Shown here in pieces: positions 1 through 64,000 of a stretch of DNA of 64,000 bases (the stretch's first letter is position 1; every line of letters starts with the position of its first letter). A program made the translations under genes and the position numbers. Origin of the DNA: an uncultured Candidatus Binatia bacterium (GTDB lineage Bacteria; Desulfobacterota; Binatia; UBA9968; JAJDTQ01). A model generated the notes under the pieces. That model was not told the origin of the DNA. It made no database searches and saw only the letters and a list, made by a program, of their open reading frames with translations. The stretch spans positions 3,552,001-3,616,000 of the forward strand of contig OZ243916.1 of NCBI GenBank assembly GCA_965213675.1. The letters run 5' to 3'.

Positions 1-196
1 GGGTGTTGGCGGGAACCGCGACCCGCGCGGCTGCGCACGGGCGCCTGGGCGCGCCTCGGGATAGGGCGCAGCGATGCGGCGTAGCGGTGCTCTGCGCCAC
101 CCCGGACGTCCCACTCACCTCACCGCGGCGATCCCCCGGGCGACCCACGGCACGCGTCGGACCGGCGTGGGAAGGAGGCTGGAGGCGGGCGCAAAA

Positions 197-260
197 GGGG
201 TTCTTGCGAAGCGTTTTGGGGTTCTTGCGGAGCGTTTTCGAGAACGAAAACGCTCCGCAA
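197..260. repeat. 21-bp tandem repeat overlapping a perfect 16-bp hairpin upstream of gltA
   Basis: GGGGTTCTTGCG(A/G)AGCGTTTT at 197-217 and 218-238; TTGCGGAGCGTTTTCG (225-240)-AGAA-CGAAAACGCTCCGCAA (245-260). Confidence 0.85.
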
Positions 261-354
261 TGTCAAGCGAAACCACCGCCGGAAATGGGTTGACCGCTTA
301 TCGGGGATGTTCTAAGAGTCCTACTTTCGAAAATCGAGAAGAGAGGAATGAGGC

Positions 355-1647
<1,293 letters not shown>

Positions 1648-1906
1648 CCGTTCCAGGGGAGCTGGTTCGGCTGGTGCGGGACCGGTTCCCGTCGCACCTG
1701 GATGGCGCGGCTTGGGTCTGCGTCTGGGCTCGACGTCATCCGACACGGACACTTAACCCGAGCGTCATCATCCTTTAACCGGGTGCTGACTAAAAGAATT
1801 GCATGCAGGCTGCGCCGGCCGGCGGTGTCGAAGGACGGATGTGTTGAAGGGAATGGCTGGCGCGTCCAGTGATTGGAACGGCCCAAGTCCGGGAAAGGAA
1901 ACGGTC

Positions 1907-2890
1907 ATGAAAAGATTGCTTACCGCGGCCAGCGCGCTGGCGGCGATGCTCATCCTCGGCGGTTCGGCCTGGGCGGTATCGGGCAAGTTGGTCCTTTACA
2001 CAAGTCAGCCGAACCGCGACGCGCAGCAGACGGTGGATGCCTTCAAAGCCAAACATCCCGGCGTCGACGTGGAGTGGGTTCGTGACGGGACCACCAAGGT
2101 CATGGCCAAGCTTCGGGCGGAGTTCGCGGCCGGGAGCCCACAGCCGGACGTCCTGCTCATCGCCGATACGGTCACGATGGAGGGCCTGAAGCGTGAGGGC
2201 CGCCTTATGGCCCATGCCGGCGCGCCCGTGGGCGACTACGATCCAGCCCTCTACGACAAGGAGAAACACTACTTCTCCACCAAGCTCATCACCACGGGCA
2301 TCGTGTACCATAACAAGGCCTCGACGAAGCCTTCGTCGTGGCAGGATCTCGTGGCGGCCGATGCCAAGGGCCTGGTGGCGATGCCGAGCCCGCTGACCTC
2401 CGGCGCGGCCTTGATCCACCTCGCCACGCTTACGGCTCACCCCGAACTGGGCTGGTCGTATTACGAGAAACTCGCGGCCAACGACGTCAATCCCAAGGGC
2501 GGCAACGGGGGCACCTTCCGCGCGGTGGCCGGCGGCGAGAAGATGTACGGCATGGTGGTGGATTTCCTGCCCATCCGCGAAAGGGCCAAGGGTTCGCCCG
2601 TCCGTTTCGTTTTCCCGGCGGAAGGCGTGAGCGCGGTGACCGAACCCGTTGCGATTCTGAGTACCGCCAGGAACCCCGAGGCGGCCAAGGCCTTCGTCGA
2701 CTTCCTGCTGTCGCGCGAGGGTCAGGAACTGGCGGGCGGTCAAGGCTATCTCCCTGCCCATCCCGCGGTGGCCCCGCCCCGGGGCTTTCCGCCGCGCGAC
2801 CAGATCAAGCTGATGTCCTTCGATGCCGGCAAGGCCCTCACCGATGCGGAATCCAACAAGAAGCGTTTCGGCGAGGTCTTCGGGCGCTAG
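1907..2890 (+). CDS. ABC transporter substrate-binding protein (Fe3+/thiamine/polyamine/phosphonate class)
   Basis: Signal peptide MKRLLTAASALAAMLILGGSAWA; LVLYTSQP, NPEAAKAFVDFLLS; ATG at 1907 after GGAAAGGAA. Confidence 0.9.
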   Translation: MKRLLTAASALAAMLILGGSAWAVSGKLVLYTSQPNRDAQQTVDAFKAKHPGVDVEWVRDGTTKVMAKLRAEFAAGSPQPDVLLIADTVTMEGLKREGRLMAHAGAPVGDYDPALYDKEKHYFSTKLITTGIVYHNKASTKPSSWQDLVAADAKGLVAMPSPLTSGAALIHLATLTAHPELGWSYYEKLAANDVNPKGGNGGTFRAVAGGEKMYGMVVDFLPIRERAKGSPVRFVFPAEGVSAVTEPVAILSTARNPEAAKAFVDFLLSREGQELAGGQGYLPAHPAVAPPRGFPPRDQIKLMSFDAGKALTDAESNKKRFGEVFGR

Positions 2891-2912
2891 CGCGCCGGCG
2901 CCGGATGGACGC

Positions 2913-4619
2913 ATGCCCCGCTTCCGGGGACGGTTTCAAAGGGGCGGCGAACACCTGTTGTTCGCCGCCCTTGTGCTGTTTGTCGCGCTGCTGAGCGTGC
3001 TGCCCATGGGGCGGCTGCTGCTGGAAGGCGTCGCTCCGGGCGGCGTGTTCGATACCGCCGTTCTGGAAGAAGTGCTCTCGGCGCGTTCGACCTGGCGGGC
3101 GACGGGGCGCACCCTGTTCACGGCCGGCCTGGGCACGGTCATCGCCATCGCGCTGGGCACGGCGTTCGCGCTGGCGGTGGCGCTCACCGACGTGCGCGCG
3201 AAGGGCTCTCTCGTCTTTTGCTTCATGTTGCCCTTGATGATCCCGCCCCAGATCACCGCGCTCAGTTGGATACAACTCTTCGGCCCTTCGAGCCCGCTGC
3301 TCAACGCGCTGGGCATCGCGCCGCCGCCGGGCACACCGCACCCCATGTACTCGCGCGAGGGTATCGGCCTGCTGCTCGGCATCCAGCACTCCGCGTTGGT
3401 TTTCCTGGCCATGCGGGCCGGCTTGCGGGGTCTGCCGCGCGAGATCGTCGAGGCCGCCCGTGCTTCCGGGGCCGGCATCTCCAGGGTGCTGCGCGACGTA
3501 GTCATTCCCTTGATGACGCCGGCGCTGGTGGCCGGCGCCGCGCTTGCCTTTGTGTCCGCGGTGGGCAACTTCGGCATTCCCGCTCTGCTCGGCATTCCGG
3601 CCCGCTACACCGTGCTCCCGACACTCATTTTTCAACGCTTGTCGAGCTTCGGACCCACCATTATCTCCGAGGTCGCGGTGTTGTCGATCATCGTGGGTCT
3701 GATCGCGTTCTCCGGCGTGCTGCTCCAGGGCTGGATGCTGCGGCGGCGCGACTACCGCACCATGGGACCGGCGTCCCAGCCCCTCGACTTCAAGCTCGGG
3801 ACCTGGCGGCCGTTCGTGGAGGCGGCAAGTTGGCTCGTGATCTTCTTCATTCTGGTGGCGCCCGTGGCCGCGTTGGTCTCCACCTCGCTGGTCCCCGCCT
3901 ACGGCGTCACGCTGGGACCCGGCACGGCGACCCTGGACAATTATGTCGAGGTGCTGGCGCGGCAGGATGCGACCATTCGCGCTTTCCGCAACAGCTTTCT
4001 GTTGGCGGGCGGCGCCGCCGTGACTCTGGTGGGCGTCTCGCTGGTATTGGCCTACTTCGTGACCCGAAGGCGCAGCCGCATTCTCGGCGCCCTGAACCTG
4101 GCGGCGGAGCTTCCCTATGCGTTGCCGGGGGTGGTCCTGGCCATCGCCGCCATTCTGATCTTCCTCAGACCGCTGCCACTGCTCGGCTTCAGCATCTACA
4201 ACACGGTCTGGATCATTTTTGCGGCGTACCTGGCCCGCTTCCTGACGCTGAGCTTGCGGCCCGTGATCAGCGGCTACCACCAGCTCGATCCCACCCTGGA
4301 GGAAGCGGCGCAGATGGCGGGCGCCACCTTGGTGTACCGGCTGGTGACGGTGATGATGCCAGTGCTCGCGCCGGTGGCCGTGGCCGGAGGAATCGTCGTG
4401 TTCCTGACGGCCTTCAACGAACTGACCGTATCGGTGCTCTTGTGGTCTTCCGGCGCGGAGACGCTCGGCGTCGTTGTCTTCAACCTCGACGACGGCGGCT
4501 ACACGACACTGGCGGCCGCGGTGGCGGTGGTCACGGTGCTGGTGGTGTTGCTGTTGATGCTGGCGACGCAGATGATTTCCCGGCGCCTGCCCCGGGGTGT
4601 GCTGCCCTGGGAGGGGTAG
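2913..4619 (+). CDS. ABC transporter permease with two fused TM domains (FbpB-like)
   Basis: Two EAA loops (EAARASGA, EEAAQMAGA); many hydrophobic helices; start approximate. Confidence 0.9.
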   Translation: MPRFRGRFQRGGEHLLFAALVLFVALLSVLPMGRLLLEGVAPGGVFDTAVLEEVLSARSTWRATGRTLFTAGLGTVIAIALGTAFALAVALTDVRAKGSLVFCFMLPLMIPPQITALSWIQLFGPSSPLLNALGIAPPPGTPHPMYSREGIGLLLGIQHSALVFLAMRAGLRGLPREIVEAARASGAGISRVLRDVVIPLMTPALVAGAALAFVSAVGNFGIPALLGIPARYTVLPTLIFQRLSSFGPTIISEVAVLSIIVGLIAFSGVLLQGWMLRRRDYRTMGPASQPLDFKLGTWRPFVEAASWLVIFFILVAPVAALVSTSLVPAYGVTLGPGTATLDNYVEVLARQDATIRAFRNSFLLAGGAAVTLVGVSLVLAYFVTRRRSRILGALNLAAELPYALPGVVLAIAAILIFLRPLPLLGFSIYNTVWIIFAAYLARFLTLSLRPVISGYHQLDPTLEEAAQMAGATLVYRLVTVMMPVLAPVAVAGGIVVFLTAFNELTVSVLLWSSGAETLGVVVFNLDDGGYTTLAAAVAVVTVLVVLLLMLATQMISRRLPRGVLPWEG

Positions 4620-4621
4620 GG

Positions 4622-5677
4622 CTACGGGGCCGACGGGATCACCCAGGCGTCGTCCACGGCGATGCGCAGCCTTGCGCCGACGGCCGGCGGCTGCCGCAGC
4701 CACAGCCGTACCGGCGCCTTGCCAGCGTCGGCGATGGCGTCGATGGCATAGACGCCGCCGCGGTAGCTCGTGCGCCGCACGGTCACGGCAAAGCCGTGGT
4801 TCTCATCGGGACGCAGGGCCTCGGGTCTGAGGCACAGCCGCACCGGCCCCGGCGTGGCGCGGTTGCCGGCTCGCACGGTGCACTCATGGCCGAACACCGT
4901 GGTGCGGCCACGGCCTGCCACGGGAGGGTGCGTCAGGGTCGCCTCGACGATGACCCCTTCGCCGATGAAGTTCCCGACCATCGGCGTCTCGGGTTCTTCG
5001 TAGAGTGTTTCGGGCGCCGCGGCCTGTTCGATGCGGCCGTTGGACATCACCGCGATGCGGTCGGCCATGGCCATGGCCTCGGCTTGATCGTGGGTGATGT
5101 AAAGGATAGTGGTGCGGGTCTTGCGGTGAAGGTCCACGAATTCGTCCTGCATGGCCGCTCGCAGGTGAACGTCCAGATTGGCCAGGGGCTCGTCGAACAG
5201 GAGCAGGCGCGGTTCCATGACCAGGCACCGGGCCAGCGCCACGCGCTGGCGCTGGCCTCCGGAAAGGTCCGCCGGGCGGCGCGCCGCAAGGCTCTCCAAC
5301 CCCACGGTGGTGAGAGCGTCGCGCACCGGCTCACGGCGGTCGCCCGGATTGACGCCGGCGACGCGCAACGGGTAGCCGACGTTGTCGGCCACGTTCATGT
5401 GCGGCCACAGCGCATAGGACTGAAAGACGATCCCGACGCGCCGCCGCTCCGGCGGCACGTGAACGCCAGCGCCCGACATCACCGTCTCATCGAACAGCAC
5501 GCGACCCGATGTGGGGCGCTCGAAACCGGCAATCAGACGGAGGATCGTGGTCTTGCCGCAGCCGGAAGGGCCCAGCAAAGCGAGGAACTCGCCGTCCCGG
5601 ACCGTAAGGGTGATGTCGTCGACGGCTTTGATCGCGCCGAAGTGTTTCGATAACCGTTCCAGAGTCAATTGCGCCAT
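4622..5677 (-). CDS. ABC transporter ATP-binding protein (FbpC/PotA family)
   Basis: Walker A GPSGCGKT, LSGGQRQRVALAR, LLFDEP, THDQ; start MAQLTL at 5677. Confidence 0.92.
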   Translation of the reverse strand: MAQLTLERLSKHFGAIKAVDDITLTVRDGEFLALLGPSGCGKTTILRLIAGFERPTSGRVLFDETVMSGAGVHVPPERRRVGIVFQSYALWPHMNVADNVGYPLRVAGVNPGDRREPVRDALTTVGLESLAARRPADLSGGQRQRVALARCLVMEPRLLLFDEPLANLDVHLRAAMQDEFVDLHRKTRTTILYITHDQAEAMAMADRIAVMSNGRIEQAAAPETLYEEPETPMVGNFIGEGVIVEATLTHPPVAGRGRTTVFGHECTVRAGNRATPGPVRLCLRPEALRPDENHGFAVTVRRTSYRGGVYAIDAIADAGKAPVRLWLRQPPAVGARLRIAVDDAWVIPSAP

Positions 5678-5850
5678 GGCGTCGGTTGGGTTGAGGGGAC
5701 GGTCCAGGTCGCGCGGCCTGCGCCATGGGATGTCACGGACAGGACGCCGGAACTGGACCCTCCGCGGCCCGTTTGTTACAGGTAACACGTAACATGTCTC
5801 GTCCGTTCTGTTGAACTCTGTCCGTTGAACCCTTGAAGGTGTGTTCCGCC

Positions 5851-6720
5851 ATGGCCAATGACCGCGTGACCTTGGGGCTGATCCAGGCGCGGGCGTCCCT
5901 GGACCCGGATCGCAACCTCATTGCCACCGCCCGGCGCATTCGGCTGGCCGCGGAAGGCGGCGCCCGGATCGTGTGCGTCCAGGAGCTTTTCCGCTCGCGT
6001 TATTTTCCCCAGACCGAGGACACCGAAGCCTTCACCCTGGCGGAGCCGATTCCCGGACCCACCGCGGACTGTCTCTGTGCGCTGGCCCGGGAGTTGGAGG
6101 TGGTGCTGGTGGCGTCGGTGTTCGAGGCGCGCGCCCCGGGCGTTTATCACAACACCGCCATGGTCATCGACGCGGACGGGGAGATCGCCGGCCGCTACCG
6201 CAAGATGCACATTCCGGATGATCCCGGCTTCTACGAGAAGTTCTACTTCACTCCCGGCGATCTGGGTTTCCGTACCTTCCAGACCCGCTATGCGCGGATC
6301 GCCGTGCTCATATGCTGGGACCAGTGGTTCCCGGAAGCGGCGCGGCTGGCCGCCTTGGGCGGCGCCGAGATCGTTTTCTATCCCACCGCCATCGGCTGGG
6401 GCGCGGGAGAGACCCGCGCCGCGCGCCGGACCCAACTGGAAGCCTGGGAGCTGGTGCAGCGGTCTCACGCGGTCACCAACGGGATCTACGTGGCCGCCGT
6501 CAACCGGGTGGGCCGCGAGGGGAAGATCCATTTCTGGGGCAGTTCCTTCGTGGCCGACCCTTCGGGCCGGGTGCGGGCGCGGGCGGCCGCGGACAAGCCC
6601 GAGACCCTGCTGGTGGACTGCGGCCTCGGCGACATCGCCGAAGCGCGTCACAACTGGCCGTTCCTGAGGGACCGGCGCACCGACGCCTACGGCGGCCTCA
6701 CCCGGCAGTTTCTGGATTGA
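5851..6720 (+). CDS. aguB: N-carbamoylputrescine amidase (nitrilase/C-N hydrolase family)
   Basis: QELF, YRKMHIPDDPGFYEKFYF, ICWDQWFPE (E-K-C triad); adjacent to agmatine deiminase. Confidence 0.88.
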   Translation: MANDRVTLGLIQARASLDPDRNLIATARRIRLAAEGGARIVCVQELFRSRYFPQTEDTEAFTLAEPIPGPTADCLCALARELEVVLVASVFEARAPGVYHNTAMVIDADGEIAGRYRKMHIPDDPGFYEKFYFTPGDLGFRTFQTRYARIAVLICWDQWFPEAARLAALGGAEIVFYPTAIGWGAGETRAARRTQLEAWELVQRSHAVTNGIYVAAVNRVGREGKIHFWGSSFVADPSGRVRARAAADKPETLLVDCGLGDIAEARHNWPFLRDRRTDAYGGLTRQFLD

Positions 6721-6723
6721 TTC

Positions 6724-7797
6724 GTGGGACGGGATCTGGCGGATCCGCGGGGCGCGGGCTATCGGATGCCGGCGGAATGGGAGCCCCACGCGGCCACGTG
6801 GCTCGCTTGGCCGCACAACCATGACACCTGGCCGGATCATCTGGAGCGGGTGCGGGAAACCTGGGCGGAGATGATCGGGGCACTGCTCCCGAGCGAGACC
6901 GTCCGCCTTCTGGTGAACGACGCGGCCTCTGAAGCCGTGGTCGCGGCACGGCTCCGGCAATGCGGCGTCGACGCGAGCCGCGTGGTGTTCCATCGCGTGC
7001 CCACGGTCGACGTGTGGATCCGTGACTACGGGCCGACCTTCATCACCCGCGCCGTGCCGCCCGCGGCCCTGGCTTTCGTGAATTGGCGATTCAATGCCTG
7101 GGGGCTCAAGTACGCGGACTACGTGGCGGACGGCGCCGTGCCGCTGCGAATGAACGAGTCCCTGGGGTTGCCGGCGTTCATGGCGGACATGGTCCTGGAA
7201 GGCGGCTCCATTGAGGTCAACGGCGCCGGTCTGTGTCTGGTGACCGAGCAGTGCCTGCTGAATCCCAACCGCGGCCCGGGCCGGGGGCGGAAGGAAGTCG
7301 AGGCGCTGCTGGAGACGGCGCTGGGACTGCAACGCCTGCTGTGGCTGCCCGCGGGCATGGCCGGGGACGATACCGACGGCCACATCGACAACCTCGCGCG
7401 TTTCGTGGATCCGGAAACGGTCGTGTGCGTGGTGGAACCGGATCCCGAGGACGAGAACCACCGGGCGCTCCAGGAGAACCACCGCTGTCTGGCCGCCGCC
7501 ACGGACACGGCCGGCCGGCGGCTGCGCGTGGTTCCGCTGCCTCAGCCCGACCCGGTGACCGCGGACGGCGCGCGGCTGCCTGCGAGCTACGCCAATTTCT
7601 ACATTGCCAACGGCGTGGTGCTGGTGCCGCTCTACGGCGGTCCCAAGGACCGGGTCGCGCTGGACACCTTGGCGGACCTGTTTCCCGGGCGCCGAATGGC
7701 CGGCATCGACGCACGCGCGCTGATCCTGGGACTGGGTGGGATCCACTGCGTGACCCAGCAGGAACCGCGGCTTGACAGGCAATGCGGGGCTCTCTAG
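6724..7797 (+). CDS. aguA: Agmatine deiminase
   Basis: RMPAEWEPH, WIRDYGP, LEGGSIEVNG, DDTDGHID, SYANF, GGIHCVTQQEP. Confidence 0.93.
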   Translation: MGRDLADPRGAGYRMPAEWEPHAATWLAWPHNHDTWPDHLERVRETWAEMIGALLPSETVRLLVNDAASEAVVAARLRQCGVDASRVVFHRVPTVDVWIRDYGPTFITRAVPPAALAFVNWRFNAWGLKYADYVADGAVPLRMNESLGLPAFMADMVLEGGSIEVNGAGLCLVTEQCLLNPNRGPGRGRKEVEALLETALGLQRLLWLPAGMAGDDTDGHIDNLARFVDPETVVCVVEPDPEDENHRALQENHRCLAAATDTAGRRLRVVPLPQPDPVTADGARLPASYANFYIANGVVLVPLYGGPKDRVALDTLADLFPGRRMAGIDARALILGLGGIHCVTQQEPRLDRQCGAL

Positions 7798-7958
7798 TGT
7801 GGTGTCTGGTTAATTCGGGTCATAATCTGCGGGTCTTTTTCGCCGTCGGCTGCGTTGCTCTTCCTCGCGTGGTACACGCCACTGCTCGTCATCGCGCCTT
7901 GCCGACAACAAAAAATCCTCCGCAGATTATGACCCGAATTAACCAGACACCACACTAG
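7794..7958. mobile_element. MITE / large palindromic element, copy 1 (165 bp, 39-bp perfect terminal IRs bounded by CTAG)
   Basis: CTAGTGTGGTGTCTGGTTAATTCGGGTCATAATCTGCGG (7794-7832) is the exact reverse complement of 7920-7958; second copy at 38159-38316. Confidence 0.85.
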
Positions 7959-8038
7959 TGTTCTGCCTCGGGGGCAACCCGCCGTGTCATTCCGGCGAGA
8001 CAGCGTATTCTTCCCGGACACGAAACCGTGTCCCTGTT

Positions 8039-8287
8039 TCACCAGATCATGCGTGAGACCCGGAAGTGGGCTTGGGCGTATTCATTGGCCTTGGCCTCGG
8101 CGGCTTCGGCCGAGGCCGCGCTGAAGCGGAGCGGCAACCCTTCCTGCGCCAGCACCAGGCAGGCGTCGGCGAGGTTGGCGCCGCCGATGATCACGAGGTA
8201 CGCGGACCACGTACCGGCTTCCTCGGTTGAGCGGATCTCCACCCGGATGACGCCGTCGATGGAGGGAAGATGAATGTCGAGTTTCAT
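8039..8287 (-). CDS. Small hypothetical protein (82 aa)
   Basis: Protein-like composition; TTGACA-17-CAGACT promoter-like motif ending 8 nt before ATG on minus strand. Confidence 0.6.
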   Translation of the reverse strand: MKLDIHLPSIDGVIRVEIRSTEEAGTWSAYLVIIGGANLADACLVLAQEGLPLRFSAASAEAAEAKANEYAQAHFRVSRMIW

Positions 8288-8343
8288 GCCGGGGCAGTCT
8301 GTAGTCCGGGGCGGTCCATGTCAAGGCTTGTGATAACCCACGC

Positions 8344-8376
8344 GAAACGCGACTGAAACGCGACTGAAAGGCGAGC
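8344..8376. repeat. 11-bp direct repeats in divergent promoter region
   Basis: GAAACGCGACT x2 then GAAAGGCGAGC. Confidence 0.6.
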
Positions 8377-8379
8377 ATC

Positions 8380-8769
8380 GTGCCGACGCAACCCAGCAAG
8401 GAACTGCATACCATACCCAATCCGCGACCGGACCGGGACTACGAGGTGGCCATGGAATGCCCCGAGTTCACCTGCGTCTGCCCCAAGACCGGGCAGCCGG
8501 ATTTCGCTACCATCCGCATCCGCTACGTTCCCGGGCCGCGTTGCGTCGAGCTGCTGTCGTTGAAGCTCTACCTCTGGTCGTACCGCGGGGAGGGCGCCTT
8601 TCACGAGGATGTGGTGAACCGCATACTGGACGATCTGGTGGCGGCCTGCGCGCCCAAGTACATGAGCGTGGCCGGGGACTTCAACGTGCGGGGCGGCATC
8701 CATGCAATGGTGACCGCGGAACACGGCGCGCGGCCCCAAGGCGCCGGCCGTAGCCCCTCGGCGCGATGA
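8380..8769 (+). CDS. queF: 7-cyano-7-deazaguanine (preQ0) reductase, type I
   Basis: [24 protein letters not shown] (variant QueF motif), FHE, FNVRGGI. Confidence 0.9.
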
Positions 8770-10148
8770 CCATGGCCGATGCAACCCACACTCTGAGCAA
8801 GCTCCCGCCCCAGAACCTGGAGGCGGAGGCGTCCATCCTGGGCGGCGTGCTGCTGGACAACGAGGCCATCAACGCCGTCATCGAGCTGGTCAACCCGGAC
8901 GATCTCTACCGGGAGTCGCACCGCAAGATCTACCGCGCCATGGTGGATCTGTGGGACCGCAGCGAGCCAGTGGACCTCATCACCCTGAGCGACCAGTTGA
9001 AGAGCATGGGAGAATTGGAAGCGGCCGGCGGCTCCGCTTATCTTGCAGAGCTGGCGAGTCAGGTGCCCACCGCCGCCAACATCGCGCACTACGCGCGCAT
9101 CGTCCGGGAAAAGGCCATCCTGCGCCATCTGATCCGTACCTCCACCGACATCGCCACACGCGGGCTGGAGGAGCGCGGCGACGTCGACGTGTTCCTGGAC
9201 GACGCCGAGCGCGCCATCTTCGACATCTCGGAAAAGCGCATCAACGCGTCCTTCGTCCGCATCGGCGACGTGATGAAGGACACCATCAAGCGAGTGGACG
9301 AGCTGTACCACCGCAAGGAACTGGTGACGGGGGTGGGCACGGGCTACGTGGACCTGGATCGGCTCACCGCGGGCTTCCAGCCGTCGGATCTGCTCATCGT
9401 GGCCGGCCGGCCGGGCATGGGGAAGACGGCGTTCGCCCTCAACATCGCGGTCAACGCCGCGTTCCAGGGCATCGGCGTCGCGGTCTTCTCCCTGGAGATG
9501 GCCACGGAGCAGCTCGTCCTGCGCATGCTGTGCGCGGAGGCGCGCGTGGACAATTCCCGGTTGCGGACCGGTTATCTCCGGGAGCACGAGTTCCCCGCCC
9601 TGGTGGGTGCGGCCGGGCGGCTGGCGGAAGCGCCGGTCTACATCGACGACACGCCCGCGGTGACGGTACTTGAAGTGCGCGCCAAGACCCGGCGGCTGCT
9701 GCGCGACCGCAGCCGCAAGATCGGCCTGGTGGTGGTCGATTACCTGCAACTCATGCGCGGGCACCGGGACTCGCCCAACCGGGAGCAGGAGATCTCGGAG
9801 ATTTCACGTTCGCTCAAAGCCTTGGCCAAGGAGCTGAACGTGCCGGTGGTCGCCCTCTCGCAGCTCAACCGCCGTGTGGAGGAACGGGTCGACAAGCGGC
9901 CGGTCATGGCGGATCTGCGTGAGTCCGGCGCCATCGAACAGGATGCCGACGTAATCATGTTCGTGTACCGGGAGGACGCCTACGAAAAGGACGAGACGAA
10001 GCACACGGGCGTCGCCCAGATCATCATCGAAAAACAGCGCAACGGTCCGCTGGGGACCGTGAAGCTCACCTTCCTCAACGAATACACCCGGTTCGAGGAC
10101 TACTCGGGACGCAACGACGAGGCGTATCCCGACGCCCGGGAATACTGA
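8766..10148 (+). CDS. dnaB: Replicative DNA helicase
   Basis: [48 protein letters not shown]. Confidence 0.97.
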
Positions 10149-10201
10149 AACCGACTGAGACCCAGGAGCTTGCGCCGCAGGAAGTCGGTCCGCGCCGCGC
10201 T

Positions 10202-10819
10202 TCAGGCCCGTGCCAGAATCTCCTGCACCCGCGCGGCGATGTCCTGGCCTCGGGTCAGGTAGCCGATCATGGCGGCGGCGTCGGCGCCGCTCTCCAGAAT
10301 CTGCGCCAGATTGTCCGCGGTGATGCCGCCGATGGCGACGATGGGAAGGCGCACACGGCTGCTCACGGAGCGGAGCATGGCGGGGCCGCGGGAGGCATAC
10401 CCGGTCTCCTTGGTGCGGGTCGGGAACATGGGGCCGAAGCCGATGTAGTCGGCGCCGCCCCGCTCGGCCTCCTCGGCCTGCTCCACGCTGTGCGTGGAGA
10501 TGCCGATCAGACGGTTGCCCATGAGCGGCCGGGCGGCCGCCAGCGGCAGGTCGTCCTGGCCCAGGTGGACGCCGTCGGCGCCCGCGGCCAGGGCGATGTC
10601 CACGCGGTCGTTGACGATGAACAGGCATCCCGCCCTCTCGGTGCGCGCGCGGGCGTCGAGGGCGAGGCGCAGAAACTCGCCGGCGGGGCCGTCCTTCACC
10701 CGCAACTGGAGCAGCGAGACGCCCCCCGCGAGCATGGCGTCGATGACGTCCGCCAACGGGCGCCCACCGGTTTGCGCCGTGTCCGCGATGGCGTACAGCC
10801 GCGAGGGCAGGCGGATCAT
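10202..10819 (-). CDS. thiE: Thiamine-phosphate synthase
   Basis: QLRVK, FIVNDRVD, GVHLGQDD, GISTHS, FPTRTK, VAIGGI; real start ATG 10819, not the ORF-track start. Confidence 0.93.
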   Translation of the reverse strand: MIRLPSRLYAIADTAQTGGRPLADVIDAMLAGGVSLLQLRVKDGPAGEFLRLALDARARTERAGCLFIVNDRVDIALAAGADGVHLGQDDLPLAAARPLMGNRLIGISTHSVEQAEEAERGGADYIGFGPMFPTRTKETGYASRGPAMLRSVSSRVRLPIVAIGGITADNLAQILESGADAAAMIGYLTRGQDIAARVQEILARA

Positions 10820-12255
10820 GGTTTTTTCTTCACGGTGATGCCCAGGTCCGTGATCTTCTTGCGCAGCGTGTTGCGGTTGATGCCGAGCATCTGGGCGGCG
10901 CGGATCTGGTTGCCGCGGGCGGCCATGAGGGTCATCTCGATGAGCGGACGCTCCACGTGTCCGATGATCGTCGCATGCAGCTTCTCCACTTGCGTGTCGC
11001 GCGTGCGCCTGAAGTACTCTTCCAGCCGTCCGCGGATGATCTCTTCCAGCGACAGGCTGTCGTAGTCCGGCGTCCTGGCCTGCCGGTCCGACAGCGCAAA
11101 ATCCCGTGACGACAGGATCGGTCCCGGGGAGAGCACGGCCGCGCGGATGAGCACGTTCTCCAGCTCCCGGACGTTGCCGGGCCAGTCGTACTGCTGGAGT
11201 TCCCTGAGCGCGTCCGCGGACACCCCCGATATCTGCGCGCCCATGTCGTTGTTCACCTTGGCGATGAAGAAGTCGATGAGCACCGGCAGATCGCTGCGCC
11301 GGTCCCGCAGGGGCGGAATTTCGATGGGGATGACCTTGAGGCGGAAGTAGAGATCGTCCCGGAACCGCTCCTCGTGGACGGCCTTCTCCAGGTCCCGGTT
11401 GGTGGCCGTCAACAGCCGGGCGTCCGATTGCAGCATGTCCTTGCCGCCGACGCGCCGGTAGGAGCCGTCCTGCAGCACGCGCAGCAGCTTGGTCTGAAGG
11501 TCCAGCGGCAACTCGCCGATTTCGTCGAGGAACAGGGTCCCGTGGTGGGCCAGCTCGAAGGTGCCCAGGCGTCTTTCCAGGGCGCCGGTGAACGCCCCCT
11601 TCTCGTGTCCGAAGAGCTCGGATTCCAGCAAATCGCGCGGGATCGCCGCGCAGTTCACCGGTACGAAGGGCTTGTTCCACCGAGCGGAGTTGTAGTGGAT
11701 GGTCTTGGCGACGAGTTCCTTGCCCGTGCCGCTCTCACCCTGGATGAGGATGGTGGTGTCGGTGCCGGCCACCTGTCCGATGGTCTTGAAGACCTGTTGC
11801 ATGGCGGCGCTGGTGCCGATCATGTTGACGCCGGGTTCGTACTTCTTCTTGACTTCCTCCTTGAGATCGCTCAACTCGCGGCTCAGCCGGCGTCGCTCCA
11901 GCGCCCGTTCCAGCACCACCGTCAGCACGTCGAGGTCGAAGGGCTTGGTGAGGTAGTCGAAGGCGCCGGCCTTCATGGCGTCGATGGCGTTGCGCATGGT
12001 GTTCTGCGCGGTCATGAGGATGAAGGGCGTTGGCAGGCCGGCCTCCCGCGCGGCATCCAGGAGCGCCAGTCCCTCCATGTCCGGCAGGTGGATGTCCACG
12101 AGAGCGGCATCGAAGGTCGATTCGTCCATCAACCGCTTCGCCTCGCGCCCGGTGGTGGCGGCGGCCACCCAGTATCCCTCCTTCTCCAGCGCCTTGCGCA
12201 GTACGCGGCTCAGGGATTCCTCGTCTTCCACCAAAAGAATGCGGCCCAGTTCCAT
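10816..12255 (-). CDS. ntrC: Sigma54-dependent response regulator, NtrC family
   Basis: Receiver domain, [24 protein letters not shown]-terminal [23 protein letters not shown]. Confidence 0.85.
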
Positions 12256-12260
12256 GGCGT

Positions 12261-13370
12261 TCAACCCTGTTGCGCGGGCAGTGAGACCTTGAACACCGAT
12301 CCCTCGTCCACCCGGCTGTCCACGCCCAGGCGGCCGCCGTGTTCCTTGATGGTGGTGTCGCAGATGGCCAGTCCCAGACCGGTGCCGCGGCGCTTCCGGG
12401 TGAAGAAGGGCGAGAAGACGTGCGGCAGGTCCGCTTCATCGATGCCGGCGCCCTCGTCGCTGATGTCGACCCGGACGAACCGGGTGCTGGCGGCGTGTCC
12501 CGTGCGCAGCGGGAAATCCGTCTCCATGTGCGTGGCCACGGTCAGGCAACCGCCTTCGCTCATGGCCTGAAGCGCGTTCTTCACGAGGTTCAGGAAAACC
12601 TGAATGAGGCGGTCCCGGTCGCCTGTGATCGGCGGCAGGCTGGGGTCGAAGCAACGTTGGATGCGCACGCTGGCGCTGGCGGCCGCGGGCGCTTCCAGGC
12701 GCAGCACGTGCTCCAGCAACTCGTGCACGTTCAGCGGCTCCAGGCGCAGGCCCGCCGGCCGCGCAAGGTCGAGAAGCTGGTCCAGCAGTTGATTGACGCG
12801 CTCCACTTCCCGGATCATGATGTCGGTGTTCTCCACGAGCGAAGCGTCGTGGGTGACCTCGGCGCGGATGAGTTGCGCCGCCCCCATGATTCCCCCGAGG
12901 GGGTTCTTGATCTCGTGGGCCAGGGCCGCGGCCACCTTGCCCAGCAGGGCGAGGCGGTCCGACCGCCTCAGATCCTCCTCCATGGCTTGTCTCAGGGCGC
13001 GGTCGCGCAGCAACAGCACACTGCCCGATACCTGTCCGCCGCGGTCTCGCAGGGGCGACACCAAGGCGCTCACCGGCACCTTCCCGCGTGGCGGTTTGAC
13101 GAAGTCGTTCTCGGCCCGGCTGGTGCCTTCATCGGGGCCAAGGCTGTTGTCGATCATGTCCACCAGCCAGGCGTTGGCGCGGAACAGGTCGCCCGCGTCG
13201 CGCGCCAGCAGGCTGCGCGCGGAGAGCCCGGTGAGGGTCTCGGCGGCCTGGTTGACGAAGGCAACGCGGCGCGCGCAATCCACCACCACCACCGCGTCCT
13301 CGAGGCTGGTGAGAACATCCTGCCACGAGACCTCCGCCGCGGCAGCACCGGCCTGGGGCGCGGTGGGCAT
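12261..13370 (-). CDS. ntrB: PAS sensor histidine kinase, NtrB family
   Basis: PAS (VNQAAE), LAHEIKNPLGGI, QVFLNLVKNA, DEGAGI, PFFT, GTGLGL; start uncertain. Confidence 0.82.
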   Translation of the reverse strand: MPTAPQAGAAAAEVSWQDVLTSLEDAVVVVDCARRVAFVNQAAETLTGLSARSLLARDAGDLFRANAWLVDMIDNSLGPDEGTSRAENDFVKPPRGKVPVSALVSPLRDRGGQVSGSVLLLRDRALRQAMEEDLRRSDRLALLGKVAAALAHEIKNPLGGIMGAAQLIRAEVTHDASLVENTDIMIREVERVNQLLDQLLDLARPAGLRLEPLNVHELLEHVLRLEAPAAASASVRIQRCFDPSLPPITGDRDRLIQVFLNLVKNALQAMSEGGCLTVATHMETDFPLRTGHAASTRFVRVDISDEGAGIDEADLPHVFSPFFTRKRRGTGLGLAICDTTIKEHGGRLGVDSRVDEGSVFKVSLPAQQG

Positions 13371-13618
13371 GATCTTCGCCAACTCTCGGCTCTCCTTCCG
13401 TAACTGCCGTTCAAGCTGAAGAGGATTATCCGAGGGTAGCCGACCGGCCGTCGAAAAGCGAATCACACTTCCCCAACCGGTGCTGGCTGAACTGAACCAC
13501 TGCCCGCCCCACGCCGGCTCCCGTCTCGCGTTGGATTCTTCCTCCTTCAGGCTCATGTCTCGTTGAAGAGCTCTCTGACTTGCATTCGGTCGTGTCAGTG
13601 TGTAAGAGTGGGACACCG

Positions 13619-13646
13619 GTGGGCAGCTTGCCCGCTTTTTTATTTG
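13619..13646 (+). promoter_or_regulatory. rimP leader hairpin / attenuator-like element
   Basis: GTGGGC-AGCTT-GCCCGC followed by TTTTTTATTT just upstream of rimP, as in known rimP-leader structures. Confidence 0.6.
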
Positions 13647-13651
13647 TGCCG

Positions 13652-14143
13652 ATGACGACGAGAAAGACATTGGAGCGCCTCTGGGAGATCGTCGAGCCGC
13701 TGGCCGCGGATCAGGCACTGGAGGTTGTGGACATCGAGCTCCGGCACGAAGGGGGCGCGGGGCGCGTCCTTCGGGTCTACCTGGATCGGGTGGAGAAGCA
13801 GGAGGAGACCGACGCTCCCGGCCTCGACGAGTTGAGCCGGGTGAGCCGCGAGCTCAGCGACCTGCTGGATGTCTACGACGTGGTGGAGGGTGCGTACACG
13901 CTGGAGATCTCGTCGCCGGGCGTCAACCGGCCCCTGCGGAAGCCCGAACATTTCGCGCGCTTCGTGGGGCAACGGGTACGGCTCCAGACCGGAGAGATGA
14001 TCGACGGCCGGAGAAAGTTTTCGGGACCCCTGCACGGCGCCGCCGGGGACGGCGTCGTGGTGCTGCAGGACGGGCGCGAGGTCTTCATCCCGTTCGGCCT
14101 GATCTTGAAGGCGAGCGTCGAGTACGATTGGGCGTCACCCTGA
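13652..14143 (+). CDS. rimP: Ribosome maturation factor RimP
   Basis: LRVYLD, YTLEISSPGVNRPL; position before nusA. Confidence 0.93.
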   Translation: MTTRKTLERLWEIVEPLAADQALEVVDIELRHEGGAGRVLRVYLDRVEKQEETDAPGLDELSRVSRELSDLLDVYDVVEGAYTLEISSPGVNRPLRKPEHFARFVGQRVRLQTGEMIDGRRKFSGPLHGAAGDGVVVLQDGREVFIPFGLILKASVEYDWASP

Positions 14144-14167
14144 GGCGGCCCCGGTCGGGGGAACAAG

Positions 14168-15577
14168 ATGCAGCAGGATCTGAACCGGGTCATTGAGCAG
14201 GTGACCAAGGAAAAGGGCATCGACAAGGCGATCCTCGTCGAAGCCATCGAGTCCGCCATGGTGTCGGCGGCCAAGAAGACGTTCGGCGCGGAGCGCACCT
14301 TCGAGGCCCAGTACAACCCGGACATCGGTGAGATCGAGCTGTTCGAGGCCAAGGTCGTGGTGGACGACGTCGCCGACCCCGAGACCCAGATCGACCTGGA
14401 CGACGCGCGCGAGAGCCTGGACCCGGACGTGGAACTCGGCGACGAACTGCTCATGAAGATCGACTCCCAGGTCTTTGGCCGGATCGCGGCGCAGGCGGCC
14501 AAGCAGAACATCGTTCAGCGGGTGCGGGACGTCGAGCGCGAGATCATCTTCAACGAGTTCAAGGACCGCCAGGGCGAACTGGTGCATGGCATCGTTCAGC
14601 GCTTCGAGAAGAACAACCTCATCGTCAATCTCGGCAGGACCAACGCCATCCTGCCGGAGAAGGAACAGGTGCCGCGCGAACGCTACCGGCAGGGCGACCG
14701 CATCCGTGCCTATATCGTGAGCGTGGAGATGACCAGCCGCGGTCCCCAGATCGTCCTTTCGCGTACCCACCCGGGCATGCTCATCAAGCTCTTCGAGCAG
14801 GAGGTGCCGGAAATCTACGAAGGCATCGTCGAGGTGAAGGGCGCGGCGCGCGAGCCGGGCGGACGGGCGAAGATCGCCGTGGCCTCCAACGATGCCGAGG
14901 TGGACCCGGTGGGCGCGTGCGTGGGCATGAAGGGAACCCGGGTGCAGTCGGTGGTGCAGGAGTTGCGCGGGGAGAAGATCGACATCGTGCACTGGATTCC
15001 GGAGCAGGCCGAGTACGTGTGCCGCGCGCTCGCGCCCGCCAAGGTCACCAAGATTTTCCTCGACGACGACGCGCACTCCATGGAGGTGATCGTCCCGGAC
15101 GAGCAACTCTCCCTGGCCATCGGGCGCAAGGGTCAGAACGTCCGGTTGGCCTCCCGGCTTACCGGTTGGGGTATCGATGCGCGCAGCGAGTCGGAGGCGG
15201 AAGAGGAGAGCCGGCAGGCGCGCCAGTCGCTGTCGGCGGTGCCGGGCGTGAGCGACGTGATGGCGGAACTGCTCTACCAGTCGGGCTTCAAGTCGGCCGA
15301 GGACCTGGCGGAGGCCGATTCCTCCACCATCCATGAGATCACCGGCATCGAGCCGGAACGGGCGGCCGCCATCCTGGATGCCGTGACGACGCACGTAGAG
15401 GCGTTGCGCGAGCAGGCCGCGCGGGAGGCGGAAGAAGCCGCACAGGCCGCCGAGGCGGGTGAAGAGGCCCTTGAGGCGAGCGCGGGTTCGGCGGACGGCG
15501 AGCGGGAAGCCGAAACGCCGCCGCCCAGCGCCGAGTCGGCGCAGGCGCCGGAGCAAACGGCCGAACAGCCGGAATGA
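14168..15577 (+). CDS. nusA: Transcription termination/antitermination factor NusA
   Basis: [45 protein letters not shown]. Confidence 0.97.
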
Positions 15578-15830
15578 ACGCCGCGCCGGCGCGGACGTGT
15601 CTGGGTTGCGGCCGGCGCGACGCCAAGACGGCCATGCACCGGCTCGCGTTCACGGAGAACGGTCTGGAACCCGAGGAAGTCCGGGGACGAGGAGGCTATC
15701 TGCATTACCGCGAGGATTGTTGGCGAGCTTTCCTGAAACGGAAGAGCCTGTACCGGGCTTTCCGTCGCGATCTGCCCCGCGGGGATCGTGAGAACCTGGT
15801 GGAAAAGCTTCGCGCTCAATGGGGTGGGAA

Positions 15831-15834
<4 letters not shown>
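15574..15834 (+). CDS. ylxR: YlxR/RnpM family RNA-binding protein
   Basis: RTCLGCG, GRGGYLH; lies between nusA and infB. Confidence 0.85.
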
Positions 15835-18674
<2,840 letters not shown>

Positions 18675-18777
18675 CGCACAGGCTCCTAGGTGACGTCACG
18701 CAGCCAGCGGCGAGAAGGACCCACAGATGGGTCCACGTATCTTCGAAACGCAGGCTCCCGGGTTCACAGATGGCGGT

Positions 18778-19065
18778 ATGGTGATCGGTATCCTCAAGCT
18801 TGCGCTGATCCTGCCGGAGAATCACTCGCTTAAAGGGAAACGGTCCGTGCTGCGCCGCGTCCAGTCGCGCGTGTCCAATCGGTTCAATGTTTCCACGACG
18901 GAGTGCGGCGACCAGGAGTCGTGGCAGCGAGCGTTGCTGGGGTTCGCGGCCGCGGGCAGCAATGCGCGAGTCGTGGAAGCCACGTTGCGTGAAGTGACGG
19001 AGTTCGTGAACGGCATGGGTCTGGCGGAACTGGGTGAGACGGAACTCCGCGTCTTTCACGAATAG
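18778..19065 (+). CDS. DUF503 (YlxP) family protein
   Basis: HSLKGKRSV, RFNVS, DQESWQRA; conserved position after infB. Confidence 0.85.
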   Translation: MVIGILKLALILPENHSLKGKRSVLRRVQSRVSNRFNVSTTECGDQESWQRALLGFAAAGSNARVVEATLREVTEFVNGMGLAELGETELRVFHE

Positions 19066-19101
19066 CCCGCGACGCGCCAACGACATCATGGAATCGAGCG
19101 A

Positions 19102-19470
19102 TTGGCCAGAATTCGTCAAAGGACAGGCATTCCGCGTTCGCAGCGCGTGGGCGACTTGCTCATGGAGTTCGTCTCGCGGCTGCTGGCGCGCTCGCTCAAC
19201 GACCCGCGGCTCGCTTCGGTGACGTTGACCGGGGCGAACGTGCGCCCGGATCTCAAGCACGCGACGCTCTACTTCACGGTACGCGACGGCGGGGTCTCCA
19301 GGGACGAGGCGCTTTTGGGCATGCGCGCCGCCACGGGTTTCGTCCGCAGCCGGATCGCCGCCGAACTCAAGCTGCGTTTCGTTCCCGACCTCGAGTTCGT
19401 CCACGACGAGGCCCCGGACCGTGCCCGGCGCATCGACGACCTTCTCGGCCAACTCCGGTCCAAGCCATAG
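19102..19470 (+). CDS. rbfA: Ribosome-binding factor A
   Basis: DPRL, DLKHA, LRFVPDLEF. Confidence 0.92.
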   Translation: MARIRQRTGIPRSQRVGDLLMEFVSRLLARSLNDPRLASVTLTGANVRPDLKHATLYFTVRDGGVSRDEALLGMRAATGFVRSRIAAELKLRFVPDLEFVHDEAPDRARRIDDLLGQLRSKP

Positions 19471-19489
19471 CCGGCGGGACTTTACGATC

Positions 19490-20395
19490 ATGCATGTGGT
19501 CACGAGCGGCATCCTGCTTGTAGACAAGCCGGAGGGCCCAACCTCGGCGCGGGTGGTGGCCGCGGCCAAGCATATCACGGGCGCGCGCAAGGTCGGGCAC
19601 CTGGGAACCCTGGACCCGTTCGCATCCGGGCTCCTGCCGCTGGCGGTCAACGAAGCCACCAAGGTCGCACAGCACTTCCTGGACTCGGACAAGGGGTACA
19701 CCGGCGTCATCACGCTCGGCGCCGAGACCGACACCCAGGACCGCACTGGCACGGTGCTGGTTCGGCGCGACCCGGCGCGGCCGGGTCCTGCGGAGCTTGA
19801 AACCCTGCGGCGGGAGTTCAGCGGCCGTTTGCGTCAGGTGCCGCCGATGTATTCGGCGCTCAAGCGGGACGGCGCGCGGCTCTACGAATTGGCGCGCAAG
19901 GGTGTCGAGGTGGCGCGGGAGGCGCGCGAGATCCGGGTTGAGATCACGCGTCTGGAACCGCTGGGGCCGGCGGAGCTGGGGTTCGACATGACCTGCTCCA
20001 AGGGCACCTACGTGCGCACCCTGGCGGCGGACATTGGCACCGCCCTGGGTTGCGGCGGCTACCTGAGCCGTCTGCGCCGGGTGGCGTCCGGTCCGTTTCG
20101 CATCGACGATGCCGTGACCCTGGACGCCTTGAGGGAACTGCCGGATGGCGTTGCCGTGCCGCTGGTGCCGTTGAACCGTGCCCTGGACCACCTGGGTTGC
20201 GCGGTTCTGAGCCGTGCCGCGGCCGACGGGCTCAGGCGTGGACTTCAGGGAGCGCTGGCGGGTGTCGGGACGCCCGAGCCGGGGGAGACCACCCGCCGGG
20301 TGGTGGATGCGGACGGCGGGTTGGTGGCGTTGATCGGATGGGAGGCGATGGTGCGGAGGTGGCAGATTCAGCGCGTCTTCAACCGTTCCGGATGA
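19490..20395 (+). CDS. truB: tRNA pseudouridine(55) synthase
   Basis: KVGHLGTLDPFASGLL, QVPPMYSALK, CSKGTYVRTL. Confidence 0.95.
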   Translation: MHVVTSGILLVDKPEGPTSARVVAAAKHITGARKVGHLGTLDPFASGLLPLAVNEATKVAQHFLDSDKGYTGVITLGAETDTQDRTGTVLVRRDPARPGPAELETLRREFSGRLRQVPPMYSALKRDGARLYELARKGVEVAREAREIRVEITRLEPLGPAELGFDMTCSKGTYVRTLAADIGTALGCGGYLSRLRRVASGPFRIDDAVTLDALRELPDGVAVPLVPLNRALDHLGCAVLSRAAADGLRRGLQGALAGVGTPEPGETTRRVVDADGGLVALIGWEAMVRRWQIQRVFNRSG

Positions 20396-20491
20396 GTGCG
20401 GGCGCTTTCCGGCCCGGCTTTTGCAAGTGCGCGGCCAGTATGCTAAAAACCTGACGAGATCAAACATACAGGAGAAAGAAAAAGGGTACAG

Positions 20492-20761
20492 ATGGAATCA
20501 GCTCGGGAGCAGACCAGCGAGACGATCAGGCAATTCAGACTCCACGATTCGGACACCGGTTCGCCTGAGGTTCAGGTGGCCATTCATAGCCACCGTATCA
20601 ATTATCTGACAGAGCATCTGAGAACTCACAAGAAGGACCATCACACGCGGATGGGCCTGCTCAGGCTCGTCGGCAAAAGGCGGCGGCTTCTGGATTATCT
20701 CAAGAAGAGGGATGTTCAGAGGTACCAGACCTTGATCCAGCGGCTGGGTATCCGGCGATAA
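20492..20761 (+). CDS. rpsO: 30S ribosomal protein S15
   Basis: [24 protein letters not shown]. Confidence 0.96.
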
Positions 20762-20840
20762 TTCGCCAATGGATGCCCGGCCGTTGTCGTCCCTTCCCGC
20801 GTTCTTCTCTTCAGCCCCCACTGCCCTCGAGGGTACACTT

Positions 20841-22937
20841 ATGCAGACAAAAATCGAGTTGGATTATTGCGGCCGAACTCTGTCCGTCGACTTGGGCAAG
20901 GTCGCCAAACAGGCCGACGGGGCCGCGCTGGTGCGTTTCGGCGAGACCGTCGTCCTCGCCACCGCGGTTGCCTCCAAGGACATCCGCGAGGATATCGATT
21001 TCTTCCCGCTCACCGTCGATTACCAGGAAAAGACCTTTGCCGCCGGGCGCATTCCCGGCGGTTTTTTCAAGCGCGAGGGACGCCCCTCGGAAAAGGAAAT
21101 CCTCAATTGCCGGCTCATCGACCGGTCCATCCGGCCGTTGTTCGCGGGCGGCCTCAAGGCCGAGACGCAGATCATCGTCACGGTGTTGTCCGCTGACGGC
21201 GAGAACGACACCGACGCGGTTTCCATGTTCGCCGCCTCGCTGGCCATCGAGATATCGGATATCCCGTTCAACGGCCCTCTGGCCGGCGTCCGCGTGGGCC
21301 GCCTGAACGGCGAGTGGGTCATGAATCCGTTTCAGAGCCAGGTTCCGGATTGCGACGTCAACATCTTCCTTTCGGGTACCCGTGACGGCATCGTGATGGT
21401 GGAAGGGGGCGCGTCGATGGTGCCCGAGGAGGGCGTGCTGGACGCGCTGTTCCAGGGCCACCAGGCGATCCAGCCGCTCATCGATCTGCAGGAAAAGCTC
21501 AGGGAACAGCTCGGCAAACCCAAGCGCGTGGCGCCCCAGGAGGAGAAGGACGAGTCCTTGACGGCTTGGGTGCGGGACCGCGCCGAGGCGCAGGTCAGGG
21601 AGGCGGTGTGCATCGCCGACAAGAAGCAACGCAACTCCCGCATCGACGAGGTGGGCAGCGGGGTCCTGGCGGCGGGCGCGGACGAGTTTCCCGGACGCGA
21701 ACGGGAGGTCAAGGGCGCCTTCAAGGCTCTGGAAAAGTTTCAGCTCCGGGACCTCGTGGTGCAGCGCAAGCGCATCGACGGCCGCGGTCTCAAGGACGTG
21801 CGTCCCATCGCCTGCGAAGTGGATCTGCTGCCGCGCACCCACGGGTCGGCGCTATTCACCCGTGGCGAAACCCAGGCGCTGGTGGTGGCCACCCTCGGCA
21901 CGGCGTCCGACGCCCAGCGCGTCGACGCGCTCACCGGCGAGCAGTTCAAGAAGTTCATGCTGCATTACAACTTCCCTCCCTACAGCACTGGCGAGGTCAA
22001 GTTCCTGCGCAGTCCGGGCCGGCGTGAGATCGGCCACGGCGCGCTGGCCGAGCGCGCGCTGGTGCCGGTGCTCCCGGCCGAGGACACGTTCCCCTATACC
22101 CTGCGCGTGGTGTCCGAGATCCTGGCATCCAACGGTTCCAGTTCCATGGCGAGCGTCTGCGGCGGTTCCCTCTCGCTCATGGATGCGGGCGTTCCCATCA
22201 AGGCGCCGGTGGCGGGCATCGCCATGGGCCTCATCAAGGAAGGCGACGAGGTGCGGGTGCTCACCGACATCCTCGGCGACGAGGACCACCTGGGCGACAT
22301 GGACTTCAAGGTAGCCGGGACCCGGGAAGGCATCACCGCGCTGCAAATGGACATCAAGATCAGCGGCGTCACCCGCGAGATCATGCAGGAGGCCCTGTAC
22401 CAGGCGCGGGAAGGCCGCCTGCACATCCTCGACATCATGGACGGCACGCTGGCGACGACGCGCACGGAGGTCTCGCAGCACGCCCCCCGCATCACCACCA
22501 TCAAGGTGCGGCCCGAGAAGATCCGCGACATCATCGGACCGGGAGGCAAGGTCATCCGCGGCATCGTTGAGGCCACGGGCACGAAGATCGACGTGCAGGA
22601 CGACGGCACCGTCACGGTCGCGTCCAGCGACGAGGCGGGCAGCCGCCGGGCCCTGGACATGATCGAGGGCATCGTCGCCGAGGTGGAGATCGGCCGCATC
22701 TACAAGGGCACGGTGCGGCGGGTGATGGACTTCGGCGCGTTCGTGGAGATCCTGCCGGGCACCGACGGACTGGTGCACATCTCACAGATCGCCGACGACC
22801 ATGTGCGGCGCGTCCGGGACGTGCTCAACGAGGGCGACGAGTTGATGGTGAAGGTGCTGGACGTGGACCGGCAGGGCAAGATCCGGCTCAGCCGCAAGGA
22901 GGCTCTGAAGGAAGAGCAGACCTCCGAACGGGTGTAG
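20841..22937 (+). CDS. pnp: Polyribonucleotide nucleotidyltransferase
   Basis: DFFPLTVDY, RREIGHG, SNGSSSMASVC, GDMDFKVAG, KH and S1 domains. Confidence 0.97.
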   Translation: MQTKIELDYCGRTLSVDLGKVAKQADGAALVRFGETVVLATAVASKDIREDIDFFPLTVDYQEKTFAAGRIPGGFFKREGRPSEKEILNCRLIDRSIRPLFAGGLKAETQIIVTVLSADGENDTDAVSMFAASLAIEISDIPFNGPLAGVRVGRLNGEWVMNPFQSQVPDCDVNIFLSGTRDGIVMVEGGASMVPEEGVLDALFQGHQAIQPLIDLQEKLREQLGKPKRVAPQEEKDESLTAWVRDRAEAQVREAVCIADKKQRNSRIDEVGSGVLAAGADEFPGREREVKGAFKALEKFQLRDLVVQRKRIDGRGLKDVRPIACEVDLLPRTHGSALFTRGETQALVVATLGTASDAQRVDALTGEQFKKFMLHYNFPPYSTGEVKFLRSPGRREIGHGALAERALVPVLPAEDTFPYTLRVVSEILASNGSSSMASVCGGSLSLMDAGVPIKAPVAGIAMGLIKEGDEVRVLTDILGDEDHLGDMDFKVAGTREGITALQMDIKISGVTREIMQEALYQAREGRLHILDIMDGTLATTRTEVSQHAPRITTIKVRPEKIRDIIGPGGKVIRGIVEATGTKIDVQDDGTVTVASSDEAGSRRALDMIEGIVAEVEIGRIYKGTVRRVMDFGAFVEILPGTDGLVHISQIADDHVRRVRDVLNEGDELMVKVLDVDRQGKIRLSRKEALKEEQTSERV

Positions 22938-23042
22938 CGGCGGACTTCAAGCCGGAGCGTCAATTCCCCAACAGATCGGGCACGGGCGCCAGCCCAGTCG
23001 TGCCCACATGGCGATGGCATCGCCGAAAGTGTCGTCCATCCG

Positions 23043-24329
23043 ATGTTCGAAAAAACAGTTCTGGACAACGGCGTCAGGATCCTTACCGAGCAGCGTTCCG
23101 GGACCCGGGCGGTGAGCCTGGGCATCTGGGTGGAGAACGGCTCGCGCCATGAGGAGCTCGGTCAGGGCGGCCTGTCCCACTTTCTGGAGCACCTGCTGTT
23201 CAAGGGCACGAAGACCCGCAGCGCGCAACGGATCGCTGAAGAGATGGACGCCGTGGGCGGCGTGCTCAACGCGTTCACCGGCAAGGAAAACACCTGCTAC
23301 TACGCCAAGGTGGTGGACGAGCACCTGCCGTTGGCCGTCGACGTCCTGAGCGATCTCTTCCTCAACTCGACGTTCGATCCGGAAGAGATCGAGCGCGAGC
23401 GCACCGTCATCCTTCAGGAGATCGCCTCGGCGGATGAAAACCCCGAGGACTTCGTCCACGATCTGTTCAGCCTCGACTATTTCGGCGATCATCCGCTGGC
23501 TCGACCGGTCTCCGGCGAAGTGGACACGGTTTCCGGCTTCACCCGGGACGATCTCCTGGGCTTCATGACAGAGCGTTATCTGCCCGGACGGATCGTCATC
23601 GCCGGCGCCGGGAATCTGGCGCACGCCGTTCTGGTGGACGCCGTGGGCGGCGCCTTTGGCGCGCTGCAGGCCAAGCCGTTGCAGGGCCGGGCGGCGCCGC
23701 CGGACGCCCGTTGCGGCCTGCACCATCATCCGCGCAAGCTCGGACAAGTGCACATTTGCCTGGGAGTGCCCGCGTTGGCGCACGGCGACCCGCGCATGTA
23801 CGTGGCGCACGTACTCAATACGTTGCTCGGGGGCGGGATGAGTTCGCGCCTGTTCCAGGAGATACGCGAGCGGCGCGGCAAGGCGTACTCGGTCTATTCG
23901 TTCCTGTCCCCCTACCGCGACACTGGCTACCTCGGCGTCTATGTCGGCACCAAAGCGGAGTGGACGCGGGAAGTCATCGACCTCGCCGCCGGCGAAATGG
24001 CCAAGGTGGCCGCGGGTGACGTGACCGAGGAGGAACTCGCGCGGGCGCGTGAGCAGCTCGTCGGCAACACGCTGCTGGGCCTTGAGTCCGCGGACTCGTG
24101 GATGACGCACATGACCCGGTGCGAAATGCACCGGGGCGAGCAAGTTTCCGTGGACGAGATCACCCGTGGCGTGCGCGATGTCACGCTGGAAGCCGTGGCC
24201 CAACTCGCCCAGGAGTGGTTCGTTCCCGGCGTCCTGACCGCCACCCTGCTCGGCGACCTGGAAGGTCACAGCGTCGACGGGGTCGGGTTCGGCGGCACCG
24301 ACCCCGAGGCGGCGGTCGCCAATCCCTGA
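23043..24329 (+). CDS. M16 family zinc peptidase
   Basis: [11 protein letters not shown] (HxxEH), [18 protein letters not shown]. Confidence 0.92.
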
Positions 24330-24414
24330 CGTGCTGGCGGGCGGCAGTTGCAGCGGCGGCGGACCCGGCATCCCCGAAGGGCGCGCGCGAAATCGTACCG
24401 GGACGTTTCGAATC

Positions 24415-24440
24415 GCCATTCCCGCGCAGGCGGGAATCCA
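24415..24440 (+). repeat. REP-like palindrome (GTCATTCCCGC...GCGGGAATCC family)
   Basis: GCCATTCCCGCGCAGGCGGGAATCCA; relatives at 27163 and 46404. Confidence 0.75.
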
Positions 24441-24469
24441 TGAGCGGGGAAGGGCAAACGCACGGCGCC

Positions 24470-24967
24470 ATGGCCGACGTCAAGGTCCAGATCAGGCGGG
24501 TGAGGGACGGCAAAGCCTCCGTTCCCCTGCCGCGCTACATGACCGAGGGCTCGGCCGGGCTGGACCTGGCAGCCGCGGTGGAGGATGAGGTCGAACTTGC
24601 CCCGCTGGAGCGGGCCTTGATACCTACGGGCTTCGCGCTGGCGTTGCCGCCGGGTTTCGAGGGTCAGATCCGTCCCCGGAGCGGACTGGCGCTGAAGCGT
24701 GGCGTTACCTTGGTGAACAGCCCCGGCACCATCGACGCGGACTACCGTGGCGAGGTGCAGCTCGCCATCATCAACTTGGGCACGGAGCCGGCGACCATCC
24801 GCCACGGCGACCGCATCGCCCAGATGGTGGTGCAGCGTGTCCCGCGAGTGCAACTGGAGGAAGTGGACGAACTGCCCGCCTCCACCCGAGACGCCGGCGG
24901 CTTCGGGCACACCGGCGCACAGCAACCGGGAACCGCGAACCCGGCTGACAGGGTGAAGGAACCTTGA
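24470..24967 (+). CDS. dut: dUTP diphosphatase
   Basis: [37 protein letters not shown]. Confidence 0.95.
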
Positions 24968-24992
24968 GCAGTCGCTACCGCGGCAATTCTGT

Positions 24993-25056
24993 CCGTTCGT
25001 CCTGAGCGTGGCGAGTCCTGGGAGCTTGCCGAAGCGCGAGGGATGTCGAGGGACGG
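24993..25056 (+). repeat. REP-like element (CCGTTCGTCCTGAGC...GTCGA(A/G)GGAC family), degenerate
   Basis: CCGTTCGTCCTGAGCGTGGCG...GAGCTTGCCGAAG...GTCGAGGGACGG; related inverted remnant CCTTTGCTTCGCTCAGAACA near 42025. Confidence 0.5.
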
Positions 25057-25073
25057 AAACTCGAACGCGCAAC

Positions 25074-26372
25074 ATGATCGAACGCTACACACGCCCCGAG
25101 ATGGCGCGGATCTGGTCCGAGGAGAACCGCTTCGCCAAGTGGCTGGAGGTGGAGGTGCTGGCCACCGAAGCGCTGGCCGAGTTGGACAAGGCGCCCCGTG
25201 ACGCGCCCGCGCGCATCCGGCGAAACGCGCGTTTCGATGTCGCGCGCATCCGCGAGATCGAACGCGAGGTGCACCACGAGCTCATCGCCTTCCTGCGTTG
25301 CCTCGCCGAGTCCATCGGCGACGACGCCCGTTTCGTGCACGTGGGCATGACCTCGTCCGACGTCATGGACACGGGGTTCTCGCTGCAGCTCAAGGACGCC
25401 AGCGCGCTCCTGCTGGAAGACGTGCGCACGTTCATGTCGGTGTTGCGGGACCAGGCGTACCGGTACAAGGACACGCCCATGATGGGGCGCACCCACGGCA
25501 TCCACGCCGAGCCCATCACCTTTGGCCTCAAGCTGGCCCTGTGGCACGAAGAGATGGGCCGCAATCTGGCGCGCCTGGAGAGCGCCGTGGCGGACGTGTG
25601 CTGCGGCATCGTATCCGGCGCGGTGGGCACCTATGCGCAGGTGCCCCCGGAGGTGGAAGCCTACGTGTGCAAGGCCGCGGGCCTCACGCCCGACCCGGCG
25701 TCGAACCAGATCATTCAGCGTGACCGCCACGCTTTCTTCTTCAGCGTCCTGGCCGTGCTGGCCAGCTCCATCGAGAAGTTCGCCGTGGAGGTTCGCCACC
25801 TCCAGCGCACCGAGGTGCTGGAAGCCGAGGAACCCTTCGCCGCGACCCAGATGGGTTCGTCCGCCATGCCGCACAAGCGCAACCCGATCCTCTCGGAGAA
25901 CGTCAGCGGTCTTGCCCGCCTGGTGCGGTCGTATTCCGTGTCGGCCCTGGAGAACGTCGCCCTGTGGCACGAACGCGACATCAGCCACTCGTCGGTGGAA
26001 CGGGTCATCGGTCCCGATGCCACCATCCTGGTGGACTTCATGCTGCACCGCTTCACCCGCGTCATCCGCGGTCTGTGCGTCTACCCCGAGAACATGGAGC
26101 GCAACCTCGCGCTGAGCGGCGGCGCGGTGTTCTCGCAAGGCGTGATGCTGCGCCTGGTGGAGAAGGGAATGGCGCGGGACGAGGCCTACAAGGTGGTCCA
26201 GCGGCACGGCCTCGTGGCGGCCAAGGAGGGCAAGGACCTCAAGCAGCAATTGCTGGAGGATGCCACGGTCACGGAGCACTTGAGCCTTGGCGAGATCGAC
26301 GAGGTCTGGCAGCTCAAGAACTGTTTCCGGCACGTGGACGCCATCTTTGAACGGGTATTCGGCGCGGCCTGA
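25074..26372 (+). CDS. purB: Adenylosuccinate lyase
   Basis: MIERY, GRTHGIHAEP, GSSAMPHKRNP, ERDISHSSVER. Confidence 0.96.
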   Translation: MIERYTRPEMARIWSEENRFAKWLEVEVLATEALAELDKAPRDAPARIRRNARFDVARIREIEREVHHELIAFLRCLAESIGDDARFVHVGMTSSDVMDTGFSLQLKDASALLLEDVRTFMSVLRDQAYRYKDTPMMGRTHGIHAEPITFGLKLALWHEEMGRNLARLESAVADVCCGIVSGAVGTYAQVPPEVEAYVCKAAGLTPDPASNQIIQRDRHAFFFSVLAVLASSIEKFAVEVRHLQRTEVLEAEEPFAATQMGSSAMPHKRNPILSENVSGLARLVRSYSVSALENVALWHERDISHSSVERVIGPDATILVDFMLHRFTRVIRGLCVYPENMERNLALSGGAVFSQGVMLRLVEKGMARDEAYKVVQRHGLVAAKEGKDLKQQLLEDATVTEHLSLGEIDEVWQLKNCFRHVDAIFERVFGAA

Positions 26373-26431
26373 AGGGCGGATTTACAGGACACTGGATTCA
26401 AACCGCGCCCGCAGGGCGCACGAGGAGAGCC

Positions 26432-27139
26432 ATGGAAAAGCGTGAGTTCATGTACGAAGGCAAGGCGAAGAAGCTCTATACCACCGACGATCCCGCCAGG
26501 ATGATCCAGTATTTCAAGGACGACGCCAGCGCCTTCAACAAGAAGAAACTGGGCAGCGTCACCTCCAAGGGAGTCGTCAACAACGCCATCTCCGAGGTGC
26601 TGTTCAAGCACCTGGAAGCCAACGGCGTGCCCACACACTTCCTCGATCGGCTCAACGACCGGGAGATGCTGGTGTGGAAGCTGGACATGCTCCCCATCGA
26701 GGTGATCATCCGGAACATCGTGGCCGGCAGCATGGCCAAGCGCCTGGGCCTGGAGGAGGGGCAGTCCCTGTCCACCACCATCCTGGAGTTTTGCTACAAG
26801 TGCGACGAGCTCGATGATCCGATCATCAACGATTACCACATCCTCGCGTTGGGCTACGCCACGGCGCAGGAGCTGGAGGAGATCAAGCGTCTGACCTTCC
26901 GCACCAACGAGTTGATGAAGGCGTTCTTCGACGAACGCGACCTGATCCTCGTGGACTTCAAGCTCGAGTTCGGCAAGCGCGACGGACAGATCGTCCTGGC
27001 CGACGAGATCTGCCCCGACACCTGCCGTTTCTGGCAGAAGGGCTCCCTGGAAAAGATGGACAAGGACCGCTTCCGCCGCGACCTGGGCGGCGTCGAGGAA
27101 GCCTACCAGGAAGTATGCCGCCGGGTCACCGGCGGGTAG
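26432..27139 (+). CDS. purC: SAICAR synthase
   Basis: YEGKAK, DFKLEFG, LADEICPDTCRFW, DKDRFR. Confidence 0.96.
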   Translation: MEKREFMYEGKAKKLYTTDDPARMIQYFKDDASAFNKKKLGSVTSKGVVNNAISEVLFKHLEANGVPTHFLDRLNDREMLVWKLDMLPIEVIIRNIVAGSMAKRLGLEEGQSLSTTILEFCYKCDELDDPIINDYHILALGYATAQELEEIKRLTFRTNELMKAFFDERDLILVDFKLEFGKRDGQIVLADEICPDTCRFWQKGSLEKMDKDRFRRDLGGVEEAYQEVCRRVTGG

Positions 27140-27162
27140 TCGGCGGTGCACCCCGCACACCG

Positions 27163-27213
27163 GTCATTCCCGTGCAAGTTCATCCTCGCCCCTGATCGGG
27201 GGCGGGAATCCAG
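27163..27213 (+). repeat. REP-like palindrome with internal insertion
   Basis: GTCATTCCCGTGC-AAGTTCATCCTCGCCCCTGATCGGGG-GCGGGAATCCAG. Confidence 0.7.
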
Positions 27214-27237
27214 GTCTTGTGGGACGCGGTTTTTACG

Positions 27238-27483
27238 ATGCTCGTCAAAGTCTTCGTAACCCTCAAGGAAGGCGTCCTCGATCCCCAGGGGAAGGCCGTG
27301 GAGAACTCCCTCCACAGCCTCGGGTTCGGCGCCGTCAGGGAAGTGCGCGTGGGCAAGTACCTGGAGCTGCGCCTGGATGTCGCCGAGGTCGAGGACGCCG
27401 AGCGGCAGGCGCGGCGCATGTGCGAGAAACTGCTCGCCAACCCGGTCATCGAGGACTACCGCTTCGAGGTCGCAGCGGTCTAG
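27238..27483 (+). CDS. purS: FGAM synthase subunit PurS
   Basis: VLDPQGKAV, VRVGK, LLANPVIEDY. Confidence 0.95.
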   Translation: MLVKVFVTLKEGVLDPQGKAVENSLHSLGFGAVREVRVGKYLELRLDVAEVEDAERQARRMCEKLLANPVIEDYRFEVAAV

Positions 27484-27501
27484 CGGCGGGACGCCAGGAT
27501 C

Positions 27502-28206
27502 ATGCGTTGGGGGGTGGCGGTCTTTCCTGGTTCCTGCGACGACGACGATGTCGTCCATTGTCTGCGCCACGTGCTCGGCCATGACGTGCGTACCCTGTGG
27601 CACAACGACCCATTCGACGGCCAGTGTGACGGCGTGGTCCTGCCGGGCGGTTTTTCCTACGGCGACTACCTGCGCGCCGGCGCCATGGCACGGTTCGCGC
27701 CGGTGATGCGGGGCATCGTCGACTTCGCCGCGGCCGGCGGCCTTGTGCTCGGCATCTGCAACGGTTTCCAGATCCTGTGCGAGGCCGGACTGCTCCCCGG
27801 CGCCCTCACGCGCAACGAGTCCCTGCGCTTCGTGTGCCGGCGCGTGACCCTGCGCGTGGAACACGCCCAGGCGCCCTTTACCTGCACGGCCGAAGCCGGC
27901 ACTCTGCTGGAGATGCCGGTCAAGCACGGTGAAGGCCGCTATTACGCGGACGCCCCCACCCTCAAGGAATTGCGCGCTCACGGACAAGTGCTGCTGCGTT
28001 ACGTGGACGCGGCCGGGCGGCCCTCCGGCGCGGCCAATCCCAACGGCTCGGCGGAGAACATCGCTGGCGTGTGCAACCGGGGGCGCAATGTCTTCGGCCT
28101 GATGCCGCATCCCGAGGATGCCGCGGAGAAATTGCTCGGAGGCGCCGGCGGCCTGACCATCTTCTCCTCCATGGCCGCCGATGTCCGGCGGCGGAACGGC
28201 GCGTGA
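27502..28206 (+). CDS. purQ: FGAM synthase glutaminase subunit PurQ
   Basis: [35 protein letters not shown]. Confidence 0.96.
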
Positions 28207-28281
28207 GGCTGCCACTGCCGGCCTGGGACGCCTCAAGGCCGCATTCGTGACCCACCCCGCCAGGAGCCTGCGCCGCAGGCT

Positions 28282-28461
28282 CCTGGGAGTCTGTCGGGCT
28301 TGTCGAATCGGAGCGCGAGGCAGAGGATGGTTTCGGGCGGGTTCGAGGAGAACATGGGTACAATTGGACGAAACTCCAACCGCAAGCCCTTTCGGAGGCC
28401 CATTCACAAGTCCATTTCCCCGCCCGCATCGGATTCCTGATGGATCCGGCAGACTCCCGGG
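28282..28461. mobile_element. Degenerate MITE-like element (second family) between purQ and purL
   Basis: Terminal IRs CCTGGGAGTCTGTCGG (28282-28297) and CCGGCAGACTCCCGGG (28446-28461), 14/16 complementary; abuts hairpin CCAGGAGCCTGCG-C-CGCAGGCTCCTGG. Confidence 0.55.
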
Positions 28462-28468
28462 TAGACCC

Positions 28469-30700
28469 ATGAGCGACGCAACGAATCCTGAGACCGCGCC
28501 CGTCACCGCCGAGGTGGTGCGCGCCCACGGCCTGACCGACCCGGAGTACGCGGAGATTCTGCGGCTTCTGGGACGTGCGCCGAACCTGACCGAGCTGGGC
28601 GTCTTCTCGGTGATGTGGTCGGAGCACTGCAGCTACAAGAGTTCGCGCACGCACCTGAAGCAGCTTCCCACCGAAGGCCCCCGAGTCATCCACGGTCCCG
28701 GCGAGAACGCCGGCGTCATGGACATCGGCGATGGCCTGGCCGTCGTGTTCAAGATGGAAAGCCACAACCACCCGTCCTTCATCGAGCCCTTCCAGGGCGC
28801 GGCCACCGGCGTGGGCGGCATTCTGCGCGATGTCTTCACCATGGGAGCGCGCCCCATCGCCAGCCTCAACTCACTGCGCTTCGGCAGCGCGCGCCATTCC
28901 AGGACCCCTTATCTGGTGAACGGCGTGGTGGGCGGCATCGGCGGCTACGGCAATTGCGTCGGCGTGCCCACCGTGGGCGGCGAAGTCTATTTCGACGAGT
29001 GCTACGACGCCAACATCCTGGTGAATGCGTTCACGCTGGGCCTGGCGGAGCGGGACCGTCTGTTCACCGGCAAGGCTCGGGGCGCCGGCAACCCGGTGGT
29101 GTACGTGGGTTCCAAGACCGGGCGGGACGGCGTTCACGGCGCCACCATGGCGTCGGAGTCCTTTTCCGACGAAACCGAGCAGCGCCGCCCCACGGTTCAG
29201 GTCGGTGATCCCTTCACCGAGAAACTCCTCATCGAGGCTTGCCTGGAACTGATGCGGACCGACGCCATCGTGGGCATCCAGGACATGGGCGCCGCGGGCC
29301 TTACTAGCTCCGCGGTGGAGATGGCCGGGCGGGCCGGCTCCGGCGTCGAGTTGGAGCTGTCCCGCGTGCCGCTGCGAGAACCGGGCATGACCCCCTACGA
29401 GATCCTGCTGTCCGAGTCCCAGGAGCGCATGCTGTTGGTGGCGCACCCGGAGTCGGTGCCGGAGGTGCTGGCGGTCTTCCGGCGCTGGGACCTCGACGCC
29501 GTGGTGTTGGGCCGGGTCATCGACGAGCCCGTGTTCCGGGTGCTGTCGGCGGGCCGTCCAGTGGCCGACATCCCGGTGGCCGCCCTCACGGACGCCGCGC
29601 CGGCGTACGACCGGCCGGCCAAACGTCCTCCGCGCCAGGATGAGATACAACGTCTCAACGTGGACGCGTTGCCGCGGCCCGAGAGCATGACGCGCGTCCT
29701 GGAGCAACTGCTGGATTCGCCGAACCTGGCTTCCCGGGAGTGGGTCTACCGCCAGTACGACCACTACGTGCGCGGCAACACGGTGCTGGCGCCAGGCGCC
29801 GACGCCGCGGTGATCCGCGTCAAGGGCACCGCCAAGGGACTGGCCCTCACCGTGGACTGCAACGCCCGCTACTGCTACCTCGACCCCCGCGTGGGCGGCA
29901 TGACCGCGGTGGCGGAGGCGGCGCGGAACCTGTCGTGCGTGGGGGCGACGCCGCTGGGGCTCACGGACTGCCTCAACTTCGGCAATCCCGAGCGGGAGGA
30001 CGTCATGTGGCAGTTCTCCCAGGCCATCCAGGGCATGCGCGAGGCGTGCCTGGCGCTGGAAGTCCCGGTGGTGAGCGGCAACGTGAGCTTCTATAACGAG
30101 ACCGACGGGGTCTCCATCCACCCCACGCCCACGGTGGCCATGGTGGGCCTGCTGGAGGACGTGACCCGCACCGCCACCCCGTGGTTCAAGGACGAAGGTG
30201 ATCTGGTGGCGCTGTTGGGCGTCAACCGCGACGAGCTGGGCGGCAGCGAGTACCTCAAGGTCGTGCACGGGCAGGTGGCGGGCAAACCCCCGGCTGTGGA
30301 TCTGGCCCTGGAGCGCGGCGTCCAGCGGACCTGCCGGGTGGCGGTGGAACGGGGGCTGCTCGCGTCGGCCCACGACGTTTCCGAGGGTGGGCTTGCCGTG
30401 GCCCTGGCGGACTGCTGCATCTCACATCCGGACCCGCCCGGCATCGGAGCGGTCATCGAGACGGAACAACGCGGACGCGCGGACACGCTGTTGTTCGGCG
30501 AATCGCATTCGCGCATCGTCGTATCCCTGAAGGAGAAGGACTACGGCGGGTTGCGGGACATCGCGGCGCGGGAGAAGGCGGCCATCGCGGTCATCGGCCA
30601 GGTGGGCGGGGAATTCTTGTCCATCAACGATCAAGTGCGCGCGCCGGTGCAACGGTTGCGCCGCATCTGGTCGACGGCCCTGGAACGGTGTGTTAAGTGA
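28469..30700 (+). CDS. purL: FGAM synthase subunit PurL
   Basis: [42 protein letters not shown]; start ATG 28469. Confidence 0.96.
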
Positions 30701-30757
30701 CCCGCAGGCTCGGGAACGGAAAGCGAGTGCCCCGCATGGCGCTTTCCCAGGCAGGAT

Positions 30758-32188
30758 ATGATGTTCGACAAATTCCATGAAGAGTGCGCCGTGGTGGGCG
30801 TCTACGGCCACCCCGAAGCCGCCAACATGGCGTACCTGGGGCTCTACGCCCTGCAGCACCGGGGCCAGGAATCCACCGGCATCGTGTCCTCCAACGGCGA
30901 TGTCCTCATCTCCCACCGCCAGATGGGTCTGGTGGCGGACGTCTTCAAGGAGGACATCATCAAGAACCTCCACGGCGCCTCGGCCATCGGGCACAACCGC
31001 TATTCCACCAGCGGCGACACCGACATCAAGAACGCCCAGCCGTTCGTGGTGGAATATGCCGACGGTCCCATCGCCGTGTCCCACAACGGCAATCTGATCA
31101 ACGCCAACGAGCTCCGGCAGCGGCTTGAGGAGTCCGGCTCCATCTTCCAGTCCACCTCCGACACCGAGGTGATCGTCCACCTGATCGCCACCTCCAGGGA
31201 GAAGACCCTGACGGACCGCATCATCGACGCGCTCCACCGGGTCAAGGGTTCCTACTCCCTCGTGTTCCTTACCAACCATCTCATGATCGCCGCCCGCGAC
31301 CCCGTAGGGTTCCGGCCGCTCATCGTGGGCCGGTTCCGAGGGTCCGGGAATCCGGCCGCCTGGGTGGTGGCGTCGGAGACCTGTGTGCTGGATCTGATCG
31401 AGGCCGAGTACGTACGCGAGGTGGAGCCGGGCGAAGTGCTGGTCTTCAGCGGTGGCGGCATGGAGTCCCTCAAGCCCTTCCCGGTGAGCGCTCCGGCCCG
31501 TTGCATCTTCGAGTCCATCTACTTCGCCCGGCCCGACAGCAACGTCTTCGGCCACAGCGTCTACCAGTACCGCAAGGAACTGGGCCGCCAGCTCGCACGC
31601 GAGAGTCACATCGACGCCGACATCGTGACGCCGGTGCCCGACTCGGGAGTGCCCGCGGCCATCGGCTACGCCGAACAGTCCGGCATTCCGCTGGATCTCG
31701 CCCTGATCCGCAATCACTACGTCGGCCGCACCTTCATCGAGCCGCAGCAACACATCCGGAACTTCGGCGTCAAGATCAAGCTCAACGCCATGCGCGAGGT
31801 GCTTCAGGGAAAGCGCGTGGTGGTGGTGGACGACTCCATCGTCCGCGGCACCACCAGCCAGAAGATCATCCGCATGCTGCGCGAGGCGGGAGCCACCGAG
31901 GTCCACGTCCGCATCAGCTCCCCCCCCACCGTCAGCCCCTGCTACTACGGCATCGACACCCCCACCCACAAGGAACTCATCGCCTCCCTCCACACCGTCG
32001 ACGGCATTCGCGACTTCATCGGCGCCGATACCCTTGCCTACCTGAGCCGCGAAGGTCTCTACGCCTTCTTCAAGGGCAGCGACGCAGGCTACTGCGACGC
32101 CTGCTTCACCGCCAACTACCCCGTGCTGGCGGACGACAACGGCAAGACACCGCAGTTGCATCTGTTCGAGGCGGTTAGCCGCCGGTAA
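30758..32188 (+). CDS. purF: Amidophosphoribosyltransferase
   Basis: Propeptide-EC, QHRGQE, HNRYST, PVPDSG, VVVDDSIVRGTT, Fe-S cysteines. Confidence 0.96.
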   Translation: MMFDKFHEECAVVGVYGHPEAANMAYLGLYALQHRGQESTGIVSSNGDVLISHRQMGLVADVFKEDIIKNLHGASAIGHNRYSTSGDTDIKNAQPFVVEYADGPIAVSHNGNLINANELRQRLEESGSIFQSTSDTEVIVHLIATSREKTLTDRIIDALHRVKGSYSLVFLTNHLMIAARDPVGFRPLIVGRFRGSGNPAAWVVASETCVLDLIEAEYVREVEPGEVLVFSGGGMESLKPFPVSAPARCIFESIYFARPDSNVFGHSVYQYRKELGRQLARESHIDADIVTPVPDSGVPAAIGYAEQSGIPLDLALIRNHYVGRTFIEPQQHIRNFGVKIKLNAMREVLQGKRVVVVDDSIVRGTTSQKIIRMLREAGATEVHVRISSPPTVSPCYYGIDTPTHKELIASLHTVDGIRDFIGADTLAYLSREGLYAFFKGSDAGYCDACFTANYPVLADDNGKTPQLHLFEAVSRR

Positions 32189-32215
32189 GACGATCTACCA
32201 AGACTGCCGTCATGG

Positions 32216-33982
32216 CTAACCCGCACCGGGGTTCCGTTTGCCGCGCAGCTCTCCGGTCGCGTCTGGATCCAGCATGATCTCGCTTCTGTGAGGACGCACC
32301 ACGACCCGGTAGTCACTCCGTGCCCTCTCCACCGACACGTACCTCTGCCGCACATCTTCCAGCACCGCCTCCGGACTGCGTTCGAAGGCTTCACCCACGC
32401 CGCCGCCGCCCGGCCGCTCCACCCGCAGCACGTCGCCGCTCTTGAGTCGCTGGTCGCCGAAGCGCGACGGCATGCGGCGCTCGTCGGCACCGGGGTTGAT
32501 GATGCAGGCGCCGGTGCCGCCGGGGTGGCCGCCGGCGATGCCCTGGGGGGCGAGGGCGTGCTTGTCGGTGCGCATGGAGAAGCGGACTTCGTCCTGGAGG
32601 ATGCGGTACTCGCGGACGAAGCCGAGGCCGCCGCGGTGTCGGCCGGGGCCGCCGGAATCGGGCAGGAGCTCGAACCGCTCCACGCGGGTGGGAAACTCGG
32701 ACTCGATGATCTCCACGGGGGCGATCTTGCCGTTGCTCAGGTGGAAGGAGGTGGCGGAGGCGCCGTCCTTGCCGTTTCTCCCACCGACGCCGCCGGCGAA
32801 GATTTCGTACTGGACGTAGCTGCGCTTGCCGTCACGGGCGCGGCCGCCCAGGGCGATGGCGCCGCTGCCGGAGCCCTCGGCGATGGTCTTGTGGGGGACC
32901 AGGGCGCCCATGGCCTGGAGCACGGCCTCGGCCACCACCAGCGCGGTGGGCATGTAGGCGTTCACCGCGGCGGGGAAGTCGGGGCACACCACGGTGCCTT
33001 GCCGGAAGCGCGTTTCCACCACCCGCGCCAAGCCTTGGTTGATGGGCAGGAAGGGATCGATGAGGGCGATGAGGCAGTAGTAGCAGCACGCCCGCACCAG
33101 CGGCGGCCGAATGTTGGCCGGGCCGGTGGTCTGGGGGCTGCATTCCGAGAAGTCGAACAGGATGCGGTCGCCGGACTTCTCCACGGTGACGCGGATGCGC
33201 ACGGGCCTGTCAAGGTCGATGCCGTCGTTGTCGACGCACGCCTCGCCGTGGTAGCGGCCGTTGGGCCAGGAGGCGATGACCTGCCGCAGCCGCAGCTCGG
33301 CGTGGCCCGCCAGCTCCTCGGTGGCGGCCGTGACCGTGGTCTTGCCGTACTTTTCCAGCAACTCGGCCATGCGCCGTTCGCCGAGCCGGTTGGCGCCCAC
33401 TTGGCCGCGGATGTCGCCCACCACCACTTCCGGCGTGCGGCTGTTGGCGTGGATGAACCATTCCAGCTCGGGCACCGGCCGGCCTGCGTCCATGAACTTC
33501 ACCGCCGGCAGATGCAGGCCTTCCTGGAAGATCTCCCGCGCCGTACCCGACCCGCTGCCGGGCACGGTGCCGCCGATATCGCTCTTGTGGGCCATGCTGG
33601 CGCAGAAGCCGACCCACTCACCCTGGTAGAAGACCGGTGTCAGCACACCCATGTCTGGCGCATGAGGGCTGCCGCCGCGGTAGGGGTGGTTGACGATGTA
33701 GGCGTCGCCCTCCCGCAACTCGTCCGGTGGAAACCGTTCGAGGAGTCCTTCCGCACAGGCTGGGAAGGCCCCCATGTGCAGCGGCAACACCACGTGTTGC
33801 GCGATGACCTCGGCCCGGGAGTTCAGAATGGCGCAACTGGCGTCATGGGATTCGCGGATGATGGTGGAGAAGCCCGTGCGGAACAGCGATGTCTGCATCT
33901 CCTGGACGATGCCGTCCATGGCCGCGCGGATGACCTGCACGGTGATGGGGTCGGGCGCCACGAGTTCGAGGGGCGGTGCCAT
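32216..33982 (-). CDS. Hydantoinase B / oxoprolinase family subunit (paralog 2)
   Basis: FSTIIRESHDASCA, HPYRGGSPHAPD, HKSDIGGTVPGS, PVEIIE, DSGGPGRHRGG. Confidence 0.9.
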   Translation of the reverse strand: MAPPLELVAPDPITVQVIRAAMDGIVQEMQTSLFRTGFSTIIRESHDASCAILNSRAEVIAQHVVLPLHMGAFPACAEGLLERFPPDELREGDAYIVNHPYRGGSPHAPDMGVLTPVFYQGEWVGFCASMAHKSDIGGTVPGSGSGTAREIFQEGLHLPAVKFMDAGRPVPELEWFIHANSRTPEVVVGDIRGQVGANRLGERRMAELLEKYGKTTVTAATEELAGHAELRLRQVIASWPNGRYHGEACVDNDGIDLDRPVRIRVTVEKSGDRILFDFSECSPQTTGPANIRPPLVRACCYYCLIALIDPFLPINQGLARVVETRFRQGTVVCPDFPAAVNAYMPTALVVAEAVLQAMGALVPHKTIAEGSGSGAIALGGRARDGKRSYVQYEIFAGGVGGRNGKDGASATSFHLSNGKIAPVEIIESEFPTRVERFELLPDSGGPGRHRGGLGFVREYRILQDEVRFSMRTDKHALAPQGIAGGHPGGTGACIINPGADERRMPSRFGDQRLKSGDVLRVERPGGGGVGEAFERSPEAVLEDVRQRYVSVERARSDYRVVVRPHRSEIMLDPDATGELRGKRNPGAG

Positions 33983-33989
33983 GTCCCCG

Positions 33990-35777
33990 TCAGTGATTTC
34001 CACCAACCCGCGCCCGTTCCCGCCGCACGGTCGCCGTCCGCGCTTTGTCCAGCACGAAACCACCGTCCGCGTCCTCCACCGCCACGCCGTACACGTCCAG
34101 CGCTTTCTCCGCCGACACGTAGCCGTTCTTCACGTCCCGCATCACGGCTTCGGCATCCCGTTCCAGCGGCTCCCCGAGGCCGCCGCCTCCGGGGGTCTCC
34201 AGACGGAAGACGTCGGCCTGGCGCACGGCGACATCCGAGCACCGGGAGGGGATTTCCCGTTCTTCCCGCGAGCCGGGGTTGAGGATGCCCTTGCCGGTGC
34301 GGCCGTTGCCGCCGCCTTCGACGCCCTTGGGCGCCACTACGTGCTTGGTGGAGCGGAGCGAGAACCGGCCCTCGGGGTTCAGGAACTCGTACTCCCGGAC
34401 GAAGCCCAGGCCGCCGCGGAACCGGCCGGCGCCGCCGGAGTCGCGCACCAGCTCGAAGCGCCGCAGCCGGGTGGAGAATTCGGACTCGATGATCTCGATG
34501 GGGGCGATGCGGGCGTTGGACTGGTTGACGTTGGTGCCGGACACGCCGTCCTTGCCGGTGCGGGCGCCGGAACCGCCGCCGAAGATCTCGTACTGGACGT
34601 AGCTGCGGCCGGTCTTCTCGTTCCTGCCGCCGATGATGATGGAGCGGCTGGCGCAGCCGTCGGCGATCTTCTTGACCGGGGTGAGCCGGCTCAGGGCCTC
34701 GAACAGGGCCTCCACCAGGGCGTGGACCGTGGGGTTGTAGGTGTTCACCGGCGCCGGGAAGCGGGGGTTGAGCACGCTCCCCTCGGGGCAGTTGACCTCC
34801 ACAACCCGGGCCAAGCCCTGATTGGTGGGAAGCGCCGGGTCGGTGAGGGCCGTGAGGCAGTAGGAGCACGCCGCCCGCACCACCGACGGCCGGATGTTGG
34901 CCGGGCCGCGGGTCTGGTCGGCGCTGCCGGTGAAGTCGAACAAGAGCCCGTCGCCCTTCTTGTCGATGCGCACCCGGATGCGCACTGGCTTGTCCAGGTC
35001 GATGCCGTCGCTGTCCAGGAAGCGCTCGCCCTCGGCGTTGCTGTCCGGCCAGGTCGAGATCTCCTTGCGCACCCGCTCCTCGGTGAGTTGGAACAGGCGG
35101 TCGTAGCAGGCCAGTACGGTCTCCCGGCCGTACTTGGCCATCATCTCGCCGAAACGCCGCTCGCCCAGGCGCGCCGCCCCCACCTGCCCGCGGATGTCGC
35201 CCACCACCAGCTCCGGGGTGCGGCTGTTGCAGCCGATGATCTCCTCGATGTCCTTGCTGGTCCGGAATCGGTCGATGTACTTCACCGGCGGCACCTGGAG
35301 CCCCTCCTGGTACACCTCCCGGGCCTGGCTCCAGCAGCTCCCCGGCACCGGCCCGCCGATGTCGCTCTTGTGGGCCATGGTGGCGGAGAAACCCACCCAT
35401 TCGCCGTCGAAGAAGATCGGCGTCATCACGCACATGTCCGGGGCGTGGGGGCTGCCGCCAAGGTAGGGGTGGTTGGTGATGTAGGCGTCGCCCTCGTGGA
35501 TGTCCTCCGGCGGATAATTGCGCAGCACCCCCTGGGCGCAGGCCGGGAACGCTCCCATGTGCAGCGGCAGCACCACGTGCTGGGCCGCCACCTCGCCGTC
35601 GCAGGTGAGAAGCGCGCAACTCGCATCCTGGGACTCGCGGATAATGGTGGAGAACCCGGTGCGGAAGAGCGAGTTCTGCATCTCCTGCACGATGCCCGCC
35701 AGCCGCGCCTGGATTACCTGGAGGGTGATGGGGTCCGCGGAGGCCGGGTTTGCCGCGCTGGATTCCGGATGTGTCAT
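33990..35777 (-). CDS. Hydantoinase B / oxoprolinase family subunit (paralog 1)
   Basis: FSTIIRESQDASCA, HPYLGGSPHAPD, HKSDIGGPVPGS, DSGGAGRFRGG. Confidence 0.9.
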   Translation of the reverse strand: MTHPESSAANPASADPITLQVIQARLAGIVQEMQNSLFRTGFSTIIRESQDASCALLTCDGEVAAQHVVLPLHMGAFPACAQGVLRNYPPEDIHEGDAYITNHPYLGGSPHAPDMCVMTPIFFDGEWVGFSATMAHKSDIGGPVPGSCWSQAREVYQEGLQVPPVKYIDRFRTSKDIEEIIGCNSRTPELVVGDIRGQVGAARLGERRFGEMMAKYGRETVLACYDRLFQLTEERVRKEISTWPDSNAEGERFLDSDGIDLDKPVRIRVRIDKKGDGLLFDFTGSADQTRGPANIRPSVVRAACSYCLTALTDPALPTNQGLARVVEVNCPEGSVLNPRFPAPVNTYNPTVHALVEALFEALSRLTPVKKIADGCASRSIIIGGRNEKTGRSYVQYEIFGGGSGARTGKDGVSGTNVNQSNARIAPIEIIESEFSTRLRRFELVRDSGGAGRFRGGLGFVREYEFLNPEGRFSLRSTKHVVAPKGVEGGGNGRTGKGILNPGSREEREIPSRCSDVAVRQADVFRLETPGGGGLGEPLERDAEAVMRDVKNGYVSAEKALDVYGVAVEDADGGFVLDKARTATVRRERARVGGNH

Positions 35778-35788
35778 GGTCTGCTCCG

Positions 35789-37858
35789 TTACCCCTTCAC
35801 CGTGATGATCAGGTTCCTGTAATCGTCCACCCGCGCCTGCTGCTCGGGGTGGATCACCGTGGTGGTGTCCATCTGCTCCACCACCGCGGGGCCTGCCAGC
35901 GTGTGCCCCGGTTCCAGGCGGTCGCGGTCGTAGATGGCGCAATCCCGGAAGCCCAGGTCACGGCCGAAGTAGATGCGCCGTTCTCCGGTACGGGCTTGGT
36001 CCACGCTCGCTCCGGTGGCCGTGAACGGCGACAGCCGGGTCTGTGGCACGCGCCCCTCGGACACCAGCCGCACACTCACCAGCTCCACCGGCTCGGACTC
36101 GGCCTTGTGGCCGTGGGCCTGTTCGTGGACCTCGTGGAAGCGCTGCTGCGCCAGCTCCATGTCCTCGGGCTTCAGCGGCGGGTACGGGCAGGGCACGGTC
36201 AACTCGTAGCCCTGCCCGGCGTAGCGCAGGTCCAGGTAGGGCGTCAGCACGATGTCCCCGTCCGAGAACCCCTCTCCGGACAACTCCTCGCGCGCCTGCC
36301 CCATGAGCTGGTCGAACAAGGTGTTGATGTCGTCCGGCTCCAGCTCCTGCATGGGCGCCAGCTTGGAGCGCACGTGGTCGTGCTTCACGTCCGACATGAG
36401 CAGCCCCAGGGCGGAATTGACTCCCGGCGTGAGCGGCACCAGCAGCGTCGGGATGCCCAGGTCCAGCGCCAGCCGGCCGGCGTGCATGGGGCCGGCGCCG
36501 CCGAAGGCCACCAGGGTGAACTCCCGGATGTCGTAGCCGCGCTGCGACGACACCGCCTTGATGGCTTCCTCCATCTTGACGTTGATGATCCGGAGAACGC
36601 CGTCCGCGGCCTCGTGGAGGCTTAGTCCCAACGGCTTGGCTATTTTCTCCTCCACCAGCGATTCTGCCTTGGCCTTGTCGAGGGTGAGGCGCCCGCCGAG
36701 GAAGTGGTCGGGGTCCAGCACCCCCAGGATGACGTTGGCGTCGGTGACGGTGGCATTTTCGCCGCCCCGGTCGTAGCAGATGGGGCCGGGGTCGGCGCCG
36801 GCGCTGTCGGGTCCCACCTGGAGCGCCCCCACCGAGTCGATGCGCGCGATGGTGCCGCCGCCCGCGCTCACCGTGTGGATATCCAGCATGGGCAGGCTGA
36901 TGGGCCGCTGGCTGATGCGTCCCTGGGTGGTGACCACCGGGCGGCCCTGGTGGATCAGCGCCACGTCGCAGCTGGTGCCGCCCATGTCGAAGGTGATGAT
37001 GTTGTCGATGCCGACCTTGCCGCTGGCGCCAAGGGACGAGATGACGCCCCCCGCGGGGCCGGAGAGCACCGTGGCCACGGGGATGCGCGCCGAAGTCTTG
37101 AAGGTGGAGACGCCGCCGTTGGACTGCATGATATAGAGCTGCGGCGTAGCCACGCCCATCTCCCGCAGGCGGTCCTCCAGAAGACCCAGGTAGCGGCTCA
37201 TCACGGGCGCGATGTATGCGTTGATCACCGTGGTGCTCATGCGGTAGAACTCGCGGATCTGCGGCAGCACTTCGCACGAGAGCGACAGGCTCGCCTCCGG
37301 GAATTCCTCGGCCATGATCTTCTTGATGGCCAGTTCGTGGTCCAGATTCAGGAAGGAAAAGAGAAAGCACACGGCCACGGACTCGACGCCCTTGGCCTTG
37401 AGCCGGCGGACCGCTTCCGCCGCCTGCTCCGGGTCCACCGGCGTCAGCGCGTTGCCCTGGAAATCCACCCGTTCGCGGACCTCCTCGGTGGTGTAAGGAG
37501 TGGCCAGCAGGCGGGGTTTCTCGAAGAAGAGGTCGTAGGTGACCGGACCGTAGCCCCGGCTCTGCTCCATGACCTCGTAGATGCCGCGGAAACCCTCGGT
37601 GACCAGCAGCCCGGTGACCGCCCCCTTCTCCTCCAGCAGCGCGTTGGTGCCCACGGTGGTGCCGTGGGAGAAGAAGCTGACGTCCCCGGCCGGGACGCCC
37701 TGGTCGAGCAGCTCCTGGACCCCGTTGAGCACCGCCTGGAACGGCTCCCTGGGGGTCGACGGCACCTTGGTGATGCTGATCTCGCCGCTGTCCTCGTTGA
37801 AAAAAACGAAGTCGGAGAAGGTTCCTCCGGTGTCCACCGCTACTCGATATCGCGCCAT
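35789..37858 (-). CDS. Hydantoinase A / oxoprolinase family ATP-binding subunit
   Basis: VDTGGTFSD, HGTTVGTNALLE, SGPAGG, DMGGTSCD, SAGADPGP, AFGGAGPMH; true start ATG 37858. Confidence 0.92.
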   Translation of the reverse strand: MARYRVAVDTGGTFSDFVFFNEDSGEISITKVPSTPREPFQAVLNGVQELLDQGVPAGDVSFFSHGTTVGTNALLEEKGAVTGLLVTEGFRGIYEVMEQSRGYGPVTYDLFFEKPRLLATPYTTEEVRERVDFQGNALTPVDPEQAAEAVRRLKAKGVESVAVCFLFSFLNLDHELAIKKIMAEEFPEASLSLSCEVLPQIREFYRMSTTVINAYIAPVMSRYLGLLEDRLREMGVATPQLYIMQSNGGVSTFKTSARIPVATVLSGPAGGVISSLGASGKVGIDNIITFDMGGTSCDVALIHQGRPVVTTQGRISQRPISLPMLDIHTVSAGGGTIARIDSVGALQVGPDSAGADPGPICYDRGGENATVTDANVILGVLDPDHFLGGRLTLDKAKAESLVEEKIAKPLGLSLHEAADGVLRIINVKMEEAIKAVSSQRGYDIREFTLVAFGGAGPMHAGRLALDLGIPTLLVPLTPGVNSALGLLMSDVKHDHVRSKLAPMQELEPDDINTLFDQLMGQAREELSGEGFSDGDIVLTPYLDLRYAGQGYELTVPCPYPPLKPEDMELAQQRFHEVHEQAHGHKAESEPVELVSVRLVSEGRVPQTRLSPFTATGASVDQARTGERRIYFGRDLGFRDCAIYDRDRLEPGHTLAGPAVVEQMDTTTVIHPEQQARVDDYRNLIITVKG

Positions 37859-37899
37859 CGGAGTTGCGTTAACACGATCCGTCAGGGGGTTCAAATCGG

Positions 37900-38157
37900 G
37901 CGGTCCTGGCCGCGCTTGGCGTAGGAACCGCCGCACACGCGGCATTTGAACAGGCCCGACAGCAGGTAGCGGGGACGATGGGTGCTGTTGAGGCGGTTGG
38001 CATGAGCCGCGCGCGTGGCCGCGATGGACGTGGCGTATTTCTCGAAGATTTCCCCCTGCCGGGCCTTCGCGGCCTGCCACAGTTCGTCGTCCACGATGCG
38101 AAGCTCGGGAACCTCGGCGACGATCCACTCCTCGGGCGGGTTGAGGCGCGCGACCCG
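37900..38157 (-). pseudogene. Internal fragment of a large serine recombinase (recombinase domain end plus Zn ribbon start)
   Basis: RVARLNPPEEWIVAEVPELRIVDDELWQAAKARQ...RPRYLLSGLFKCRVCGG; truncated at both ends. Confidence 0.8.
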
Positions 38158-38158
38158 C

Positions 38159-38316
38159 TGGTGTCTGGATAATTCGCGTCATAAACTGCGGGTCTTTTTC
38201 GCCGTCGGCTGCGTTGCTCTTCCTCGCGTGGTACCCGCCACTGCTCGTCATCGCGCCTTGCCGACGACAAAAAATCCTCCGCAGATTATGACGCGTATTA
38301 ACCAGACACCACACTA
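38159..38316. mobile_element. MITE copy 2 (left end truncated)
   Basis: Near-identical to 7800-7956; lacks left CTAGTG; ends ...CACACTA. Confidence 0.85.
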
Positions 38317-40884
38317 ACCGTCGGCGGCGGACAGGGCTCGCCGCAACAAGACGCACAGGCGGCGCAGGCTGAGACACCCGCCTGCGTCTCCGACGCCCTG
38401 CTGGCCGACGCCCAGAAGGCTGCGGGCGAGACCTGGCGGACGTCGCCGGGCCATGTCGAGCGCTGGAGCCGGGTGCTGGCCGCCTTCGGGGAGGAGAACA
38501 GCTACAGCAACCACCCGATGACCGTTGCCGAGGCGCAGGCGCAGGCGGACCGCGGCCTGCAGCGCTGGGCGCCGGTGGCGCCGGCGCTCCAATGCCTGGC
38601 GGCGGCACCGCAGGAACAGCCGGAACCGGCTGAGGTCCAGCCGGCCACGCCCGGCACGCCCGGCACCCCCGGACTGAGCCTCTCGGCGGGGTCCGCCGTG
38701 GAAGAGGGCGGTACTGCCACCTTCACCGTCAGGGCCGACCCGGCTCCGGCCTCCGACCTCACGGTCACCTGGACCGTCGCCCAGAGTGGCGAGTATCTGG
38801 CCGCGCCCGGCGCGGGCAGCCGGACGGTGGTGCTGACCGCAGGGGCTACCAGCGCCGACCTTTCGGTGGCGACAGTGGACGATGCGGCGGACGAGGCCGA
38901 CGGCTCGGTGTCCGTCACCCTCGGCACGGGCACGGGCTATACCGTGGCCACGGGCAAGGGCAGCGCCGCGGTGGCGGTGCGCGACAATGACGAGCCGGTG
39001 GTGAGCATCGCCGCCGGCAGCGGAGTGGCGGAAGGCGCCTCGGCGTCGTTCACGGTCTCGGCGAGCCCGGTGCCAGCCGCACCGCTCGACGTGACCCTGA
39101 CCGTCGGCCAGAGCGGCGACTTCGCCGCCTCGGGCGCGACCGGATCGCGGACGGTCACCATCCCGGTCACGGGCAGCGCCACCTTCGAGGTCACCACGGT
39201 GGATGACGGCACGGACGAGCCGGACGGCTCGATCACGGCAACTGTCGATACCGGCACGGGCTACACGGTGGCGGCATCGCCGGACAACGCGGCCACGGTG
39301 GCGGTGTCCGACAACGATGCGGCGTCCTCGGGTCCGACGATCTCGATTGCCGATGCCACGCTCAAGGAGAACGGAATAACGGGGAATTTCAAGGTGACGT
39401 TGAGCGAGCCGGTGGACTGGCCGGTCGTCGTCTACTACGCGACGCGGGATTCAACGCCGGTGTCGGCCGTGGCGGGCCAGGACTACCTGGCGTGGAAGCG
39501 GTCCTGGCGGCTGCGGGCCCGGTTCAGGCCGGGGCAGACGGAAACGCTGATCCACGTCCGCCTCTACAACGACAGCCATGACGAGGGTCCGGAGACCTTC
39601 GAGATGGTGCTGTTCGACGCGTCCGTGAACGGTCCGCCCGGGGTGTCGGTGTCGATTGCGGACGGGGTTGCCGTGGGCACCATCACCAACTCGGACCCGA
39701 TGCCGGCGGCATGGCTGGCGCGTTTCGGTCGCACGACGGCGGAACAGGCGCTGGACGGCATAGCCGGGCGCATCGCGGCGTCGCGCGACGCCGGGGTGCA
39801 GGGCACCATCGCCGGACAGGCGCTGGGCTTCGATCCCCGCTCCTCCGGCTCGCAGGCAGGCCCCGACGGATCGGTTGGCGCAGCGAGCGGGAATGCTGCC
39901 CCTGGCAGCCTGTCCGGCACTGGCCGGCTGGTGCAGACCGATGTCGCCCGCGGCCGTTTCGGCGCTGGCGGTGCGGGATCGGCATTGGGCCATGACACTC
40001 ATGGCTTCGCTTTCGGCAGCAGCGGGGCGCAGTCCTACTCGATGACGGCCCGGGAAGCCTTGCTGGGCAGCAGCTTCACGGCGACCGGGGAGAAGGACGG
40101 CATGGGCGGCAGCGTGGCCTTCTGGGGCCGGGCAGCGCAGTCGAGCTTCGACGGCCGCGAGGGGACGTTCTCGCTCGACGGCGAGGCCACCACGGCCATG
40201 CTGGGAGCCGACTATGGGCGCGGCAACTGGCTGGCCGGACTGGCCCTGATGCGGAGCAGCGGGGATGGCGGCTATGCCGACAGCGGGTCGGGGTCCGGGG
40301 CAGGCAACGGTACGGATTTCATGGGCTGCCCTCAACCTTCGGATGCCGAAGCGCGGAGGGTCGTGTGCAGCGGCGCCGTGCGGGAGGGCGATGGTGAGGT
40401 GGAGGCGTCGCTGACGGCGGCGGTTCCCTATGCCGCGCTCCGGGTCTCGGAGCGGCTGAAGCTCTGGGGCGCGGTGGGCTATGGCGCCGGCGACGTGACG
40501 CTCGAGCCGGAGGTAGGCGGTTCCCTCACCTCCGACATCTCCTGGACCATGGCGGCGGCTGGCCTGCGCGGCGACGTGATCGCGCCCCCGGCGGAAGGGT
40601 CGGGTCCCGCACTGGCGGTGACCTCGGACTCGCTCTGGGCGCGCACCAGCTCGGACAAGACCCACGAGCTGGCGGCGTCCGATTCCGACGTGACGCGCTT
40701 CCGGCTCGGTCTGGAGGGAAGCTGGAAGGCCGCGCTGGCGCGGGGCAGCCATGTGACGCCCAAGCTGGAGCTGGGCATGCGCCAGGACGGCGGCGATGCC
40801 GAGACCGGCTTCGGGGTGGAAGTCGGCGGCGGCCTGGCCTGGGTCAACCCGACCCTGGGCCTCTCCCTGGACCTTTCGGGCCGG
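38317..40884 (+). pseudogene. Truncated autotransporter-like adhesin: helical repeat, three Calx-beta-like domains and a partial C-terminal beta-barrel
   Basis: Open frame begins at the MITE edge with no start or signal peptide; TVDDxxDExDGSxxxTxxTGTGYTV repeats; MPAAWLARFGRT linker; barrel breaks after GLSLDLSGR. Confidence 0.75.
39557..40627 (+). repeat. ~1.07-kb direct repeat, copy A
   Basis: Matches 43751-44821 at offset 4194, about 15 substitutions by eye and no indels. Confidence 0.92.
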
Positions 40885-41045
40885 AAGTCACGACCCAGTG
40901 GTGAGGGGGGAACCGGGGGGATAGCCGATGGGGGGCGGCGGGAGACCGTGCTGGCCCAGATTCCTGATGAACCCGCGGCGGGGCCTTCATGGAACCGCCC
41001 CCGTGGCGCAGCATGCCGGAATGCCCGCAGTACCCGGCAGCCCTT

Positions 41046-41120
41046 TTGGCCCAGGCCACCCGCGCCACCCATCCTGACGCCACACTCGCCGACCTTTACG
41101 ATCCCGACTCCATGCCGCCA
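41046..41120 (+). pseudogene. Scrap of MmeI-like type IIL/IIG restriction-modification enzyme C-terminus
   Basis: LAQATRATHPDATLADLYDPDSMPP resembles the conserved ARxxHPxxTLADLYDPxxMP motif. Confidence 0.6.
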
Positions 41121-41211
41121 GCAGGCCTGATCGACGCCTGCGATTTGTCTACTATGGGAAAGGGAAAACAAGACGATGTTTTTCGTCCCTGCACGTTTCC
41201 GTTGGTTGGGC

Positions 41212-41610
41212 CTACACGAAGACCGAGGGTGAGACCCCAAAACGCTTTGATAAGGCGCGAATCTGCCTGACGTTCAGGTCCCGTTTACCGTTCAGAATCT
41301 CCGAAACGACCCCTTGGGACCCGATCTCCGGCAAGTCCGACTGGGTCAGATTGTGCTCTGCCATGAAGAATCGCAGCACATCCGCTCCTCCGCATTCCGG
41401 CATCGCGTGGTGTTGTTCCTCCCAGGCGTGCAGCACGGTGCCGAGCGTATCCAGCAGAGAATAGAGCGGATGCCGCTCATCGGTGCCTACCTCATCAAGG
41501 AGAGTATTGAGGTGCTCCACGGCCACATCATAATCCTGTTCGTTGCGAATCTTGAACAAGTCGCTCACGTGGGGCCAGGATCGCTGAATCTGTGGGCTTA
41601 TGGCATTCAT
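41212..41610 (-). CDS. higA: HigA-family antitoxin (HTH)
   Basis: IRNEQDYD, LTQSDLPEIGSQGVVSEILNGKRDLNVRQIRAL; ATGA overlap with toxin stop. Confidence 0.9.
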   Translation of the reverse strand: MNAISPQIQRSWPHVSDLFKIRNEQDYDVAVEHLNTLLDEVGTDERHPLYSLLDTLGTVLHAWEEQHHAMPECGGADVLRFFMAEHNLTQSDLPEIGSQGVVSEILNGKRDLNVRQIRALSKRFGVSPSVFV

Positions 41611-41894
41611 GTCATCCATCCTCCGCGGTCATAAGCTTGGTGCGTCAGTACGTGGCGAATGTACACCTTTCCCCGATTGAAGTGCAGGGATGCAATCAGA
41701 CGGTACTTGTTCCCGGCAATATTGAACACGACATACTCTCCAACCTTATCAGCCGAAGGAAACGTACGGCGTAGTGCCGTAAAGTTGCGAAATCGCGTTT
41801 GCCGCATAATTTTGAACCAGCGGCCCAGAGGCTCCTCACTGTCGCGATGCTGTACCCAAAACGCCTGAAGAGCTTTGCGCGAAATGATGTGCAC
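41607..41894 (-). CDS. higB: HigB-family mRNA interferase toxin
   Basis: (M)HIISRKAL...FPSADKVG..VVFNIAGNKYRLI...VYIRHVLTHQAYDRG; GTG start. Confidence 0.9.
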   Translation of the reverse strand: MHIISRKALQAFWVQHRDSEEPLGRWFKIMRQTRFRNFTALRRTFPSADKVGEYVVFNIAGNKYRLIASLHFNRGKVYIRHVLTHQAYDRGGWMT

Positions 41895-41900
41895 GAGATC

Positions 41901-41929
41901 AGCATATCTCAAGCCGAGATATACCGCAA
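41901..41929 (-). promoter_or_regulatory. higBA promoter with palindromic operator
   Basis: Minus-strand TTGCGG-17-TATGCT; ATATCTC-N5-GAGATAT (41904-41922) over spacer and -10; GTG begins 7 nt after the -10. Confidence 0.7.
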
Positions 41930-42247
41930 GAGGCTTGTCCCTCAGCATCTCTCTGCTGACGTCAAGGGATTGATCCATGTAACTCGACAAGAGGGAAGGA
42001 GGGCAGGAAGTTCTTTCGCGAGTTCCTTTGCTTCGCTCAGAACAAGGGTTTCGTTCGCTCCAATGTCGGAACGCTTGGAAAGCGTGTAGCCTGGAAATCC
42101 GGGCTATCACACACAGCGCGGGTTAGGATAAAGCAAGCAAAATCGGTGCCTTCATCTTGGTCCCGGGATCGCCACCCCCGTATTCAGGACCGATGATTAC
42201 AAAACCCCCTTCACGGTCTTTACTGTTCCTATAAACGTCTTTAAATT

Positions 42248-44984
42248 ATGGCCGCTATTGAGAGCCGCCTAAGCAAGACCCTCTCTACTATAATTCCCAA
42301 CTCCCGGGGACCGGTACATCGGCGACTCACCCTCCCGGGGCTGACCTTCGCCGTGATGGTGCTGGCGCTGGCCGGCACAGTCCCTGACGCTCACGCCCAA
42401 CAGAACGAGGTCTACTTCGCCACCGACACGATCCATGTGATCCCGGGCGAGAAATTGCAATTCACGCCAACCCTGCGCTACGCCGAATCCACCGATGTGT
42501 ATGTGCACATGAGGACGGTGGATCCGACCGAGAGTCTCAAAGGCTACGAGCCCGCCCGTTTCGGATACGGACACAACACCGGCAGAGACTACATTCCCAT
42601 TCTTGATAGACGGGCAGTCTGGATTGCTCCCGGAAATGACCAATTCGAAATACTGAATCCAACCACTATCTTGACCGGCGCCACCCCGCCGGCGATGGGG
42701 AGCCCCGGCAAATACTTCCATGTGGAGATCACGAAAGTCACCACTGACGGCCAGCCAGACAGCACCAAATTTCACCCCGAAGTGACCATCGGCACACCCC
42801 GACGTATCACGGTGTTCATCGACCACACCCGGCAGACCCGGCCCATGCCGCAGATTCTGCTCAGCAAGAATAACTGGCGTGTTGCCGAGCCGGCGCACGC
42901 CAGCTGCTCGGACAGCCATGTCGGTGATGAGAAGACATTCACTGACATCACGCTCGGCGACGGAACGCCGGGCACCAGAGTAGAGAAGGATTACGGCCCC
43001 GTGCTCACAACAGAGACCTACAAAGTCCAGCTCGACCGCACGCCCGGCCCGGGCAAGGTCGTGAGCGTGGAGATCTGGGAGCCGACCGATCTGGACCGGC
43101 CTGACGTGGGTAGATTCCATGAGAACGCGCGGATCCACGGCATCGGCTGGCCGCCGATCCGGCAAGGCAGGATCAGCATCGACAACAGTCCTGTCCTGAA
43201 CCAGGGTCAGCCCGTTGGAGAAAGGCGCCATCTCAACACCTACCTGACCTTCACCGACAAGAACTGGAACCAGACAAAGACGGTGACGGTGAACATCCAC
43301 TGCGCGCAGCATGACGTCAACAACCCGCTGCCGATCTGGCACTTCGCCTTCCGGCACGACACGCCCACATGGGGCCGCTCTTCGCACATGTACAACCGCA
43401 AGGGCGACAACAGCCGGGCCAATACCAGCTTCAAGATCGCCCAGGTCCGGGTGGCCGACAGTTCCGAGCCGCCCAAGATCGCCGGCAACCCCATGGGCAA
43501 TCTCGTCCTCGATCCCGACGCATCGGGCCATTTCGTCCTGTCCGATGATGGCGAAGACGGCTATGCGCACATCATCGGCCTGGATTTCCGCTGGAACAAC
43601 CCGGACAACTCGCACCACAACGACTATGACGCCGCCAACGGGAAGTTCGCCGGCTTCCGCGTCCGCCTGCGGACGGTGGACCCGCCCGGCCACGCGGTGC
43701 AGGAAGAATTCGTGCGCGCCGACTTCATCATTCCCCGTGACGACCCGACCTCCGCCTCTACAACGACAGCCATGACGAGGGTCCGGAGACCTTCGAGATG
43801 GTGCTGTTCGACGCGGACGTGAACGGTCCGCCCGGGGTGTCGGTGACGATTGCGGACGGAGTTGCCGTGGGCACCATCACCAACTCGGACCCGATGCCGG
43901 CGGCATGGCTGGCGCGTTTCGGTCGCACGACGGCGGAACAGGCGCTGGACGGCATAGCCGGGCGCATCGCGGCGTCGCGCGACGCCGGGGTGCAGGGCAC
44001 CATCGCCGGACAGGCGCTGGGCTTCGATCCCCGCTCCTCCGGCTCGCAGGCAGGCCCCGACGGATCGGTTGGCGCAGCGAGCGGGAATGCTGCCCCTGGC
44101 AGCCTGTCCGGCACTGGCCGGCTGGTGCAGACCGATGTCGCCCGCGGCCGTTTCGGCGCCGGCGGTGCGGGATCGGCATTGGGCCATGACACTCATGGCT
44201 TCGCTTTCGGCAGCAGCGGGGCGCAGTCCTACTCGATGACGGCCCGGGAAGCCTTGCTGGGCAGCAGCTTCACGGCGACCGGGGAGAAGGACGGCATGGG
44301 CGGCAGCGTGGCCTTCTGGGGCCGGGCAGCGCAGTCGAGCTTCGACGGCCGCGAGGGGACGTTCTCGCTCGACGGCGAGGCCACCACGGCCATGCTGGGA
44401 GCCGACTATGGGCGTGGCAACTGGCTGGCCGGAGTGGCCCTGATGCGGAGCAGCGGGGATGGCGGCTATGCCGACAGGGAATCGGGGTCCGGGGCAGGCA
44501 ACGGTACGGATGCCGTGGGCTGCCCTCAACCTTCGGATGCCGAAGCGCGGAGGGTCGTGTGCAGCGGCGCCGTGCGGGAGGGCGATGGTGAGGTGGAGGC
44601 GTCGCTGACGGCGGCGGTTCCCTATGCCGCGCTCCGGGTCTCGGAGCGGCTGAAGCTCTGGGGCGCGGTGGGCTATGGCGCCGGCGACGTGACGCTCGAG
44701 CCGGAGGTAGGCGGTTCCCTCACCTCCGACATCTCCTGGACCATGGCGGCGGCTGGCCTGCGCGGCGACGTGATCGCGCCCCCGGCGGAAGGATCGGGTC
44801 CCGCCCTGGCGGTGACCTCGGTCTCGCCACCGGCGCGCGCGACTACAGCGTGGGGTGGCGTCTCACGCCGGCGACCCGCGCCAACGCGCCCGATGTCTCC
44901 TTCGGGCTGAAGGGGACGCGCCGGGAGAGCAACTGGACGGAGCCGGAGCACACCATGGGGCTCGAAGCGACCGCGCGGTGGTAG
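42248..44984 (+). pseudogene. Second autotransporter-like surface protein, broken by two out-of-frame junctions
   Basis: Signal peptide ...AHA-QQ; Ig/Calx/FN3-like passenger to ~43750; shared block 43751-44821 in another frame; final strands GARDYSVGWRL...EATARW* (44820-44984) in a frame different from the shared block. Confidence 0.72.
43751..44821 (+). repeat. ~1.07-kb direct repeat, copy B
   Basis: See 39557-40627. Confidence 0.92.
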
Positions 44985-45566
44985 GCGTCGCGGTCGCCGA
45001 TGGCACGGGGGGTCAGCGGATGGGACGGCCTGCGGGCCTCGGGCTTCATCCGCAGGGGCAAGGCACATCGCGCGGCATGGAAGAAGCGTCCGCCGCAGCC
45101 CGGCCCTTGGTGCAACTCGCGGCCGAAGGCGGGGCCACGCTCTCGGACCTCCGCCTCGCCGACGGCACGCTGATGCTGAGGACCGAGCAGCCGGGCCGCT
45201 CGGTCCAGGCCCGCCTTCCGGCCGGCGCGCAAGGACGATGTTCAGGCAATATCGCGACATGGCCACCGGCGCATGAACGGCAATCGTCCCTTCCATCCTG
45301 AAGCCGAAACACCGCCACAGACCGACGGAAACGCGCTATAATACTCATCCTTGCGCAGGGCTCAGATATCGACGACAAGCGAGTGTCGGGCTCGGCTGTA
45401 GCGAGCCGGAGAGGGCCCCGGGGCTGCCGTTTCGGGGCGGGTTTAGGCGCCGTCGGGCCGCTTGACACTGCACTCGGTTTCCCGATAGAGCAGGGCCATA
45501 ATCGTTTCGCGGCCACGCCGGCCCCCGCCTGTAGCGGGCCACCGGCTGGGCCTGAGAGGAGCATTC

Positions 45567-46337
45567 ATGATCGAAGGGTTGCAGGGCAAGGTGGTGATCA
45601 TCACGGGCGGCGGCCACGGCATCGGCAAGGCCTACGCCGAGGGGTTTACCAAGTCCGGTTCCAGGGTGGTGGTGGCGGACATCGACGGCGAGGCGGCGGA
45701 AAAGGTGGCGGCGGACCTCGGGAAGCTGAGCGAGGCCGGCTCCATGGCGGTGACCGTGGACGTGTCCGACGATGAGTCCACCAACCAGATGGTGGCCAGG
45801 ACCGTCGAGCGTTTCGGCCAGGTGGATGTGCTGGTGAACAACGCGTCGATCTTCGCCACCATTCCCATGAGCCGCGGCCGCATCGAGGAGATCAGCATCG
45901 AAGAGTGGGACAAGCTCATGTCGGTGAACCTCAAGGGCGTGTTCCTCTGCTGCCGTGCGGTGCTGCCGCAGATGCGCCGGCAGAAGTCCGGCAAGATCAT
46001 CAACATCGCCTCGGGGACCGCGCTCTACGGCCCTCCCGGACGCATCCACTACGTCGCCTCCAAGGCCGGCGTGATGGGTTTCAGTCGCACCCTGGCGCGG
46101 GAGGTGGGCGAGGACAACATTCAGGTCAACATCCTGTGCCCGGGCTCGACCCTGTCCGAGGAGAATCCCACCGAGGATATCCTCAAGATGCGCCAGAGCA
46201 ATATCGGCTCGCGCGCCCTCAAGCGGGTCCAGGTTCCCCAGGATCTGGTGGGCGGGGTGCTGTTCATGGCCTCCCCCCTGGCCGACTTCATGACCGGCCA
46301 GACCCTGGTGGTGGACGGCGGCCAGAACATGCATTGA
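45567..46337 (+). CDS. Short-chain dehydrogenase/reductase
   Basis: TGGGHGIG, NNAS, YVASK, VDGG; GAGGAG RBS. Confidence 0.93.
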   Translation: MIEGLQGKVVIITGGGHGIGKAYAEGFTKSGSRVVVADIDGEAAEKVAADLGKLSEAGSMAVTVDVSDDESTNQMVARTVERFGQVDVLVNNASIFATIPMSRGRIEEISIEEWDKLMSVNLKGVFLCCRAVLPQMRRQKSGKIINIASGTALYGPPGRIHYVASKAGVMGFSRTLAREVGEDNIQVNILCPGSTLSEENPTEDILKMRQSNIGSRALKRVQVPQDLVGGVLFMASPLADFMTGQTLVVDGGQNMH

Positions 46338-46403
46338 CGGCGCCCCGCTCTGTCATTGATACGAACACCAATCACCACGACTCACCGCCGTTCAGGGCTC
46401 ACC

Positions 46404-46429
46404 GTCATTCCCGCGGCAGCGGGAATCCA
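46404..46429 (+). repeat. REP-like palindrome
   Basis: GTCATTCCCGCGGCAGCGGGAATCCA. Confidence 0.75.
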
Positions 46430-46451
46430 TAGAGAGATGGAGCGGTCGCGC

Positions 46452-47852
46452 ATGGCCGGGTACGCCAACCACCAGCACACGGACACCATCAGCCGGCTGG
46501 TTGAACTGCTCGGCCGCACCGCCGTCCGCACCGACCCCGCCGAGCTGGATGCGCATGCCTGGGACGCCTTGAGCCCCAGCCGCATCCACCCCGCGCACCC
46601 CATCGTTCCCGTTCATCCGCTGTGCGTCTGCACCCCGGCCAACACGTCCGAGGTGCAGGCCGTGGTGCGGCTGGCCAACCGCCAACGGCTCCCGCTGGTG
46701 CCCTACGGCGGCGGCTCGGGGCTCATGGGCGCGGCTGCCACGCTTGTACCGGGCATCGTGGTGGATCTGAGGCGGATGAATGCCGTCGTGGAGATCGATG
46801 CGGACTCGCTCACGGCCCGGGTCCAGGCCGGAGCCGTGCTGGAGGCCGTCGACGCGGCACTGCGTGGCGCCGGCCTCATGCTGGGTCACGACCCCTGGAC
46901 CCTGCCGGTGGCCACGGTGGGCGGCACGGTCTCCACCGACAGTCTCGGTTATCGAGGCGGCAAGTACGGCTCCATGGGCAACCAGGTGCTGGGGTTGGAG
47001 GCGGTGTTGCCCCAAGGAGAAGTGTGCCGTACCCCCGCCGTGAGCAAACGCTCCACCGGCCTCGATTTCAAGCACCTGTTCATCGGCGGCGAAGGCTGCT
47101 TCGGCGTCCTCACGGAGGTGACGCTGCGGGTCTACCCGGTTCCGGAGACGCGCGTCCTCCATGCCCTGCAGTTCGGTTCCTTCGCTGCCGGCTTCGACGC
47201 GGTATGCGACCTGACTCGAGCCGGCTGCCAGCCGATTCTCCTGGACTATGGCGATGAGACAGCCGATCCGGATGGAACGTCGATCCTGTATCTGGGCTTC
47301 GAAGGGAGCGCGGCTCTGACAGCCGCGGAAGAGGGCGTGGCGCTGGATGCCTGCGCGCGCCGCGGCGCCCGGAAACTCCCGCGCGAGCGGGCGGAGCGCT
47401 TCTGGGGTGAACGTCACGCCGCGGCCCGGCGTTTTGCCATGAACCGAAGCGAACGCCGCACGCGCGGCCTCGACGGCATGCACCAGGATTGGGTCCATGT
47501 GGCCCTGCCGGCATCGCGGGTGCTGACCTTCCGGCAGGAGGCCATCGCCCTGGCAGCGGCGCGGGGCGTGCGCTTCCGCGAGAGCGGGCTCTGGACCGGC
47601 CCGGAACTGTTCTCCCTGCGCCTCGCGACGGAGGGCGGCGAACAGGCACGGCGTGAGCTGGGCGACACGGTGCGGGCGCTCCTCGACCACGTCCCCGATT
47701 ACGACGGGTCCGTGGAATACTGCCACGGCGTCGGCGTCAAACTGGCTCCCCTGATGGCCCGCGAGCATGCCGGGGGCCTGGCTGTGATGCGTTCCCTCAA
47801 GCGCTGCCTCGATCCCCAGGGCATCATGAACCCGGGCAAGTTGGCCCTGTGA
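46452..47852 (+). CDS. FAD-binding oxidoreductase (GlcD / alkyl-DHAP-synthase-like)
   Basis: PYGGGSG, ATVGG, GGEGCFGVLTEVTL, CHGVG, DPQGIMNPGK. Confidence 0.88.
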   Translation: MAGYANHQHTDTISRLVELLGRTAVRTDPAELDAHAWDALSPSRIHPAHPIVPVHPLCVCTPANTSEVQAVVRLANRQRLPLVPYGGGSGLMGAAATLVPGIVVDLRRMNAVVEIDADSLTARVQAGAVLEAVDAALRGAGLMLGHDPWTLPVATVGGTVSTDSLGYRGGKYGSMGNQVLGLEAVLPQGEVCRTPAVSKRSTGLDFKHLFIGGEGCFGVLTEVTLRVYPVPETRVLHALQFGSFAAGFDAVCDLTRAGCQPILLDYGDETADPDGTSILYLGFEGSAALTAAEEGVALDACARRGARKLPRERAERFWGERHAAARRFAMNRSERRTRGLDGMHQDWVHVALPASRVLTFRQEAIALAAARGVRFRESGLWTGPELFSLRLATEGGEQARRELGDTVRALLDHVPDYDGSVEYCHGVGVKLAPLMAREHAGGLAVMRSLKRCLDPQGIMNPGKLAL

Positions 47853-47861
47853 CGCGCGGCC

Positions 47862-48638
47862 CTACCTGCGCAGTCCCTTGAAACCCACCTGGTGGGCGTC
47901 GATCGGCGTGCGTACATCGAAGTTCTCGCGCACCAGAACGCTCCGCCCCCCGGTTCGGTGATTCTCCATCGAGCTGCGGGCAACGACGTACATCCCTTCG
48001 ATTTTCTGTATCTTTTCGGTGTACAGGGTCTTGACCTTCCGGCCCCCGCGGTCGTAGAAGGCTACCTGCCTCGGCACGAGCAACTCCATCATCACCTGCG
48101 TTTCCAGGTACGCATAGGGGTCGCGGGCGTCCTTGGGAACGGAGCGCACCGTGACGACATCGCCGTTGTCCTCCAGGATCTCGTGCTTGTCCTGGCCGAC
48201 GGTCCGTCCGCTGACGTCGGCATTGGTGAAGTCGGAACCCATGAAGCTCTTGTGCCTGTCGTCCACGCTGAGCTGCTTCACCGAGCGCAGGGCGGGCAGG
48301 TAGATCCACTGCCGGGTGTCGTCCTCGCCGTCGAGACTCTCGCTCAACAGCCCCGTGCCGCGCACGTTCGCCGGTTTGTAGAACTTGATGAGGCTCTTGG
48401 TCCGGTCGGGGAAGATTTTGCGAAAGGATCGGAAGTAGCGCTCCCGCTTGCGCCCTTTGTCGTCCCTGATGATCAGGCGCACGTTCGAGGTCTGCTCCCG
48501 GTGCCGTCGCGCCTGGTCGTAAACGTCCTGCATGACGGCGCGCGCGTTGCGCACCCCGGCCGGGGGGGACGGCGGCTCGGCGAGAAAGAGGACCGCCGCG
48601 AGCAACGCAGCGAACATCCACAGGCCCCTTTTTGACAT
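47862..48638 (-). CDS. LolA-like periplasmic lipid carrier (outer-membrane lipoprotein-sorting family)
   Basis: Signal peptide; PANVRGTGLL, QWIYLPALRSV, FMGSDFT. Confidence 0.82.
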   Translation of the reverse strand: MSKRGLWMFAALLAAVLFLAEPPSPPAGVRNARAVMQDVYDQARRHREQTSNVRLIIRDDKGRKRERYFRSFRKIFPDRTKSLIKFYKPANVRGTGLLSESLDGEDDTRQWIYLPALRSVKQLSVDDRHKSFMGSDFTNADVSGRTVGQDKHEILEDNGDVVTVRSVPKDARDPYAYLETQVMMELLVPRQVAFYDRGGRKVKTLYTEKIQKIEGMYVVARSSMENHRTGGRSVLVRENFDVRTPIDAHQVGFKGLRR

Positions 48639-48785
48639 TTTCTGTCTTGTGCGCATGAGGTGGATGTAGCGGTCGGAGGGAGTGCCGGAATCGTAATCGA
48701 ACACCGTGGCGCTGTCAAACCAAAGGGGAAATGTCCCCTCTTCGGCAAAGCAGAGATGTCCTTTTTGAGGTTGAGTGCACGATCG

Positions 48786-51080
48786 TCACCCGCTGCCGCG
48801 TCCGGTCAGTGTCAGAACGGAGGGGAGAAGCAGGAGGCTCGATGCGAGCGCGACGGCGAGGCCGAATATGGTGAACAGCGCGAAGCGCGCGAGCAGGACG
48901 AGGTCCGAGAGCAGCAGCACCGCGAAGCCCGCGCAGAACAACAGGCTGGTGACGATGATCGGCCCGCCGGTGAGGAGGATCGCTTCCCGGCGCGCGGCGG
49001 CGGCGGGCTGCGTCCGGCGCTCGCGGTTGTAGGCGTGGAGGAGATGGATGGTGTCGTCCACGCACAGCCCCAGCGTGATGCCGGCGACCAGAACCGTGGA
49101 GAAGTCGAACGGCACGCCCAGCCAGGCCATGAGCCCGGTGGCCGCGACCACGGTGAGGAGGTTCACCCCGAACGCTGCAAGCCCCTGCCCCCAGCCGAAG
49201 AGGAGGACGAACAGGAAGCCGATGGCCACGCCGGTGAGCAGCAGGCTGTACGCCTGGGTGCGCAGCACCTGCCCGCTCATCGTGTGGACGAAAGCGGCGA
49301 AGCCGGTCAGGACCGGGTCGAGACCCGCGCTCACCGGGGCCACGGCGAGCCGCACCCGCTCGATGAAGTCGGCCAGATCCCGGGAGGGCAGGTCGGGCAG
49401 GCGCAGGTGGATGCGCGCGGTGGCGTAGTCGAAATCGACGTGCGGGGAGAGCACGTCATCCTTGTTTTCGGTGCGCGAGAGCTCCAGAAACAGGATCTCC
49501 TGCGCGAGCAGGTCCTCGGAGTCGGGAAGCCCGCGGACGCCCGTGAAGGCCTGCTGCGTGCGGCTCAGGGGGGCCGTGTAGCTTTCGGCATAGGTTACAG
49601 GGGAGAGGGCGGCGAGAGCCGTCTCCATGGTCTCGACGGTTTCGAGGCCGGACAGGGACTTGAAATGCTCGGGGGTCCCCGACTTCAGCAGGATGTCGAG
49701 CCCCGCGGAGCCGCCGAGCCGGGCGTCGACGAGACCGAAGTCCTTGCGGATCGTGCTGTCCTCCTTGAAGAACACCTGCAGGAAGCCGGTCTCCGTGCGC
49801 AGGTGGAAGAGGCCCGCGCCGAGCAGCAGGCCGAGCGCGACGGACAGCACCGCGACCCGCCCCGCGCGGGCCGCGGTGAGCCGGTGGCAGGCTTCCAGGG
49901 CGGCGCGCAGGCGCCCGTTCCCGCCGCCCGGTCGGGGGTCCATGGCGTCGCCGGAGAAGCGGAACACGCTCCAGAAGGCGAGGACGATCACGGGGTAGGC
50001 GAACGTGATGGCGGCGAGGGAGTCGAGGCCGAAATGCCGCAGCGGGATGAGGACGCTGATGCCGAAGGCGCCGAAGCCCGCGGCGGTGGTGAGCGAGGTG
50101 AACAGGCAGGGACGCAGCGCCCGCCCCAGCGCGGCGCGGGCCAGTCCGCCGCCCGGAGCCAGCGGGTCGGCGCGGCGCAGCGCGTCGCGGTGGGCGAGTA
50201 TGTGAAGCCCGTCGGCCACCGCGATGACGGCCGCCAGGACCGGAAGGGCCAGGGTGGTCACGGTCATCTTGTGGCCCAGGACCACGATCCACGACAGGCT
50301 CCCGGCGATGACCAGCAGCGCCGCCGCAAGCACCGGAAAGGCGCGGCGCGCGGAGCGCAGGAAGAGGACGAGAAAGAGCGCGATCACCCCCGCGCCAGCC
50401 GCCGCGAGCTGCAGCGTCTGCCGGCGGACCTTCTCGTTGATCGTGTCCCGCAACGCCGCGCCGCCGGCGAAATGGACCTGCCCGCCCGCACCCTCCCGAT
50501 GGAGCACGGCGCGTACCTTCTGCATGGCCCGGCGCCGCCGCTCGGCCTGCTCGCTCGTATCAAGACGCAACAGGAGGACTGCGAGGGAACCGTCCCGCGG
50601 CGCGAGGCGGCCCCCGTAGGGACTCTCGGCGAAGGCCCGGCGGTAGTCCTCGCGCGAGGCGAAGGCGCCGCGCCGCCGGGCGGCGTGGAACTCCTCGATG
50701 CGCACGCCCTCGCCGTCGGCGGCGATGCGCTGGGCGGAGGCTGGGGAACGGATGGAGACGAGGTCGTCCTGAAGCTCCGCCTTGAGCGCCTTTTCAAGCG
50801 ACAGCAACCGGCTCGTTCCTGCCGGCGAGAAACTCCCGGCGGGCATCGGGAGCACGACCGCCAGCGTCTCGCCGGGAGCGAATTCGCTCTCCAGCTCGTC
50901 CAGCGCGCGTTCCTGCGGATGTTCCGGGGGCAGCCAGCGGTCGCTGTCGAATTCAAGCCAGACGGCGGGCGCCGCGATCACGGCGCTTGCCAGCAACCAG
51001 AGGCCGACGGTCAGCCTGCCCAGGCGCCGCTCCCGACGGCAATGTTGACCGGATGGTGACGCTGCTCCGTCAGAACTCAT
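48786..51080 (-). CDS. MMPL/RND family inner-membrane transporter
   Basis: Two TM-periplasmic repeats; IAVADGLH, TSLTTAAGF, GLCVDDTIH. Confidence 0.88.
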   Translation of the reverse strand: MSSDGAASPSGQHCRRERRLGRLTVGLWLLASAVIAAPAVWLEFDSDRWLPPEHPQERALDELESEFAPGETLAVVLPMPAGSFSPAGTSRLLSLEKALKAELQDDLVSIRSPASAQRIAADGEGVRIEEFHAARRRGAFASREDYRRAFAESPYGGRLAPRDGSLAVLLLRLDTSEQAERRRRAMQKVRAVLHREGAGGQVHFAGGAALRDTINEKVRRQTLQLAAAGAGVIALFLVLFLRSARRAFPVLAAALLVIAGSLSWIVVLGHKMTVTTLALPVLAAVIAVADGLHILAHRDALRRADPLAPGGGLARAALGRALRPCLFTSLTTAAGFGAFGISVLIPLRHFGLDSLAAITFAYPVIVLAFWSVFRFSGDAMDPRPGGGNGRLRAALEACHRLTAARAGRVAVLSVALGLLLGAGLFHLRTETGFLQVFFKEDSTIRKDFGLVDARLGGSAGLDILLKSGTPEHFKSLSGLETVETMETALAALSPVTYAESYTAPLSRTQQAFTGVRGLPDSEDLLAQEILFLELSRTENKDDVLSPHVDFDYATARIHLRLPDLPSRDLADFIERVRLAVAPVSAGLDPVLTGFAAFVHTMSGQVLRTQAYSLLLTGVAIGFLFVLLFGWGQGLAAFGVNLLTVVAATGLMAWLGVPFDFSTVLVAGITLGLCVDDTIHLLHAYNRERRTQPAAAARREAILLTGGPIIVTSLLFCAGFAVLLLSDLVLLARFALFTIFGLAVALASSLLLLPSVLTLTGRGSG

Positions 51081-52728
51081 AGACGAGCCCGAGACGCGCT
51101 CCCCAGGCCGCGGCGTCCTCGAGTTCGTACGTTCCGGAGTCGGAATTGAGCTCGTCCAGCAGTTGATCGCTCAGGGCGGCAGCGTACTCCACCGACGCCG
51201 ACCAGCGCCAGTTGTCGAACCACGTCCTGGTGTAGAAGGCGGAGAGGCCGAGAAACGGGCCGGCAAAGCCTCCGACGAAGCCGGCTGTCGTGGTGCGCTC
51301 CTCGTCGAAGTCGTAAAGGATGTAGGCGTTCGGAAGGACCCCACCCGAAAACCCGACGCCGTCATCGCCGGGATAGGCGGCCTTCACCAGCCGGTCGGCT
51401 TCCTTGGCCTGGCCGGTGAGCGTGGGTTCCGCGACAAAGACGGCGACGCCAAAACGCCAGTGATCGTAGAGCGCGTCGAAACCGGCGCCGGCCATGATGA
51501 AGTTCACGTCTACGTAGCCCCGCCCGCTGTTTTGCTCCACGATCCACTCGTACAAGTCGCGCCGCGCCGCCGAGGTGGCGTCCGTCGCGGCTTGGGAGAT
51601 GATCTCCCGCGTGACCCCGCCGATGTCGGTCTCCGTGCGCATGTAGAAGGCCTCGCCCTTCCACGTCCACCGGCCCACTGGGACGGACAGCTCCAGGCCC
51701 ACGGTTTCACTGCCGGGCAGGAGGCTGCGCTCGATGACGCTGTAGGCGTCGTAGGTCCCGCTGCCGTCCGTCTGCGTGACCGGCTCCACCAAGGGCAGCT
51801 CGTCGAAAGCGAAGAGCGTATTGCGCCCACTGTAGTACGTCAGGCCGAAGGTGACGGAATCGCCATACCAGACGGCGCGCGCGGCGTACGCATCGTAGTC
51901 GCTCCCGCCCTTGCGCGGCCGGGGCCGCATTTCGGTTTCACCGAAACGGGTGGCGTCCGCGACGTAGACTTGATTGGCACCGTCCGCCTCGTCCAGGATC
52001 TCCTCGTGGAGCGGGTCGATGTTCGTCCAGGGAAACCAGTAGGCGCTGACCTCAAGGCGTTCAAAGGGAAACGCGACCGCCGAGACCGCGGGCTGCGGCA
52101 TGCGGTAGGCGGACTTTTCGAGCGAAAGGTCGTCGCTCTGGAACTCGAGCGGCAGCAGGAGGTTCACCGGTGACACGATGTCGAACTGGCCCCAGATGGG
52201 CCTCTGGTAGCCGGCGCTCAAAGAGAGGTTGTCCGCGAGGTCGTACTGCAGGTAGGCCTCGCGCAACTCGACCCCGCTGGCGGTCACCTCGAGCTCCCTC
52301 TCTTCCGGCAGGGTGCTGGTCGTCGACACGAATGCTCCGGATCCGTCTCCGGCCGTGGGGTCCCACTTCGTTTCCAGGTCACTGGTGCGCTTCTGCTCAA
52401 GGGAAACCGAGCGGCGCGCGTACCCGCCCTCGATGAAGAGCTTTGCGGACCCGCCGCCCACCGTGAAGGGATAGTCGATCCCCAGGCGGGCCGCCAGAAG
52501 TTGGCGGTTGATCGGGCTGCCGAGGAAAACGTCGCCTCCGACGCTGCCGAATACGTGCTTCTCGAAGAAGCCGTCGCTCTCTTGGCCCTCATCACCGGTC
52601 ACCACCGTCGGGTTCGAAGCCTGCTGTGCGTGCACGGCGCAGGAAAGCGTGAGCAGTGCGACGGCAATCGACACCACGACAATTGAAGACGAAATCCGGC
52701 TGTTGCGGTCACTATGTCGCGAAAGCAT
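51070..52728 (-). CDS. Putative outer-membrane beta-barrel protein (DUF1302-like)
   Basis: Signal peptide VHA-QQ; ELREAYLQY...GYQRPIWGQFD; C-terminal LGLVYEF beta-signal. Confidence 0.7.
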   Translation of the reverse strand: MLSRHSDRNSRISSSIVVVSIAVALLTLSCAVHAQQASNPTVVTGDEGQESDGFFEKHVFGSVGGDVFLGSPINRQLLAARLGIDYPFTVGGGSAKLFIEGGYARRSVSLEQKRTSDLETKWDPTAGDGSGAFVSTTSTLPEERELEVTASGVELREAYLQYDLADNLSLSAGYQRPIWGQFDIVSPVNLLLPLEFQSDDLSLEKSAYRMPQPAVSAVAFPFERLEVSAYWFPWTNIDPLHEEILDEADGANQVYVADATRFGETEMRPRPRKGGSDYDAYAARAVWYGDSVTFGLTYYSGRNTLFAFDELPLVEPVTQTDGSGTYDAYSVIERSLLPGSETVGLELSVPVGRWTWKGEAFYMRTETDIGGVTREIISQAATDATSAARRDLYEWIVEQNSGRGYVDVNFIMAGAGFDALYDHWRFGVAVFVAEPTLTGQAKEADRLVKAAYPGDDGVGFSGGVLPNAYILYDFDEERTTTAGFVGGFAGPFLGLSAFYTRTWFDNWRWSASVEYAAALSDQLLDELNSDSGTYELEDAAAWGARLGLVYEF

Positions 52729-53037
52729 TTTTCGAACTCCTTTGCACGTTTGGCCTGGATGTCTGGGTCATGGTGGTACCGCCTCCCCATTCCTTGTCGG
52801 CCATTGCGAATCATGACGTTTCCCCAAGCGGGATTGAACCCTTGTTACATTAGTGGGCCCAAGACCTCAATGGCGCCGGTCCCGGCTCTTCCGTATGAAC
52901 GAGCGCAACCTGCCGCTGGCCGACCCCTCCCGGTACCTGCCTTTCACGGCATGACGGATCTGGCAGCAGCCGGGGACGTCGAGGGTCGTGCCGTCGGTGC
53001 CCAGCAGCCACCGGAACGTCCGGGTATCCGCTGGTCT

Positions 53038-53066
53038 TTGACAATCCCGTCAAATGTCGGTACTCT
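53038..53066 (+). promoter_or_regulatory. sigma70-type promoter
   Basis: TTGACA-17-TACTCT; TTTGAC-N6-GTCAAA palindrome overlaps the -35. Confidence 0.7.
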
Positions 53067-53126
53067 CGAAATCAGGAATGAGACGACCAATCTATCGGAT
53101 ACGGGCGGTCTGCCTGAACGATCAAG

Positions 53127-53161
53127 AAGGAACGGCACCCACGGGTGCGGTTCCTTTTTTT
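53127..53161 (+). terminator. Intrinsic terminator-like hairpin in the leader of the zinc-ribbon gene
   Basis: AAGGAAC-G-GCACC...GGTGC-G-GTTCCTT plus T-tract. Confidence 0.65.
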
Positions 53162-53189
53162 GTCGGACGGCCGCTGACGGGAGGGCATC

Positions 53190-53924
53190 GTGTTGCGTGA
53201 GCAGTTGGAAACACTTGCGGGTCTGCAAGGTATCGATCTCGAAGTGAAAAAGCACAAGGACGCGCAAAACGAACGACGCCAGGAAATGGAGAAACGGGAG
53301 CGCGAAATCGCGCGGTTGGCGGCGGAGGTGAAGACGTCGAGGGACGCGTGGGAGGAGCGGGACCGCGTACGCCGCGACAAGGAGCAGGTCATCCACGACG
53401 CCAACCGTAAGGCCACGGACAAGCGCATGCGCATGAGTCATGTGAAGAACCTCAAGGAGCTCCAGGCGCTCCAGCGGGAGATCGGCGTCATCAAGGAGTC
53501 CAATGCGATCCTGGAGGAGGAACTGATCGAGGTGATGACCGACATGGAGGAACACGAGGGGGTCCTCAAACAGAAGGAAGAGGAACTGACCGCCCTCCAG
53601 GACGAATGGAACACGAGAAAAGGGCCATTGGAGCAGGAAATCGCGGAACTCGAGCACAAGGTCGATCAGACGCGCGACCTGCGCGCCGCCACCGCGTCAC
53701 GTCTCGATGATGATCTGGTGGGCCGCTACGAGTTGCTGTTCAACCGGCGCGGTGGCACAGCGGTGGTGGCGGTTTCATCCGCCATTTGCCAAGCCTGTTA
53801 CATGAACATTCCCCCGCAGCTTTGGAATGAGGTGCTGCGCAACGAGCGCGTGAACCTGTGTCCGAGTTGTCAGCGCATTCTGTTCTACAATCCGCCGGTG
53901 CCGGAACCTGGCGGGCAGCCGTAG
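53190..53924 (+). CDS. Coiled-coil C4 zinc-ribbon protein (DUF164/CT398-like)
   Basis: LQGID, long coiled coil, CQACYMNIPPQ...CPSCQRILF. Confidence 0.88.
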   Translation: MLREQLETLAGLQGIDLEVKKHKDAQNERRQEMEKREREIARLAAEVKTSRDAWEERDRVRRDKEQVIHDANRKATDKRMRMSHVKNLKELQALQREIGVIKESNAILEEELIEVMTDMEEHEGVLKQKEEELTALQDEWNTRKGPLEQEIAELEHKVDQTRDLRAATASRLDDDLVGRYELLFNRRGGTAVVAVSSAICQACYMNIPPQLWNEVLRNERVNLCPSCQRILFYNPPVPEPGGQP

Positions 53925-53982
53925 GACGGCGCGCCGTTTCCCCGGGGTTGCGTCTGCGCCCGGCAAACGGGAAACTAGGGGT

Positions 53983-54367
53983 GGGACCAGCGGACCAGAC
54001 GGTCGCCTCCGCGGTTTGCGTGGAGGAGGAAAGTCCGGACTCCGCAGGACAGGGTGGCCGTTAACGGCGGCCCCGAGTGATCGGGGGAAAGTGCCACAGA
54101 AAACACACCGCCCGGCGGGTTCCGGCTTCACGCCGGGCCACCGGGTAAGGTTGAAAAGGCGAGGTAAGAGCTCACCGGTCCGCCAGTGATGGCGGATGCT
54201 TGGTAAACCCCACCTGGAGCAAGACCAAATAGGAGGGTTGGGTCGTCCGCCTGAAGCCCTCGGGTAAGGTCGCTGGACCCCGTGAGCAATCGCGGGGCTA
54301 GATGAATGACCGTCCCGCTTCTCGTTGGGAAGCGCGACAGAATCCGGCTTACCGGTCCGCTGGTCCC
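53983..54367 (+). ncRNA. rnpB: RNase P RNA, type A
   Basis: GAGGAAAGTCCGGACTCC, GAAAGTGCCACAGAAA, GGTAAACCCC, GAGCAAG, ACAGAATCCGGCTTAC; P1 pairing GGGACCAGCGGACC / GGTCCGCTGGTCCC. Confidence 0.97.
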
Positions 54368-54634
54368 CCTTCCGCCGCTTTGCGGCGCGAACCTCCGAAC
54401 CACCTCCGAACCGTTTCCAACCCACACCAGCCCACCGCGCCCAATCCGCGGCGCGATGGATTGTTGCCAGGTTTTATTTCCGCCCGCGGACACCCGCGGG
54501 CCGGTTCCCAAACCCACATCTTGTGGCCCGTCCGGGATTGTCCGCCTTCCGAACAACCAGATGTGGGTATTTTCCATCCCTTCCGCAGCTGTGTTGGGGG
54601 CAAGCCAAATCCCCAGGATTGTGACGTTTTCGTG

Positions 54635-54698
54635 TTGACGGGGGGTTGGTGCGACGCTATAGTCGCCCTTGGTGGGATAAGGTGGGATAAATTCCCAT
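54635..54698 (+). promoter_or_regulatory. dcw (Pmra) promoter and MraZ boxes
   Basis: TTGACG-17-TATAGT (54635-54663); GGTGGGATAA x2 (54671-54690) with 10-bp period. Confidence 0.8.
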
Positions 54699-54744
54699 AC
54701 AAGACCAACGCGCTTTCACCGAGATTTCACCAAGAGTGTACGCA

Positions 54745-55197
54745 ATGTTTCGCGGACGTTACGAGCATACGGTCGATACCAAGGGGCGGCTGAGTATCCC
54801 GGCCAAGTATCGTGAAGTCCTCCTGGGCAAGGGAGATTCCAGGCTCATTATCACAAACTTCGTGGTCAGCTCCAAGCGCTGTCTCGATGTCTACCCGCTT
54901 GACGAATGGACGGCGCTGGAGGAGGCGGTGCGTGAGAAACCCAAGTTCGATCCCAACATGGTGCGGTTTCAGAACTACTATCTGGGGGGAGCCATGGAAT
55001 GCGAGGTGGACACGCACGGACGCATTCTCATCCCGCCCGGGTTGCGCAAGTACGCGGATCTCAAACGCGACGTGATGCTGGTGTCGGCCGGGGAGAAGTT
55101 TCGCATCTGGGACAAGGACGCCTGGGACAGGGTGTTCACGGAGGCTGAAGAGCAACTCATGGAGGATCCGGGCTCTTTCTCCGACTTGGGCCTGTGA
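54745..55197 (+). CDS. mraZ: Transcriptional regulator MraZ
   Basis: MFRG, DTKGRLSIP, DTHGRILIP. Confidence 0.95.
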   Translation: MFRGRYEHTVDTKGRLSIPAKYREVLLGKGDSRLIITNFVVSSKRCLDVYPLDEWTALEEAVREKPKFDPNMVRFQNYYLGGAMECEVDTHGRILIPPGLRKYADLKRDVMLVSAGEKFRIWDKDAWDRVFTEAEEQLMEDPGSFSDLGL

Positions 55198-55232
55198 GTC
55201 GCGAGGGGATACCGGGAGAAAAGGAGCGATCC

Positions 55233-55601
55233 ATGATCGGACTCGACCGAAAGGCTATTCAGGATATCGCGGTGATCGACGTCAACGGCGACATCGACCT
55301 CCGGGAGATGGTGCGGATCAAGGAAATGATCGGCGGCCTGATGGAGAAGGAACGGCACAAGGTGGTGCTGAACCTCAAGGCCGTGGACCACATCAACTAC
55401 CTGAGCATCGGGGTCCTGCTGGATCGCCTGAGACGCCTCCGCGAGATGAACGGCGATCTGAAGATCTCGGGCATGCGTCCGCACTTGAAGGACATTTTCC
55501 GGGTGGTCGGCATGGACGGGGTGTTCGAGTATTACGCCTCCCTGGACGAGGCCATCGAAAGTTTCGATGACGACTGGGAGGGGGCGGCCACCTGTCATTG
55601 A
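55233..55601 (+). CDS. STAS-domain (anti-sigma-factor antagonist-like) protein
   Basis: VIDVNGDID, VVLNLKAVDHI, GDLKI, IFRVVG; AGGAG RBS. Confidence 0.85.
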   Translation: MIGLDRKAIQDIAVIDVNGDIDLREMVRIKEMIGGLMEKERHKVVLNLKAVDHINYLSIGVLLDRLRRLREMNGDLKISGMRPHLKDIFRVVGMDGVFEYYASLDEAIESFDDDWEGAATCH

Positions 55602-55613
55602 ACGGCCGTCGCC

Positions 55614-56567
55614 ATGAGCTACGCGCACGAGCCCGTGATGCTCCATGAGGTGCTGGAGATTCTCGCGCCGGCGCCGGCACGGCGTTACCTGGACGCCACC
55701 GTGGGGGGTGGCGGACACGCCCGCGAGATCCTGCGCCGGTCGTCTCCGGACGGCGAGCTTCTGGGTCTCGACTGGGACGACGCCGCCGTGGACGCGGCCG
55801 GTCGCGCCCTGACGGGCTTCGGCGCCCGCGTGGCCCTGCGCCGGGCGGGGTTCACCGAGGCGCGCGCCGTGCTCGACGAGGTGGGCTGGACGGACGTGGA
55901 TGGCATGTTGCTGGACCTGGGTCTGTCCTCGCATCATCTCGACGCTCCCGACCGGGGCTTCGGCTTTGCCAACGATGCGCGGCTCGACATGCGCATGGAC
56001 CGGCGTCATTCGCCGGACGCCCACGACCTGGTGAACACGCTGCCGGCGCGGGACCTGGAAGAACTGATCCGCGAGTTCGGTGAAGAACCGGGCGCGCGCC
56101 GGATCGCTCGGGCCATCGACGCGGAAAGGCGCGCCACGACCATCGGGACCACCCGGCAACTGGCCGGAATCGTGGCCCGCGCCTTGGCAGGGGGCGGCCG
56201 CCGGACCCGAGGCGCGCGCACGCCGGCGACGCACCCGGCCACGCGGACGTTCCAGGCCTTGCGCATCGCCGTGAACCGGGAGTTGGAGAACCTGGAGACT
56301 TTTCTAGCAACGGCGTACGAGATGCTGCGCGCCGGCGGGCGGCTCGTCGTCATCTCGTTTCATTCACTGGAGGACCGGCTGGTGAAGCGCGCATTCCACA
56401 AATGGGGTCTGGACTGCGTGTGCCCGCCGCGTCTCCCCGGGTGCGTTTGCGACTGGAGCCGCAAGGCCGCCGCCGTGACCCGCAAGCCGCGCGTGCCCGG
56501 CGCGGAAGAGCTACGGGCCAATCCCAGAGCGCGCTCGGCGCGGCTCCGGGCTGTGGAAAGGGTCTAG
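55614..56567 (+). CDS. rsmH: 16S rRNA m4C1402 methyltransferase
   Basis: HEPVML, DATVGGGGH, DLGLSS, FQALRIAVN, SFHSLEDR, NPRARSA. Confidence 0.96.
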   Translation: MSYAHEPVMLHEVLEILAPAPARRYLDATVGGGGHAREILRRSSPDGELLGLDWDDAAVDAAGRALTGFGARVALRRAGFTEARAVLDEVGWTDVDGMLLDLGLSSHHLDAPDRGFGFANDARLDMRMDRRHSPDAHDLVNTLPARDLEELIREFGEEPGARRIARAIDAERRATTIGTTRQLAGIVARALAGGGRRTRGARTPATHPATRTFQALRIAVNRELENLETFLATAYEMLRAGGRLVVISFHSLEDRLVKRAFHKWGLDCVCPPRLPGCVCDWSRKAAAVTRKPRVPGAEELRANPRARSARLRAVERV

Positions 56568-56625
56568 CCGCCCGTCGAACGCCAGCGCCCTTGGCGCCAG
56601 CGAACACGGATCTTGAGGAGGGGCC

Positions 56626-56970
56626 ATGTTCAGAACCGGCCAGGAGCCGAACAGGGCCACAGGGATTCTCGATCAGCAGGATGTGTCCCGGGCGCGCACC
56701 GCGGCGCCGGGCAACGCGTGGTGGCCCATCGCGCTGAGTTGCCTGCTGGTGGCCTTGGCGCTGCTGCTCGTGTGGCAGCGGCTGCGCGTCGTGCAACTGG
56801 GCTACGTGCTCTCCACCGCCACCAAGCTGGAGCGCCGGCTGGAGCAGACCAATCGCGAGTTGAAGCTGGAGCTGGGGTCGCTGACCGCTCCCGACCGGTT
56901 GGAGACCATGGCGCGGACGCGTCTCGGACTGAAGGACCCGCAGGGTGAGCGGGTTGTCGTCGTGCCATGA
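56626..56970 (+). CDS. ftsL: Cell division protein FtsL
   Basis: Single TM helix plus coiled coil; lies between rsmH and ftsI; start uncertain. Confidence 0.8.
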   Translation: MFRTGQEPNRATGILDQQDVSRARTAAPGNAWWPIALSCLLVALALLLVWQRLRVVQLGYVLSTATKLERRLEQTNRELKLELGSLTAPDRLETMARTRLGLKDPQGERVVVVP

Positions 56971-58916
56971 CCAACGCAACGTCACAGGATCCTGCCGCGA
57001 GGATACGGCTCCGGTTGCGCATCGCCGGCGGCCTGCTGCTGGCGCTGTTGCTGACGGTGGCGCTTCGCGCCATCCAGCTCCAGGCCTTCGACGGGGAGCG
57101 GCTCGCCCGCATGGGCGAGAAGCAGCACCTCCAGGAATGGATCGTCCAACCCGGGCGCGGCACCATCTTCGCTCGCAACGGCGATGCCCTGGCCATCAGC
57201 ATCGAGGCTCAGTCGGTGTACGTGCGCCCACGGCGCTTGAAGGTTACCGACAAGGTGGTGGCCGACGTGGCGCGGGCGCTGGCCATGAAGCCCCGCGAAG
57301 TGCGCCGCAGGATGACCTCCAGCGAGCCTTTCGTATGGCTCAAACGGCAGGTGAAGCCGCGCGAGGCGCAGCGTGTCCGGCGCCTCAAGGTCGGGGGAAT
57401 CGGCTTTTACCATGAGCCCCGGCGGTACTACCCGCAAGGACGGCTCGCGGGGCAGGCCCTGGGAGTCGTGGGCAGGGACGCCCAAGGCCTGGAAGGGATC
57501 GAGCGCAGCTACGACCGGTACATACGCGGGGAAACGAGTTCGTCGGTGGTGGAACGCGACGCGTTGGGCCGCCGGATGCTGGTGGCGGGCCTGGAGGAAT
57601 TGAAGCTGCAGCCCGGCGCCCACGTGCACCTGACGCTGGATTCCGCGCTCCAGCACCTTGCGGAAAAGCATCTGGAGGCCACCGTCCGGCGCTACCGGGC
57701 CAAGGGCGGCGCCGTGGTGATGGTCGATCCGTACACGGGGGCGATCATGGCGCTGGCCAGCTACCCGTTCTTCGACCCCAACCAGTACCAGACCCAGGAT
57801 CGCAGCCGCTGGCGCATCCGCGGGGTCACGGATGCCTACGAGCCGGGCTCCGTCTTCAAGGCCGTGCTCGCGGCCGCCGCCGTCGAGGAGGGCGTCGTGG
57901 GCCGGGAGGACCTGATCTTCTGCGAAAACGGCCGGTACGTCTATGGCGGCCGCGCCATCCACGACTTCAAGAAACACGGCTGGCTGTCGTTCGCAAAAGT
58001 GCTTCGGCTCTCCAGCAACATCGGCACCACGAAGGTGGCGGCGCGGCTCGGCAAGGAGCGTTACCACGGTTACATCCGCAGCTTCGGCTTTGGGCAGAAG
58101 ACCGGCATCGACGTCCTGGGAGAAGCGGCAGGGACGGTACGGCCGCACCATCAGTGGTACGACGTGGACCTTGCCGCGGCCTCCTTCGGACAGTCCATCG
58201 GGACGACGCCGCTGCAGGTGGCCATGGCCTTCTCCGCCATCGCCAACGGCGGCTTGCTGATGCGCCCCTACCTCGTGGACCGGGTGGTGGGCGATGACGG
58301 CCGGCTGCTGTTCCAGAACGGGCCGGAACTGCGGCGCCGCGTGGTTTCCCGGGAGACCGCCCGCACGGTGGTGGACATGCTCAAGGGCGTGGTCGTCGAG
58401 GGCGGCACCGGCGCCCGGGCCGCGGTGGCCGGGTTCGAAACGGCAGGCAAGACCGGAACTTCCCAGAAGGCCGACCGTGTCAAGGGCGGCTACTCGAAGA
58501 CCGCGCGGGTGGCTTCCTTCGCCGGCTTCGTGCCCGCCAACGAGCCCCGCTTCGTGCTCCTGACGCTGGTGGACCAACCCACGGTGGAAGTGTACGGCGG
58601 CCTGGTGGCGGCGCCGCTGTTCCAGCGCATCGCCGCCTCGGCGCTGGATGCCCTCGGGGAGAAGCCCGACCATGACCTTCTCGGGCCCCCGTCGTCCGCG
58701 GGGAACGCCGGCGTGGTGCGCGTGTCGCGCGGGCGCGCCCGGCGCGGAAAGGCCGTTTCGGGCGGACGGCCGAACCTCATGGGCATGAGCATGCGCCAGG
58801 CCGTCGACGAGGCCCGGAAGCTCGGCCTCCCGGTGGTGCTTCGGGGGCACGGCTACGTCGCGGCGCAAAGGATGGATGCGGATGGCCGCCGCCTCGTCCT
58901 CACACTCAAGGAATAA
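56967..58916 (+). CDS. ftsI: Peptidoglycan transpeptidase PBP3 with PASTA domain
   Basis: EPGSVFK (SxxK), SSN (SxN), KTGT. Confidence 0.93.
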   Translation: MTNATSQDPAARIRLRLRIAGGLLLALLLTVALRAIQLQAFDGERLARMGEKQHLQEWIVQPGRGTIFARNGDALAISIEAQSVYVRPRRLKVTDKVVADVARALAMKPREVRRRMTSSEPFVWLKRQVKPREAQRVRRLKVGGIGFYHEPRRYYPQGRLAGQALGVVGRDAQGLEGIERSYDRYIRGETSSSVVERDALGRRMLVAGLEELKLQPGAHVHLTLDSALQHLAEKHLEATVRRYRAKGGAVVMVDPYTGAIMALASYPFFDPNQYQTQDRSRWRIRGVTDAYEPGSVFKAVLAAAAVEEGVVGREDLIFCENGRYVYGGRAIHDFKKHGWLSFAKVLRLSSNIGTTKVAARLGKERYHGYIRSFGFGQKTGIDVLGEAAGTVRPHHQWYDVDLAAASFGQSIGTTPLQVAMAFSAIANGGLLMRPYLVDRVVGDDGRLLFQNGPELRRRVVSRETARTVVDMLKGVVVEGGTGARAAVAGFETAGKTGTSQKADRVKGGYSKTARVASFAGFVPANEPRFVLLTLVDQPTVEVYGGLVAAPLFQRIAASALDALGEKPDHDLLGPPSSAGNAGVVRVSRGRARRGKAVSGGRPNLMGMSMRQAVDEARKLGLPVVLRGHGYVAAQRMDADGRRLVLTLKE

Positions 58917-58920
58917 ACCG

Positions 58921-60450
58921 ATGCTGCTGCGGGAGCTGCTGCATACACCGGACATCCGCGAACAAAGGGGCCCCGTGGACCGCCAGGTCCAGGGGCTCGC
59001 GTGCGATTCGCGCCGGGTGCGCCCCGGCTCCGTCTTCTTCGCCCTGCCGGGGCAGCGCGCCGACGGCCATGACTTTGTCGGCGACGCCGTGGGACGAGGC
59101 GCGGCCGCGGTGGTGGTGGAGCGGCCGGTGGCGGTGCCCGCCGGGACCGCCTGCGTGAGGGTGCCCAGCGCGCGCCGCGCCATGGCTCACGCGGCCGCGG
59201 TGTATTTCGGCCGTCCGAGCCGCTCGCTCGTTCTGGTGGGCGTCACCGGAACCAATGGAAAGACCACGGTCACGTACCTGCTGGAGGCGATTTTCGGCGC
59301 CGCGGGCCACGCCTGTGGGGTGATCGGCACCATCAGCCGGCGGTACCGCGGACGGGAGCTTCCCGCGCCCCTCACCACGCCCGAGTCCCTCGAGATCGAG
59401 GAGTTGCTGGCCGAGATGGCCGGCGCCGGGGTCGGCTTCGTCGCCATGGAGGTTTCCTCCCACGCCCTGGACCTCCACCGCGCCCACGGGTTGGATTTCG
59501 ACGCGGCCGTGTTCACCAACCTGTCGCGCGACCACCTGGACTATCACGGCGACATGGAAGCGTACTTCCGCAGCAAGGCGCGGTTGTTCACCGCCTGCCT
59601 GACCGCCAGCGTCAAGGCGCGGCCCGTGGCGGTGGTCAACGCGGACGACCCGCGCGGCCTCGAGCTGGCGCGGCTGACCCGGGACGCCGGGCTGGCGGCC
59701 CTCACCTACGGGCGCTCGTCTCGCTGGGACGTTCATCCGGTACGGCTGGACAGCGACGTGGACGGTTTGCGCGGGACCCTGGCATGCGCCGGGCAGGAGA
59801 TCGGGTTCTCGTCGCCGCTCATGGGCGAGATCAACCTGGAGAACATCCTGGCGGCGGCCGCCACGGCGTGGGCGCTGGGGGCGCCGCCGGAGGCCATCCG
59901 CGCCGGGCTTTCCCGGCTGGAGCGGGTGCCAGGGCGGTTGGAGCGGGTGCCCAACGGTTTGGGGGTCACCCTGGTGGTGGACTACGCGCACACGCCGGAT
60001 GCCCTGGAAAAGGTCATCCACACCTTGCGGCCGCTGACCCGGGGAAGCCTGATCACGGTGTTCGGCTGCGGCGGCGACCGAGACACGGGCAAGCGCCCGC
60101 TCATGGGGGAGATCGCCGCCGGCGCGAGCGACGCCGTGGTGGTGACATCAGACAACCCGCGTGGCGAGGCGCCGCTGGCGATCATCCGCGGCATTGAAGA
60201 AGGCGTGCGCCGCGGCGGCATGGGGCGCATCGGCGAGGATGGCGCCGGGCGCCCGCGGCGCGGTTACCACGTGGAACCGGACCGGCGCGCGGCCATTCGC
60301 CTGGGCCTGTCGTGGGCGCACCCCGGCGACGTCCTGCTGCTGGCCGGGAAGGGCCACGAGGACTACCAGATCCTGGGCGGGCGCACGATTCGTTTCGACG
60401 ACCGGGAAGTGTTGCGGGAGGAAGCCGCGGCCCGGGCGGCCGGGGAATGA
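58921..60450 (+). CDS. murE: UDP-MurNAc-tripeptide synthetase (meso-DAP type)
   Basis: GVTGTNGKT, MEVSSH, DHLDYH, DYAHTPD, DNPR (DAP-type), AGKGHE. Confidence 0.96.
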   Translation: MLLRELLHTPDIREQRGPVDRQVQGLACDSRRVRPGSVFFALPGQRADGHDFVGDAVGRGAAAVVVERPVAVPAGTACVRVPSARRAMAHAAAVYFGRPSRSLVLVGVTGTNGKTTVTYLLEAIFGAAGHACGVIGTISRRYRGRELPAPLTTPESLEIEELLAEMAGAGVGFVAMEVSSHALDLHRAHGLDFDAAVFTNLSRDHLDYHGDMEAYFRSKARLFTACLTASVKARPVAVVNADDPRGLELARLTRDAGLAALTYGRSSRWDVHPVRLDSDVDGLRGTLACAGQEIGFSSPLMGEINLENILAAAATAWALGAPPEAIRAGLSRLERVPGRLERVPNGLGVTLVVDYAHTPDALEKVIHTLRPLTRGSLITVFGCGGDRDTGKRPLMGEIAAGASDAVVVTSDNPRGEAPLAIIRGIEEGVRRGGMGRIGEDGAGRPRRGYHVEPDRRAAIRLGLSWAHPGDVLLLAGKGHEDYQILGGRTIRFDDREVLREEAAARAAGE

Positions 60451-60466
60451 CGGTGCACGAAGGGTC

Positions 60467-61864
60467 ATGGACTGGAGCATTGACGAGTTGGCGCGGGCGG
60501 CCAGGGGGACGATCATCCAGCGCGGGGCCGCGCTCCGGGTCGGAGAGATCCGCACGGACTCGCGCCAGGTGGAGCGGAACGACGTGTTCGTGGCGCTCCC
60601 GGGCGAGGTGCACGACGGGCACGCGTTCGTCGCCGAGGCGGTGCGGCGCGGAAGCGCTTGCGTCATCGTGCAGCGGAACGTGGCGCCGGCGCCGGAGGTG
60701 ACCGTGATTCGCGTGCGCGAAACCTTGCGGGCGCTGGGGGATGTCGCCCATTGCCATCGGCGGAAGCTGGCGCCGCGGGTGCTGGCGATCACCGGTTCGA
60801 ACGGAAAGACCACGACCAAGGAGATGCTGTTCTCGATTCTGCAACGCGCGCGCCTGGATGATCGCCCGTTGCGCGGCCGGGTGCTCAAGACCGAGGGCAA
60901 CTACAACAACCTCGTGGGTCTGCCCCTGACCCTGCTGCGCCTGCGCCGGCGCCACCGCGCCGCGGTGGTGGAACTGGGAACCAACCGGCCCGGCGAGATT
61001 CGCCGGCTCACGGCCATCGCCGAACCGGACGTGGCGGCCATCACCTCGGTGGCCGCGGCGCATCTTGCCGGTTTGAAGACGGTCGCCGGAGTGGCGCGGG
61101 AAAAGGGCGCGATCTTCCGCGGCCTGGGGGCCCACGGCGCCGCCGCGGTCAATCTCGACGACGTCCGGGTGGTGCGACAGAGCCGCGCGTTCCACGGGCG
61201 CGTGGTGACCTACGGCACGGGCGGCCATGTGCGCGGCGAGGAGCCGGAGATGCTCGCCGGCGGACGCCTGCGCTTCCACCTGCGCGTGGGTCGTCTGAGG
61301 GAGCCGGTGCGCCTGCGCCTGTGCGGACTGCACAACGTGCGCAACGCGGTGGGCGCCGCGGCCATGGCGCACGCCTTCGGGGCGGACGTGACCGCCATCC
61401 GCACGGGACTCGAGGCCGCGCGGCCCGCCGCCATGCGCATGGAAGTCGAGCGCTGGCGCGGCATCGGCATTGTCAACGATGCCTACAACGCCAATCCCGC
61501 CTCCATGGAGGCGGCCCTGGCCGCGCTTCGGGGGATGCCGGCGCGCGGGCGGCGCGTGGCGGTCCTGGGAGACATGCTGGAGATGGGCGAGAACGAGAGT
61601 GCCTGCCATCGTGAGTTGGGCGCGGCCGCGGCGCGCAGCGGCCTCGACGCCCTGTACGTCTGGGGCGGCTTCGCCGGCGAGGTCCGGCGCGGCGCCGTGG
61701 CCGCCGGCATGGAGCCGTCGGCGGTGCACGTGGCGCGCGGCCGCCGGAGCCTGGGGCAAGAGCTGCGCGGCGTGCTGCGCAAGGGCGACTGGCTATTGGT
61801 CAAGGGCTCGCGCGGCGCGGCCATGGAGCAGGTTCTGGCGGCGCTGAAGGATGGAGGAGCCTGA
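60467..61864 (+). CDS. murF: UDP-MurNAc-pentapeptide synthetase
   Basis: AITGSNGKTTTKE, NDAYNANP, LGDMLE, VKGSRG. Confidence 0.95.
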   Translation: MDWSIDELARAARGTIIQRGAALRVGEIRTDSRQVERNDVFVALPGEVHDGHAFVAEAVRRGSACVIVQRNVAPAPEVTVIRVRETLRALGDVAHCHRRKLAPRVLAITGSNGKTTTKEMLFSILQRARLDDRPLRGRVLKTEGNYNNLVGLPLTLLRLRRRHRAAVVELGTNRPGEIRRLTAIAEPDVAAITSVAAAHLAGLKTVAGVAREKGAIFRGLGAHGAAAVNLDDVRVVRQSRAFHGRVVTYGTGGHVRGEEPEMLAGGRLRFHLRVGRLREPVRLRLCGLHNVRNAVGAAAMAHAFGADVTAIRTGLEAARPAAMRMEVERWRGIGIVNDAYNANPASMEAALAALRGMPARGRRVAVLGDMLEMGENESACHRELGAAAARSGLDALYVWGGFAGEVRRGAVAAGMEPSAVHVARGRRSLGQELRGVLRKGDWLLVKGSRGAAMEQVLAALKDGGA

Positions 61865-61867
61865 CGC

Positions 61868-62944
61868 GTGTTGTATTTGCTGCTCTATCCGCTGCATCCC
61901 GCGTTCCCGGTGCTGAACGTGTTCCGCTACATCACGTTCCGCGCGGCGCTGGCGGCGCTCCTGTCGCTGCTGCTGTCATTCGTCATCGGTCCCTGGCTCA
62001 TCCGCTCCCTCAAACAGTGGCAGATCGGCCAGCACATCCGCGAGGACGGACCCGCGCACCATGCCAGCAAGGCCGGCACCCCCACCATGGGGGGCACCCT
62101 GATCCTGCTGTCCCTGTCGCTGGCCACGCTGCTGGTGGCGGACGTCACCAACGTGTACGTGTTGCTGGCCCTGGCCGTGACCGTGGCGTTCGCGGCCATC
62201 GGCCTTGTGGACGACTGTCTCAAGCTCAGGAGCCGCAGCAGCCGCGGACTCTCCATGTGGAGCAAGCTCGTGCCCCAGACCGCGGTGGCCGCCGCCGCGG
62301 TGGTTTTGCTGCTGTCGCAGCCCGACTTCACCAGCACGGTGGCGGTGCCGTTCTTCAAGAACGTGCAGCCGGACCTGGGCCTCTGGTACGTGCCCTTCGC
62401 GGTGGTGGTGATCGTGGGCACCTCCAACGCGGTGAACCTGACCGACGGCCTCGACGGCCTCGCCATCGGCCCGGTGATGACCGCGGCGGCCGCCTACGCC
62501 ATCATCGTCTACCTCGCCGGTCACGCGAAGTTCGCCGAATATCTCCAGATTCCCCACGTGTCCCGGGTCGGCGAGTTGACGGTGTTCTGTGCCGCGGTGG
62601 TGGCGGCAGGCATGGGTTTCCTGTGGTTCAACACCTATCCCGCGCAGATCTTCATGGGCGACGTCGGCAGCCTGGGTCTCGGCGCCGCCCTGGGCATCGT
62701 CGCCGTGGTCAGCAAGAACGAGATCCTGCTGGTGTTGGTGGGCGGGGTGTTCGTGATGGAAGCGGTGTCGGTGATCGTGCAGGTGGCGTCCTACAAGACG
62801 CGCGGCAAACGGGTCTTTCGCATGGCGCCGATCCACCACCATTACGAGCTCAAGGGTTGGCCGGAGCCGCAGATCATCGTGCGGTTCTGGATCGTGTCGA
62901 TCATTTGCGCGCTGTTCGCGTTGAGCACGCTGAAACTGCGCTGA
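61868..62944 (+). CDS. mraY: Phospho-MurNAc-pentapeptide transferase
   Basis: KAGTPTMGG, NAVNLTDGLDGL, FMGDVGS, MAPIHHHYE. Confidence 0.97.
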   Translation: MLYLLLYPLHPAFPVLNVFRYITFRAALAALLSLLLSFVIGPWLIRSLKQWQIGQHIREDGPAHHASKAGTPTMGGTLILLSLSLATLLVADVTNVYVLLALAVTVAFAAIGLVDDCLKLRSRSSRGLSMWSKLVPQTAVAAAAVVLLLSQPDFTSTVAVPFFKNVQPDLGLWYVPFAVVVIVGTSNAVNLTDGLDGLAIGPVMTAAAAYAIIVYLAGHAKFAEYLQIPHVSRVGELTVFCAAVVAAGMGFLWFNTYPAQIFMGDVGSLGLGAALGIVAVVSKNEILLVLVGGVFVMEAVSVIVQVASYKTRGKRVFRMAPIHHHYELKGWPEPQIIVRFWIVSIICALFALSTLKLR

Positions 62945-63006
62945 GGGCTGGCGAAGTGGTGTCGGTCGCTAGGAGCATGGAACGGGTTACGGGCGGCAAG
63001 CCGGTC

Positions 63007-64000
63007 ATGGAACTGCAAGGCAGGAACATCATGGTGCTGGGTCTGGCGCGCACGGGTCTGGCCGTGGCGCGCTTCGTGACGCGCCGCGGCGCCACCGTGG
63101 TGGGCGTGGACGCGCGCGCCGCCGGGCAGATGGAACAGGCTCGGGCGGAGTTGGCGCGGATTTCGGCGGTGGGCCGCTTCGGCCGCGAGGACACGGCTTG
63201 GCTCGATGGGGTGGACGCGGTGGTGCCGAGTCCGGGAGTGCCGCGGCACAACCCGCTTCTGGCGGAGGCCGCGCGCCGCGGCATCGAGGTGTGGAGCGAG
63301 ATCGAGCTGGCGGCACGGTTCGCGTCCATGCCGCTCGTGGCGGTCACTGGCACCAACGGGAAGACCACCACCACCAGCCTCATCGCCGCGATGCTGCAGG
63401 CCGCGGGCCTGCGCGCATTCGCCGGCGGCAACATCGGCAAGCCCTTGATCGACTACGTGGACGAGACCTGGGACTGGGGCGTCGTGGAGGTGAGCAGCTT
63501 CCAGCTCGAGTGGGTGCGGGAGTTCCGTCCGCGCGTCGCGCTGTTCCTGAACCTGAGCGAGGACCATCTCGACCGCTACGACTGCCTGGAGAGCTACGGC
63601 GCGGCCAAGGCCGGGATCTTCGCCGCCCAGCGGCCGGGCGACGTCGCGGTGCTGAACCGCGACGATCCCTGGGTGTGGGGCCTGCGCCGCCGTTTGACCG
63701 CCCGGGTGGTGTCCTTCGGCTGGTCTGAAGCGGCCGAGGGGGCGTTCGTTGCGGGAGACGAGATCGTGTGGCGCGGCGGCGGGGTCGAGGCGCGCCTGCC
63801 GTTGCGGGAACTGCGGCTGCGTGGCGTGCACAACGTCGAGAACGTCATGGCGGCGGTGTGCGCGGCCCGGGCGGCGGGGGTCCGCGCCAACGCCCTGGAG
63901 ACGGCGGCGCGGCGCTTCCCCGGCATCGAACACCGGCTGGAGTTCGTGCGCGAGCTGGACGGTGCGCGCTACTACAACGATTCCAAGGGCACCAACGTCG
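63007..64000 (+). CDS. murD: UDP-MurNAc-L-Ala:D-Glu ligase (3' truncated by window edge)
   Basis: Translated by hand: MELQGRNIMVLGLARTG, PSPGV, VTGTNGKTT, GGNIG, EVSSFQLE, DHLDRY, HRLE, NDSKGTN; alternative ATG at 62977. Confidence 0.93.
   Translation, partial: MELQGRNIMVLGLARTGLAVARFVTRRGATVVGVDARAAGQMEQARAELARISAVGRFGREDTAWLDGVDAVVPSPGVPRHNPLLAEAARRGIEVWSEIELAARFASMPLVAVTGTNGKTTTTSLIAAMLQAAGLRAFAGGNIGKPLIDYVDETWDWGVVEVSSFQLEWVREFRPRVALFLNLSEDHLDRYDCLESYGAAKAGIFAAQRPGDVAVLNRDDPWVWGLRRRLTARVVSFGWSEAAEGAFVAGDEIVWRGGGVEARLPLRELRLRGVHNVENVMAAVCAARAAGVRANALETAARRFPGIEHRLEFVRELDGARYYNDSKGTNV

Follow-up and report, generated by a model that had tools for sequence, protein, structure and literature searches.

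Rickettsia (sca) and Chlamydia (pmp) have families of autotransporter paralogs in which some members are split or fragmentary, and the pilS/pilE system of Neisseria is a case of silent-cassette antigenic variation. For Mycoplasma genitalium, recombination between MgPar and mgpB-mgpC is reported as silent-cassette antigenic variation (PMC2169797, PMC7549776), and for the HMW1A/HMW2A adhesins of non-typeable Haemophilus influenzae 7-bp tandem repeats are reported upstream of the gene (PMC8262952, PMC2424069). Here we describe a locus in a 64,000-nucleotide stretch of DNA from an uncultured Candidatus Binatia bacterium (the window, to which positions refer unless stated otherwise). An initial annotation had proposed a reservoir for the recombination of passengers onto a common barrel; we consider it very probable that the locus is a decayed island whose adhesin remnants are dead pieces of a very large family of surface proteins, and not a working variation system.

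Results

A 7.5-kb island (37902 to 45401), delimited by an empty site and synteny, separated two conserved genes. These were a hydantoinase/oxoprolinase gene on the left (35789 to 37855, minus strand, start near 37855 estimated; Pfam Hydantoinase_A, E 6.4e-97, with Hydant_A_N and Hydant_A_C), 90-93% identical across same-genus genomes, and a short-chain dehydrogenase (SDR) gene on the right (45567 to 46337, plus strand; PF00106, E 1.1e-59, and synteny). In 11 of the 15 same-genus genomes compared no more than 400 bp separated the two, and in three 0.76-2.2 kb; the empty site, in G015, joined window position 37901 to 45402. The closest relative, G012, carried an island at the same site with identical boundary sequences, and this held one intact, open gene of 1704 codons of the same family, with LRR_8, PKD-like, LapA-like and Calx-beta domains followed by a C-terminal anchor. 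The last 169 bp of that gene matched window 44817-44985 at 96% and its downstream flank matched the window from 45271 onward, the right end of the ancestral island (45271 to 45401, plus strand) being common to both genomes.

At the left of the island lay the C-terminal part of a large serine recombinase (37894 to 38158, minus strand; PF07508 Recombinase, E 2.3e-4, 21.8 bits against a cut-off of 21.1). This relic of about 90 codons was cut by a MITE and was common to G012 up to window 38081; in this genome (G000) it was 77 bp longer than in G012, so no single simple deletion leads here from a G012-like state. A recombinase relic had been annotated at the left edge of the adhesin segment; it exists, but just outside that segment, with the 158-bp MITE (38159 to 38316) between it and gene 1. 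The MITE had terminal inverted repeats of about 25 bp, its inverted ends being seen as reverse-strand matches of 38260-38316, and abutted the 5' cut of gene 1. It gave 215 blastn matches in the genome, of which 95 spanned 150 bp or more, and the copies were 92-98% identical.

Gene 1 (w1; 38317 to 40885, plus strand) was an internal fragment of a family gene and comprised a helical segment, LapA-like repeats, a Calx-beta domain, the linker and the first ~394 anchor codons (1-394 of 540 by tblastn). It was cut at 38317 beside the MITE and at 40885 inside the anchor, and was without a native start, a signal peptide or the last ~440 bp of the anchor. It was 92.5% identical to the 3' 2.57 kb of the intact gene at the same locus in G012, 94% to the intact paralog p305 and 96% to p294 and, judged by these alignments, is a remnant of the gene that is intact in G012.

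The N-terminal module of gene 2 (w2; 42248 to 43747, plus strand) combined a signal-peptide-like start with one Calx-beta-like and one Ig-like beta-sandwich domain, and its structure model (pLDDT 60.5) resembled Calx-beta CBD1 (Z 9.2) and MSP/PapD-like folds (Z 9.0-9.4). The junction that follows had been called abrupt and out of frame, which it is, because the frame from 42248 and the frame of the downstream repeated block (open from 43741) differ in phase; the open reading frame reads 24 block codons out of frame and stops at 43822. The module was unique in the genome and had no match in 27 other same-genus genomes, G012 included. It was 66% identical to residues 65-509 of P0004, a family member of 1525 aa in which it is followed by an LRR, w1-like sequence, MPAAWLARFGRT and the anchor, and gene 2 is therefore a family member without its middle. 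The same module also occurred in P0005-P0007, proteins without anchor-like sequence.

The anchor of gene 2 carried a frameshifting internal deletion of ~525 bp, out of frame, at a short imperfect direct repeat. It was followed by the last ~185 bp of a family gene (44817 to 45000, plus strand), which matched p305 (3055856-3056040) at 95% identity and the gene end in G012 at 96%. The 3' flank beyond it (45001 to 45270, plus strand) was absent from the G012 locus and common only to the truncated paralog p294; its alignment to C1 2938446-2938621 contained large indels, with 168 of the 176 aligned pairs identical. Besides this 3' flank, gene 2 and p294 had in common a short scar motif and, almost to the base, the left breakpoint of the deletion, a likeness that shows a copying history between loci more tangled than the three-step account given below. 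The description of the locus as two adhesin genes did not survive, gene 1 having no start, signal peptide or anchor end and gene 2 a frameshifted anchor. Their N-terminal contexts do differ. Both remnants fall within one protein family, in which intact members are found with either kind of N-terminal module.

GC content fell to 52-60% from about 41000, and was 52-63% over 41000-43400 compared with 66-75% in family sequence. This region held a possible tail relic of an MmeI-type restriction-modification enzyme (40989 to 41130, plus strand; PF20467 MmeI_C, E 1e-05, sub-threshold at 26.1 bits against a cut-off of 27). On the minus strand it also held a higB toxin gene (41607 to 41894, 95 aa, probable GTG start at 41894; PF09907 HigB_toxin, E 1.8e-27) overlapping by 13 bases a higA-type antitoxin gene with an HTH domain (41212 to 41619, 135 aa; PF01381 HTH_3, E 3.8e-06). 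Both frames were intact, in agreement with the intact higBA already annotated between the repeat copies. The pair is probably mobile-element cargo, and we infer that it is addiction cargo of the inserted DNA and not the stabiliser of a cassette system.

The near-identical direct repeat of the initial annotation was reproduced, with 39557-40627 and 43751-44821 at an offset of 4194 differing by exactly 15 substitutions and no indels. Repeat search and blastn, together with the offset comparison, placed the full copies (plus strand) at 39554 to 40644 and 43748 to 44838 with 98.1% identity; outside the block, identity at offset 4194 dropped to about 0.2-0.4 per 50-base window. The block began within the Calx-beta match of gene 1 (PF03160, E 3.7e-09, residues 295-389 of the 38473 frame), contained the linker MPAAWLARFGRT in both copies and took in the ~320 first codons of the anchor. 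Its left border at 43748 was the out-of-frame junction, which skips about 2.3 kb of P0004-like architecture, and was private to copy 2; in w1, p305 and p294, the remaining near-identical copies, homology extended further upstream. The right border (about 44827) was a microhomology deletion, and w1 and p305 extended past the equivalent position. The genome search recovered four near-identical copies of the block (100, 98.6, 98.2 and 97.9%) and, with borders private to copy 2, gave no sign of the common breakpoint with varying passengers that had been envisaged.

These borders bear on the proposal that a recombinase moves passengers onto the barrel block at a locus stabilised by higBA. The recombinase relic, the direct repeat around the toxin-antitoxin pair and the two N-terminal contexts fit such programmed swapping, as does the occurrence of the gene 2 module with different C-termini (the anchor in P0004, no anchor-like sequence in P0005-P0007). 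The recombinase is, however, a remnant interrupted by a MITE, the locus has no complete barrel and no in-frame join to a passenger bearing a signal peptide, the join at 43748 being out of frame, and beyond the block itself the repeat search found no recombination sites, inverted or direct. We give this proposal hardly any credence.

The block had also been said to contain part of an autotransporter-like barrel. No Pfam or NCBIfam autotransporter model matched the anchor (PF03797 without a match at E up to 10; TIGR01414 only at E 0.34), and no solved structure similar to it by sequence was found. A fold search with the anchor model (pLDDT 55.7, low confidence) gave autotransporter translocators as the four best matches (Z 16.0-16.8, 242-249 residues aligned, rmsd 4.0-5.0, alignments beginning at the linker helix), with CymA at Z 15.4, within about 1.4 of the best of them. 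Among its language-model neighbours 29 of 30 were PF03797 clusters (score 0.96). On these predictions the anchor looks like a divergent autotransporter barrel missed by Pfam and NCBIfam. The end of a Calx-beta domain (PF03160), the linker and part of the anchor are thus present in the block as annotated, but the autotransporter label has no Pfam or NCBIfam match behind it and rests on the fold search and language-model features.

A 540-aa C-terminal query (linker plus anchor) found more than 2,509 family members, with identities of 67-94% among the best 120 of them. In this family a variable N-terminal module leads into LRR, PKD-like, LapA-like and Calx-beta domains; a helical linker follows, and the C-terminus is an autotransporter-type outer-membrane barrel of ~480 aa. 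The genome held 19 anchor loci by tblastn, and ten long frames (1721-2613 codons) finished in a terminal W. Only p305 (1968 codons) carried the block in an intact frame; long open frames persisted in w1 (942 codons) and p294 (1203 codons). Block copies differed at 15-32 positions within this genome and at 48-58 from G012. Variant sites gave incompatible splits, of which seven joined w1 with p294, two w1 with w2 and two p305 with G012, and the 82%-identical paralog p241 had a 169-bp run identical with p305; the mosaic of variant sites therefore indicates gene conversion between family copies. Separately, each of the five perfect short tandem repeat tracts of the genome (8-bp or 5-bp units, 8-45 copies) lay at the 5' end of a giant gene of adhesin type in this family, with a promoter-like box on one side and the gene start on the other, and none was found within the window.

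The same exchange would be expected if the promoterless partial copies w1, w2 and p294 were silent cassettes donating segments to p305 by non-reciprocal gene conversion and so varying its passenger. One intact and three partial copies, 94-98% identical, have exchanged sequence among exactly themselves, as the mosaic sites show, w1 and p294 depart from p305 mainly within the first ~750 bp of the passenger, beside a near-identical 3' part, open frames are kept in the partial copies, and the family has repeat tracts typical of contingency loci. Concerted evolution of paralogs, however, gives this pattern without function, and at 70% GC open frames survive by chance. The copies lie in decayed mobile-element islands with relaxase, recombinase and restriction-enzyme relics and toxin-antitoxin genes, and their borders are deletion scars and a MITE, with no common conserved flanks. 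Gene 2 and its insert have no counterpart at the G012 locus, and the p294 island and the gene 2 module are likewise absent from that genome, so the copy set is not conserved even among close relatives. A silent-cassette reservoir therefore seems unlikely.

The tandem layout would be unreal if the contig had misjoined two family loci through the near-identical block. The genome bin has an estimated contamination of 8%, and in the metagenome comparison (four public runs from one study, as short contigs) word depth of family sequence was 100- to 600-fold above the unique flanks; among the contig pieces listed none spanned a junction, and those over the unique insert started at 40883-40912, at the break. 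The unique insert, however, showed 0 differences in these runs and a depth equal to flanking single-copy genes. The junctions 40885/40886, 43747/43748 and 45270/45271 lie outside repeated sequence and would not arise from repeat-induced misjoining. The position of w1 and both island ends agree with G012, and the contig reached 3.97 Mb despite 95 full-length MITE copies. We consider misassembly very improbable.

Discussion

The anatomy of the locus, its synteny, its breaks and its family relations support decay of a large paralog family, which the initial annotation had held as its simpler alternative. To this the mosaic variants and alignments add that family copies swap sequence by gene conversion and that the decayed island is common to the closest relative. 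For such a decayed island we infer the following order of events. The common ancestor of this genome and G012 would have gained an island between the hydantoinase and SDR genes, whose cargo was one complete giant surface-protein gene and the serine recombinase that is now a relic. The 5' 2 kb of this gene (promoter, signal peptide, N-terminal module and LRR) may then have been lost, with the MITE at the break (38316/38317). In a second step, 4.4 kb of other mobile DNA (40886-45270) would have replaced the last ~440 bp of gene 1, presumably by illegitimate recombination, bringing the possible restriction-enzyme relic, the intact higBA and, together with its 3' flank, a second member of the family. 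This second gene, with its different N-terminal module, would have been disabled by the out-of-frame junction at 43748 (~2.3 kb skipped) and the ~525-bp barrel deletion. The 1.07-kb block would, as the third step, be the stretch retained by both remnants, kept 98-99% identical to paralogs elsewhere by gene conversion among family copies.

The toxin-antitoxin pair has the arrangement of HigBA type II modules, with the toxin gene first, a 13-base overlap with an HTH antitoxin gene and intact frames; it showed nothing unusual and lies within low-GC inserted DNA. As in MgPar and pilS/pilE, the genome has, away from the full-length adhesin gene, truncated copies of it that lack a promoter, and exchange with the full-length gene is evident. 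Unlike those systems, the copies here showed no conserved cassette borders, are not conserved between close relatives and have frameshifting deletions in the part that would need to be shared. Short tandem repeats 5' of adhesin genes are common to HMW1A/HMW2A and to this family, but the unit length, organism and protein family differ. Classical (type Va) autotransporter adhesins such as AIDA-I, NalP, Hbp and EstA are laid out alike, their signal peptide and long beta-rich passenger being followed by a helical linker and a C-terminal outer-membrane beta-barrel with an aromatic residue at its end; the anchor described here is larger, with about 18 strands predicted over about 480 aa and, in addition, two low-complexity loops, compared to about 280 aa and 12 strands. 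The sca and pmp families also comprise many paralogs per genome in which the barrel is conserved and the passengers vary, some copies being truncated or fragmented, whereas the family described here lies outside the Pfam autotransporter models and has its fragments in mobile-element islands beside MITEs.

The repeat block and its copies in the genome

The initial annotation had described two near-identical direct repeats, and these were recovered at 39557-40627 and 43751-44821 with an offset of 4194, 15 substitutions and no indels. Identity of the flanks at the same offset was only ~0.2-0.4 per 50-base window, and a repeat search together with blastn gave slightly longer limits (39554-40644 and 43748-44838, 98.1% identity). 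The window occupies C1 3552001-3616000 of the 4.53-Mb genome, G000. A genome-wide blastn of this block, which lies within gene 1 (copy 1, w1) and gene 2 (copy 2, w2), revealed four near-identical copies in G000 rather than two. Two are inside the window and two are in paralogs elsewhere, the intact p305 (C1 3054255-3055325; 98.2%) and the truncated p294 (C1 2939973-2938903; 97.9%), besides a further copy of 79% identity and numerous weaker matches. p305 is an open frame of 1968 codons, and ten other frames of 1721-2613 codons in this genome end in the same C-terminal motif. Nineteen anchor-type loci were located by tblastn with a 540-aa C-terminal query consisting of the linker and the anchor, a putative C-terminal barrel. 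Over its whole length (38317-40885) gene 1 is 96% identical to p294 and 94% identical to the 3' portion of p305, and the N-part of gene 2 (42248-43750) is single-copy and unique within the genome. Homology upstream of the position equivalent to 43748 persists in w1, p305 and p294, and homology beyond the position equivalent to 44827 persists in w1 and p305. It is thus only in copy 2 that the block has these borders.

Gene 1 and gene 2 are broken genes

The frame of gene 1 (38473-41130, forward strand, 885 aa) is open without a start from 38302, and Pfam analysis supported the Calx-beta domain expected there (E 3.7e-09). Homology begins at 38317, immediately 3' of a 158-bp element (38159-38316), and gene 1 lacks the 2.0 kb found upstream in the closest same-genus relative (G012), which comprises the promoter region, signal peptide, N-module, LRR and PKD. 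Homology to both p305 and the G012 gene ends at 40885, ~440 bp short of the stop codon, beyond which the frame enters unrelated sequence. A native start and a signal peptide are both absent from gene 1 (signal peptides were assessed by eye only), and its anchor coverage is 1-394 of 540.

Gene 2 consists of an N-part frame (42248-43822, forward strand, 524 aa), for which there was no Pfam match, and a frame over block copy 2 (43798-44910, forward strand, 370 aa, open from 43741). The left edge of copy 2 is abrupt at 43748 and the two frames meeting there are in different phase, in agreement with the out-of-frame junction reported initially. At ~44827 some 525 bp have been deleted between imperfect direct repeats of short length, and the sequence resumes, with the frame shifted, in the final ~185 bp of the gene. 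Gene 2 thus has a signal-peptide-like start, an out-of-frame join and an anchor coverage of 1-317 plus 476-540 with a frameshift. Neither gene encodes a complete type Va polypeptide with a signal peptide, passenger and full barrel.

Downstream of copy 2, ~270 bp (45001-45270) occur elsewhere only downstream of p294. The two flanks are identical at 168 of 176 aligned pairs, with large indels. A molecular clock based on this flank (86% by blastn, gaps included) was dropped because its aligned pairs are no less identical than the block. Campbell-type integration via the block was also rejected, since such a crossover would place the complete barrel second, after the copy with the deletion, and the opposite was observed; it is further disfavoured as copy 1 reaches 240 bp deeper into the barrel before the insert.

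The locus lies in a decayed island

Synteny was compared over 12 kb around the locus against 25 related genomes. The gap between the hydantoinase and SDR genes is <400 bp in 11 of 15 same-genus genomes and 0.76-2.2 kb in three. In a same-genus relative with an empty site (G015), window position 37901 abuts 45402, which places the island at 37902-45401. The most similar genome, G012, with flanks 92-93% identical, also carries inserted sequence between hydantoinase and SDR, and the sequence at the island ends is identical there. Its island contains part of a recombinase relic and one open frame of 1704 codons with a signal-peptide-like start, LRR_8, PKD-like, LapA-like repeats, Calx-beta, the MPAAWLARFGRT linker and a complete C-terminal domain. 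Window 38317-40883 corresponds to the 3' 2.57 kb of this gene (92.5%), 44817-44985 to its last 169 bp (96%) and 45271 onward to its downstream flank. The recombinase relic noted at the left side of gene 1 was recovered as a weak match to PF07508 (E 2.3e-4; ~37894-38178, minus strand). It is 77 bp longer in this genome than in G012 (window 38082-38158), so the left end of the ancestral island lost different parts in each lineage.

The element at 38159-38316 has inverted ends of ~25 bp and 215 matches in the genome, 95 of them copies of at least 150 bp, which identifies it as a MITE; it is short and non-coding, with terminal inverted repeats and dispersed copies, as these elements are defined. 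A second copy is present inside the window at 7800-7957, one adjoins the p305 locus (C1 3058691-3058848) and a diverged one adjoins p294 (C1 2938301-2938435). Among the matches listed, copies of 83-98% identity also occur in at least eight other same-genus genomes.

From 40886 onward the GC content of the insert is lower (52-63%), and the insert contains a sub-threshold MmeI_C tail match, higA, higB and the N-part of gene 2. The low GC hints at a foreign origin of the gene 2 module, but it may instead typify such N-modules. The match to the C-terminal part of MmeI-type restriction-modification enzymes (40989-41130; E 1e-05, sub-threshold) is probably the relic of a gene tail. Logan contigs displayed extra depth over 40908-41191, and one had a loose end after 40984, suggesting that this relic is also present in other contexts in the sample. 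The intact higBA reported between the block copies was confirmed, with both open reading frames intact on the minus strand, a HigB_toxin domain (PF09907; E 1.8e-27) and an antitoxin HTH_3 domain (PF01381; E 3.8e-06). As in HigBA modules, a predicted HigB/RelE-fold toxin gene lies upstream of, and overlaps, the HTH antitoxin gene, here by 13 bases (41607-41619).

The left deletion breakpoint of p294 is almost that of w2, with an 8-base scar motif in common, and p294 carries a 104-bp patch identical to gene 1 at 40717-40820. The common breakpoint, scar motif and flank indicate that w2 and p294 have some history in common. p294 itself lies in a 7.2-kb island (~C1 2938268-2945474, within locus L009, C1 2934000-2946000) that is absent from G012. 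Upstream the island has a PIN-domain ORF and part of a TrwC relaxase gene, and downstream the diverged MITE. This is a second case of a family gene in decayed mobile-element DNA with a putative toxin gene.

Gene 2 belongs to the same family as gene 1

A search with the 501-aa N-part of gene 2 gave no matches in 27 other same-genus genomes and 33 matches among 1.84 billion representatives. The top match, the 1525-aa database protein P0004, has 66% identity (query 19-497 on residues 65-509), and its N-module is followed by LRR repeats, sequence resembling the start of gene 1, LapA-like sequence, Calx-beta, MPAAWLARFGRT and the anchor. Compared with this architecture, gene 2 lacks ~2.3 kb between the N-module and the end of Calx-beta. 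This sequence comparison places gene 2 in the family of gene 1. The N-module varies among intact family members, and these align from LRR to anchor, with 78% identity between G012 (443-1704) and p305 (672-1968) and 67% between P0004 (600-1492) and G012 (441-1353). Intact members are thus alike from LRR to anchor and unlike in the N-module, which puts the natural evolutionary module border before the LRR and not at 43748. The N-module of gene 2 also heads three proteins of 850-1699 aa (P0005, P0006 and P0007); inspection by eye showed no anchor or linker sequence in their C-terminal parts. Module shuffling in the superfamily is real; it is evolutionary, not programmed.

The two passengers had been described as unrelated. 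The model of the gene 2 N-part (pLDDT 60.5) has a first domain that is Calx-beta-like (NCX1 CBD1, Z 9.2, rmsd 3.0, 102 aligned) and a second that is Ig-like (MSP/PapD-like, Z 9.0-9.4), and the passengers are not unrelated in kind.

The anchor resembles an autotransporter barrel

The proposed autotransporter-like barrel was assessed on the 527-aa p305 anchor (locus L012, G000:C1:3054401-3056020). No Pfam family matched at E up to 10, so the autotransporter match (PF03797) expected from the initial annotation was absent. TIGR01414 gave E 0.34 with 9.9 bits, below its cut-off of 16, and a sequence search against solved structures gave only chance-level matches to ribosomal protein S5 (E 0.06-0.13). 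At least 2,509 proteins had E <= 0.001 among 8,000 scored candidates (540-aa query, longer relatives). The best 120 of these relatives (P0036-P0155) align over 100% of the query with 67-94% identity; a precomputed PF03797 match is absent from all 120, and none carries a name from its source.

Structure prediction, recommended at the outset, pointed in the autotransporter direction at low confidence. An AF2 model built from 11 sequences has a helix at 2-25 followed by ~18 strands, with a pLDDT of only 55.7. Foldseek returned outer-membrane barrels exclusively, including the BrkA and Hbp beta-domains, and the top four matches in VIA-align were the AIDA-I, NalP, Hbp and EstA translocators (Z 16.0-16.8), against 15.4 for CymA; the autotransporter alignments span model residues 1-449 only. 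Among Atlas neighbours of the anchor, 29 of 30 were PF03797 clusters (0.96). A helical linker followed by a C-terminal outer-membrane barrel is the type Va arrangement and is seen in this low-confidence model, with a small margin over other barrels. The type Va barrel is 12-stranded and spans ~250-300 residues; the anchor has ~480 aa and ~18 predicted strands at the same pLDDT of 55.7. We read the anchor as an enlarged and divergent barrel of type Va-like form that would serve as an autotransporter-like anchor, outside the curated models. It defines a very large family without a Pfam or NCBIfam model, and the giant proteins bearing it are now annotated by their Calx-beta or LRR passengers alone. 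A literature search combining Calx-beta, autotransporter and sponge returned nothing.

Gene conversion among family copies

Site comparison of the four block copies and the G012 gene gave 15-32 differing sites among the copies in this genome and 48-58 relative to G012. Seven sites group w1 and p294 against w2 and p305, two group w1 and w2 against p305, p294 and G012, and at two others p305 goes with G012. These splits conflict with one another. A further paralog, p241, has 82% overall identity, but is identical to p305 over a run of 169 bp at 39454-39622. Sequence is exchanged among family copies, dead ones included, and the two pseudogene pieces are still 98.6% alike because of gene conversion; selection on the block is not needed. 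Homogenisation of paralogs, including dead ones, is relevant to assembly and to strain variation in metagenomes.

Tandem repeat tracts at adhesin genes

Perfect tandem repeats with five or more copies of a 4-12-bp unit occur at only five places in the genome, all outside the window (C1 3050133-3050220, 2407385-2407640, 800358-800717, 1134042-1134105 and 3713837-3713991); their units are 5 or 8 bp long and are repeated 8-45 times. Each of the five lies at the 5' end of a giant secreted adhesin-type gene, a few bases 3' of a conserved promoter-like box with a -35-type hexamer, and four of the five genes (p305, p2410, p79 and p113) carry the family anchor. One 8-bp unit is present 11 times at p305, 32 times at p2410 and 45 times at p79, and a different 8-bp unit eight times at p113. 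G012 has ~21 copies of the p305-type unit at one locus, compared with 45, 32 and 11 at three loci here that may or may not be orthologous to it, and no run of five was found in the other 26 same-genus genomes. A scan of window 36000-47000 found no tandem repeat, and the promoter-like box of the repeat-bearing paralogs was not found in the window. By their classical look the five tracts are candidate slipped-strand contingency loci. For surface variation they are more promising than the block, and their position at adhesin-type genes makes phase-variable surface display a testable idea for this lineage.

Decay of a paralog family and comparison with silent-cassette systems

Read evidence came from four public runs of one study as short Logan contigs (~0.55-0.62 of sampled words). 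The insert at 40883-42355 had no differences in one run, with a word depth of 14-30 equal to that of flanking single-copy genes, while family sequence reached word depths of hundreds to thousands. None of the short contig pieces listed spans 38316/38317, 40885/40886, 43747/43748, 44827 or 45270/45271, and those listed over the insert begin at 40883-40912.

The initial annotation had favoured the recombination of passenger modules onto a shared barrel and named decay of a large paralog family as the simpler alternative. Passenger swapping was not borne out, as neither copy has a complete barrel, the join at 43748 is out of frame and the block borders are private to copy 2; the evidence bears out the alternative. 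The locus is the decay of a large paralog family inside a decayed island, with copies kept alike by gene conversion. Tandem pseudogene remnants of one adhesin family are an ordinary finding, and the tempting reading as a shuffling cassette is removed.

A literature search on autotransporter gene conversion, pseudogenes and paralogs gave no paper about such a locus among its matches. In established silent-cassette systems (pilS/pilE, MgPar, vlsE and msp2), an expressed full-length gene is accompanied by several promoterless partial copies. The family resembles them in structure only, with p305 intact and w1, w2 and p294, at 94-98% identity to it, incomplete or disrupted. These three could conceivably act as a functional donor pool, varying by segmental gene conversion the passenger of p305, a gene with a repeat tract at its 5' end; we consider such a role quite unlikely. 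A two-layer surface variation, in which donor-pool conversion is combined with octanucleotide tracts selecting the expressed paralogs and with an anchor unrecognised by curated models, is similarly improbable. The cassettes of such systems have conserved borders that they share with the expression site and that serve in recombination, whereas the borders here are the MITE at 38316/38317, the unrelated insert at 40885/40886, the private out-of-frame join at 43748 and microhomology deletions.
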